A DNA stretch of 61,132 bases, the filler included, from Sphacelaria rigidula (taxonomy: Eukaryota): the NCBI GenBank assembly GCA_964200075.2. It is 10 parts of 10 records of this genome, joined end to end, with 100 filler letters (N's around TTAATTAATTAA, not from the genome) between each part and the next. Parts side by side here need not be neighbours in the genome. Positions count along the whole stretch, not along the records: positions 12,249 to 18,271 come from CAXNAA020022730.1; 9 more parts are not named here. One strand, 5' to 3'. The notes under the pieces were generated by a model. It did no database searches. It had not been told where the DNA came from and worked only from the letters and a program-made list of their open reading frames with translations. Made by a program: the position numbers and the translations under genes. This document shows positions 1-61,132 of the stretch, piece by piece (the first letter of the stretch is position 1; each line of letters opens with the position of its first letter).

Positions 1-69
1 ATGAGATAAGGGGCTCCTAACAATTCTAACCTCAGAAATTATTTCTGTACCCCTACCGTAGCATCACTC
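1..69. mobile_element. End of ~258-bp MITE family with TIR GAGYRATGCTACGGTAGGGG (contig-truncated)
   Basis: Near-identical to 47898-47966; ends ...CCCCTACCGTAGCATCACTC. Confidence 0.8.
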
Positions 70-600
70 CGGAGGTGATCGCCAGCATGGAAGCATGTGC
101 CTCACGAAGATGGCTTGGCGAAGGCGCACACAGACTGACCTGGCTCACGGCGGGTCAGGGGATTTCCTGCACTAATTGTAACATGGGATAAAACAAATTG
201 AGGACGGATTTTTTTGTCATTCGGTGCACCCAGCCACACCTACTTAACTGCGACGGAAACATTTTTTGCGAGAGAATTCTTTCCTCTGGCAATACTGTTT
301 CACACAAAACCTTGCTTCTTGGAAGGCTACTTGAACCTCATTCAGCTGTTCAATCTCATTTTCCACGATACTCCGTTTGGGGGCGGTCACCCATTGCGAG
401 ATAACGAGTACGGTTCGGGCCGAACAATCTTTGCAGGATGCAGCTCACTCTTAATGTGACTCGCCGGACACATCACGGCGCTTTGCGCTCGATGATTGCG
501 AGGCTGATCAGGCGAAAAACCGGCGTGCTTCGCCCCGACATTGTAGGGTTGTGAGACCAATGGCCTCATGACATGGCAAGCAAGATCATTGGTACACCCC
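70..600 (+). mobile_element. Decayed 3' portion of LINE family B
   Basis: 455-600 aligns with the reverse complement of 48730-48886 and with 33143-33229; ends GGTACACCCC; degenerate zinc knuckle CTNC...EDGFFVIRC at ~168-228 across a stop/frameshift. Confidence 0.65.
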
Positions 601-797
601 GTATCGTAGGATCACTCGCAAGATCACGGCGTCTGTCGTGTTCTTTACCCCCTCTCCACATTCCTCAGGTTGTGAATAAATCAATGCGCCATGATCCGCC
701 ACTCCGAACACCCACTGGAAACAGACATCACAAAATAACTGCTGTACAGTCCATGTGCTGGAGACCGCACTTCTCAAAACCCACTAATGCTTTCCTC

Positions 798-894
798 TTT
801 GACCGCCAGCAGGGTGATCTGTTCAATCGGCATCATTTATTTTCATTTAAAAAATGTTCGCGAGACCCAGATGACCCGCCATCTGGCGGTCAAA
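798..894. mobile_element. ~100-bp MITE, possibly piggyBac-type
   Basis: TIR TTTGACCGCCAG...CTGGCGGTCAAA; related copy at ~38010-38112 preceded by TTAA|CCC. Confidence 0.5.
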
Positions 895-977
895 TACGGG
901 TAACGTCAACCGTTGTCAATCATTACTGCAATGAGCATTGCCGCTCAACATGCCTGTACGTCGAGTCGTCCGCTAAC

Positions 978-1297
978 CCCCAGTTCTTGTTCCTCTTCCC
1001 CAGTCACGTTGTGCTTCCTCGCCGCATCGAGCACCCTCATAGCCCTGGTTACCCCCATTAACGTCATCTCGTGCACGGTCGGACACTCCTTCCTGACGAA
1101 GTTGGTGTTTGCCAGGCCGGAACCAGCACCGCACCCAGGATTTCCCACAGTTGCACGAAATCTTTGAGCATCTTTGAGAGGGCCTGGTCTGATGACTAGC
1201 GGCTTAGATAAAGGAACTATCGTGGCTGGTCGTGGTTTTAGGGGAGGCAGCGGAGGTGGGGGGGGTGCGAGGGGGGGGCTAGGCCGGTGCTGCATGC
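978..1297 (-). CDS. Possible exon of an unknown proline-rich protein (MQHRPSPPLAPPPPP...EEEQELG)
   Basis: Open frame bounded by tag acceptor and GGG|gttagc donor; no recognisable domain. Confidence 0.35.
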
Positions 1298-3850
1298 CTA
1301 CGACGAATCTCAACCCTCACTGGAAAAGTTCTACTCCATTTCAAGAAGATCTAAAACAATAAAAAATAAATCGAGAATCCTTCGTGTAATCCAGCCTTCG
1401 TCATCCTACAAGTTCGTAGCGTGTTCGCCCGCGATACGAAATGCGAAAGCCTCTGAGAGTAGCACAAGAGACGCGAAAGAAGGGACTGAGTCGACAGACT
1501 AACACAGACAACGAATCCCGTGTTCAGTATTTGATTGCCCCGCAACGTTGGGTCTGAGTTGGTGTCACGCTTTTTACCTTTTTAACACCCCCCAAACACA
1601 CCACCAGAAGGGTGCTGCTAAAATCTTTGTACAGGTAGCTACTAAGCGTCTTGGAAAAGCTCTACAGTACGTGAAGTGAAACACGCGCGTTGACTTGAAG
1701 GTTACCACGATGTGTCATAGTAGGCACAACTCGCAATAGATCGTCAGTTAGACCCGGCTGCAGGAAAGTCTGCTTCTAAGGCGACCCAGCCTGTAGTTTG
1801 TCACTTATACTGAACACAGCGCGTAGCAAAGTGGTGGGGTGCGATAAACTGTAGGTCCGCCCTCCTCCGTACCATCGGGGATTTGTGCTTCGCTGTTGAG
1901 TTTGCGATCAACAGCCACGACTACGCCAGTGGAGTGCAATGTCACAGTAACAGCGTAGTAGTCATAGTGTGTTAACAGGGTGGCATTGTAAGAAAGCAGG
2001 CTGCGCTGTCCCATCTAGTGTGCTCGTGAGGTGATGAGTGGCTGTGGTGCGCCTCCTCGCGGTGCACCGTTTTATGGGGCAAGATAACCCTCACGGGAGA
2101 TCTTGATGAGGTTAAGCAGGCAAACTGACCAGCTCGGTCGGGGCTTCGCTCGTTGTCCCAAGGACCTCTGCCTGCGGAATTCGTTACAGTACGAGTACTT
2201 GCTGTCGCCATTATTAGTATATTTGATTTTATTGTATATATCGCAGATCGGGACGGCGAAAAAAGGCAAGGAAAAAAAGAACGGAGGCGAGCCCTTGACG
2301 AGCCTGGTGAAAAGCAAAGTCTATCTCTCCAAAGTGTAAAAATCTCGTGAAAAAAAGTGGACTCCCTGTTGTGTAATTCTGAGCACATATCACTTGAATA
2401 AATCAAGTATTGAAAACATTCTGAAATGGCCATGACAGCTACTATTAATCCGCGATCTAGCAGCATTACTTTTATAACGATGTTCACCTATCTGCACGAA
2501 GATCTCTGAATATTTGCGACTCGTACCTTCTAGTTTTGGTGTTATAGCTTCCATCTGCGGGTCTGGATAAACGGCTAATGGGTAATATTTTAGAACATAA
2601 CAATGGCATTTGCGGAATTATTTCGCTACGCGTATATATTTGGTCATTGATATTTGGAGAGAGACAGGTGATTGCACTGTGTACCAAAGTATTGAGAGTG
2701 CCACAGTAAACTCTTTGCCGAGAGTTGAACAAGGGTATTGCTTGTTGGCTGAGATTGATATTTCGCTGTTTTGCTTGCTGGCCAAGCTTAACAAGAAAAC
2801 TACATACATAGGCAATACAACTAGCAAGAACGCACAGCGAACAGTTGTCCAAGTCAGTTGCTGTGCAGCAGGGGGTTATATTTTAGGGCTTCGGTTGAGC
2901 GCATAGAACAGCATGCGACTACTGCCATAAGTACTGTCAGGAGCGGACGAGATGAACGACTCTACCCTCCAAGACGTTGTGGGAGAGCACACGTCTGGAG
3001 GGTCTTTGAGCGCCAATTTTGCTACCCTATCTCAGGTACGGGTTTGCATGTACAATGCAATATTGTGCCCACAGTAATGAACAATGACATCGCGCTGTGT
3101 GTTTATTGTGCATGTCAAATGCCGTTCAGTTCGTAGCTGTCTGCGCAGCTAAGCAAGCACCCAGACATACGCCGGCAGGACGTGCTGCTCCTTGTGTAAC
3201 CACGCCTCCTTTCCCACGCCAGGACTGCTCTCGTCTGTTGATGGCCTGTGCAGTTGCTTCAATTTCCCTGTGATGCTGCTTTCCCCTTTTGATTTATTGC
3301 GATGGCCACTCCGCAATGTCCTTCCAAGTTAGTTGCTGTTTCATCGAAGCGTCTCCATGTTGTTCTGTTATGCTCTTTTATGCAAGTTCGACAGAGCTCC
3401 AGTGGGCTGCAACCGAGGTACGCTCTGAAATCGGGCCGTGTTGACTTTTTGACGCTACAGTATGCACAAGCTGAAACGTACGACAGACATGAGTCTGGAG
3501 CGTGAAAATTTTCGGTGCAAACAGGAAATACTTATAGGAGCTGACACAGAACAAATCGATGGCGGTAATATAAAGCTCAAGCACAGGGCCAGAGAAGAAG
3601 GGAAGGGCGCCAGGAGTTGAAGGAACACGGTGCAGTGGTCACGGGTAGAACAACTCCAATCTGGTCTTGCACACCTGGCAGGCGAAAGGCTGCATGTCCA
3701 CCTGTAGTAGCGAGCTCACTTGGTTGGGTTATGTTACTGTTTGTGTTCACCGTAGGACACCTCCCAAGTTGATGGTTAGTATGGATACTGATAAAATGCC
3801 TTCATCAACTTCTCCCATAAATCCCCCACGCGTGAATACCCCACCCCTAG

Positions 3851-5335
3851 ATATGCGGGAGGGGTGATACAGTCGAAGCGCTGAGCCATGTGCTGGCACA
3901 ACAGCGCCAGGCATCCACAATCCGGGGCACAAGCACAGCTGCACCCGGCGTGGCTTCAGTGACGCCCGGGACGGGGACTACGCCTGCGGCCGCACCGCCA
4001 CAACAGCAGCAGCCGCAGGCACAAGGGAGCACTGGTCAACCTCACGAGCACGGCCCCATCGGGCCGCAACAAGCTCAAGCTCAATCACAGCTTCAACAGC
4101 CACTGAGCGATCACGACTTCGCTAAAGTTAAACTTGCCGTGCGCGCACGCGACGAGCCGAAGCTGGCGGGCGTATCGCCGGCAACGGGCGCAGGAGCAGG
4201 CGCAGGCACCGGCGTCCAGACACCTCTTGGTTCGGCAGCTGACGCGGCGTCGCCTCAGGTGCCAAATACCACTAGCCCTGGTGTCGTTTGTTCGGCAGGA
4301 GCGGCAGCTGCCAGCAAGGGCAGCGATCACGGTAATGACAGCGACGGCCCCGGAATAGACCAGCGGTTATTCGCGCCAGTTCTGCGCGCGATACTCGCCG
4401 GGGAGGGTGACCATGTTCTCCGACGATCACTGCTGTGCCATCCATTCCTAAAGGGGGTCAAGACCGGGGGCAGCTCGGCATCCGCGGCAAGCCCTGGCTC
4501 CAAAGATCTGGGGACAGCCGACGCCAGGAAATCCGCTCCGAGCCCCCTCGGGGGCACCGGGAGCGGCAGCGGCCGACGGAAGGGAAGCAAGGGGTCGAAG
4601 GGGGGTAAGGCGAAGAAGCGGGACAGAGATAGAGATAAGGAATCAGGAGACTGGGGCCCTGCCGCCACCCGGGCGGCACAGGTCGGTCCGGCGTCGGCGT
4701 CGAAAGCCGAAAAGAAGCCGCTGAACGCGCCTCAAGAGGTGAGCCGGCTCGCCGAACTGGCGGCATCAGATGGCTCTCTGCAGTCCACCCTTGTGCTCGT
4801 CAAGACGCTTCTCTGTGCCGTGGACCCAGCCACATCTGGTGTGGATGAATCATCCCGTCGCTCGGCGTCCTCGGGACGACTAGGGCGTAGCAGCAGTCAA
4901 GGATCTACGACCTCCGGAGGCGCGACGACTGGTGGTGGTGGTGTTGGGAAGACTTCCTCGGCGACATCGATGGGGTTGTCCCCAGAACTTACTGTCAAGA
5001 CATCTCCCCTGCGGACTCTGGCGGGCAGGGGCCTGTCTGGGTGGTCCGACGTGTTGGAGTTACTTCGACGGGAGAAATATCGAGAAAGGATGGTGTCTCT
5101 TCGAGGAAGGCCAAGCCTGACCGTATGCTGCGGCAAGGCGGAAAATCGAGGGAGGTTGGAGGTGAAGGGGGAGGCGTCTGGAGTGGTGACGGGTGTGCAG
5201 GTGAAATATGTTGATCTAGAGGGTGCATGGGCGACGCGTGAAGGACGACCAGTGTGCATGGAGCATGCGTTTTGTAATGAGCATTCCAATTGTGCTGAGT
5301 TCGCTTCCAAAAAGCGCACTGTGGACACGGGTTAG
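3851..5335 (+). CDS. Large exon of an unknown protein (low-complexity Ala/Gly/Ser/Gln tracts alternating with ordered segments; Cys/His-rich end)
   Basis: ~1.48-kb open frame, GC-rich relative to its flanks; acceptor cccacccctag|ATA at 3850/3851; possible donor G|gttagg at 5330/5331 or stop at 5333-5335. Confidence 0.8.
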   Translation: MCGRGDTVEALSHVLAQQRQASTIRGTSTAAPGVASVTPGTGTTPAAAPPQQQQPQAQGSTGQPHEHGPIGPQQAQAQSQLQQPLSDHDFAKVKLAVRARDEPKLAGVSPATGAGAGAGTGVQTPLGSAADAASPQVPNTTSPGVVCSAGAAAASKGSDHGNDSDGPGIDQRLFAPVLRAILAGEGDHVLRRSLLCHPFLKGVKTGGSSASAASPGSKDLGTADARKSAPSPLGGTGSGSGRRKGSKGSKGGKAKKRDRDRDKESGDWGPAATRAAQVGPASASKAEKKPLNAPQEVSRLAELAASDGSLQSTLVLVKTLLCAVDPATSGVDESSRRSASSGRLGRSSSQGSTTSGGATTGGGGVGKTSSATSMGLSPELTVKTSPLRTLAGRGLSGWSDVLELLRREKYRERMVSLRGRPSLTVCCGKAENRGRLEVKGEASGVVTGVQVKYVDLEGAWATREGRPVCMEHAFCNEHSNCAEFASKKRTVDTG

Positions 5336-5969
5336 GTGTGCGCCAAGTAGAGATGTTCATCTTCGATTTTCACGTCTGCTATTGTTGAGAGCCGCAACCG
5401 AGTACATGACCGCATCTCTGACGCGAGGGAAAAGCACAAACATGAACCTCGACCACATGGCTGTTCGCACATCTAGACTTTTGATTTTCTTACGAGCTGG
5501 GCTAGCAGTGTATGCCGCATTTGCATCTCCAACCATAACTCGTCAACTTTACCAAATCAGCTCGACTCGAGCATATCACTGTGGATCAACCTGGTAATGC
5601 ACGGCACCGCCGCTGGTCGATTGGCGAAGTTTTGGCGATGATGTTTTTGTACTGCATGGAGTACCGGGAACGTCTCGTGTCGTTGCGTGATATCGTGTCA
5701 TGACGCTTCGTTTCACGAAATGCTGTGGAATTACGGTAAGGAATTGCGCCGCACAGGCACGCGTTGATTCGACATGCGCGGGCAAAAGCACACTGGCACG
5801 AGTAGTGCTGCAAGATGGCATGAGGTCAACAGCTCCATCATGAGAGAAAACCTCCCAGCGGACGGTCATTTACCACCGTAAGAGGGAGAAGTACTATCTC
5901 AAACCGTGCTATTGTATACACCCCCCAGATGCAAGGCGCTATGCCAGATTATGCGCAAACACAAGATGG

Positions 5970-6024
5970 TCGTGTCGGGATTCGAACTCGTGACCTCTGT
6001 AATAAGAGGTGGTTCTACCAGTTT
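5970..6024 (-). repeat. tRNA-derived fragment (SINE head or tRNA pseudogene), cut by contig end
   Basis: Minus strand reads CTGGTAGAAC-CACCTCTTATTACAGAGG-TCACGAGTTCGAATCCCG: partial A box, CCTCT/AGAGG stem with a non-canonical 6-nt loop, B box GTTCGAATCC. Confidence 0.55.
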
Positions 6025-6124
6025 NNNNNNNNNNNNNNNNNNNNNNNNNNNNNNNNNNNNNNNNNNNNTTAATTAATTAANNNNNNNNNNNNNNNNNNNN
6101 NNNNNNNNNNNNNNNNNNNNNNNN
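6025..6124. other. Artificial contig linker (also 12149-12248, 18272-18371, 24395-24494, 30518-30617, 36641-36740, 42764-42863, 48887-48986, 55010-55109)
   Basis: Identical N44-TTAATTAATTAA-N44 spacer with stops in all six frames, separating 6023-6024-bp pieces. Confidence 0.99.
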
Positions 6125-8441
6125 CATCAGCGTATTATACTGCACTTTATATAGTGTTCATGACGGAGTCTTCATATTTCAAACCCATCAGCTGCGCCGC
6201 CAGACATGCCTGCAAACGATTGTGGCGTTCTCCAGTGCGACGAAAGTAAACGAGATGCTTCTTTTTCAAGCGGATTATACACTCCATATACTACGCCCTG
6301 GGCGCGGTGGTGCGCTGGAACACCAAGCGTGGTCGCCACCTATCGTCGTACAATGGAGCCCGCAAGGCACCCGCACCGAGCAACACCATGCACACCATCG
6401 AACGCGGGATATGATCACGTTCTCGACCTGCAACTTTTGCCGACGGTCCAGCCTTGAACATAGCTTTTCAGATATGCCGTGTGTTGGGCCGTAGGTCGTC
6501 CCTCTGGGGCGCCTCGCTCATGTGAACTACACCTATTTTGCGGATGATTCAAGCTGGTAATTTATACAAGGGTTCTTATATGCGAAAATCGGCGTACATT
6601 TGACTTTTTCTTATTTTTGGCGCAACACTGACAAGCACTGACAAGCGCTTGCACGACCGTGCTTCCTGAAGTGAGTGCCTCTACAGGCTATACCAAGATA
6701 GGTATCGCGCAGATGACATCATCCAAAGTGTACCCAATACGGATCGATGCTCGTTTGCTGGGGCAGGAGCCACTGAGCAGGTCATGATGTGGAAGTGAGG
6801 GCATCTGCGTGTCCTTATATGCATTCACTGACGTCTCACACTGTCTGGACCAACGGGACTCCGTTTTGAGGGCGTATCGATGGCATTGCCTAAAATTCGT
6901 TTTCACTTCGTGCGTGTGGCGCACCACGTAAAACGTGTGGCCGATCCGGGAATATGCTGTCTATGTTGTGGTCTACCTCTGTGCCAATTTTCAGGCTTGT
7001 TCGTCCAGACACGGCGGAGAAATCCACAAGCAAAGTGACGCTTGACTTGTACTGAAAATACAGTACTAAGCCATCGAAAGATACATGAGGTGCGTACTCG
7101 GATGACTCTCCCTGTCATCCCTGTCACAAGGATATCCCTGCGCCTGTATTTCACAGGTTCATCCTACAGGTTGCATGATCACAGGGATTGCGGCACCCCC
7201 CTTTGTTGCTTTTACACACTTGACCCACAGTGGGGACGTTCGCCCACGTGTGTACCTTATTCAAGTCGTCAAAGGCTCACCGCACGGTCTTGTGTTTGGT
7301 GGTAACTAAGGTCAATAAGGCAATGAAGGCAATGTTCAACTGCATTGCTCTCATGCTCTCGTGACATTGGCGGCATAAGCGGTGTACTCGTGCTCCCAAA
7401 TAAACGAGAACCCGACGAAGAAAAACACGGGGGGAAAATACCCCGCCAACAAACATCCTGCTGCTTGAAGTTTTTCATAACTTGGGAAAGCTTTTGTGGT
7501 TCGGGATCGACACCCCGCAAAAAGGAGCCAGTGCGGGCGACTTTCGATGGCCACAACACGCGCCACAGGTATCAGATGACACCCAAACCTGAACGGTAAT
7601 GTACCGCTGCGCCTCCTTCGTGTACTGCACAAAAAAGTGTGTGATGAGATGTCTTCCCGCCAGAGAAAACTTGACAAAAGTGGTGAAAAAAGCGAAATGA
7701 TATATATATATATATATACATTTCTTGGATCTTCAACTCTGTAGCTGGCGCAATTCATTCGTGCGCATGCATGGTAAATTTATTGCTTGTCGCACACGAC
7801 AAAACATGAGCGTCAGCTGATTTCATGCAGCCGTACAAGGTCTATCCAGTCGTGGTCACAGAAAACGTGCACCTCGTCACTATGTCACTTTGTACCCGAG
7901 GGAAGTCAACGGAAGCCCTCGCTACAGTACAGCTACATTAAACTCGAGGAGGGACACACATCAAGAAGATACAGCAGAGTAAATTGAACACGAGAATAGA
8001 GGAGAGGGAATAAAATGAACCGAAAACTGAGGAAGAAGAAAGGCGCCAGGCTAAGATCGTCATTGGACACAGCACAGCACAGCACAACACACTAGTAAGA
8101 GTACCAGTGATACTGCTTCCGAGAGGAGCTGAAAAAAGCAGCAGTCAGCAGTATCTTCTCCATGGCATGACAAGGAGGCTTTGCGACAAAAACTGAACAA
8201 AACAGAACGGAGCAACCAAGGTGGATACAGCAGCTTGCGATTGCGACTGAGCTATTTGGGGGCCATTGCAGTTGGGCAGGAACATTCACCCGCGAGCTCT
8301 GCAGGAGCGAGACACAAACACTGGTACTATTGTAACACAAAAAATGAGCGACCATGACGAGAGGAAGAAGAGAAGGGAAGAAGAAATAATCCGACACATT
8401 GATGTTTTGATTTCTGGCGAACTGTGTCTCAACCCCTGCAG

Positions 8442-8625
8442 GTACAACGACAAGCGAACACCGTCGTGGACAGATCGAATATTGTGGCGAGGATTCAGCC
8501 CGAGCGAAGACGATCGACGAGAAAAGCTGTTGCCGCCACCCCCATCATCCCAGGCGGCATTCGCTTCTGTGCCTGCAGTCATCGTATCCGATCATGAACC
8601 TGTATACTGCTTGCTGGAGCTTTGA
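8442..8625 (+). CDS. Terminal exon of an inositol polyphosphate 5-phosphatase (IPPc)
   Basis: ccctgcag acceptor; YNDKRTPSWTDRILWRG...SDHEPVY matches the IPPc motifs R.PSW[CT]DRILW and SDH.PV; TGA at 8623-8625. Confidence 0.9.
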
Positions 8626-11600
8626 TGTGCGTGACTTGTACGTAGTCAAGCTGGCAAGGCAATCGCGCTATTAGTGTAGAACACGGGATGAGGCGGATGC
8701 ACTCGTCGCATTTTACTCGTGCGCTGTGTGCTGTGTGCATTTGAAAGGCGTTTGTCACGGCCTCTGGGAATACGTTGATGCCCCGACACCCCGACATGCA
8801 GTGGTACTGATGTATATGATGGCGGCATCTCAGTACCAGAGTGTTGGTAGAACGAATCAGTAGTGTACACTATCCGTGTTGCGGGACGCGTGGTTGAATT
8901 ATACATTGGATGGTGACCTTAGCATATAGACGATGGTTGCTATCCGTGGCTGGTTACTTATGAAACATGTGCTGCACGGGGTCGGTGCACAGCTAGAGAC
9001 GCCGAGGATGGATGTTGAACCACGAGACCTTGGCTGATTGTGATTTGCACCGGAAGTACATTCGTGGAAGGGCGGTACGATGCGGGTACTGTACCTCGGT
9101 TGAGCGGTTAAAGTATATGTATCATTGAAGATAATCAGTCATGTGAAAAAACGCAAACTGAATGTCGTTGTGGAAGGTTAGGGTGACAAGTTCGAAGGCC
9201 GTTTTGCCGGTTGAAGGTGGCACTGGGAAGGGTCTGTTGAAGCGTCATTCATGAGGCGCTCCAGAATCGAAGTGGAGACATGGCCCTCTTGAACGTCTCG
9301 AGTAGATCGATTGATTTCTGTGCGCTTCTCCTCGCACAACTCTCAATTTTTCTCCACTTGACACGCCTGCAGGTCGTCCGCCCACACGTCTTCAGCCATT
9401 TGTCATCATGACGCCATGGTGGGTCACGTAGTGTCACGGCAATTCGGTTTGCAGCTACTTGTGAAGTGGAGCCAGAGGCAGACTGCATCCGGATCCATGT
9501 GACGATGACGGTGTCGGTGTGTTGCAATGCTATGGTACGGTAACGCGATGTTGCCGTCCAACAGCTAGTTGGATTTCGAGTTGTTGAACACAGTGGGAGT
9601 ACGTGGTGTCGTGCTTGTCGTACTTGAGGCCTCAAGGTACGGTGGAGACATCACGCATCGGCATCAGCCGTTTCTCTTTTTCGTTTCAAATAGCTTTAAT
9701 AACTCGTCGCTTGCCCTCGGTACTGTTGTAGCTTTATGACTAGAGTATCTAAATCTCATACATGTGTGTAAATGGGTTATATGTGGTTCGTCCGTGGTTT
9801 TAATAGCAGTAGCGCAGACGTGGCATGACACGCCCAAGCTCTTGTTTTCGTCAGATTGTGATTTTGGAGTTATTCGAGTTACGTGCATATGCATGAGGCA
9901 GGTAGTCGTCAACGGCGCCCGGCTGTCTAAGTTAGTTTCCCACCTATTGCGTTCAATCTTGAGCGGTAGCCTTCTTGTACAGAATCCCTAAACACTGGCT
10001 GCCAGTGTGGCGTTATTACCCGGTACATACTGTATACTGTACATGGTGACGATTTGTTTTTTCGTTGGTGACTGTGTTCGGTCGTGTATGACCCACATAC
10101 GTCACGGCATTGACGAACATCTGCGTTACCTTTGGGGATGTAGTCCTGAACACTTTTTTGGTTTCTTTTTGTTAGAGAAGGAGTATTTATTTTGCGGAAG
10201 TCTGGAGCACTCGAGCCGTTCAAGCCCTTGAACAAAGTCGAGACGCGAGGGAGAATCATCTTCCTTCTTCCGTGTTACCGGCATAAAAGCGTTCAAAGAT
10301 CGGTTGGCTCGATAAGAATGCAGCTATCACATACCATACATGGTGAGGAGTGGGCAAGAGAGAGCAACGAAAAAGTGCACCGACCACTTTGCACTTGCGT
10401 TTTCCGAAGGTGTAGTGTTGAGTGTCGATCCATGTCCCCTCTATAGCCTACACACATGTAACAAAGTGCGCTAGAATGATGGGAGGTTGTTGCGGTTTCA
10501 TGTTTTGTGATGGCGTGTGTGGTCGTGTTACCTGTGTTTCGTTTGTGTGTCCTTCGGCGGGTGGAGAGTAGAGCAGTGTGATATTACACAATTTTGTGAC
10601 ATCGCTGCCGTCGTGAAAGCAGTACACCCAAGTAGCGATTATTGCACAGCCTACAAACGTTTTCAACCTCGCTTCCCCGCACGTGAATGGAAAGTTCCAT
10701 ACTGTACATATCGTACTGTACTATCATCTACCCTACCCTGTGCAATCCAATGCATGCACGCATTGTTCCATCATTGGTGCGCAATGTTTCTACCATCATG
10801 TTGTCCTAACCTTGAAGGCGTCCCTTGGTGTGGGAGAATCGCGAGACAGAAACATCCCCGTCTGTCTCGAGATACATAGTACTGCAGTCCAGTAAGATTC
10901 GAGCGCCCCAAGAAGCGCTCACGGACAAACGATGTGTACTGCACTTCGCACTGCGTGAGGCTCATTCATCTGCTCAACATGCCGATACAGAAAGTAAACT
11001 GGCATGCAGTTTTTTTATTGGCCATGACCCATTCTTTCTGCGATGACCCTTTCGCCAGACTAAGAGTAGAGCATTTGATTGAGACTGAACTTCTCAGCCC
11101 ATTCCCACTTGAAAACGAAGTGAAGATGACGCCGATTCCACAAACGGACGTTAGCCCTCTTGGGACCGGACTCAAACGCAGAGATCATTCGTGAATCGCC
11201 GTCATTTTCAGTCGTTTCCAAGTGAGTATGATAACGATTCACGATAGGCCCCCACCCGCGGTTAGTTCACTACGGTCCCAGAAGTTGAGTTCAGCGCCCA
11301 AGGTTTCCATTTCTGGAATCGGCATCAGCATACTCACTTGAAAGTGATGCCGGGACCCAGATCATGAACCCTGCCGGTCAAATGTTGACTTTCCGAAGAG
11401 TTAGTTGTTAGATGAATGATCCGAACGCAAACACCAACACACCATTCTTTAAAATCACGTCCGTACAAACACCCTACACTCGCATTCGACGTATTAATCG
11501 GAGGAACATTTTTGGAATGCATGTCATTATGTGCGACATAAAAAAGGAACCTGCTCAATGCACAGCGGCGCATTAATGAGAGCAACGTTCGGATGGACGA

Positions 11601-12248
11601 TATCGTGATTCACCTTCTTTCTTTGTCCATCCAACAATACGTATCGTTTCGTACTAACCCTCTTGGGACTGGGCCTCCAGAACGACCAACTAGGCTGGTC
11701 GGGAATGAAGTGTCCTGCATATGCATGAAACAGCGGCTTCATGTTGCTAAAAATCAACTTATGTATGTAACGGCAGGGTTAGATGAAGACCGAAAATTTC
11801 GTCCGTCTATTTTCAGGTACAAACTGTCTGTACTATAATTCGGGTGTTGTGCGCATCAGGCAATGTACAGATGATCAGTCGCGGTGGAGAGCTTTCAACA
11901 GGATGTGGCAACCGCCGCCCGCCACTTGTGGCCTTGGATATTGTCCCCATCACCTTGCCACACAGCCCTTTGTGGTCGGGGTGGGCCTCGATTTCCCTCT
12001 TTGTTGCAAGCGGCAAATTCTCTTCGAACGACATGGGTGTTGCGCCGCAGATACAGTACAGTACAGTGCAGCACGCTTTTCCGATTCAGCAGCAGCTGCC
12101 GCTGCATACTCCCTCACATGTTCTGGGCAATTCTCCGCGACAGAGATCNNNNNNNNNNNNNNNNNNNNNNNNNNNNNNNNNNNNNNNNNNNNTTAATTAA
12201 TTAANNNNNNNNNNNNNNNNNNNNNNNNNNNNNNNNNNNNNNNNNNNN

Positions 12249-12302
12249 AAAATTTCGAGCAACAAATGGCCCAAAATACCTCCCCCCATCGTAGGATGAC
12301 TC
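12249..12302. mobile_element. MITE end related to the GAG-TIR family; second copy at 18372-18428
   Basis: Both contigs start AAAATTTCGAGCAACAAATG...CCCCYATCGTWGGATGRCTC, similar to CCCCTACCGTAGCATCACTC. Confidence 0.65.
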
Positions 12303-12944
12303 CGCATTGAATTAAATTACACGCGCGAAGAGCGTTATGTTCGAGCAGCACGCGCGTAAGCGTTTTCCTTGTTGTCGGCATCGTGCCAGCGCGCTTGTGC
12401 ACTAAAGCGCTGTACTTCCCTGTGGTAGCCCGTCACGGTAGTGCTCCTCATGTTTCATCACGCTTTATTCGAAAACACGCAGGAGAGATGCCAGCGAGTC
12501 CATCATTGTTGCATTTGTAGGTGTGTTGAACCAGTTGTTTTTCGATACAACCCCCGCACGCTGCGTGTTGCACCAAATAGTATACCGTACCAGTTCAAAA
12601 ACGGATACTGTATGCATTACATATACGCCACCGACATGCTCTGGTTATAATGAACTGTGTACGAGGCGCGGGAAGCGTAACTTTATTCAAGGAATGCAAG
12701 GGCGCAGCCATACCGCAGTACACGCAGTATGAAACACGTGATCCGAACGAGACACGAGGCGAAAAAATTACATGATGATGAATACCTGGGCGTTTTGGTA
12801 CTGAAACGAATCCACCAATCCCTCCACTACCTACCGTACTAAGATAGCAAGGGTTCGACGAATCAGTTATTCGTCCGGAAATTAAGTAAGTTAAGTGCAA
12901 CTGATTCGTACCGTACGAATCAACCCTTAGGCTTTGTTTCCAGC

Positions 12945-13115
12945 GTTGCAACCCAGGTACGCGTAGCCCAGGCACGTGGAATGGCGCAAAAGTTGCATGG
13001 AAACCTGTTTCTGTGACCAGCGATCGACGTTTTTCTTTTTTTCGGTCAGGCCTAAAAAATCGTGGATTTGGTGATTCGAATCGGCGATGATTCTTCCGAA
13101 CCGTGGAAAATAGAC
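12945..13115. repeat. Interspersed repeat, unclassified; second copy at 36741-36910
   Basis: Colinear match GTTGCAACCCAGGTAC...CACGTGGAATGG.GCAAAAGTTGC...GACCAGCGATC. Confidence 0.75.
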
Positions 13116-13409
13116 ACCACGTGTAAATTACAAAATAAGTTACGGGCAAACCTTTTGACTGTAGAGTAGAAGGGCCCAACCGAGACCACTCCGGTTTCAC
13201 CGCCGAAATCCGAGACGGCAACGTTACAAACATCAAAATAAATATAAATTGAAAGCACCCGGGACACAGGGCAATCTATTAAGACAAACGCAATTCAATT
13301 TTATCGTTGCACCAAACGAAGTCGTGCTTCTGTCTCCGAAGCAGTGTGCCCACACAACCGCAAATAACAGTCATGAGCACACATTGTTCATGCCGGGTAG
13401 CATGCTACT

Positions 13410-14085
13410 ACGCAACGACTCGGAATCGCCTCTCTACATCACACCACTTCAATAGCATACAACCCAAATCTGGCACATGCTCAAGAAAAGCGTATTGGAG
13501 TCACCTTTCCGTACCGCAGCACGACAACACCATCCAAGTCTCGCCCAAACTCGATACAAACCGCGTTGGAGCCCTCACGAGATCACAGCACTATAAAACA
13601 TGCCCCGTGGCATGAACTCGCGACACATTGCGTCGGAATCACCTCGCGACCCCACAGCACTACCGTACAAATCCAGTGGCAAAAACTCGCGAATAATCGC
13701 GTTGGAATCACCTAGCGATCCCACAGCACTAGATCACAATCCCAGTCTAGCCAAAACTCGAACAAAGCGCGCTAGAGTCACGTCTCGACATCATAGCATG
13801 ACTATAAACTCGAAACATATCGCGTTGGAGTCACATCACTACACCACGGCACTAAATTACAAATCCACGTCCGGCACACACTCAAGACGAACCATGTCGG
13901 CCGCTTCTCGATACCACAGCTCTACAGAACAAATTCAAGTCTGGCACAAACTCCTGTCGAACTACGTCGTAGTTGCCTCGCGAAACGGCAGCACTACCGT
14001 ACGAATCCATGCTCGGCACAATCGCGAGGAAAGACGTCTGGCAGTCGCCTCTCGACATCACAACACTACAATTACAAACACGGGA
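13410..14085. repeat. Degenerate ~69-bp minisatellite, about 10 units
   Basis: Recurring CACAGCACTA...AAACTCG...CGCGTTGGARTCAC (e.g. 13653 and 13722). Confidence 0.7.
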
Positions 14086-14915
14086 AACCTAATACATAAA
14101 GTCGGCGCTTCCGATACATCAGATAGTCATCGCCGAGATGCTCAACTATCCTTCACTTCAAACACAATTCTTCACCAAATGTGGCACCGTCTCCGATTCC
14201 TGTCCCCCCACTCCCGTCGCTCTGATACACTGCCCACTCACCCCTGCCCCAGACCTTATGTTCCGTACCTCCTATGAAAGGTACCCCGCGGGGTGTCGTG
14301 CTACACACAGAAGCGCTGAAAAAAAACTTCAACTCCACCCCGTGGTGGTACCTTCGAAATCGAAGTGTTCCGTCGTCCTATCCTACGGAAAGAAACACGG
14401 AACAAAACTCGATAGTACCTTCTCTGTGTCCTACGTTTGTCTGCACCATATGCTGGTGCACTTCGAGGCCTTCGTACACGCGCCATACTATGAAACAGCA
14501 AGCAAAACAATAAAAACTGGAAACACACTAATCCATCGTGTAACAACCCACTTTAGAAGCCGCGGTACTCGCATCGAGTCCCGATACTGTACAGTAAGAT
14601 AAGCACAAAGTAGAAGAGTTCCACTTCACTCTGTAACGGTGTACTTCGAAGCCGAGGCCCCCGCGGGATGCCATGCGAAACACAGGAGAATTGAATTGAA
14701 ACTCCAACACCACCCCGTCATGGTATCTTCAAAATCGAACTGCTCCGTCATCTTATCCTACGGAAATTAAAACTGGACGGAAATAATAATACCTCCCTTG
14801 TGCCCTATCCTTGTCTGCTTCATGTCAGCTGTCAACGCTACCCATGCGTGCAAAAGGGTGGAGCAAGCGCTAATACGGGTCGCAAAGAACCATCACGCCC
14901 TCCCCCCATCCCTCC

Positions 14916-15000
14916 ATGCTCCGTCTCGAAAGGGATGCGTGGTCAATGGGCAAACGACTAAGGCAAGCAACAAATGAGTACGCCCCCCCCCCCCCCCCCC
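14916..15000 (+). mobile_element. 5'-truncated LINE family A copy with poly(C) tail and 14-bp TSD
   Basis: Matches the 3' end of the RT-bearing element in contig 10; C18 run at 14983-15000; CCCCCCATCCCTCC at 14902-14915 and 14995-15008. Confidence 0.9.
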
Positions 15001-15639
15001 ATCCCTCCGTCCAAAATTCTAGATAAGACAAGCTATTTGAATATGCAGGGGGAACACATATCTTCTGATAGACGAGGTATTATCAAGGGCCGACTCCATC
15101 GATTCATCGCGTACCCTTTGTCCCATTCCTACCCACCGCACAACTTGAGCAAAACGCCACAGATCAGGATGGCTTCAACCACGGCATTTTCGAAAAACAA
15201 TGCCGCGAAAGAATCACTGACGTCATCCTCACGGCACCCCGAAAAGTGTCGAAAACACAAGTACAAAATGAAAGTATGTATATAAATATATTACCCCCGT
15301 CCATTCTTCAAGGTCTGACTTGTATTTTGTTGCTCGAATGCTTCTTACGTCGTGACTTTCAGGAGAGGACATTTTCGCACAAACGTCGATCACGTTCACA
15401 CACGACACGAGCGACCCTCAGAACAGATAAACTCACTTCTATATATAATAAAGGAGCAAGTCGCGTAGACTCCCTTACCCCAGTACCTTCCGGGCTCGCA
15501 ACTAAACAAATATGGAAAATCAAGAACTCGATTGACTTCGATTCGCAGCTGTCTCCCGCAGAATATCACCGATTGTACGCATCTGAATCATTACAGCAGC
15601 ATCATTCGCCTAGGCAACACCAATGCAGACTAGACTGGA

Positions 15640-15750
15640 CTAGACTAGAGATGAGTATTGCTCTTCCTCATCGCTGGAGTTGTCCTCAGCAAATGCCAGA
15701 GACGCCTCCTTGTACGGCACCTTCGTTACTTCCTGCGTTGAAGTTTCGTG
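15640..15750 (-). CDS. Terminal exon of an unknown Ser/Arg-rich protein (HETSTQEV...QYSSLV*)
   Basis: Strong (CT)n polypyrimidine tract then cag acceptor; phase 0, compatible with the upstream exons. Confidence 0.65.
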   Translation of the reverse strand, partial: HETSTQEVTKVPYKEASLAFAEDNSSDEEEQYSSLV

Positions 15751-16605
15751 CTGGGTGAAACAAGAGAGAGAGAAAGAGAGAGAACGCGATCGTGGGTGAC
15801 CCCCGTTAGAGAGAAGATAGAACTCGGGTGTCGCGGCGCCCGTCGAGGGTACTAATGAGAATAGAGAAGTGGAACACGCACCCACACAACACCGCCCGCA
15901 CAGGAACCTCTGGGGATAGAGGAGATTGGGGGAATGGGGGCGTGCGTGCCGCTGATGGTCGAAGAATACGGACAGCACCGTATCTCCTTAGTGGAGCAAC
16001 GGCCTAACCCCGGTGAAGATACGTCGAAAGGATGCAATGGAATACCACCGGCAGTGTACGGGAGCGAGGATAGTATCTTTCAGCATGTTACTGTCGACAA
16101 ATTCACGCCAGAGTACATATAGTTCATTGTTGGAGGGCATCCCGGGGGGCACAATATCACTTCCATCCGTCGATGGCAAGCTGTGGCCTTCGAGGATGTA
16201 ATGCGCCCATTGATGAAACAAAAACTCGACCACACTGCACACATGCAGCATGTGCAACTAACGTACCGGCCCTTGAGCTCCCCACGTTGGGATGGGCAAA
16301 CGCGGCGATATCTTCTCCAAGCGTTTGATGCCTTTCTCGGCCACAGTCTGTGTCGCGCGACAAAAGCAGAGAAGTAAGAAGCAAGAAAAAGTAGCAACAT
16401 CTATTAATCCAAGAAGTTGCTTTTGTTTCTGGCAGAGCGCATCGACGGGCGTGACACGGTTGGGAGCCAGCAGTAACAAAAGCAGCAGCAAAAACTAAGG
16501 ACAACAGCAGCGACCATCGCAATACATGTTCCGGAGGTTCTGGAGCCCATGAACTCCATCATCACGAACAACGTGAACACCACATCCACTGCGCCCAAGA
16601 CACAC

Positions 16606-16980
16606 CTTCCGGCTCAACGCCGCCTTGAGCGTGGTCGTCGGCCTCCTGTTGTCGTGCGGCCTGTTGGACAAGAAAATTACTTCCTCTCCGGAGAGAAGTC
16701 TCGACAAAGATCGCCCCCTGTTGGACAAGAACATCCTTTCCTTTCCGGAACCCGAACGATCGCTGCTGTTCGACGCCAGCAGAACCTGGTCTGCCGAAGC
16801 CTGCCTCCCTATGGGCGGTCTCTCTAGTTCTGGCGGAAGCCGTAACCTTACCCTCTCCCTGTCGACCCCCGATCCAGAGCTATAGTTGCTCCGTGGCGGA
16901 GAAAGGGATGATGACCTGGGGGTCATGCGGGTGGACGAGCCGGGACCAGTTTCCGAAGCGCGTCTGGAATGGGAGATGTC
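16606..16980 (-). CDS. Internal exon, same unknown gene (DISHSRRASE...AALSRK)
   Basis: gacag|GAC acceptor, AAG|gtgtgt donor; 375 nt open, phase 0-0. Confidence 0.7.
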
Positions 16981-17493
16981 CTGTCACGATATGAAGACGA
17001 GTGAGGACATGAGCAAAACAAAACATGTAGGGTAAGTTCAAGCAATTTTCGAGCACCACAGTCGATGTGTACGCTGTTGCCAAATGTTGGAGTAGTAACG
17101 TCGAGGAGGGGAGATTTTTCGATTACGCACCAGATGTGCGATTTAGGCTGCGTGGGGTGCATACGAGTTGTACGAAGGCGTGGAACGTTTATTCTTTACT
17201 GGATTGAAAGCGAGCGCTGTCAAACAAATGGTCAACAACAAGTTCCGTCCAACAAGCGCGATTATCAGGTCAGCTGTGCTTCTTGGTGGAAAATCCAAAA
17301 TGGGAAGGGTAAAAACGGGTAAGAGCAAAGCAGCACACAATTCGAAACGACTGCAAAGATATGTCAGAAGGAACAACAATTGAAGAGGATACCCATACGG
17401 CACATTCCACAATGCATAAGAGAGATCCACGCAACGCTTCGAAACAATAATAGTAACACACCGAACAACCAACAATGTACAAACAGCACTTAC

Positions 17494-17760
17494 TCTCGGC
17501 ACGCTACCCGGACCAACTCCCGAAACGGTAGAGGGGCCTCGGGATGCAGCCTCAGACATGGTAGGCCCATGAGACGACATGGGGGATGGCCCGCCTAGCT
17601 GCGTCTGCCAGCCAGGCGACGGCACGTCGGATGACTTGGCCGTGGAGGCACTGAACCGTCTGCGCTGCTGAGCACGGTGATCGCTGAACTCTGGCGAAAT
17701 CAGTCCCAGGGGGCTGGAATGTTGCGCCGTTTTCTCTTTCGGGTGAACGACGTTCTGGAC
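17494..17760 (-). CDS. Internal exon, same unknown gene (VQNVVHPK...GSVPR)
   Basis: acacag|GTC acceptor, AGA|gtaagt donor; 267 nt open, phase 0-0. Confidence 0.7.
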
Positions 17761-18203
17761 CTGTGTATTTGCGTTATACTCGGATGAAGTTGCGTTCACG
17801 TCGTAGACGATGACCGATACGTGTATGTGTGTATGTGTGCGCGCGCGCTTGTGCGGGTGATACCACTTGGAACGGATACATTTCCACGAGTGTCCGTCTA
17901 GGTGTCATCGTCTTTTTTTTACATAAACGACATCATGAGATGATTCTATATACTTCTCGGATAGAGGGTCACGATTTCAAATCTCGGCCCTCATTAACAG
18001 AACACAATACGAAAGTCTCTACCTTGTGCGGGCAACGAAAAGTCGTAGTGGTATAAATTGTGGGTTTGCAGAAAATTGGTGAGAACAAGAATAGCAAGCA
18101 CGCAAGGGTCATGGAGGAACAAAGGAACACGAATGGTCGTACCAGCGGGCGGGAACGGTTGCCTGTACAACCTTCTTTCCACCAAAAAACGCACGAAATT
18201 TAG

Positions 18204-18271
18204 AGGGGGTGTATTCACGATGATGCATGCCACAGTCATACGACGATTGACCTCGCATCCCTACAAAGCCG
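18204..18271 (-). mobile_element. LINE family B 3' end (contig-truncated)
   Basis: Reverse complement of TGTAGGGATGCGAGGTCAAT...GAATACACCCCC. Confidence 0.75.
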
Positions 18272-18722
18272 NNNNNNNNNNNNNNNNNNNNNNNNNNNNN
18301 NNNNNNNNNNNNNNNTTAATTAATTAANNNNNNNNNNNNNNNNNNNNNNNNNNNNNNNNNNNNNNNNNNNNCAAAATTTCGAGCAACAAATGCCCCAAAA
18401 TACCCCCACCCCTATCGTTGGATGGCTCATGAGGTATATTTCGACATAAGTTTAGTGATAAAAACAAGTTTATATTTTTCGTCTTCTTTCTTCATCAGCT
18501 TCGTCTACGCCTTACCTCTCTAACGAAGCCAACCATAGGATGATCGTCAACGTTGAAATACCCAAACGATTAAACGCCCATGAGGACCATTACTTTTGGC
18601 TCAGAGGAAGTAATTCATCAATCGATCGAAGAATTACACCCACATCCTTGCCCCGCAGGCTTCATGAAACCACCCTGCTGTCGCTACGGTGCAGCGCGGT
18701 TAATCTCGTGCGTCAGACTCAC

Positions 18723-18832
18723 CAGATCTAACTTGACTCCCTCAGGTGCCGCCGTTATGAGCTTCAGGTATTGGACAAGATCGTTCTTAGATACTTGGCC
18801 ATCTCCATCCATGTCGACAAGCGTAAACGCCG
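18723..18832 (-). CDS. EF-hand exon of a calcineurin-B-like Ca2+-binding protein
   Basis: AFTLVDMDGDGQVSKNDLVQYLKLIT contains a canonical DxDxDG loop; cgcag acceptor, CTG|gtgagt donor. Confidence 0.85.
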
Positions 18833-19926
18833 CTGCGTATCGATAAAGAACAACAGACCATACCACAAAAACTTAGCTAACGCCTGTCCCGTGCAGTCTT
18901 TTGCGGTAGATCAGGTTCTGAGTAATATTCCACCGTACCGCAGGTCTTCCAAATGTCTAGATGTTTTTGCTGCATGTGTGTGTGGTTCTATATCCCTACC
19001 AGAGCCGTGTAGTGACGGGGTCCGCGTGCAGTAGGTGACATGCAAGTGGGATCTCTTCGCATCACCTAAATATATAATATTGCTGTGCTTTCAACGTTTA
19101 ATCGTCAGCACCGTCAGGGTGGGCAACCTGTTGAATCGGTATCAATTGTAGGTAAGACGTAGATGAGACCCACCCTGCTGCCAAAGGGTTATAACTTTTT
19201 TCATCCCCTGCCCCCGTCCTCGGGGCGAGTCCGCGGTACTGAAAGAACAGGTCAACACGTCTCTCCTCCGGCTCGGTACCTGCCTCAAACTTTCATTACC
19301 GAGCATTTGGATCAGCAGACCCACAGCCCCCTCTATGTCCATCGGATTTTTTTCTTCACCATACATACTGACTACTGGATCAACACCGGCGCGTACGACG
19401 TGTCTCTGGATGATGGCCGCGTGAGACCCGAGAATGCATCACCCAGAGGTGACATTTCGGAGGGAGGGTGGTGTACTACGTACAGCGCGGGTCCCACCAC
19501 GGTGCACGGTGCGGTCCTCTCATGTATGAAATTACACCATAGTGCAGTCAAAATCTCCTTTTCACAAGTCCGACCCGCGATGCTAATAGTCATGTAAATA
19601 TTGTATCACCTATCTACACTATTCCAGTATATTGCGGGGGTCCCCGTATAGTGCAGTCGTGCCGATTCGGCGACCCACCCGACTCTGCTGGGGACCCTCA
19701 CTGAACTTCAGTGCGGTACTGTAGGTACCAACAAAGATGGTGCCAATAGCCGCTTAAAATCAATCACCCCGGGATGCAGTTCGAGGGTAGTATCCTATGT
19801 ACTCGTGGTTGTGCGTCGGCCCCGACGAATAATGTAGAGTAGTGAAAATTGTTCTTTATCCGATAACACCCGGACTACCCTTGAAAATGTTCTCCGACCT
19901 CACGCGAGATCCTTCGTCGCACTCAC

Positions 19927-19967
19927 TTCTCAGCTTGAGATCCCTCTGAGACGCAGGGTTGTTGAAT
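19927..19967 (-). CDS. 41-nt upstream exon of the same EF-hand protein (FNNPASQRDLKLR)
   Basis: gacag acceptor, A|gtgagt donor; phase 1 joins the next exon to give KLRTAFTLVDMDGDG, resembling calcineurin B KLRFAFRIYDMDKDG. Confidence 0.75.
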
Positions 19968-22387
19968 CTGTCCGTCGGCGGAATCAGGCGCGAAAAAAAT
20001 GTAGAGTTAAGATTGGTATCGACGGATCGAGTCGGTCAGACGATGAAACGCACGAATGGATATAGTAGGCTAGACTATAAATCACCCGGATGGCACGATA
20101 CGGCAGCGTGAGGGCGAACATCCGCCGCAGTGGATCCGCGAAGATGACCATATGGACACCCTGCAGAAGAAGAATCACGCTGTAATAGGCGGTCAGACAA
20201 TACTGCAGGTCAGCTGGCAAACTCTCTTGATGCAGCTTCAGCCGGCAACGAATGGTATTGGTTTTTATTCAACCCTTTGACCGCCTTGTAAGGTAATCTC
20301 AGTCTTACTCTCAGTCTTCGAGTAAAAAATAACCCGCTTCGATAAATGACCCACCCTGGGGGTTGAAGGGCTTCAATTATGCATACTGTAATACGTAGTA
20401 TATACGAGCGGCTGGCGAAATGAACGAAATAGGTGAACATCCAAGACGTATACACACGGCCTACGGGATCATGACGGTACTCTGAGGCTAAACGGCAAAA
20501 ATACTGCACGCGCCAGGCGCTACTCAACTCTTTTGTCACACAACTGTTGTATTGATCTAATATATCGTACGTCGTATATGGCAAAATATATCGTTTAAAG
20601 TCGAGGACGGGTGGCCGTAATACTGATACTCATGACCCAATGCTAGATAATGTAGTGCGTTGGGTACTTCGAGAGAAATGGCTTAAGTCGAGGCCATGGA
20701 CTCGTCTCAAGGTGTCCTTGGTTAGTTTTTCGGGGGGATATTTGACCCTACTGGAACGAGACCCAAGATTAGGGATGCGTGAGCACCACAATGTTCAGGA
20801 ATGAGATATGGCACTTTTTGGCCCATGACAAAAAATTACGAGTCACCTTTGTCTCGCTCTGTTCGTAGGTATCACGCATAGTTGATGATTATCTGTGGAT
20901 ACATCCTGAGCCGAGCTGTTCAAGACTGGATACATATCACCACGAACCTGTACTGTATCAGAGCACGACGCGACGGTAGGAGAATCGCTGAGTATATAGT
21001 TTGCTTAGACCAGCGTAACATACGTGTGCACATGTTCTCCACCATGCGGTTTTTGACAGGTTGCCGTTCTCGGACCTGCGATTCTAGTGTAATCTTCTCT
21101 GCAACCGAATGTACGAATATATAACACTTCAAGTGATAAAAGGCCATGTCACGAAAAGAAAACGCTTGGCTCATACATTTATTGCAAGGCTACTAGCCCT
21201 AACCCTAGCCCTAGCCCTGCCGTAATACTGACCCTAAACTTACCCAAACGACCTTTGGCAAAAATATCTTCGATTTGCCAAAAGCTCACCGGAGACCCTC
21301 GGCGTTCGGTTGATCGGAGACAAAAAGTACGGAGGGCGGGCTACCGAAGCACGAATCTTTGCAATTCACTTTTTTTTTAACATGATCTCTTAACATACTA
21401 CGTATTGATGAAGGCCTAGCAATTTCGTACCAACGTGTCCCTCGCCTCTACATCGTGCACATTATTTCCCTCACATTGCTAGTACCTCCACGAACTCCTT
21501 CCAGAAATAAATGTGCGCGGCATCAGTCGATGGGGACCCGGCGACCAGTCAAGTCGAACGTCGTCACAATGACCGGTCAACATACATGAAAAAAAAAAAC
21601 GAAGTGAGGGAATATGTTGCTAAACGTGAAGTGATGGATAGACGATCGCGCAAGCATGTACACACATACGTTCGAAGATACTTGGAATGGCACATAACAT
21701 TTGCAAAAGAAAACGCCATTGTCGGGCGTCATGGAGTATGATAAAAGAGGATCAATCTTGACCAGGATCGTCGAGAAAGATACCACAGAAAAACGCACAG
21801 TCTCAGACCTGCCTGACTGGGGCTAAATAGAAACAACACGGCTGTCAGGGAGCCTGCGAGTTTTGTCTTGTCAGCCCCTGTTGAAACTATGGCTCACCTA
21901 TTGAATATATTTAGTTGTTGGTCTAGGTTATCGTCGTGTATGCACACGTGTGAAGTCTTCCGGCTGCAACTTCTATGCAACTTCTAGTTGCGTACGCGGC
22001 TCTTCGAGGTGCGTGTCCACGAGAGATTCCCAAGACTCTTCTTGAATTCTTAATTCACCTGAAGCCCACCCAGGGCAGGTGTTCCGTTTGTTTTCTCCTT
22101 TTCTCTTCTTTTCTTATTCCCACTTTGCCCCTTTGCTCGATGTTCCTTCACCGGTTGCTTCCCTTGTACTCCACCACTTGGGGTACGTCTGTCTTTCTTA
22201 CCACGACTAGATTTGCAACGGATTAGTTTAGATGATATCATCAACCCGTTGAATATAAACCTGGGGATGACGTCCTGACTCTCGCGTTGTATTCGTACGA
22301 ATATCCTGGGGTATATTTGTTGTTGTCTTACTACGGCGTCTCTCAAGCTCCGATTTGTTTCTTATACCACACCTCCGACCAGCTGAA

Positions 22388-22787
22388 GGGGGGGCGTACT
22401 CATTTGTTGCTTGCCTTAGTCGTTTGACCATTGACCACGCATCCCTTTCGAGACGNNNNNNNNNNTCTTTGTCTCCCTTTCGAGACGGAGCACCGTTCCG
22501 ACTCCTAGTAGAGACACCTCCGACATTCCGGCGCTCATTCCGTTTCTCCCGTAGCTCATTACGTTTCTTTCATACATTACACAAAACGTTTTACATAGCT
22601 TATCCCCGTCCTGTTTCGCCGTCTCTGGCCACCATCTATCCTCTACTGTAGTTTAGCCATCGTTTTCTCCCTACTGTCTGGTGAGGAGGGGGGGGGGGGG
22701 GGGAGACGTACTTATTTGTTGCTCGCCATAGTCGTTTGACCAATGACCACGCATCTCTTCCGAGACGGAGCATCGCAACCGGCACCG
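22388..22787 (-). mobile_element. Two tandem 5'-truncated LINE family A copies, each with a G-run (poly(C) on the element strand)
   Basis: 22395-22680 aligns with the contig-10 element 3' region; second copy at ~22688-22775; flanked by CGACCAGCTG(AA)GGGGG on both sides. Confidence 0.85.
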
Positions 22788-22994
22788 CGACCAGCTGGGG
22801 GAGGCATTACTTTATCTTCTGTTTCTTGGACGTCCCTTCCTTATTATTATTATATTTTGTTTTGGAGTCTCGAGAGAAGCTGCTCAATAAGCCATTCTAT
22901 CTCATGTAAGGATTAGTGGTGACGGTAGTGGGACGGTGAGTCTATGTGTGTGACCATGGGTTCGAGAGATCGGGCTAATGTGCGGATGATAAAT

Positions 22995-23148
22995 ACCACC
23001 ACCACCACTGCTACCACTACCACTACCACTACTACTACTGCAGCTACTGCTACTATTACTACTACTGCTGCTGCTGCTACTGCTGCTACTGCTGCTACTG
23101 CTACTGCTACTGCTACTGCTACTGCTACTGCTACTGCTCCTGCTACTG

Positions 23149-23199
<51 letters not shown>

Positions 23200-23240
23200 T
23201 TACTACTACTACTACTACTACTACCACCATCATCACCACC
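22995..23240. repeat. Compound (ACT)n/(GCT)n/(ACC)n microsatellite
   Basis: ~245 bp of trinucleotide repeats. Confidence 0.95.
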
Positions 23241-23539
23241 GAGGAAATCAAGTCGTCACCTTTTCCGGCGAGGCGCACAGGTATGCAGTTGGTTGATTAG
23301 TTTAGTGATTGATGATCGACTAATTTATGGGTTGACTGCCCTGATATATTGTTGCACATGAAATGGCTCGCGGCGAGTCCGGCCGTGGCCACAAACAGAT
23401 AGACGTATCCAGGTTCAATGCACGGAAACGCTCGCCAAAGGAAACTCTTGGAAGGAAGAACACGAAAAAGGAGAGGACACAACAAAAAAGCAAATCGTAT
23501 ACGAGCTGGGCCAGCCGAGAAGCGATCCTGCAGTTTGCA

Positions 23540-23815
23540 GGCCCATTATACGGCCAATACCTGGAGTTGGACCCTGAAGTTTGGTATGGACAATGAGTAG
23601 GGCAAAATAAAAAAATTACTGGCGCACACAAGGGTTTTTGTCTTTTTCCATGAGTCAAGGGCATTTTACCGATATCTGAAAACTGATTATTGTCCTTAAC
23701 TCATGAAAAAACACAAAAACCCTTGCGTGCGCCCGTAATTTTTTTTATGATGCCCTACTCATTGTCCATACGAAATTTCAGGGTCCAACTCCAAGTATTT
23801 GCCGTATAATGGGCC
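23540..23815. mobile_element. Foldback-type MITE with ~124-bp inverted arms
   Basis: GGCCCATTATACGGC...CATGAGTCAAGGGCA mirrored by TGTCCTTAACTCATG...GCCGTATAATGGGCC. Confidence 0.8.
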
Positions 23816-24948
23816 GTTTAGTGACAGGGTCAGAATAAATTCGGAACAGTATTTTGCAGGTCATTCACCGGCCCACGTTTGGTGTTTGTGTATCGAAACT
23901 TTGTGTGGGGCGTGGCTAGGGCATAATCAACAAAACAAAGTGGGTTAGATTGGTTTTTTTTTCATTTTATTCATTGGTTTAGGGCGTTTAAGTCTGGTAA
24001 AGACCATTTTTTCACGAGAACGCCTGAACCTCTCCAAAATAAAATTAAAATGAAGGCCCATTTATTTTTTATTTTTTGCATACCTCTGTGGTCCTCCATG
24101 CTGAGTTTCAAATTACAATTCCTAAAATTGAGCTAAAAAAATGAGATAAGGCCCAAAAGCAGTGTTCATTTCTCCTCAATACTGCCCCGAAACCCGAAAA
24201 AAATGAAGAAAAACGATTAAATTGAAAAATCTGTGTTTACAAGCTTTATTATGCACTAGCGGCTCTCCATACGAATTTTTATAGCATAACTCTCAAAAAC
24301 TGAGACGCGATATCCAGGTTCAGCTAATCTAGAGCATCTGCTTTTAATATATTGATTTTAGTATGGAAACTTATGTGCGCCATATCTCGAGATANNNNNN
24401 NNNNNNNNNNNNNNNNNNNNNNNNNNNNNNNNNNNNNNTTAATTAATTAANNNNNNNNNNNNNNNNNNNNNNNNNNNNNNNNNNNNNNNNNNNNCCTACT
24501 GGTGCTTGGTTGGTGGGGGGTAAGGCGTGCGTGAGTGTGTCCGGAACCGGCACTGTTGAGGGTACAAAACCGTTCAAACCGGCACTACTGAGGTTCATCT
24601 GTCAGTCGTGCCGGGCGGCACTACTGCGAACTCTGGCTGTGCCCGGAGATTTTACCGGTATTATGTAGGTCGTTGGCACTATTCAACCGGCACTACTGAG
24701 AGCCCCCCACTGTACATGACAAAGTTCTCCAGGACTGCAGGGATAAAAGTTCATTTTGCCACCTCCGACAACTACAAAACTCATGTAGCACCGTACTACT
24801 GTAGCTACAGAAGAGCCACTCAATCGACATGGTCTATATATTACGCACATTGGGCGTCAACACTCTCCCCCTGCTACTGACTGCCAGGCTTTCCGGCCTG
24901 TTTCTGAATCTCCGCGCTGGCTGTTCTCCGCCTCCCTTCCGACCGTAC

Positions 24949-25108
24949 CTCCGCTTTGCTGTTTGCTAGTAGGCTCTAGTAAAACCCACGAACCCACCGG
25001 TGCGCTTGCTTCCGTGCTGTATGCAGCTAACGGTAGCTTTATGCTACCCACGCTCTGATCTCCAAGATGCACACGATAGTCGTACACTTCTTCCATGCGC
25101 TCCTGCCT
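24949..25108 (-). CDS. Probable exon encoding the C-terminal half of a C2 domain
   Basis: EVYDYRVHLGDQSVGSIKLPLAAY...SWVLLEP fits the C2 pattern EV[YW]D...D..[IV]G...[IL]PL...W..L; gccag acceptor, GAG|gtacgg donor. Confidence 0.55.
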
Positions 25109-28084
25109 CTGGCGAGTGATCAGGCCACCAAACCACCCCATGCTCAGTCTCAATAACAATCCACGTTTTACTGTGGAACTGTCTACTGTACGAGCGTTGT
25201 TACAGATTGTCGTTATCCGTGGGTGTCCCAGTAGAGATCAATGTTATCTGCCTGTTCAAGAGAGGAGGCAGCTTGCTTGGGGGCCTGCGATGTAGCTGTG
25301 GTGGTTGTGGAGGCAATTTTTACAATTCCGAGGTACAGAGCATTCTTGCAGATGCTTACCTGCCGATCCATTGAGTTCAGCACAAGTGCTTACCCGTAAA
25401 TTCTTGAATGAAAAAAACAAGTCTGAGATTAATAACTACGGAATTCTCAACAGATGTCGCGCTCTGTATGGCGAATAAAGGTACAGCCTGCGTGGCACTC
25501 CCTGTCCCTTGCCCCCCCCGCCCCCCCGGGCGTTTCTCGGCGAAACAGGGTCTTTGTAACCATGACTCATGAATATTGTAGGAAAGAGATCCCTTGGCCC
25601 AGAAAAACCTCAAGTCCCTTCGTTGCAGAAGACTCCCTGCCTCAGACCCACTTTTTTGGCAACGAATCTCGATTTTTTTTGGGACCCCGATTTGGACTCA
25701 CATTCGCGGACTCAAAATCGGGGTGACCGTTTTATGGTACAGACAGTACAACAGTATCACAGATTTGTGAGACGGTTCTGTACACAGACGGTCACTTTCT
25801 GCATGAGTGTGGTACTGCGTACTCGTGCATGAAGCCGAAGAGTAGGCAGGCGGTAAACAATCCTGCGAGTACACTGTCGTACCTTGGTACCCTACTGTAG
25901 GGTAAAACAGTGCAGGACACCACATCAGTACACTACATGATGCCGTGTGGTGGTACATGATTGCACAGCCGGTATTGCGAGAAGAGAGAACAAACAGTGC
26001 GCGAGCAGAGTTCAGTAGTGCAGTGCCGTACATCACCCTCAAACTACAGCGACAATAGCTGGGAGAGTATAGTAGCGTTCGTTATGGTGATACATGTGGC
26101 AGCGCAGCGCAGCATAAAATATGACCATCGCCGCAGGGTACTTACTGTACGGCGTCAGCACTTATTATCTGTATGCCGAACCCCGTACGAAGTTGCTTCA
26201 GCAGCTGGGGCGGGCAGTGGGGACGCCCTGTGCTGTCACGAGACTGTCTTCTGTTGCCGTTGTAAAAATATCAAACGCTTTGTATTCTAGCAATGCACGT
26301 CAATGCACGTACGTTACCTCAAAAAAACCGGGGGGAGTCACGACCTCGGAACGATTTCCCCCGCTTTTTCGAGAAGATCGGGGGAAACCGTTCTGATATC
26401 GTGACTCCCCGATTTTTGCGCCACCGATTTTTGCGCCACCGAGTCGTTTCAGTTCCGAAATGCCCCTCCACGAGGCCCGATATGCTTTCTGCGGTAGCTT
26501 CCCACTGCTGCCCTTGATATCCCTGAGTAGGATATCGACGTGTAGCTATGAGCACACGCTAGTAATGGAGGCAAAGAAAAGCACACCCGGTTTATAAAAT
26601 AGCTGGGTTAAAGCGAATTACCGATGCCCCTCTCAATCAGCGCTCTACTCTCAATATCACGAAACGTTGTTTACTAATTTAAAAAATGAGTACCTCATCC
26701 GACATCACCTACCATATGAATCACTTTCGATTGAGCGTTCTGGGCTCTGACCCCGATCTGACCCCAGCCCGGTTTCGACCGTACAGATAAAAAACGGGTC
26801 GTCATTCACCCCAATCGCACAAAGTTTTCAATTCTTCGAACACTATCTCACGACTCACGAACACGGTAACACGGCAAATATAACGTCGTTGTATTGATAA
26901 TGACTCTGTCTAAACGCCACAACAATCTGTTTCTCTTTAGGGTACAGTTCGTAGTGTCACGAGACTTGAGACTGAACCACTAAATTGGACAGCTTTACCA
27001 AACACGATTTAGCCACATGCCCTGCGGACTTTAAAGTATTAGATTATTTACAACGTGTCCCTCCTTCTGACACACGATTCGTTCATTTGCGCCACTCGTC
27101 GCCTACACTTTGATAGCTAACTGGCAGATACCCAAACGGTCAAATACGGCTAGGCTGCAAGGTGTGCGATTTGTAGGGGAAAATATTGACCAAATTGACC
27201 GATCAAGACAATCGAAATGGTCACTACTCCCCTCCCTTCAAGCTTGGTGCCCAACTCGGAATTCCCTTTTGGAGATTTCGAAACACGTATGGTTCACTCT
27301 GTAAGCTCATGAGTTGATCTGAGAACAGACACCTCCTCACATCGAACAAACCACGTTCCTGCCTCCTGGAAACTCCCAAATGTGTCTGGACCGCCAACCG
27401 ATGAAAGTGTCTCTGACACGAAGCTCCCAGCCCAAGGGTTAGTGTCACCTTTCGATAAACGCTATTCACGTCACCCACCTTTTCGCGACTTCAGGTAGAA
27501 ATTGGGACCTTCTTTGATTGATTGATCGACTCACTGTGTGTGGTACACCAAGTGATGCCCGAGGGATGTGCCCACGTGTCTATGTATTTAACCATCGTCA
27601 TTATCCACAACGTAATCCACAAGGATGTGTCCATGTATTCAGCCATCGTCATGATCCACAAGGTAGACGTGTACCCCCAGTGTCATACAGCAAAACGGAA
27701 ACACTCGCTGAATGAGAATCAAGAAAACCGAAACATACAACAGACAAGAGTATAGAGCTACTGTACCGACAAAACAAATTAAAGTTAACGAAAGCAGTCA
27801 GTTACGCTTCAGGGCAGCGGGTCAATGACAGCACCGGATGTGGTTTGTTTCGATTTTCCATATTTGTTTGGTGCAGCCGTCGAATGTCGTAAGTCAGGCC
27901 CCGACACGCTTAAAAAAATATTAACATGCAGTCCTGAAATAAACCAAGGAAACACATGGTGTCTTAAATTTTGTGGGAAAGCAGGACCAGAACTATAAGT
28001 CAATATCCGTTAAATAATATTCATAGTCGACACATTCCGGATTTTTCGAATTTTCGAACCCCAAAGGCCGTGTCTATGAAAAAA

Positions 28085-30479
28085 ATATATGATAAAAGAA
28101 GCCGTTTTCTGTTCAACCGCTTTTCAACATTTTTTTTCAAGTAGCCCTTCTTACGTCATGCGAACGTTAGCAAAATCAGAAAAGCAGTTCTCGTTGTCTT
28201 CTACAAGACGTTTGGGGATTTTTTTCAAATCTGGGGCGCGTGAGAGAGACAGCGCTCTGCTCTTGTGTCGTGGTATACGGCCCATACTGTACTGTACTAT
28301 ACATCTTGACTGACCGGTACATGGTGCTCGGCACGATGCATAACTCTCAATATGCGCACCGCCTCGCTGCACTTACCGACAGTAGAACTGACGGTTATAC
28401 CTCTTCACTGCACGGTACTGGTACTCAACTGTCTGTATGGACAGCACGGACAACAGCACAGACAGTGCTGCATTGCATAAATTGACTGCAGTACTACGGT
28501 ATCAGCATTACGTTGTCTTGTGTGTACAGTACGGTCGTGTCTCCACTAGAATTGGGTGCATGGAGAGTAATCTGTACTGCATTGCGACTGCTGGTGCTAC
28601 CACGCTGCATGCACAGAGTTCAACTACATTACAGTACTGCGTGGAGTGAATAACTGTCCGCTGCACGGCACTCGTACGAGTAGTACTTCACTGCACAGAC
28701 AGCACGGACAATGCCGTAATGGATGTATTGACTGTAGGACTACGGTATCAACACTACGCCGTCGTGCATGTACAGTACAGCCGTGTCTCTACCAGACTTG
28801 GGTGCATGAAGAGTAATCTGTACTGCATTGCGACTGCTGGTGGCAGCACGCTGCATGCACAGAGCCAAACTGCGATACGACTTTACTGTTGTAGTGTATA
28901 CGGAGCGCATAATCGTTTCGATTGCATTCGTCATCGACCCCGCCCTCTCTTCTTCTCATGGGGTAAAGGGCCGCCACGCTTCTGGCGGGTGAAGACAAGG
29001 TAGCAACACGCTGACCGACCGCGAGCAACAGCAGCGGCAACAGTGATGGCAGCCAAGCCAGCATCGGTGCATTTGTGGGGTGAAAAAGGATGTGGCATTG
29101 ATGAGCAGCGGGATTCCAAACGCTTTTTTAACAGCATTTTTTGATAGCCCAGAACTATCAGAAAATGAGGATTTTCTGATAACTTTGGGCTATCAAAAAA
29201 TGTCACCAGAAAAAAATCTATGAAAAAATGCGTGTTCTGATCGCATAAGAAGTGGGTTCTTGGTCGTTTACCAGCAAACGCATTTTTTTATAGAGTTTTT
29301 TTTTGCATGAGAAGTTGAAGGCGTGTCTTGGGCTACTTTTGATGTATAAAAAAACACGCTATCAGAAAAGTCGTTTTTCAACAGATTTTAAGAAGTAGCC
29401 CTTCTTACGTGATCGATGTACTATCAACATTGAAAACGCGGTGTTCATCGTTTTCTATGAGGTGTGCAGGCATAATTTCAAATTCTGGGGCGCGCGAGAG
29501 AGACGCAGCACTCTGCTGTCCTGTCGTAGTGTACGGTCTGTACTGACTGTACTACTGTGATACATTGCCTGAGCAATACATGGTGGACTGCTTGACGCAA
29601 GATCACCAATAGGAACACCGCCTTGCTGTACCAACTGACTGTAGAAGTGACGGTTGTGTTTTTTCACTGCACGGTAATACTTGACTGAAAGCACAGCACG
29701 GACAACAGTACCCACAACAGCTGTATCGCATACATTGGCTGTAGTACTACAACAGTAGCGCTATTCAAAGTCTTGTGTGTACTGTCAGTACGGTCCTGTA
29801 TCTACAAGGCTTGGGTACGTAGGCAGCCTATACTGCAGAGCGACGTATGTTCGCAACACGCTGCATGCACAGACCTGAGCTGAGCTGCAATTTCGCTGCA
29901 CTGTTGTAGCACTCGGTTGTACGGGCAGCACAGACAACAGTACAGGTACAGACACTACTGCTGTGTTGTAGGTGTTGGATGTACTACAGTAGTAGCACTA
30001 CCCATCTCATAGGCTTGTGTGTACTGCCAGTCCGGTCCTGTCTCTACAAGGCTTGGGTGCGTGCTGTTCGCAACACGCTGCGTGCACAGACATGAAGTAA
30101 GGTACAATATTGTACGGACGAGCACAGACTGTCCTGTCTGTACAGCAGTCATCATCGACCCTGCCCTCTGCTGTTCTCATGGGGTGAAGGGCCACCACTC
30201 TACTGGCGAGCGAAGGACAATGATGCAACACGCTGAATGCCCGCGAGCACCAGCGACAGCAGTAGTAGTGATGGCAGCCAAGCCATCACAGGTGCTATCG
30301 TGGGCTGTAAGGTGTTTAAACGAGGTTCAAACGCTTTTTCGATACCATTTTTCGATAGCTCGAGGTTATCGGATAATCCTGTTTTCCTGATAACTTCAAC
30401 TTTGGGCTATCAGAAGATGTCATCAGAAAAAGTTTCATCAGAATATCAGAAAACGCGTTTTCTGATATTGAATTTTTTT
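28085..30479. repeat. Two diverged tandem ~1.25-kb units, each with two ~245-bp subrepeats and a distal hairpin
   Basis: AGTAGCCCTTCTTACGT at ~28140 and ~29393; TCATCGACCC at ~28931 and ~30152; hairpins at ~29136-29203 and ~30346-30420. Confidence 0.8.
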
Positions 30480-30517
30480 CATACGTCGGACGAGCCATCA
30501 CTCGTCGAGACGAGTGC
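30480..30517. mobile_element. Left end of hAT-like MITE (family of 59991-60239)
   Basis: CATACGTCGGACGAG...ACTCGTCGARACGAGTGC shared with the contig-10 copy. Confidence 0.7.
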
Positions 30518-32346
30518 NNNNNNNNNNNNNNNNNNNNNNNNNNNNNNNNNNNNNNNNNNNNTTAATTAATTAANNNNNNNNNNNNNNNNNNNNNNNNNNN
30601 NNNNNNNNNNNNNNNNNGGTGTCTTTCCGTGTTCGTCGCGGGCTGTGGGGGGGGGGGGGGGGGGGGGGCGGGGGGGGGGGGGGTGGGGGTGTGGGGGTTG
30701 TTATCGCGCGTGGGGGTATTTTTTTTCCTGGGGCAATATCACGTCATCCCCTGTTTATTTTGCACCTGGTACAAATGATGTGCGGAACACATACAGGTGG
30801 TGGCCTGATCAAGAACCGCGTTATTCGCATTCTTCCTGAAGCGCGCTTATATTCCCGATATTTTGGAGAGAGCCTAAATTTCCGAACAGAGGAAGTAAAA
30901 GGAAGCTCCCGCTCCCAAGCAGCGGATTATCACTAAAACATGCTGGCGAGGTGGCCAAGATAGCTGCTTCTAGCAGCATGCACACGCAAATACATACACA
31001 CACACCAAGGCAAATCCTTTTTTATCAGGAGAAAAACGCAATCGAAAGGATTTGCTTTCCCCGCACGATATTGGCTGCTGGCTTTCTCTCTCTTGCGATG
31101 AACCTCCCCCCTACCCAACTAACCTTTGTTGTAGGATTGCCGTGTACATCCAGAGTGCAAATACCTCCAATTGCTCTGTTACCGCTCAGGCTCCCTCCGC
31201 GGTTTTGGCGGGATATTAGGCCGAACTAATATTGTGGACACGTCAATAACGGCGGGTGGGCAGGGCGCAGGGGGTGGGTGATAGTTTAAGAGGCGGACAT
31301 CTCGCGGAGCTTGTCTACTGCGAGCACGGTTGATGAAGAGATGACCCCAACGATTCACGAAGATGTGGCGAGGACAAGCGGCTTGTGGTGAATGCTGTGG
31401 CATAGGGAAGTGCGGTACATGGGACTAGGGAAGGTGTTGTCGAGTTCGGGGCTCGAATATCTGATTGTGTGATGTGCTTCATGATGATGGGGTGATGGAT
31501 ATGCACAGTACATCGAGATCACGCAAAAAATAAAACCTGTGAACCGAAGGAGTCAAAGCTCAACAAATACGCCCTGCGGTTTAGCAATAGCGAGGTAGCA
31601 TTTTGATTAATTGAGTTAATCCACTAGCTGACACGCGGCCGTGATCACAAGATTCGTCCACTTGATACATAGGTGGATACCGAAAACACTTAGTGGGGGG
31701 AAACTGGAGAAAAACATCAAAGGGGAAAAGTCACACAAAGTAAACCGACAGAGGCGTCAGCCCATGGTGATGTTCTCAATTTATTCCACTGTGCGAACTG
31801 GTGGCAGTGATGCGGTTGCGCACAGTTTCAAGCGAGATGCAAGCGTTTAAAGAAAACACACGGACAACCACCACACACACACACACATACACACACCGCA
31901 CGCCTCCATCATTTGCAACGTAAACAATGGCTCGCGCAAAGATAACTCTATTATCACGTTAACCGGTCATCCAACATTCTGTCCACGCCTCCATCATTTA
32001 CACATGTGCTCGTTTGCTAATGCCCGACGTACGGGGGTTCAATTCAAGCACCCGGCGTACATGTGTTGTTGTCTGCTTCTTCGCTCGCAACGCCGATTTT
32101 GGGCGTTAACTGGCGAAAGGGACCTTCTACGCTTCCCTGAAAAAATACATGCTTTGGTAGAACATTGTCGAGCTCTTCACAGGGCCACCTATTCCACTTC
32201 TTAAATCCATGGCATTAAAGGCAATTTTGTACCCTCACACACTTTCCCCCTCCCTCTCCCCTTTGCCTTCGGGCCGCGTCTGTTGTCTCAAGCAATCAAC
32301 GCAGCCTCCGTCAGTACCTGTCTTGCACTTCTTTCATCCAACAATA

Positions 32347-32747
32347 CAAGGTTGTGTTCTGTAGGGTATGCGATTCTTTACAGATCTTACAGAACTTGTC
32401 GGGTACGGTACGGAAGGCTTACAGAAAACCCTATCGGCAATCGGGTATTTCTCTAAGGGCATACCCGCGCTCCGGGTACGGGCATACATTATGTACAGAA
32501 CTATTAGAACTGTCGGGCAGGGTATGCTGGCTGCACAGAAAACCGTACCCGCAACCGGGTACCTTATTAAGAGCATACCTGTGTCCCCGGGAACGGTACG
32601 GGAGTCTTACAGAACTCACAGAACTATCAGGTAAGTGTATAAAGGTCTTACAGACTTTACAGAGCTGTCGGGTACCAGTATGACAATGTCGAGGACGGTA
32701 AATACCCCGGGTATATAGAAATGTGTACCCTACAGAACTCAACCTTG
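32347..32747. mobile_element. 401-bp MITE with 22-bp TIRs and internal ACAGAACT/CGGGTA repeats (hAT-like architecture)
   Basis: CAAGGTTGTGTTCTGTAGGGTA ... TACCCTACAGAACTCAACCTTG (1 mismatch); no TSD visible. Confidence 0.8.
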
Positions 32748-33142
32748 ACTGTCATCGAAATGTTTAGTCAACGTTCGTTTTGTAATGCCCAAGGACGACG
32801 GACTCCAGAAAACTGGGTAATTTACACTCAACGTGACATGGCGGTTAATTTTTTTTCGCGGACAGATTCGAGGCAAAGCGAAATGTATTCGAGGATGACC
32901 TTTCGATGACGTGAAAATATCACTCTCAAGACAAGAAGAGCCACTTGGATACATGCGATACTCCTTCACCCCCCCCCCCCCCCCCCCCCGCCGGGCCCCG
33001 GCAGGGGCGAACCCCGCGCGCCCCCTGCCCCCCCCCCGCGGGGGGGGGGGNNNNNNNNNNTGGAAAATAACCCGCACAAAGACAAAAGAGCCGACGGGGT
33101 ACATGCAGTGCTCCTTGCACCCCCCCCCCCCCCCACCAGGTA

Positions 33143-33236
33143 GAGCCTGGTCCGGCGAAAACCCGGCGTGCTTCGTCCCGGCTTTGTAGGGATGCGAGGC
33201 CAATGGTCTTATGACTCATGCATGATCATCCCCCCC
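33143..33236 (+). mobile_element. 5'-truncated LINE family B copy with C-run and 15-bp TSD
   Basis: CCCCCCCACCAGGTA at 33128-33142 and 33230-33244. Confidence 0.9.
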
Positions 33237-33275
33237 ACCAGGTACACGCACAAACGCCACGCAAACACATATCAC

Positions 33276-33419
33276 CCTCTTGCCCGGTGTCCTCGACTCC
33301 GGAGTGCGCGTACCGTTGGCCTCGTTCGATAGATCCTGACCCAGACTCACACTCAAATCAGGCTCGTTCCAGTCGTTTTTGGGTCGCTTGGTGTTTCTAG
33401 GCGTTCGTGGATCCGCCAT
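33276..33419 (-). CDS. Possible first coding exon of an unknown protein (MADPRTPRNTKRPK...RTPGKR)
   Basis: AACATGG start context, 48 open codons, AGG|gtgata donor; three RTP motifs. Confidence 0.45.
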
Positions 33420-36400
33420 GTTGAGCAAGTACTGTACACGTGCAAGGTCGGTACAAACACACAAGACACACAGACACAAACAGATACGAAGGAAAATCAG
33501 TCACGACAACGACGACATTTGTTACTGCTGTTGGCTGTGATGGGGCACGTCCTGCTCAAGTTTCATTTTGCACGACGTTCCGTTTCGCGCTTTGTCCACT
33601 TCTGCGGTTTGTCGCACTGTGCTTGTACTTGCCGCGAGTACAGAGAGCCATGTCATGCAACAGCAACACGAGACATCACGCACGCAGAGGCGTGTGATCA
33701 CGCGGGTGAGCCCCTAGACGAAGACGAAATTGCTTCGGCTGAGTACGAGTACACGATTACTGCAAATACCTAAATGCCCGGGGTGCCCGGTTATCGAGAT
33801 CGGCATCATGATCACTTGCTCAATGAATAATACCAGGCATGGTTGCCTATCTGTCCGCGCTCACAGAGGTAAGCACCGCGCTCCGGCGTGGGGCAAGGTA
33901 CACCGTGTAACATTATTCGTTATCGCAATCCCCGATATCATATTCCAACGTGGGGACTTGCTCAATACACAAGAGTCTGCACGGTCGACGGAGCATGTCT
34001 GTCAACTGATCTCAACCATGATGGATGGTAGATGATAGATATTTTCAACGATACAGCGATCGGTGGGTGGATTCCTCAACACCAGGGACTCGACATGAAG
34101 AAGGGAAGGGGAGAGGGTTTAGAAGTGAGAGTTTTGGAATAAAAAAAGCTGTCGTGTCACGGGCACCAGTGGTGTCGAGCAAGTTTCAGGGTCTTCATCC
34201 TATCTTGTTCATCGACATACGCCGACAGACGCTTCAAATGCGGCACGGCCGTCGCGAACATTTCAAAAAGTCGAGTGTGACATGTTTGTTTTTGATGAGG
34301 GGCAGTTATCAGGGGGTGTTATACCACATATACTTCGGGAGGCATGCTGTGAATTGAGGTACCATACTGTCGAGAACACACCCACGGTCAGTCAAGCAAT
34401 GCCAGTTTTGTCTTGGGCGATAGACAGGGAGGCTTGCAGAACACAGCAAGTGTACTTACTGTCTTCTAGGAGCTATCGCGAACTACAAGAGCTGCCACGG
34501 ACAATATGGAATGTATTGCACTGTGCAGTGCACCAGAGCACAGCGGTAGAGTATTATAGTGCAACTGACTGCATGCGATTTGGGAGCGTATGACACGACA
34601 TCATCATCATGTCGCCCTCAAGTTCGTCGACCATCGGAACTGGACTGTATGGTACAACGCTGTCTGTATTGGCTAAGCTGTCGTCAGAATACGCAGTACG
34701 ACCCCGCATTTGCATCTCCAGGAGCAGCCCAGCTATCGGCTATGATCATGGGCCTCCTGTTTGTATCCATCACGATACATCTTGCGAAATTGTCCGGTAC
34801 AACTTCGTAGTGTTGTATAAACTGTCCTGGAGCGTACCGCACTTTGCGGAACCCTTGCTCCAGATCCGCTTTCAAACTTTGTGATGGTGGGATACCATCT
34901 CCGTCCGGCTCGAAATCTCGGGTTTTTCGCTGTTCAGCACACGAACATGATTTATGCGAGCAGATTCAAGGGCTGCGTTATCTGCTTGACCTCTACATGT
35001 TGTACCTGCCAATTACATCCGGAATATACACATAGTGCATGATTGGTTTGACAAGATACTCCGCTGTTATACAAGCTATGGCCCTGTTCTACTAACTGGT
35101 AGGCATGCGGGTTGTGACCTCGTGTAAAACAAATCCAGGTGCCTGGCAATCAACCTTCAAATGGAAACAGTTTTCGAGGTGATGCTCCATTCTACTTACG
35201 GCTCTTATGTCATCGATACTGTAGTAAATTCAGCCGCAATCCCTCCTGTTGATACGAAGAATAAATGAGAGTGCTACTTATGAACTGACCTGTATGCAAC
35301 CCGATGCGGGCTGTAGCACCACAGGAGGGGTGGCCTGGGCAGAGTTTGTATACAACAGTAGTCTTGATTGCTGGTCGGCTTGATCAACGACACAGTATTT
35401 CGATTTCTTTTGTATTGCTACATTAGCTTGATTGTTCAGACTCGCATCAATACAAGAAGTTTCTAGAAAAGACAATCCGCGTTTTATAGCACATACACAC
35501 CGGTCAGGTGCAAGAATTCTTCACTGGAAACTATCAACCTGTGGCATACCTAAATGAATCGACGCGCGGAAACATACTTTCATGCCACCCCCCACCCCTC
35601 TCGCCATATATTGTACACACAGCCAGGGCCCTGATATTGATTTCAGAAAATAACTAAAAACGCGGTACATGCGGATATCGACTTGCGGCAGTTTAGCAAC
35701 ATTCCAATGTGCTTGGTTGTACAGAGCTACGTACGCGAGTGCGCAGCGGCATGGATGTGATGACTATGGGGGTGTTGGGTGCTGGGATGTTATCATCTTG
35801 TGCAATACGGGCAAGCGGAGACAGCGGGGACAACTGGGAGGCCTGGGCCAATGACAATTATGGTGTACTGTTCCTGCCTCTATCACTTGAACTCGACGAC
35901 GGCGTTTCAAGTGAGGGAGCGAAGCGAGCACTGTCAGGGACAGTATGCGTAATACAGCACAACTAAGTGCACATTATAGTAGAGTAGGTCTCCAACTGGA
36001 AATTGAGGTTGACTCTGCATCCCCAGATTGCCTATATTTCAAGTGCAACAACTAGGGTGCTTCATGCGAATGCTTACTGCATGGTATGTAGTACGCAGTT
36101 GTGCAGTATATCCAAACAGACCGGTACTCACGTTAAATAATCAACCAAAAGAGGTTAAAACTCTTTGGTGAAGGAGTACATGTGCTACATTTCATAACCC
36201 ATTGAGCACACGCAAATGGGCACTTGAGTCTGATTGTCGAAATTTTAAGTGAACATGATGCCGCAGATGACAAATCTGTAACTGTTCGCTATGAGGACCT
36301 CCGTAGGGGAACCTCCCAGGCCAGCCCCCCTCCCCCCCATGTGGCCTTTTTTAGATTTTGGAAGACCACCAGCGGTGTGAAGGGGAGGCCTCTGCACTAG

Positions 36401-36557
36401 CTGCGGCAGTCATGCACAGCACACAAACAAGTGAGCTAAGCTAGTCTTATATCCCTCTTGTAGAGTTCGACGCGATCTCCTGGTGACTCCAGGAATCGTC
36501 AAGCTTTTAGTAGCGGCAGCAAGGGTCTTTGTCGAGATTGTTTTGCCGGACACGGAG

Positions 36558-36590
<33 letters not shown>

Positions 36591-37889
36591 CGCGACACTT
36601 TCTCAACATTTCTTCAATCTTTTTTTTCTTTTTTGTCTTTNNNNNNNNNNNNNNNNNNNNNNNNNNNNNNNNNNNNNNNNNNNNTTAATTAATTAANNNN
36701 NNNNNNNNNNNNNNNNNNNNNNNNNNNNNNNNNNNNNNNNGTTGCAACCCAGGTACACACAGCCCAGACACGTGGAATGGTGCAAAAGTTGCGTGGATAC
36801 CCTTTGGACCAGCGATCAACTTTGATCTCCCTTTTGGGCTATCAGGCCGAAGAATTCGTGAATTTGGTGATTTTGAGTCGTGATAATTTGTTCTAACCGT
36901 GAAAAATTCACTCTAAAATCCCGCGGTCGCAGCTATGTGTAGGACATGCCGCGCGCAGCCAATCCGCACAGCGTGGACCTCTTGACCGTCAACATCATAA
37001 ACATCGCTCTCAGTAGTTTTCACATGTGCGAAGATGATGCTCATGGTCTCCAAATATCCGTCCTTTCTCGTTCAAGCACCATGTCAGGCACGCCTTTCAC
37101 TGCAGCTACGTTGGTGTGTGGCGGTTACCGCTGTTCGTGTTGTCTTGTTATCTTCGCAGTGGCGGTAAACGTGGGGTGGCAGGTCGGGGGCATGTACGTC
37201 CCGAGTAGTACAGTAGCTAGACACTGGTGCACCAGGAGTTTCTTCTCACTGATCTGGCGGGAGTTATCCGGAGGAGCATTATCATCTCAACATCGACCAC
37301 TCACAGGCTTCAAGATATATACCATGTTTGTGGTACATTTCATATGAGCCAGGTCGTTGTTTTCAGGTGGCGCGTGTATTTTTGATTGATATGATTCGAC
37401 CGATGACGGTCTAGTTCTGACGCATATAGCGCTCGCGATCCATTTTCCCGAAATATAGTACCCAAAATCGGCCTCCATTCCCACCCGTAACACTCAACGT
37501 GCCATCGCTGTCCACTGGGCACAACTTACTGCATGCTGCTGATGCCTCGGCTTAGTGTCCAACAACAACACTACAGTGTGAAGCTATGCTGGCAACACAC
37601 AGGGCATCAAACAGGCGGCACAGACCTCGAGCAGAGTACAACGCAAGTTATTTGAACCCATGTCATCTATGCTTGAACCGTCATGATCAAAATAAAATAT
37701 GCCGGTAGCCGGTAGACAGCGAGGTAGTTCACCTGTAGGGGAAACTACATGCTCATTTTGACGGCCGTGATTAGTCAGAATGATCATTCCGCACCTCTCA
37801 GGCCTCGTTCCCGGCTTAGAATCTTCCGCGGGAATCTTCCAAACATACATGGTTGACTTGGTGAGCTCTTCGGCGGCTCTGCGGACAGA

Positions 37890-37980
37890 CCCCCCCCCTC
37901 CCCCCAACAAAAAGCCACCTCCCCCTCCGGCCACTGGAAACCCCCGAATGTCTCCGGAAGGTCAGCCTGTGACACAGCTC
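37890..37980 (-). repeat. Unclassified G-rich interspersed repeat; second copy at ~48600-48690 (+)
   Basis: Shared GAGACAT....GGTTTCCAG.GG...GGGGAGGTGG.TTTT. Confidence 0.55.
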
Positions 37981-39736
37981 CGAGGCCACGCTCGCTGTCT
38001 AAGGGTTAACCCGTTGACCGCCAGGGTGGGTCATCCACTGGATCGCACCTCATGTTTACTTGAAAAATGAACGACCCAGATGACCCCCACTAGGGGTGGA
38101 AATGTGGCTGACCCATTCACCCTGAAGTGGTAAACACCGCAAGGTACATGTACCTTTCATGACTTCTGGCCATAATACCACACAGACACAGCCACGCCCG
38201 GCTGGTCTCCTTGGTAGAACTGACATCAAAAGGGTGAGGAAAGCGAGGGTTCGATTCCTGCCAGATGCGTGTAGTTTAACCTTTTCTCGTAAGTATCCAG
38301 TGTTCGTGAAAAATTATTATCATTTGTTGTTATTATTTCCTCACATTAGTCCTATCTCTCGAACCCGTGGTCACAGATGTCGGTTTGTCTTTCCGATACC
38401 GTCTTTCCAAGACATGAGGGTTCTCCGTCATTTTTTTCTAGACTCTAGCCTAATCACAAGAACGAACGAATCAACTAAAATATCACCAAAATGAGAATAA
38501 GAAGAGACGCCAAGAAAAACACGAGATGTAGCAAAATAAAAGCAGGAATATAAGTGTCCACATTCAAGAATTTTTCCACTTCTTCACCGCAACTCTCCTT
38601 GTGAACTTCTTCACCGTGAGTGAATGACCAGCCGAGAAAGCTGGCACACAAGTGGGACACGGGACAGGCAGCATGCGGATCAATCAGCGATACGTTTGGT
38701 CAGAATACAAAAATCAGCACGGCGATTGGCGCAATACCGTCGATAAGCTCTCGAAGCGGCCTTTCCATATACCGAAGGCTGCACACTAACGCTAATGCAT
38801 AGTACGATGTGTTGGTGCACCAGCTTTCACATCATGTGCAGCTGGACGGCTGCCGCGCTGGGAAACAAGCGTCTGTACTGGGACAATTTGTGGATAATGA
38901 CTTATCTGTACAAATCTCAGTTAAATATCGCCTGCAGAGATGATCAGTTGGGGAGGTACGCCGTACGTGCGCAGCTCGCGCTGCAACGCGCTGAAACTTT
39001 GGCTAAATGTTTTGTGGACCATAGAAAACAAGCCCAAAACTCTGAATAGGGGGTTGCTGGTTGCGGCAGCACGCAACCGGGCCACAAGGGATGAGGTTCT
39101 GACCCGAATTTTTCGCTTTTTCAATCTCATTTGGGGTCAAGACTGTACCTGATGTCGGTTGAAGGCGTGAGAACGTGAACAGCAAAAAAGTGTGTTCGGC
39201 TGAGTTTGTTGGGTGACAGTCGACGCGGTGAGGGCATGCCGATCCAATCCGCGACACCAACATATGAGGCGTGTATCGGGTGAGAGATGGGCCGTTCTCT
39301 TGAAACGACGGAGTCGTCCCGAGGAGGGGGGGGTATTACAAGTACGAACAAAACACAGGACGTTACTTATGTCCCGTGCTCCTGTATTGCGATGTAGTGC
39401 AACTACAGTAGTACCTCGGATAGTTACTGTCACCGTGCTGCGAATTTTTGCCTCTCACGCATAAGACACTCGACACGGCTTCAGGGTCTTTACGTCAGTA
39501 CATTTTCAACCAAACGTAGTCGGACACATGAACGCATCGGAGTACACACGTAGTAAGCAGTTGGCACGGAAACAAACTGCAGTCACTTGGCCTGTGCCTT
39601 ACTGGGTTCAAGATACTTTACAGCAAACCACAGAGAACCCGTTCCCACAGAGAACAAACGCACAACCGCACATCAAATTCTCAACCGGTAGATGACAATG
39701 AGGACATCAAGGAGTCAGCACTACTGTGTAACATAC

Positions 39737-40080
39737 CTCCCGAGATCCTCTATATCAAGGAAAGGGAGGAGGGTCTTGGGCAGGAAGTTCCGATCCTTGA
39801 GAAGCATGCGGCGCATCAATGCGAACGCCACGCTGCTTTCCTGCTTCACGTCTGTTGCTGCCTGACGGCGATGCCCATCAACAGTGGCTGTCGAGAATTC
39901 CTTCCGTTCTTCCTCCGATAGCCCGTGCGCCACCATCAGCCGTTGCAATTTTTCCTGCGTGAGCTCCAGGGCAAAGCGCAACGACTCATTCTCCGCTCTC
40001 AAGGCTTCCATTTCTTCCTTGTTAGCGTTGCCGCTGCCTGAGGTGCTGATGGTTTCTGTGCTCATTGATGCAAATCTGCC
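39737..40080 (-). CDS. Exon encoding a coiled coil followed by the probable start of an F-box-like motif
   Basis: ttctag acceptor, in-frame ATG at 40065, EEMEALRAENESLRFALELTQEKLQRL heptads, FLPKTLLPFLDIEDLGR then AG|gtatgt donor. Confidence 0.7.
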
Positions 40081-40923
40081 CTAGAAGAGCCCGTACACGC
40101 TACAACAATACCGTAGGGACAAGAAAAGGGAATACCTTGAACAGTCGAAACCAAGTTTTATCGCTCGTATTTCGTCAAGCGTCTTCTCCGAAGACTTGAG
40201 TTTGAACGTCTTCGTGTATAACCTGTTCTTCGGTACACCCACCCCAGTGTTGTGAGGCGGTGCCACCCACAACAGCACAACAATTGCGAATGTATTTATA
40301 CTGAACTGCCTATACCCAAGCTTTGCAGGACAGAACAGTCGGAGACAGCACAGAATAACCCAGGACTACACTACATTTACAATGCTAGGACTGTCTGCAG
40401 ACAGTATGATGGGTTCAGTAGAGATAGAGATAGTCTGGCGGTATGATAGATACCTACAATAGTAGTAGTTAATGACTGAAAATAATGCGTGACTTAAATT
40501 TAATTCAAAATGCCGAATCATTTCATGATGAGGAACAAGCTGGGCTAATCCAGAAGCGGATCTGTAGGTTGCTGGCGGATTCTCCAATCAATTTCGAGAG
40601 TATAAATTTGCATTGAAGAATCAGTGGGGCATATTTTAAAACGGAATATCGACGGCCCGGTATGCATATACCGTGAGTTCAGGGGGGGAAAATAAGATCC
40701 GCTTGTGACTGAGAAAAACGTATGCTGTATAATATGGAGTCAGGTCAGCCTAGAAACGGACCGCGAGAAGGCTACGTCACCTGCCGAATCGGCATCAATT
40801 TCATTCGAAAAAACTACTATACGTGTGATCCAGATGGACTACCCGCACTGCGGTCGAAGGGTCAAGATCTTAAAGCAATATCTCATCGACACAGACCAGT
40901 TGAGCCGGGATCAGCATACATTA

Positions 40924-41740
40924 CAGTAGTGGTCCCGGTTTAGCGGTGACCTGTTCAGCGGATGGTACCGATTTAGCGGTAAAAGTTCGGCTGACACAGT
41001 TTCTTCCCGGTTTAGCGGTAACCGCTAAACCGGACGGTGACCGTTTCAGCGGTTATTTAGGGCGGTTGAATCCGGCATAGCGGTAGTGCACTCCACAGTA
41101 CTGTACTGTACCGCTGTACAGCGGCGTTCCAGCAGCAGTATAGTTGTCGAGCGCCTGCTGCTGTAGACGAGCGACACACACAGCTGCTGTAAACACACGA
41201 CACAAACATCTGCTGCAAACACACGACACACATAGCTAGCTACACACAGCTCTGCGAGCGGCAGCTACCCGTTGAAACCATGCCGTGCGCAGCAGCATTA
41301 GAGGTTGCAAGCTTCCCAATATGACACCATTTGAGCCCAACGGGCATCCGTGTCGCGGTGGTTGTGGACACCGCCTCCACGGCTGTTGCGGCGAGGTGGA
41401 GGATCCTGAGGGTAACGAGATGGATCGTATCTGCCTGTCTTGCTGTGGACAAGCTAATACCCTCCAAGCAATACTGAAAGGGGCAGCTCGAGTACGGCCA
41501 AGCGCAAAAATCCACAGGGAGGAGGCTCTCAGCAGGACGTTGAGACTCCGGGACAAGAGTTGTCGATGGCGCCACCGCCGTACTCGGATATCTCGTCGCT
41601 TTTTGGGCAGCTTATTAGTAGGCAGAGTCGTGTGGTATCGGAGACGCAGGGTTCCATCTTCGCAAGGCGAAGATGTCTTTTCTTGCGGCGTACGCTTCTA
41701 CACCAACAAAGCAGACAGATATCACGACCATGTCTTTCAA
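40924..41740 (+). mobile_element. Internally deleted pogo/Tigger-like DNA transposon
   Basis: TA|CAGTAGTGG 5' end with repeated CGGTTTAGCGGT; frameshifted Cys/His finger (GHPCRGGCGHRLHGCC...RICLSC); C-terminal PPPYSDISSLFG...FHLRKAKMSFLAAY...KQTDI; no HTH/DDE core and no 3' TIR found. Confidence 0.65.
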
Positions 41741-42179
41741 GTCGTGTCGATACTGCTCTTCACCCGATGCACAAGATTTGATTGAACATCTTGCTTCGTT
41801 TCGTTTTGCTGAAGTATACAATACTGGGCTCGTGTTAGCAAGAGGACTTGATGTGGCATACATCAGTAGAAGGGGTCTCCAGCAGTTATCGTGTGCAAGT
41901 ATCAGGATGGTGACATGGTGTGAGCCAGGTCGTGGGGGGACAGAGTTTTCTTCATGAATTTTTATACTTCGAAGTGTAGCAGTATTACTGTACAGCAGTA
42001 CTGTACAACAGTAGGCGCCCCCACTTGAGAACTTCGCAGTCAGGGAATTGAGGCTAAAAAAAATCGAAATCTAAGAACTCGGCCATAAGAACACGTGCTC
42101 AGTTCCGACGTGATGGAAAAAAAAAAAAAGAACAACAAGAACGCGCAATTGTGGTGTTAGGATGAGCATAGATATAAGA

Positions 42180-42568
42180 ATGTGTTGTGTGTGTTGTCGG
42201 CCCTTTTTTTTCTGGACGCCATTCTACCCCTTTCGGGATGTGTGGGCGCATCAGCCGGGGTCACACAGGAGGAAGGGCAACACAGGAGCTTTTTACCTTA
42301 TATTTGTTTTTAGTACCCCATCTTCCTTCTGCGGTGCTTGCCTTTTATTTATTTGCCTTTCATTGCTTTATTTTTTTATCGCGAGAGGGGTTCAGTAGTC
42401 CCTTTTCCTCGTCGACTGTGAAATGGAATTATTGTGTACCCACGACATAGTCGCTCTCCTCTGTTGAGCATGGTGTAAGAAAAACTCCCAGATCGCTTCG
42501 AGAATCGGACCCACAACTCAACCACCAGAAGGTCGCGAGGTTACCAACTGAGCCACCGGGGCGACCGG
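42180..42568 (-). mobile_element. tRNA-derived SINE, ~390 bp, (CA)n-like tail
   Basis: Head CCGGTCGCCCCGGTGGCTCAGTTGGTAACC (A box) with degenerate B box; colinear with 43092-43776 and 55110-55177. Confidence 0.85.
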
Positions 42569-42863
42569 TTTTATACAGCCCCATAATATGCGGCGGGTGA
42601 CTGAATAAGAACGAGGGATCCGACGCCACAGGGGGGGGTGGGGGGTGGTTCCAGATTTTTGTCTGACGAGCGGGGGGGTCAGTTTCCCATACGAGCTGGG
42701 CCAGCCCAGAAACGGATTTAACCTGGCAGAGCAATATCTTATCACCGGAAACGAATTGGGCCGNNNNNNNNNNNNNNNNNNNNNNNNNNNNNNNNNNNNN
42801 NNNNNNNTTAATTAATTAANNNNNNNNNNNNNNNNNNNNNNNNNNNNNNNNNNNNNNNNNNNN

Positions 42864-42924
42864 AGGAGCCTCTGAACCAGACAAAATTTCGCGAAAAAAG
42901 TGCACCCCTACCGTAGCATTGCTC
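42864..42924. mobile_element. End of GAG-TIR MITE (contig-truncated)
   Basis: Reverse complement of 47709-47769. Confidence 0.8.
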
Positions 42925-43090
42925 AAGCACCGCAGAAGAAAAGTGGAGAATTAACTAAGAATATGAAAAAAACGTGTTGGCCTTCCTCATGTCGTTGTGT
43001 GACCCCCGCTAAGGTGCCCACACATACGAAAGGTGTAGACACTTGCGTCCAAAACAGATGGAATCGCAATACGAGTAGCACACACAGATT
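42925..43090 (+). mobile_element. 3' part of the same SINE family
   Basis: GCACCGCAGAAG...GTGTGACCCC...GCCCACACAT..GAAAGG.GTAGA...GCGTCCA matches the SINE 3' half. Confidence 0.75.
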
Positions 43091-43091
43091 A

Positions 43092-43776
43092 TGTGTGTAT
43101 GTTGACGTCTCGTCCATTCTGGACGCCCGTCTACACCTTTCCGGTACATTATATAATATGTGGGCGCGCACCAGCCGGGGTCACACAAAATGAGGACGGC
43201 CAACACAGGAGTTTTTCTCTCTCTCTCTCTTGTTTGTTTTAATTCCCCATCTTCCTCCTGCGGTGCTTGTCTTTTACTCTATTTTTTATCGCGAGAGGTG
43301 TTCAGCAGTACCTTTCCCCCGTCGACCATCAAGTCGAATTTTGTGTTTCCCACGACATAGTAGCTGTCCATTTTTTATCGCAAGAGGGGTTCAGCAATCC
43401 CTTTCCCTCGTCGACCATTCTGTCGACCTTTGTGTACCCACAACATAGTCGCTCTCCACTGTTGGGGCATTGTGTGAGAAAAAATTCCAGATCGCTCCAA
43501 GATTCGAACCCACGACCCAACCGTCAGAGAAGGTGTCGAGGCCCATCAAGTCGAATTTTGTGTTCCCACGACACAGTCGCGGTCCATTTTTTATCGCGAG
43601 AGGGGTTCAGCAGTCCCTTTCCCTCGCGTCGACCTTTCTTTGTGTACCTTCAACATAGTCGCTCTCCATGTCAAGCATTGTGTGAGAAAAAATTCCAGCT
43701 CGCTCCGAGATTCGAACCCACGACCCAACCGTCAGAAGGTGTGAAGGTTACCAACTGGGCCACCGGGGCGACCGGC
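43092..43776 (-). mobile_element. tRNA-derived SINE with internal tandem duplications
   Basis: A box TGGCCCAGTTGG, B box GGTTCGAATCT (present twice, at ~43500 and ~43710); body segment repeated three times. Confidence 0.85.
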
Positions 43777-43793
43777 CATGCATGTATACATTA

Positions 43794-44050
43794 GAGTGAT
43801 GCTGCGATAGGGTCAGCACTTTTACGGCCTGAGAGTAGAATTGTTAGGAAGCCTTTATCTCATCCAAAACACGACTTTCGAAATAGGTGAGAGTACGCCA
43901 GGGTTTTTCTTCCAATTTGCTAGGGATATCCCAAATGAATTTGCAAACGGGGATATCCTGACCCATATTCTTGTGTAGTTTCTAATTTTAGGAACCCCTG
44001 AAGCAGGCCGGTTTTGGCCCCAAAAGTGCAGACCCTATCGCAGCATCACT
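43794..44050. mobile_element. Full-length MITE, sister subfamily of 47709-47966 in opposite orientation
   Basis: TIR AGTGATGCTGCGATAGGGTC.GCACTTTT ... AAAAGTGCAGACCCTATCGCAGCATCACT; internal GGGATATCCCAAATGAATTTGCAAACGGGGAT shared. Confidence 0.85.
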
Positions 44051-45825
44051 AATTAACAGGAGCAGTCTGAATCGCGCGACACCGTCAAACTCGTCTTCAT
44101 ACTGCACACCATCACGTCGTCTGCGATACGTGGGAGATGCCTCTTGTTACGGTCAATACCTCGCGCAAGTGCCTTTGCATTGTTTCAAGCAAAAAAATGA
44201 ACGAGAAATAAAAAACTGTATTCTATTGTCCAGAGCACAGTACAGTAGTAGTTGTTAGTTGTTCTACGGTTTCCGATGACCTGCAAGACTTTTACACATC
44301 ATACCACGAATGCACCTGGTGATTTATTTGTGATTACACTGCAGAAGTACATTTTTGTGTGGAGTACTGCACCCAACGCCTAATAAACACTGCATCACTT
44401 GTGTAAATCACCTGATCCATCAAAGAGACCTACTCGGTCTGTGACTCCGTATCCCTCACACTAGGAATAGCTTCGTGTTCCGAAGTTATCTCAGAGAACG
44501 CCTGCGTAAAAACAATGCAGCACTTACTTGCTCTTTGAGTGCAGGATAGTATATATATGACCCTCCAAATAGACTTCTGTTCCGAATACCCCCCACAGAG
44601 GAGAACGCCTCCTCGCCGTCGCTACTTGTACACAGATCATCTTGCGCTAGCATCGCACACAACAGTGCTACCGACTGTAATGCTACCCAAGTCAGTTGTT
44701 GTCTGTACCAGAGCTTTTAGATAGCACTTGGTGTGTGCGTGCACAAGCTAAGCTTCAGCGCGCAGGGGTCGCGGCGGGGGGCATTTGACTGCTGTACGGC
44801 CCTGCCACTGTGCTGTTGTTGTACTGCTGTACCGAGTGCGTCCCATAGGCTGCGGGGCTGGCTGTTGGTTGAATCTGGATTGCGACGAGAAGTCCAGGCC
44901 GGGAGCCATGTCGAGAGTTATGCAAGAGGTCAAGAATGCTGGTGGGTTTGAAGACTGTGTTCTTCGAAGCGATGTGCTTTAACTGAATACTGTTGAACCG
45001 ACTGTATTTTGAAATGTATCTTACTGGTCATGACGGCAAGCCGTGCGCGCGTTGCTCGAAAAGTTGCTGTCTCGTAACGGCAATCCATCTACATCACGTG
45101 TAAAGTACAGAACTTACAGACAAACAAGACGAGGAGCATGGACTTCTTCAGTCGGCGTAGACCTTTGCAGCAGGAAGGCATGCGTCCTCTCGGGAGGTTT
45201 AATTTCATCTCCAGGACGAGGCAACGCGCATACGCGGCTTTGCGTTTGTGCAACAACCAGGAGGTGCATGGTGAAATAGAGTCAGGCAGGATAGCGAAAG
45301 ATTCGTTTTTTATTTCAAGATTCTCGACCTCAATTCGAGGCAGTGGTGTGTCCGACATTCGATCTTGTAACAACAGCATCAGTTGGAGGGACGCTCCTAC
45401 GTGCACGTCTGACAGACGAGTTAGTGGAGCTACGACGGAATACATTATACGAATTAGCGCAGCAAAACAATGCTTGGTGGCCAGACCAGTACCTTTGATT
45501 CCTTCGCACCATGGGTAAAGGTTCATTCCACTCCCACTCCAGCATGGTACGGGGCACCACCAGTAGTGGTAGCAGGTGTATTTTGAGGTGTCAGTTATTC
45601 ATGTACTGTTGTATCTGCAACAAAGGTCAACTTACGGTTCAGGGTTGTCGTCTACACGACCAAAGGCCAAAAGAGAACAAAATCCAATGCCGCAGCTTGA
45701 CCGCAGAACTATTTTTTATGTTTTGCCTTCTGTTCTACAACACTACAACAGTAGCCAGTACAATACAGCGTGCTACTCTTGCTGTCTGTATTGTCTGTGC
45801 TGAATTTTGCTTTGTGTACTGGTGT

Positions 45826-47221
45826 CAGTGTTATTCCTTTTCGATAATATGGAGGCGGTAGAGGGCGAGATGTGTAACTTCCAGTAGATATTGTCATATT
45901 CCGAAGGTTTCAATTGCCTGAGACCAAAGCTGGAGATCATCACGGAAAGAGGGGCGGGCACTTCCACCATCAAGAGCTCGCCTCACGGGTGCATCACTTG
46001 CGAGTTATGTAACTACATAGATCACAAGCGATTTCTACCGGAAAAACGTGCTGGCTCGGTAGTGCACGACGAAGTTCGTGAAGGGTTATGTACATGCCGG
46101 CCCCACCCCGTCTGCATCGCTCTAAACACAAGTGATATAGTACAGCATATCACATACTGCGGGCCGCCTGCGTTAGAGACTGCGCACCACCCACATCAGT
46201 GACGCCTGTAGCTGCACAACGTGCTCGATGCACAGCAGCAACGTGCAAGGTGATATGGCACACCGCAGAACGTAACATCCTTCGTATATCTCTGCTCTGC
46301 AGTGATTTCTACCTGTCTTCCGCAGTTCACCACAACATGTACCCAGCCGCTTCTGCTGCCGTACATGTGTACGGGTAATACCACCCGTCGCGGGTCCAGA
46401 TTTTCGTAACCCGACCGTCTTGCAGCTGTACTCGACAACAGATTTCACTACTGTGCGCAGTACACTTTTTTTAAGCTGAACAGAAGTATCTTGTCCATCT
46501 TGGTACATTTTCACATATAAAGTTGGGCAGTGGGACCGTGGCGTTGTCGTCAAAATATGGCCGAAGTGGAAGTGAGGAAATCACCGAAATATTCACGTGC
46601 AAAGCCGTTGAGGAGATAATTCAAGTTGATGATGCTAGAAGAGTATCAGTGCAACGCCCACTCCGGCTGCCAGCCTGTTTGCACGGCCGGGTCGGTAGTG
46701 GTGGGACTATCTGTACCGGGATGTCGCCTCCAGTACCAGGTACGCCGGCAAGGGCTCGTCGCGCAACCCACTGGTCGCACGACAGGAGCTTAACTTTCGA
46801 CTGTCGACCGTTTTGGAGCGGGAACGTTCACCTCCCAACCCTCATATATATAGTGGACCATAAACGATGCTTGTTCGCTGGGTTTATTTGAGCGTTCATC
46901 CCTAACTGGGCAAAGATTGATGCGAGGCCGGTGGGATCCATTGCATAGTCAGCGTGCTCAACTGTCACTGTACCCATTATAATCGTCATCAAACAGCAGG
47001 GTGTTGAAAAACGTGATCGCGCACCCGATGATTATCCACCGTATAAATGCAGACCGGGTCATCACCGACTTCCCCTGCTGTAGCTGTGACAGTGACACCT
47101 TCCTCTAATACCAATCTACACATCCTCCAAGTTTCGGCGTAATCTGACGCGGGGTGCGGATGCTCTTCACGCCTAAGCTGTCGAAACACCGCCTCCATAT
47201 TATCGAAAAGGAATAACACTG
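45826..47221. mobile_element. 1396-bp non-autonomous DNA transposon with perfect 34-bp TIRs and 4-bp TSD (GTGT)
   Basis: CAGTGTTATTCCTTTTCGATAATATGGAGGCGGT at 45826-45859, exact reverse complement at 47188-47221; GTGT at 45822-45825 and 47222-47225. Confidence 0.9.
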
Positions 47222-47708
47222 GTGTTCTGTACTGACTGCACTGGTACTCCACACCGTATTGTGATGTGCGGTGCTGTTGTGCAGTCCCGGTAACAGTTCA
47301 AGTAGTACAACACATACGAGTATTTGCGAGTACACAGTATAGTTGCTGTTTGCCCTACTAGAGGCTGGTTCACGCTTAGAGTATATCACCCAAAATTGTC
47401 AACAGTACGAGTACCTCCGGCATGGCGCCTCCAGCGGGTGTCTCCGGGGGCGCCTCCGGCGGGCCCCCCTCTGCCGGGGGGGGCTTTTTGGCTCGCGGCT
47501 GCGCCGCTCGATGACCGAATTATCACGTAACATGGTTCAACAATGTTTTTGTGAGATTGAGAGTAGAGCGCTGATTGAGAGTGGCTTTGATCATTCACTT
47601 TAACTTGGCCTATTTTTAATTCCGTGTGTGCTTTTCTTTGCCTCCGTCACTGGCGTGTGCTTAGAGCTACACGTCGATATCGTACTCAGGAAATATCAAG
47701 GGCCTCAG

Positions 47709-47966
47709 GAGCAATGCTACGGTAGGGGTGCACTTTTCTCGCGAAATTGTGTCAAGTTCAGGGGCTCCTAACGATTCTAGATGCATAAAAAATATGGATC
47801 AGGGCATCCCCGTTTGCAAATCCATTTGGGATATCCCCAGCACATTGAAGTAGTAATCCTGGCGTACTTGAACATATTTTCATAGGTCGTGTTTTGCATG
47901 AGATAAAGGGCTCCTAAGAATTCTAACCTCAGAAAATATTTGTGCACCCCTACCGTAGCATCACTC
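47709..47966. mobile_element. Full-length 258-bp MITE
   Basis: TIR GAGCAATGCTACGGTAGGGGTGCAC ... GTGCACCCCTACCGTAGCATCACTC. Confidence 0.88.
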
Positions 47967-48684
47967 TGATAATAAAATCAAGTAATTGGGAATTCGCACG
48001 TTTCAAGCTCACTTCGAGCTCGAGAATCCCACAAAAGCGCAAAAACTCACCCTGGTTTTGGGGGTTAGGCTCTGAAATTTTGCACACATATACTGTGGGT
48101 CATCATCTTATAAAGGCTTTTTTGGAATGGAGTCTTTCGAGAAAAAAAAAAAGCCAGTTATTGAGGGTCTCAGAAGGGTATGTGTCTCCCCACGGTACTA
48201 GTATATGTGTACAATTTTTCAGAGTCTAACTCCATCAACCGGCGTGAACATTTGCGGATGAGGGAATTCCGGGTCATGGGCGTGAACTAGCTTGTGACAT
48301 TTTCACAATTTACTCAACCTGAGTGAATGTGCTCTATTATCTACAGCTCATAGTTGTGTGCCGATGATCGACTCAGTCGGTCCTCAGCCATCACAACTAG
48401 CTTCCCTCTTTTTTTCACTTTATTTTCACCATTTGGGAATTTTTTTATCGACGCTTGTGCACACCTGTCCAGAGTAACGAGATGTTCCTTGTGTTTGGAT
48501 CTTCGTACAACGAGGGAAGGAATAGGATACTACAATCGGTTCTCCCGAACCGGCATTTTTCTCTTTCGCAAAAACCTAATACCTTGACCCTCAGACTGCG
48601 AGCTCCGCCTCGGGACGGTTTCGCCGGCTTACCGTCCAGAGACATCCAGTGGTTTCCAGGGGGCGGGGAGGTGGTTTTTGAGGG

Positions 48685-48886
48685 TGGGGGGGAGGCGTAC
48701 TTATGTTTTGCTTGGTTTTGAGGGGGGGCGCAGGTGTACTCATGATCATGCAGGCCATAGTCATAAGATCATGGACCTCGCGTCCCTGCAAAGGACGGAG
48801 CACGCCGGGTTTTTGCAGGACCAGGCTCGCACTCAATCACCAAGCGCGAAGCGCCGTGGTGTGTTCGGCGAGTCGTATGAAGGGTG
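48685..48886 (-). mobile_element. Very short LINE family A 3' end (48685-48713) next to a LINE family B 3' end (48722-48886)
   Basis: G-run + GCGTACTTATGTTTTGCTT flanked by GGTTTT(T)GAGGG; then G-run + GTGTACTCATGATCATGCAGGCCATAGTCATAAG. Confidence 0.75.
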
Positions 48887-49683
48887 NNNNNNNNNNNNNN
48901 NNNNNNNNNNNNNNNNNNNNNNNNNNNNNNTTAATTAATTAANNNNNNNNNNNNNNNNNNNNNNNNNNNNNNNNNNNNNNNNNNNNCACAGGACCATGCA
49001 AACTCCACCCATCTCATTCTCAGCTACCACCGCAACCCTGCAGCATAGAGCACGAGTTGAGCACAGGGATAGATACACGAGAGTAGTTGGGTAGTGCTTT
49101 GTTTGTTTTTGGTTGGCGAAAACTTGCGCATCTTCTCTCATGGTAGGTAGTCATCCGGGATGGCACTGCGTGCGGTACGGTGGGCGACCGAGTTGCGCGC
49201 ACGCTCATGGACGGTGCAGGCAGTACAAAGGTGTACGTTGCTGAAGCTATTGTCGAATCGCATTGTAAGCAGAGAGAAATGATAGTCTTGGGCTGTCTGC
49301 ACTGCACGTTGTCCGCTTCCCCTTTATCCTTTCCTGCACGAAACACGCACACACGCACTCAAGACACCCTTCTTGCAAGTAGCGCAAACAGTACAGACCA
49401 TGGACCGCTTCACGAATTTCACTGTCCTTTTTCGATCGGAAGCTTGGAAATCCATCCGGACCCAACTGCATCAAAACGAGATGTTTTCACTCGAATCAAT
49501 TCTACCGCATCTTTTTTCGATCGAAAAAAAAAGTGCTAAGACAGGCCCTAAAAATCCATCCGGACCCAACTGCACCACAACGAGAATTTGTTTTTGCTAG
49601 GACCCGGGACGAATGGTGGCCGCATACAGGTCAAAAACAACCCAAAACGTGGAGTTGCTGACCGTTCGTGCGCTGCGAGCGCA

Positions 49684-49684
49684 G

Positions 49685-49727
<43 letters not shown>
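49684..49727. repeat. (GTT)n microsatellite
   Basis: ~14 perfect units. Confidence 0.95.
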
Positions 49728-51851
49728 CTTCACATTAAATATCTCCGCGGTACATTCGTACTGGGCATCCGATGCGGACGCCTTCCGTGGTCACAGGCTA
49801 GCAAAAAAATCGAAGAACAAACGAAGACCCGATTAAAATTCACAAAACGCGATACAAGCAAAAGAGGAATGAATAATAAAGAAAGGGAGTACATATGGCA
49901 AACCTCAGAAGATCCGGTGCAGCAGGTGGCCGTTCGGACTGCAGTGGCTCACACTAATCATCATTTCCCGATGAATTTTGAACAAACTTGAGTAAGGTCA
50001 CGCCTGACGTGCACAGCTGATGAGCAGCCATGGTTATAGCTGTGTATTTATTATTCGTGGGGTCACCAAGTTCGTCAGGGTGAGCTCTGATTGTGTTGGG
50101 CTGTGTGGTGAGCCTTTGCATATACCCCAGTCAACTCGACGCGTACGGTCCCCTTCGATGTGTCCCGAGATCCTCTCTCCGGAGAAGGGATTTCTGTGCA
50201 CCTTGAGGTTTGTTTGTTTTTTGGCGGGGGGGTGGTGTCGAAGCGACCAGTCACCGGTCCTTCTTCGGAAAGGGCATCTTTAAAAAGGCGATTGCAGTGC
50301 CGGCGCGCACTTAAGAACCTCCTTATTTGAGCGAGGCTTAGTTCTTGTTGGCTGCCCAAACCTTACCACCAGTTGTTATTTGCCAAGTTCTTATTTTGTC
50401 GTCCAGCTTTCCTCCAGAAATGGGGTTCTTGTTCTTATTCCAACACCGATTGCTCTATTATTGGCTTGCGTATCATACGACGACGTACTGTGGTGCTTTC
50501 AAAAGTGTGTTAGTCGGACCGGCGGGTCTGCTCAAACGTGCTCCGGAACTGGTTTTGGTTTGGGCGTACATTCAGGGGATCTGCCCGTCGTGGGGGTCGA
50601 AATACGCCGGCCGATGTACCCACTCAACACACGCAGCCCCCTCCCACATCCAATACCGGGATCGCCCATTGCGACGTAATCGCTAGCAAAGCAAGTCGCA
50701 CCCCAAGGAGGGAATGTGACAAGCCAGTCCTGTGTTCGGCTTGAGATATCAAAGCTGAATGTTCTCTCTCAATACAATAGCCAGCTGTCCAAGTTGGAAC
50801 AGCCCCACAGCCAGCAAACAAGTAACAATGGTGATGGAGGGTGATAGTACAGCACAGCTAAGACTCACGTCAATAAGGCTGTGGACTCGCGACACTGAAG
50901 ACAGGAGATCGGTGGGTAGCTGATGAGCAAAGCTCTTCCTTATATCCAATTAGGCCTGAAGACTGTTGTCGGGGTTTCCGAGTGGGACAGGGGGGTAGGG
51001 CAGCTGCCCATACATCCGTCTGCCCTGCTTACAATCTTGTCATAATACAAAATCACCGTGACGCGCCGTACCTTTTGGAAATCAAGGCTGTAATAGCGAT
51101 AGGTACACGCGACTAATAGGGTACAATCCTTTTGGCTTCAACCCGAGCCGAAATTATACAGGGAATCGAATCCTGCCTTACAAACACACATTCGACTAGA
51201 TTCCTACCATACCCGCTGGTCGTTTCTGGGGACCATCTGCATATCCACAAGGAAACTAGTTTTAATTCAATGCCTCAGTCATATACCATCACATCAACGG
51301 GCGAATATCTTGGGTCACGTAAACACGGGATTTCACGAATTTGGGATGGATCATTTATTGAGAATGAGAACCCGGAGAATATAAATCTTCGTATTCACAC
51401 CAAATCTTCGAAATACAGTTCCATTTTTCCACTTGCTGATAGCTCTTGACAACTACTACACGTGATACAAATTTGGATTTCGAAAACCGACATGTTGGGA
51501 TACTAGGTCAAGAAACAATTTTGGGGAATTTACGTCGGACCATTATGGAAAGCGTCGATCTTGAGGTGTTTTGAACTACGATGCGGTCCCCTAAGCACGC
51601 GAGCCTCTCACGCATTACACAGAAACTCACTTCTACAGTAGCACGGTACGCAGCACTTCCAAACAACGCACCAGGCCGCACTGTTGGATGATTTTCCAAT
51701 ATGCAACCAATGGCGATGGTGCGAGATGTCATAGATCTCTGACGGGATGGCAATGCAGCCACGTGTGGTAGTACTGCTCGTGCGCTCTAGACTACAAATC
51801 GTTCACCTGGCAAGAGTGAGGAACTGCACCAAGGGCAACGTCATGAACCCG

Positions 51852-52057
51852 TCTAATGCGCGAGAAGACCTCGTGCTTAGAGGACCGCATCGGAACTTCA
51901 ACATCCTTCTGGTAAGTGTGAGAGTTAGGGTCAGTGTTGGGGTGATGGTCAGGGGCGTGGTCCCTGCAGGGACTGACTCGATTGGGAAAACGTTGATCCT
52001 CAGGTGTTTTGAACCACGATGCGGTCTCTTGAGCCCGCGGTCCTCCCACGCATCACA
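51852..52057. mobile_element. ~200-bp MITE with TGT..ACA-type TIRs and internal telomere-like repeats; 4-bp TSD CCCG. Partial copy at ~51555-51619
   Basis: TIR consensus TGTAATGCGTGAGAGGACCGCGTGCTTAGGGGACCGCATCG; CCCG at 51848-51851 and 52058-52061. Confidence 0.8.
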
Positions 52058-52526
52058 CCCGCCGAGCATTTATATCTAAATTTCCACGCAACAAAACCAA
52101 GCGAATGCTGATACCATGCCAGCGTCAGGGAGGTCTTCTGATTGCGATGGCAAGCATTTCTACGTCGTGAATGACCCATCATGATGAGCATGACGATTGT
52201 GACGGATGACCGTGACCATGGTTATGAAGGTGGGTGTAGTTCGTTTTCGTTCCGCTATGAACTCTGAAGAAGCGCAACGGTTTTCAGCGTGAAGAGGTGC
52301 AGACGGCACTCGCTAAAAACTCGTCCTCAAAAATAAATCGGAGCGGAACGTGCACCGTAACCGGCTATTTTTCCTTCCACCCTAACTCTAAGATGAAAAA
52401 ACCGTATTCCGAAACTCTTGATTATTGCCACAGCACGGTGCAGTGGGCACATTGGGTATTTTCCCCAAGAGTTATCCGTTGAAATCGTTCTTGTGACACT
52501 GCCGCTACCACACCGGATTCACTCAC

Positions 52527-52615
52527 CTGATTTTCAACATGCCACGTTCGAACAAGAAATCGGGTAACGGGTGGTTGACGTTGTACTTCCAACCAAGCGC
52601 ACGGTTTGTTCTAGC
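52527..52615 (-). CDS. Probable HSPA12-like Hsp70 exon 4 (...PDFLFERGMLKI)
   Basis: AG|gtgagt donor; GMLKI resembles the HSPA12 GMLRMS segment; acceptor uncertain. Confidence 0.5.
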
Positions 52616-52689
52616 CTTGGTAGAAAATACCAAGTATTGTGGCACATACGCTACTGCCATTTACGCCTCAGACCCATGAGATCACCCAC

Positions 52690-52893
52690 CGTAGTTGAGT
52701 TGAAGTCTTCCACTACGACCTTGAAGGTGTCCACGTCCATCCGGACCTGGTCTAGGATGTCACCGAGCTGTAGCCGGACCGCCTCTCCTTCCTTGTGATA
52801 TATCTTCTTGTCCTCCCAATCTTGCATAAGTAACAGCATCTGGGTCGACTTATTCAGCTTGTCCCATGCTTCATTGGTACATCCTAGTATCTC
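52690..52893 (-). CDS. HSPA12-like Hsp70 exon 3 (EILGCTNEAW...LMQDWEDKK...)
   Basis: ggtag acceptor in phase 0 after FLR; donor ACG|gtgggt (position less certain). Confidence 0.75.
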
Positions 52894-53129
52894 CTACCAC
52901 GACGACATGTTGAGCAAGCGACGAGGGAGCACCAACACTAAGCCATCGACAGCACACCCAGTGATCGACTAGGTGATTCAAACTAGGAGTGCGATCGGTG
53001 CTCATGTCGACTGAGCCACTCGTGCACTGGTTTTTGTACGCAATATTCCTGGAGTAAACAACTGAGCCGCGAACAGCTTCGAACATTTCTGCATCTCGAC
53101 AGTAGTGAGGACGACCGTGAACAGCTCAC

Positions 53130-53366
53130 CCTCAAGAATGCCTTAAATTTAGCGTCCACGATGGTCGACCCCCACGGCCCGCCGGTCGGCTCTTCGACCT
53201 CCTTCAGCTCCAATGGTGAAGCTTTGATTACTTCGTGAGCAGTAATATCTATGGTCCCCCCCCCACAGTCCAAGACCATCACCTGAGTACCTTCCTCCCA
53301 GGGCTGGGCATCGTCTGCTTCGACCGAAAGACAGGCAGCTTCTGGCTCCAGACATAGAGTCAGCCT
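53130..53366 (-). CDS. HSPA12-like Hsp70 exon 2
   Basis: LCLEPEAA and VMVLDCGGGTIDIT actin-like ATPase motifs, GGPWGSTIVDAKF; tttcag acceptor, gtgagc donor; 237 nt, phase 0-0. Confidence 0.92.
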
Positions 53367-53587
53367 CTGAAAAGCAAAGTTCGGGAAGTATGGGGTGTGG
53401 CCTTCAGTCTATCAGGACGCAGATGAAGGCGGATGACATTTCACTGCAGAAACTGATAATCGCAACAGCTAGCTTACTTTCCCAGCTGTAAGCCGACAAC
53501 CCTCAGTATATCTTTCCCTTCACGATTCCGCTCCCTACCATCGGCCTCTTCTGCCGTTCCAACTCGGGAAGAGGTTCCAAACCATAC

Positions 53588-54081
53588 CTCGTGGTCGTGT
53601 TCGTATTCTGTAAGACCGCCTCTACATGCCGCCGTGCGCATAAAGATCTTGCCGAACTCACTCCAGATCGCAGGAATAGTCAGCACGAAGCGAATGTCCG
53701 AGGTGCGTAAGGTGACGTGATCAGCTTTATTAAGGCTATCCATTATTTGCGCCTTGATGTGTGCGAGCGCCAGTGACACGACGTACACCAGTGGAAGGGT
53801 GACTCGCCCATCGACGGCATCAGCCATGACATCATCCACCTTTCGCCCTCCTTGTCCCCTCCTGCCCCCACGGTACAGCTCCATTTTGAAATACTTGAAC
53901 AAGGCAAGGTGTTTGCTGCCCTCGCTGTTCATCTTGGCTTCGAGATATTCTGTTTCAGCACTATCTCCGAAGGTCTGCAGGCGCCATCCGCCTTCGTCTG
54001 TTTCGGACTTTTTCAGCAGGACAGCAGTTGCAGTCTTTCGCTCCTTGGACATGGTGGCATCGCCGAGTCGATCAGGTATAC
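53588..54081 (-). CDS. HSPA12-like Hsp70 exon 1 of the visible fragment
   Basis: KTATAVLL, FKYFKMEL, DIRFVLTIPAIW...KIFMRTAA are typical of HSPA12; GAG|gtatgg donor; acceptor approximate. Confidence 0.92.
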
Positions 54082-54232
54082 CTTCGAGATCGGGAGTTGC
54101 GAAAATGGCGTGTGAAGAGCACTGTATCTGAGCAATATGGAATAATGTACAAATGCAGACGCAATTACGACTGATAATACGACCGTCATCGCTCTCAGAA
54201 ACGCAACTTTCGAGACCAAAGCCCGTCACGAC

Positions 54233-54427
54233 TGTAATTCGTGAGATGACCGCGTGCTTAGGGGACCGCATCGTAGTTCGAAACACCTTAGGATCGGCGT
54301 TTTTCGAAAACAATCGGGCCAGTCCCTGCAGGGACCATGCCCATGAACCTAACCCCAACACTAACACTAACCCCAACCCTAAGCATTGTATTGTTCAAGC
54401 TCTGACGCGGTCCTCTCACGCATTACA
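54233..54427. mobile_element. Telomere-repeat-containing MITE
   Basis: TGTAATTCGTGAGATGACCGCG ... CGCGGTCCTCTCACGCATTACA; internal degenerate (CCCTAA)n. Confidence 0.8.
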
Positions 54428-54690
54428 AAATGTCGGGCGTAAGGTTTGATGTTGATATAGTCACAATAGCTTTGCCAAAGTGCCACTGCTGAATTGGTGT
54501 CGTTTCGAACCGATTAAAGTGTATCGTGAAAGTTGCGAGAATAGCGGAGATTATGGGGTATCGAAGGAGCTCGCTACGCTCCTTGGAAGTAATCCCTATT
54601 GCACCTGTACAGAGGCAGTCCATACAAGGTGATTTGTGATTCGTACCAAGTTTCTGCAAAACAACTCAAAATAACAATTACGAAGGGGAT

Positions 54691-54901
54691 GGTGATGCGT
54701 GAGAAGAACGCGAGCTCCGGGGATCACATCGGAAGTTATATACCCTTAGGGTTAGGGTTAGGGTTAGTGATAGTGTTGGGGGTATGGTGAGGGGCGTGGT
54801 CCCTGCAGGGACTGGTCCGACTGGTTTTGGGAACCGTCAATCCTGAGGTGTTTTGAACTGCGATGCGGTCCCCTACGCACGCGGTCCTCCCCCTCATTAC
54901 A
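54691..54901. mobile_element. Telomere-repeat-containing MITE, inverted relative to 54233-54427
   Basis: (TTAGGG)3TTAG core at ~54746-54767; same TIR and CCCTGCAGGG core. Confidence 0.8.
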
Positions 54902-55009
54902 GGGGTGGGGGAGGGGGGGGGGGGGCGTACTCATTTGTTGCTCGCCTTAGTCGTGTGACCATTGACCCCCCATCCCTTTCAAGACGGAGCACCTTTCCTA
55001 CTTTAAATA
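54902..55009 (-). mobile_element. LINE family A 3' end with G-run (contig-truncated)
   Basis: G-rich run then CGTACTCATTTGTTGCTCGCCTTAGTCG. Confidence 0.85.
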
Positions 55010-55109
55010 NNNNNNNNNNNNNNNNNNNNNNNNNNNNNNNNNNNNNNNNNNNNTTAATTAATTAANNNNNNNNNNNNNNNNNNNNNNNNNNNNNNNNNNN
55101 NNNNNNNNN

Positions 55110-55177
55110 AATCGAACCCCCCAACTCAACCATCAGAAGGTTACGGGGTTACCAACTGAGCCACCGGGGCGACCGGC
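55110..55177 (-). mobile_element. tRNA-derived SINE head
   Basis: GCCGGTCGCCCCGGTGGCTCAGTTGGTAACC...GGTTCGATT. Confidence 0.8.
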
Positions 55178-55179
55178 TA

Positions 55180-55468
55180 CTGAATCAAACGATTCTATGC
55201 CATCTTTGTTCACGTCCCGCATATCCCCCTCTAGCACGTCCCGTTTCTCCTTGTGTAGTTCATATTCCACCACGATATGAGTTCTACTCTCTATTGCTTT
55301 GCCACAGGAGCAATTCTGTGCACCACTTCCTCCTCCTCTCGACTACCGGCATATCTCCTTCTTTCTGGCAGGTCCAGGTCACCCACCCGATATCGCAGTT
55401 TCAAATTATTCGCCGCGTCCATGGAGCCATGCAGATATGTTTTCATCCCTATACCCTTCCTCAACACT
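55180..55468 (-). mobile_element. LINE family A internal fragment (C-terminal zinc-knuckle region)
   Basis: MKTYLHGSMD...LRYRVGDLDLPERR...CSCGKAIESRTHIV; colinear with ~56555-56815. Confidence 0.8.
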
Positions 55469-55507
55469 CAGGAGGGATGGGAGGGATCTTCATTTGTTGC
55501 TTTCCTT

Positions 55508-56333
55508 CAAGGGCAGGTCGACTAGGATATGTACTTTTGAATACTCGGGTTAAATACCCGGGTATTTTCTCTACCCAATGTTTGAGTAGATTGAGTCGCT
55601 CTCAATACTCCTACCCAAATTTTGGGTAGATTGGGTACGACTTCAACGACTCCGCACAACGTTTGGGGGTATTGAGCACAACTCCAAATACTCTACGCAA
55701 TATTGGATAAGCACTCTTCGCAATACCTGGGGATAGAGAATCACTTGGGTATGACCTCAATACTTTACCCAATTTTGGGGTAGATTGGGTATGATCTCAA
55801 ATACTCAGCCCAAATTCTGGGTAGATGGAGTACGACCTCAAATGCTTTACCCAATACTGGGTAAGAACTCCCAGTAATACTTGAGTAGAGTATCACTTGG
55901 GTATGACTTCAATACTAAACCCCCAAAATGGGTAGATTGAGTAGGTACGCTGTAATACTTGAGTGTAGATTATCACTCGGGCATGAGCTCCATACTCGAT
56001 TAGAAATTTGGGTAGATTGAGAATCACCTCAAATCGTTTGCCCAAATTTTTGGTAGATTGGGTACGGTCTCAAACATTCTACCCAAATTTTGGTTACGAA
56101 GACCAACTCTTGTGGAAGCGTTTATAATTTAATTTTGCAATAATTTTAAACGACATTTTTTTTCTTTGCCGTAGTTGTGTATTTTGTGCCCGTTCACCAT
56201 ATGACAAAGAAAAAAAAAACTCCTCTGAAATTGTTGCAAAATAAAATTTCAAACGCTCCCATAAGAATTGGCGCAAGAGTATGACTTTGAAAAAATACCG
56301 AGTATCGGGTACACCTTACCTGACCTGCCCTTG
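55508..56333. mobile_element. 826-bp hAT-like non-autonomous element with an internal ~40-bp tandem array, inserted in the LINE 3' end
   Basis: 12-bp TIR CAAGGGCAGGTC/GACCTGCCCTTG; flanks CTTTCCTT and CTTGCCTA each differ by one base from the LINE consensus CTTGCCTT (8-bp TSD); repeated TTGGGTAGATTGGGTA...CAAATACT. Confidence 0.8.
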
Positions 56334-58378
56334 CTTGCCTAAGTCGTTTGATCATTGACCGCCCATCCCTGTCGAGACGGAGAGACGTTCCTACTCCGAA
56401 TAGAGACACATCCAACATCTTGGCACTCATCATGTTTCCTCCATACATTACAGAACACCTTTCACATATCTGATCCCCGTCCTGTTTCGCCTTCTGTGGT
56501 TCTCTGTCTCCCAGTATGGCCATCGTTTTCTCCTTACTGTCTACTGCATCAAACGAGTTCGTGTCACCGTTCACTTTCCACATTCCCCCCTCTACCACGA
56601 CCCGTTCCTCCTTGTATGGTTCACATGCTGCCACTATATGAGTTCTACTCTCTAAAGCCTCGCCACAGGGGCAATTATGGGCTCTACTTCCTCCTCCGCT
56701 CCACTACTGCCATATCTCTTGTTTCTGGTAGGTCCAGGCCCCCCGCCGGGAATCAAAATTTCGATCGTTTCGGGCCATGCAGTCATGTTTTCATACTTAT
56801 TCCCTTTCTCAACTCGCCATACATTTTCAGGTGTTCTTCCTCGTCTACTTCCGGTCTGACCGCTTATTTTCCCCTTACTTCCATCATGCCTCCTGCTTTT
56901 ATCTTGTACCCCCCGCCTTCACCTATGGACACTATCTGGTCTTGGTTTCTCATTTCCTTCAATACTTTCTCGACTACGCGCTATCCCACCTTATTCCAAA
57001 CTGCCCTTTCGTCATTTTCTTCCATACAGCCTTATCAACTATGGCTGGCGATTTCTTTCTCTGTATGTTCTCAACGCTATGTTGTCATTTGAATTTTGTC
57101 ATGTCTCCGTTTGTTTGAGATGGGTGCATCTACAATCATGCTCTAAATACTATATTACTTGTGATTTTGAGCACTCACGTATTTCCTCAGCTGCTGTCAC
57201 CTGTACTGTTTCCAAGTTCTTCACCAACTTCGCGCCCCTTTCTCGTACTTCTCCTGCATATACCAGCCTCGGTACGATCACGCTCATCAAGATACATCTC
57301 TTCATCTTAGTATCTACAGGCGACTCTCTGAGGATCACGTCCAATCTGCCTATCTGTACCTTCCCCTTTCCCATCACTTTATTCACGTGTGCATCCCAAG
57401 AACAGTTTCCTTAGATCTCTACGCCAAGGTATGTATACTAGTCCACGATCGGCAATTCCTCTTCTCCCCACTTCCGTTTGAACTCTACCGGGCTCTTCTG
57501 ATTGTCATTACACACAAGTACCGCATACTTGTTACGCTCGCTGTTACTCTCCATTTCCTAGTGTAATTTAGCGCCTTCTCTGTTGACTTTTGCAATGCTT
57601 CTGGTGTTTCTGATATCCCCACGAAATCAGCTCCGCACATCAATCCCGATACGGTATCTTCCCTCACCTTGACCCCTTGCTTTTCTGCTTATATTGCTCT
57701 CATCACATCATTAATAAATACCTCGACTGAAGTGGGCGATACCGTACATCCTCGAGCAACTCCTTGTGAGATATCGAACTACTTCGATATTTCTCGGTCT
57801 AGCACCATAACACTTTCCGCACATTCTGTCATCTTCACCATTCTCCACATATTTCTCCTAATGCCAGTCTCCAACACCTTTTTTCACAGCCCATTTCTCC
57901 ATACTATCATATGTTTTCTGCACGCCAAGACAGAAACAGTACGTTGTCAGTCCGGGGTCTTTTCTACCTTGAATAATTTTACCAAATGTGTACACATGGT
58001 CTACGCAACTACGGTTTGGTCTCAAACATGCTTGCCCCTCGCTGGTTTATCTTCTCTCGCATCGTTCCCACTCCATCATTCAGAGTGTTACAGAGTGCTT
58101 TCCCTACGGTACTCAGTTATCTCTCCATAATTCCCTGGGTCAGCCCTGTCTCCTTTCATTGAAAAGGTTGACTACTTCTCTTTCTCTCCACCTCTTGGGT
58201 GTGTACTCGTTCTCCCATATCCAGTAACACAGCAGAATCATCATGGTGATCATTCCCTCGCCCTCCCACTTAAGAAACCCGTTCATTATTTCGTTTGCCC
58301 CTGCCGCCTTCCTAGTTACACACTCCTTTACTTCCGCTCTTGTGCACTCTTCCCGCAATTCTGTTGAGTCAAGGGGGC
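56334..58378 (-). pseudogene. Decayed non-LTR retrotransposon ORF (reverse transcriptase + CCHC), RTE-X-like, family A
   Basis: Ordered RT motifs across stops/frameshifts: KAAGANEIMNGFLK, DPGNY, EGQACLRPNRSCVDH, VQKTYD, GVARGCTVSP, LMCGADFVG (eroded [YF]ADD), YTYLG, then CPCGEALESRTHIVAAC. Confidence 0.92.
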
Positions 58379-58929
58379 TCATATGGGAAATGGCGGCACC
58401 ACCCCACCCCTCCCCCGACCTGACGTTACTCCCATGATTTGGAATCCCACCCTTCCCCTTTGATAAGTTTGATTGATTGTCGCACTTCGGCTGACCTCCC
58501 AGGGGTCCAGCCATGGTAACATGATGGACATATCCTAACAAAAAATATTGAAACACTCGCTGAAGAAAAGGAGGCGAAAAAAAAACAGAAAAGGTAAAAA
58601 AGATCAACAGAGTATACTAAGAAAAGTAAGAAAGGACAGAAGAAAGAAAAAATGGAGAATGTCCGGCCTTTGCCACATGGTGTCGGTGGAAAAGGTTTGG
58701 CCGACAGGATATGTACAATCGAACCCGCCCCGTGCCGTACAGCACGGGGGCCATCAGTCTCGAAGCCCTCTGATGCTTGAACTGGAATACGCACTCGAGC
58801 GACACGCTCTCCCTCGCCCCCTGTAGCTCTCACACTTTCGAACGACCTGCGGTACACTTGAACTGACATACTTTTCTTGACCCAAACGGACGGAGGAGCG
58901 AACAAAACACGAAATACTTTTTCTGCACT

Positions 58930-59545
58930 GACATCACTCATTTGATACCACAAACGGTAGAGTGCCTGTTCCTGTACGCGTGCCATCATATCCCCAAACA
59001 TATCCTCTGTGAAGGCATGCGCACCGTACTCCACACACATGAAACGTTTTCTTGCAGCACCTTGTTCAAGTAGCATATTTTGCACGAGTCGTCGACAGCT
59101 ATTCCGCACTGCACCGCAGTACGTTTTTTGGTCCGCGTGATTGATAACCGCAGACTTTTCTCATTTTCAGAAACACCCGCGCAGCACTTCACGTGTACCC
59201 TTTTTGTTGCCGCAAACCATCTTATCTGTACCTTGTACGGCACGACATTGCCGCCTGTTTTCAGCGGAGTAGCACGGTAATTTGTTTTAGACATGCGCTT
59301 AGATTTCATCTCTGCTGCGCATCACACTCCACGCATACGACACCCGTTTTGCCCATGTACCTCGGTTCCCCTCTGTTCCTTTTCCTAGGTACATGCGCAA
59401 CGTACTTCAGCGCTGAGTCCATTACAGTACCTTTTTTTGAACGCGTGACTTGATGTCTGCAGACTTCTTCCCGGCGGAAGCACAAGCATCACACTCCACA
59501 GATATCCCGGCCTTCATTTCTTCTCGTCGTGAGTGGCATAGTTTC
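58930..59545 (-). pseudogene. Possible relic of a Cys/His-repeat (CxECG-type) protein
   Basis: Recurring (C)VEC[DG]A-coding GTGGAGTGTGATGC/GTGGAGTACGGTGC and H-x-x-Q-K-x-Y-C-like segments in shifting frames. Confidence 0.3.
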
Positions 59546-59990
59546 AGCTGTTGGGACATTTACACAATAAAACGGGTAAGGCACAGGGGTAACAAAACAC
59601 GAAGAAGCCACGCACGCAATCGTATGCAGGCACATGAGATATCCGTCCAGATCGATACACAGAAGAAATGCAAGATTGTGCTCTGAAAGGTATACTTGAA
59701 AGTGGGAGGTTATGAGCTGGCCGCATGCTTCATTCGGAATGACCTATACGGTGGGGGTATGCCCATACTTGGGGCACATCGGAGAAGTTTTCCAAGAAGT
59801 TCCGCAAGGTGGTGCGCTGAAGTGGGCGGCACGTTGGACGTGAGGTGAAGACGTTTATTGTGCCATCGTAGTAATACACATATTTTTCATCGTCCTAGGT
59901 GTTTCTGCCGTGCTCGTCGAAATGTTCTGAGGCACGAACGACCCATGGCATTCTTGCTCGAGTAATTACTGTGTACTCCTGGCTGTATTT

Positions 59991-60239
59991 CACAGGTCGG
60001 ACGAGTCATTACTCGTCGAAACGAGTGCACTCGTGGATGTTTTTTGAAAACACAACGAGCATGACTCGTACTCGAGTCATTACTTCTTTTTACAACGAGC
60101 AATGACCCGAGTGCTCGCCCTATCATTTTTTTCCACGACGAGCAATGACTCGAGTGTTCGCTCTATTAACTTTTACGGCCAACGAGCAGCCCAACGAGTG
60201 CGAGTGCCACGAGTCACACTCGTGCTTGTCCGACGTATG
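59991..60239. mobile_element. 249-bp hAT-like MITE
   Basis: TIR CACAGGTCGGACGAG / CTTGTCCGACGTATG; 8-bp TSD CTGTATTT vs CTATATTT; internal ACGAG/CTCG motifs. Confidence 0.8.
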
Positions 60240-61063
60240 CTATATTTTGCCTTCTGCAGCAGCTATCTCTCCTGGCGGTGCGTACTTGTGTTCACGTACA
60301 AGGAACAGCGAAGTCATTCAACCATGTGTGCAATTTCCGAACCTCCCACGGGTGTGCAGGTCTTAGAAGACTTGATTTTGGCAAATGTATCTGACAAAAA
60401 ACAGCACACATCGGACAGCTCATGCGCTACCTAAAACAAGAAATCAAGGAGGACGTTCAGACCCGTTGTTCCAAAAACACGAAATACGTGACAGCGGGGT
60501 CCGAGAATCCAAATTGCTACCTTTGCACTACTCCACGTGCTGGGCGTCCAGCGCTGTGGGAAGCAAGTATGGAGAAACGGGGGCATATGAGCTTGCTCAT
60601 GATCCGGATCAGTACACTAATAGGTGATATTGGGTAGCTTGTACGCTGTCCGGCGTTTGAAAACGAGCAACGTATAAACTCTACGATTTCTATGGAATTC
60701 GTCAGTCTACAATCGTCAGCCTATAAACTTAGAGTTCCGAGAGGGCTATAGCCCGTTGGCTGCAACGCGTTTTTTCACGAAGAGAGGGACGCTGCTCGGA
60801 TGCAGCAGCGAGATTACCGGGGCCGGAGGTCAGGCGGAGACATTACTCCGAAAAAAGAAGAGCAGCAGAAAGTGTTCAGCATACCTGCTTGAGATCCTTC
60901 GCGTAGATATAGGCCATTCGTCGGCGCCAGGCACTCTGCAAGTGGACCGCAGCCTTTGCTTCCTGATGTTGACATGAGGGGAAAAAAGTGAAGGTGATGG
61001 GTCAGTTCCAGGGAAGAACAACTTGCATGCCCATCTACGCTAGCGCATTTCTTTCTCTTGTTT

Positions 61064-61132
61064 GGGGGGAGGGGGTGTACTCATGATCATGCATGCCATA
61101 GTCATAAGACCATTGACCTCGCATCCCTACAA
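61064..61132 (-). mobile_element. LINE family B 3' end with C-rich tail
   Basis: Element strand: TTGTAGGGATGCGAGGTCAATGGTCTTATGACTATGGCATGCATGATCATGAGTACACCCCCTCCCCCC. Confidence 0.85.

Follow-up and report, generated by a model that had tools for sequence, protein, structure and literature searches.

A truncated, C-tailed LINE end within a C-led target-site duplication in the brown alga Sphacelaria rigidula

The stretch of DNA analyzed here (the window) comprises 61,132 nucleotides of the Sphacelaria rigidula genome in 10 unlinked pieces of ~6024 nt; distances across the spacers that join them are meaningless, and in several of the 10 pieces the start or end falls inside a repeat. In piece 3 (12249-18271), a short retrotransposon end lies at 14902-15008. 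When we re-read the letters, the sequence-only account of this site, a 67-bp truncated LINE 3' end followed by C18 and enclosed by a perfect 14-bp duplication, proved accurate in every position. The features of the window are collected in Table 1. The underlying assembly was made from short reads, which renders homopolymer lengths unreliable.

Table 1. Repeat ends, duplications, tails and neighboring features in the window
Feature	Position	Strand	Basis or remark
5' target-site duplication copy CCCCCCATCCCTCC, C6 + 8 nt	14902-14915	+	read directly, 14/14 identical to 14995-15008
5'-truncated 3' end of LINE family A, 67 nt	14916-14982	+	blastn to L029/L051, 94% identity; tblastn to L122 ORF residues 1364-1382, 95% (match 14918-14974)
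C18 run, (C)n tail (~12) merging with C6 of the 3' duplication copy	14983-15000	+	read directly
3' target-site duplication copy CCCCCCATCCCTCC	14995-15008	+	read directly
Transcribed region of host gene	13195-17763	-	X5 contigs
Pair of family A 3' fragments in tandem, enclosed by CCCCCAGCTGGTCG / CCCCCCCTTCAGCTGGTCG (imperfect duplication)	22388-22797	-	sequence comparison
First tandem fragment, ~85 nt + TCT-C16	22775-22688	-	
Second tandem fragment, ~300 nt + C7, N10 gap at 22456-22465	22683-22388	-	tblastn match 22640-22403
Family B fragment (33143-33229) + C7, perfect 15-bp duplication CCCCCCCACCAGGTA	33120-33244	+	
Family B 3' end (to 48735), CCTGCG-C7, TCAAAACC, 18-nt family A end with CCT-C7, ACCCTCAAAAACC	48686-48886	-	
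Family A 3' end, tail C13-T-C5-A-C4, body cut by piece end	54904-55009	-	
LINE copy complex: body, split 3' end, eroded tail CCCTCCCATCCCTCC (55484-55470), then second 5'-truncated copy (55464-55178)	55178-58409	-	
Frameshifted LINE body (RT + C-terminal part)	58409-56333	-	aligns to L122 ORF residues 670-1380 (blastn, tblastn)
~820-bp element with inverted ends GGGCAGGTC...GACCTGCCC, inside LINE 3' end	55504-56326	-	
Family B 3' end with C4	480-600	+	
Family B 3' end with C5, body cut by piece end	18205-18271	-	
Family B 3' end with C5-T-C6, body cut by piece end	61064-61132	-	
Nine spacers	6025-6124, 12149-12248, 18272-18371 and so on		N44-TTAATTAATTAA-N44

The focal fragment consists of the final 19 codons of a LINE reading frame, the stop codon TGA (14976-14978) and the five letters GTACG. 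Position 14916 is an A where family A has a G, which leaves 66 nt (14917-14982) matching the repeat; this A may be an untemplated base. The duplication reads C6-ATCCCTCC. If the last six Cs of the C18 run are counted with its second copy, the net tail amounts to ~12 Cs. Judged from the duplication rather than from an empty allele, the C6 of the 5' copy against the C18 on the 3' side indicates that the Cs came with the insertion and that this was not a case of pure targeting. The feature as a whole is a dead, severely 5'-truncated insertion of a brown-algal APE-type LINE. An 11-mer of the duplication, CCCATCCCTCC (14905-14915 and 14998-15008), recurs at 55471-55481, where the LINE copy that ends at 55470 has its eroded tail. 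The window contains it exactly three times, counting both duplication copies, and five times, against 0.86 expected, when one mismatch is allowed. The recurrence may be fortuitous, or C tails may commonly decay into this sequence.

The insertion sits in a transcribed gene. We aligned contigs of four public sequencing runs from three studies to piece 3; none of these runs is on record as RNA. Joints with CT..AC ends in contigs of run X5 (16347>16606 and 16979>17493) are spliced RNA of a minus-strand gene with two GT..AG introns, 16606-16347 and 17493-16979. Contigs of X5 also cover 13195-14942 and 15011-15750, that is, both flanks of the focal insertion, which places the insertion antisense within the transcribed region of the host gene, in a long terminal exon or UTR. 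RNA-like X5 contigs in which the element end is followed by Cs could be read-through transcripts or DNA. Among the contigs of the four runs, no joint skips the insertion and no empty allele was found; the insertion seems to be present in all four, and what the site looked like beforehand is deduced from the duplication alone.

To identify the repeat, we searched metagenome contigs for the pattern GGGATGCGWGGTCAATGG and found the element in 2 among the 119 loci listed (L029 and L051). Most of the other loci have a different source, as GGGATGCGTGGTCAATGG, an 18-mer of the LINE 3' end, doubles as a conserved coding motif (...MGCVVNGPGE...) of a widespread bacterial gene, which we take to be ispG-like; this match is a coincidence and not a relationship. 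Viral contigs scanned for the pattern gave no match, and prokaryote genome contigs gave a single one, L122. The bacterial metagenome-assembled genome that contains L122 holds only this copy, and the contig is evidently algal contamination.

L122 is a full-length copy with one stop-to-stop frame of 1382 codons. Its reverse transcriptase (RT) domain matches RVT_1 over residues 763-1012 (E 6.7e-32), and an endonuclease of the APE type is recognized by Exo_endo_phos (residues 193-415, E 8.1e-11) and Exo_endo_phos_2 (E 1.4e-07), together within residues 193-437. Among proteins of known structure, L1 ORF2p and R2 are distant matches to the frame, the RT of L1 ORF2p aligning with an E of ~1e-21 over ~330 residues. 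L029 carries a 681-residue frame that is open at its 5' end and also contains RVT_1 (Pfam, E 2.8e-33). In both copies the frame ends in AAA-TGA-GTACG, with the stop 5 nt before the C run, which reduces the 3' UTR to GTACG and (C)n. Public relatives with APE and RT domains are full-length at 1328-1360 residues, and an Ectocarpus protein has 71% identity to the L029 frame. Full-length elements have a single frame of ~1360-1380 codons with an AP-endonuclease, an RT and a C-terminal Cys/His motif. These domain matches identify the repeat as a genuine APE-type non-LTR retrotransposon. In keeping with this assignment, fragments of 18, 67, ~85, ~95, and ~300 nt share one 3' end, and there are no LTRs. 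Pfam detected no RT in the stop-to-stop ORFs of the window that reach 85 residues (137 scanned out of 214), because the LINE bodies there are frameshifted and come to light by blastn and tblastn only. The flanks of L122 have no word of at least 8 nt in common and hence no detectable duplication. Upstream of the L122 ORF (L122 ~4740-4840), a related element is represented by its 3' end, which is in inverted orientation and has a C-rich tail.

In a second family, B, only the last 35-64 nt can be aligned to family A (blastn), and tblastn shows no similarity to the L122 ORF. Its members are probably non-autonomous passengers which use the same 3' module and tail, as suggested by this restricted alignment.

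To see how general the tail is, we re-read the 11 family A and B 3' ends of the window (597, 14983, 18204, 22388, 22688, 33230, 48685, 48722, 54902, 55470, which is eroded, and 61064). The first 20 nt behind the element contain 12.5 Cs on average (minimum 7, n = 11), compared with 4.9 +/- 2.3 at ~20000 random places, and at least 12 Cs are present at 7 of the 11 ends but at only 0.7% of the random places. Within 24 nt of the element, a run of at least five Cs follows nine ends, the exceptions being 596 (C4) and the eroded 55470-55485. As directly behind the element were seen at none of the 11 ends and in none of the three copies outside the window, and poly(A) tails of the kind found in L1-like LINEs are therefore lacking from this set. 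All three outside copies are C-tailed (L029 C8, L051 C11GC5, L122 C13). The sequence-only reading had every intact A and B end run into Cs and none into As. This holds for the C-richness and for the absence of As, but four of the 11 tails are eroded or not flush with the element (among them TCT-C16, CCT-C7, and CCTGCG-C7). A consensus fold of the last ~75 nt (8 copies, one incomplete) was weak (-6.8 kcal/mol), with compensatory change in 0 of 18 pairs; the alignment does not support a conserved RNA fold there.

Long C/G runs are in general far too frequent in the window, with 82 overlapping matches to runs of at least 10 C/G against 0.10 expected. Several of the long runs have no upstream repeat that can be recognized within the window, namely C32 at 36558-36589, G22 and G14 at 30647-30683, and the runs at 37890-37905 and 53256-53264. 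The DNA upstream of the C/G runs at 1278, 25512, 30683, 36558, 37890, 39333, 42638, and 53256 did not match other repeats within the ~60-kb window, a sample too small to tell. At 32936-32989 and 33087-33134, two similar ends of ~33 nt (...GAGCC..ACATGC..CTCCTTSCA) run into C21 and C15, respectively. They may represent a third C-tailed retroposon family in tandem, with a GC-rich stretch and an N10 gap between its two members, although their similarity is below the length that blastn reports.

Could the C runs be sequencing or assembly artefacts, or ordinary C/G microsatellites that happen to adjoin the repeats? N10 gaps do occur at 22456 and 33051, where they adjoin G/C runs and two of the repeats, and no contig of the four runs spans 14942-15011, so that the length of the C18 run is without independent confirmation. 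Yet the junction between element and C run recurs in all four runs of the three studies, in two metagenome contigs and in the one bacterial-bin contig, all 11 ends of the window are C-rich, against a random expectation of 4.9 Cs in 20 nt, and (C)n is part of a published Ectocarpus repeat library (in its supplementary notes; PMC12477816). Taken together, we regard an artefact or chance association as extremely improbable.

The contigs of the four runs also indicate how the tails behave in other copies. In the 200-nt bin that contains the element, the summed word depth exceeds that of the unique flanks ~10^5-fold; this attests to a very abundant repeat but should not be read as a copy number. 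Behind 15000, the loose ends with the best support go on as Cs and derive from contigs of other copies. Those behind 14992-14999 begin mostly with T (in one row with G), and many then continue with more Cs. The tails are thus long, variable and interrupted. In 12 of the 12 rows listed, from a table with 533 further rows, a contig passes from a C run within 0-30 letters into a new copy that starts at 14911-14924; a joint that goes back 84 is present in 18, 2, and 19 contigs of runs X1, X3, and X4, respectively.

Duplications could be assessed for the four insertions that have both ends inside a piece. All four begin with C5-C7; two are perfect, at 14 and 15 bp, and two are imperfect. Besides the focal one, the perfect duplication at 33120-33244 reads C7-ACCAGGTA and is identical at 15 of 15 positions. 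The family A end at 48686-48721 lies between C7-TCAAAACC and C7-ACCC-TCAAAAACC, an imperfect duplication, and is a mini-insertion placed directly behind the C tail of a family B end. Such placement recurs, with a truncated copy within ~8 nt behind 3 of the 11 tails (22688 to 22683, 48722 to 48713, 55470 to 55464). The C15 at 33120-33134, upstream of the 33143 fragment, is itself the tail of another retroposon end and likewise has a truncated copy behind it. In the LINE copy at 55178-58409, the ~820-bp insert separates ...GGCAAGCAA from ...GCAACAAATGAAG and looks like a small DNA transposon or MITE.

An element that has no tail of its own and inserts precisely into existing C/G homopolymers, in the manner of microsatellite-specific LINEs, would also produce duplications that begin in a C run and copies that lie in older tails. 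At 33120-33244, moreover, the upstream C15 exceeds the downstream C7, and the 33230 copy, whose C7 tail does not exceed the C run of its duplication, shows no net gain of Cs. The focal site argues against such pure target specificity by its net gain of ~12 Cs, as do the 8-9 nt of unique sequence that follow the C run in the duplications and point to a short C5-C7 target instead of a long homopolymer. In addition, the curated Ectocarpus consensus, as annotated in supplementary notes, treats (C)n as part of the element (PMC12477816). We therefore consider targeting without a tail improbable.

The sequence-only reading knew of no described poly(C)-tailed LINE system, and the suspicion that there is none is not borne out. 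According to curators' notes in Supplementary Material 3 of a Genome Biol 2025 paper (PMC12477816), the Ectocarpus element RTEX-1_Ec32 (5867 bp) has a 'single EN-RT ORF; (C)n 3'' and a 'C-rich' TSD, and RTEX-2_Ec32 (5582 bp) has '(C)n termini/TSD'. The same notes list two non-autonomous elements, RTEX-N1_Ec32 (607 bp), which 'can be present in tandem' and has a 60-bp 3' end in common with RTEX-1/2, and RTEX-N2_Ec32 (188 bp); other entries of the library have different simple-repeat ends, RTE-1/2_Ec32 with (CAA)n and CRE-1_Ec32 with (CA)n (PMC12477816). The main text of the paper is silent on tail and mechanism, with zero occurrences each of 'C-rich' and 'homopolymer' (PMC12477816). Our literature search, which did not extend to Repbase or Dfam, returned no other published account of C-tailed LINEs.

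The Sphacelaria element resembles these entries, as far as the curators describe them, in its brown-algal host, the single EN-RT frame, the (C)n 3' end (11 of 11 ends in the window and three of three outside copies), C-led duplications (four of four), tandem copies, and a non-autonomous partner, family B, with only the last ~60 bp in common (PMC12477816). It is thus most likely of the RTE-X kind, a placement that follows the curators' descriptions. The two differ in their hosts, the Sphacelaria exon at 8251-8622 being only 40-60% identical to Ectocarpales proteins. Its closest matches are from Pylaiella (60%), Scytosiphon, and Ectocarpus, and this protein comparison indicates a brown alga that is not closely related to the sequenced Ectocarpales. 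The C-tail habit is consequently already on record, in the supplementary notes, for Ectocarpus RTE-X LINEs, and the Sphacelaria element extends it to another brown alga.

Several better-known systems share parts of this behavior. In mammalian L1, the duplications start with As because the T run at the nick (TTTT/AA) pairs with poly(A). The Sphacelaria element is like L1 in having an APE endonuclease and an RT, in traits of target-primed reverse transcription such as 5' truncation, and in duplications of ~14-15 bp led by the letter of the tail; it differs in its C tail, its single frame without an ORF1, its 5-nt 3' UTR and an RT that is only distantly similar. As the tail is C and not A, poly(A) polymerase cannot supply it. 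LINEs with simple-repeat tails include CR1, L2, I and the 'stringent' LINEs of the UnaL2 type. Like these and, on the curators' descriptions, RTE-1/2_Ec32 and CRE-1_Ec32, the Sphacelaria element has a short repeat as part of the element and a conserved 3' module in common with non-autonomous partners, and its very short 3' UTR recalls RTE. What sets it apart is a repeat unit of a single C, through which the tail doubles as the preferred target and gives rise to tail-into-tail arrays. Waldo, Mino, Kibi, Koshi, and Dong are microsatellite-specific LINEs of the R1 clade. In these, too, the insertion site and the tail of the element are the same simple repeat; in Sphacelaria, by contrast, the duplications reach 8-9 nt into unique DNA and short C5-C7 targets suffice.

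All things considered, the focal feature is probably best explained as a truncated brown-algal C-tailed LINE that used target-primed reverse transcription with pairing between a G run and (C)n. The endonuclease would nick the bottom strand 3' of a short G run, at approximately GGGGG/A. If the nick geometry is borrowed from L1, two sites read ~GGGGG/AGG, a position that cannot be placed within the homopolymer. With its 3'-OH freed, the G run would anneal to the (C)n that terminates the element RNA and prime reverse transcription, from which the enzyme would usually drop off early and leave a 5'-truncated copy. A cut of the top strand 13-15 nt downstream would then produce a duplication that is led by C5-C7 and merges with the tail. 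By analogy with L1, duplications led by Cs are to be expected when a G-run primer meets a (C)n template. The RNA tail, the position of the nick and tail renewal through slippage are inferred. Both the view of the repeat as a 5'-truncated LINE with a TSD and a (C)n tail and its description as the G/C mirror image of L1 go back to the sequence-only reading. The first is borne out by the APE and RT frame of L122 and by truncated copies with duplications, and the second stands as the best-supported reading, given the four C-led duplications and the C6 against C18 at the focal site, with the pairing step deduced from these.

The origin of the tail deserves separate consideration. Some retroelement reverse transcriptases add non-templated nucleotides at initiation, and the RT or another enzyme might similarly add Gs to the nicked target 3'-OH before copying, in which case the RNA would need no (C)n. 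The wide variation in tail length, from 4 to 18 in the window and longer in other copies, would suit such a process. It leaves the leading C5-C7 of the target in all four duplications unexplained, however, and tails such as TCT-C16 and CCTGCG-C7 look like inherited, mutated templates. Non-autonomous families, moreover, including those in the curators' notes, carry the tail within the conserved 3' module. Hence untemplated addition seems unlikely to us. The interrupted tails and the tail held in common with a non-autonomous family favor a templated tail over a newly added one. Under pairing of a G run with (C)n, the tail would most likely be templated by the C run of the donor copy, and slippage or the register of pairing would set the tail length anew, as is the case for other simple-repeat-tail LINEs. 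Every insertion would leave a new C run, later copies would often land in older tails, and head-to-tail arrays would result. A bolder and more doubtful version posits a true G-run nickase and an RT that, telomerase-like, slips repeatedly on a handful of template Cs and thereby restores (C)n, so that the element makes its own preferred target at each insertion. [quoted passage not shown]

C-tailed LINEs are rare and little known, and in the literature searched they appear only as supplementary-table notes for Ectocarpus. The window shows the habit in another brown alga, together with duplications led by a short C run and copies that pile into tails. No new category of mobile element is needed to accommodate it; rather, it offers a natural test of base pairing between tail and nick in target-primed reverse transcription without poly(A). 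The surplus of long C/G runs in brown-algal genomes, with the assembly gaps that result, may also be due to such LINEs.

Two further repeats accompany the LINE fragments. A module with a tRNA-like GGTTCGAATC-type motif is present at 55110-55170 (minus strand), 42468-42529, 43467-43528, and 43675-43736; ARAGORN found no tRNA gene in the window, and the module is at most a degenerate tRNA-derived repeat. Just upstream of the tandem LINE fragments, an array of ~9-nt units (20 copies in register) occupies 22967-23266.
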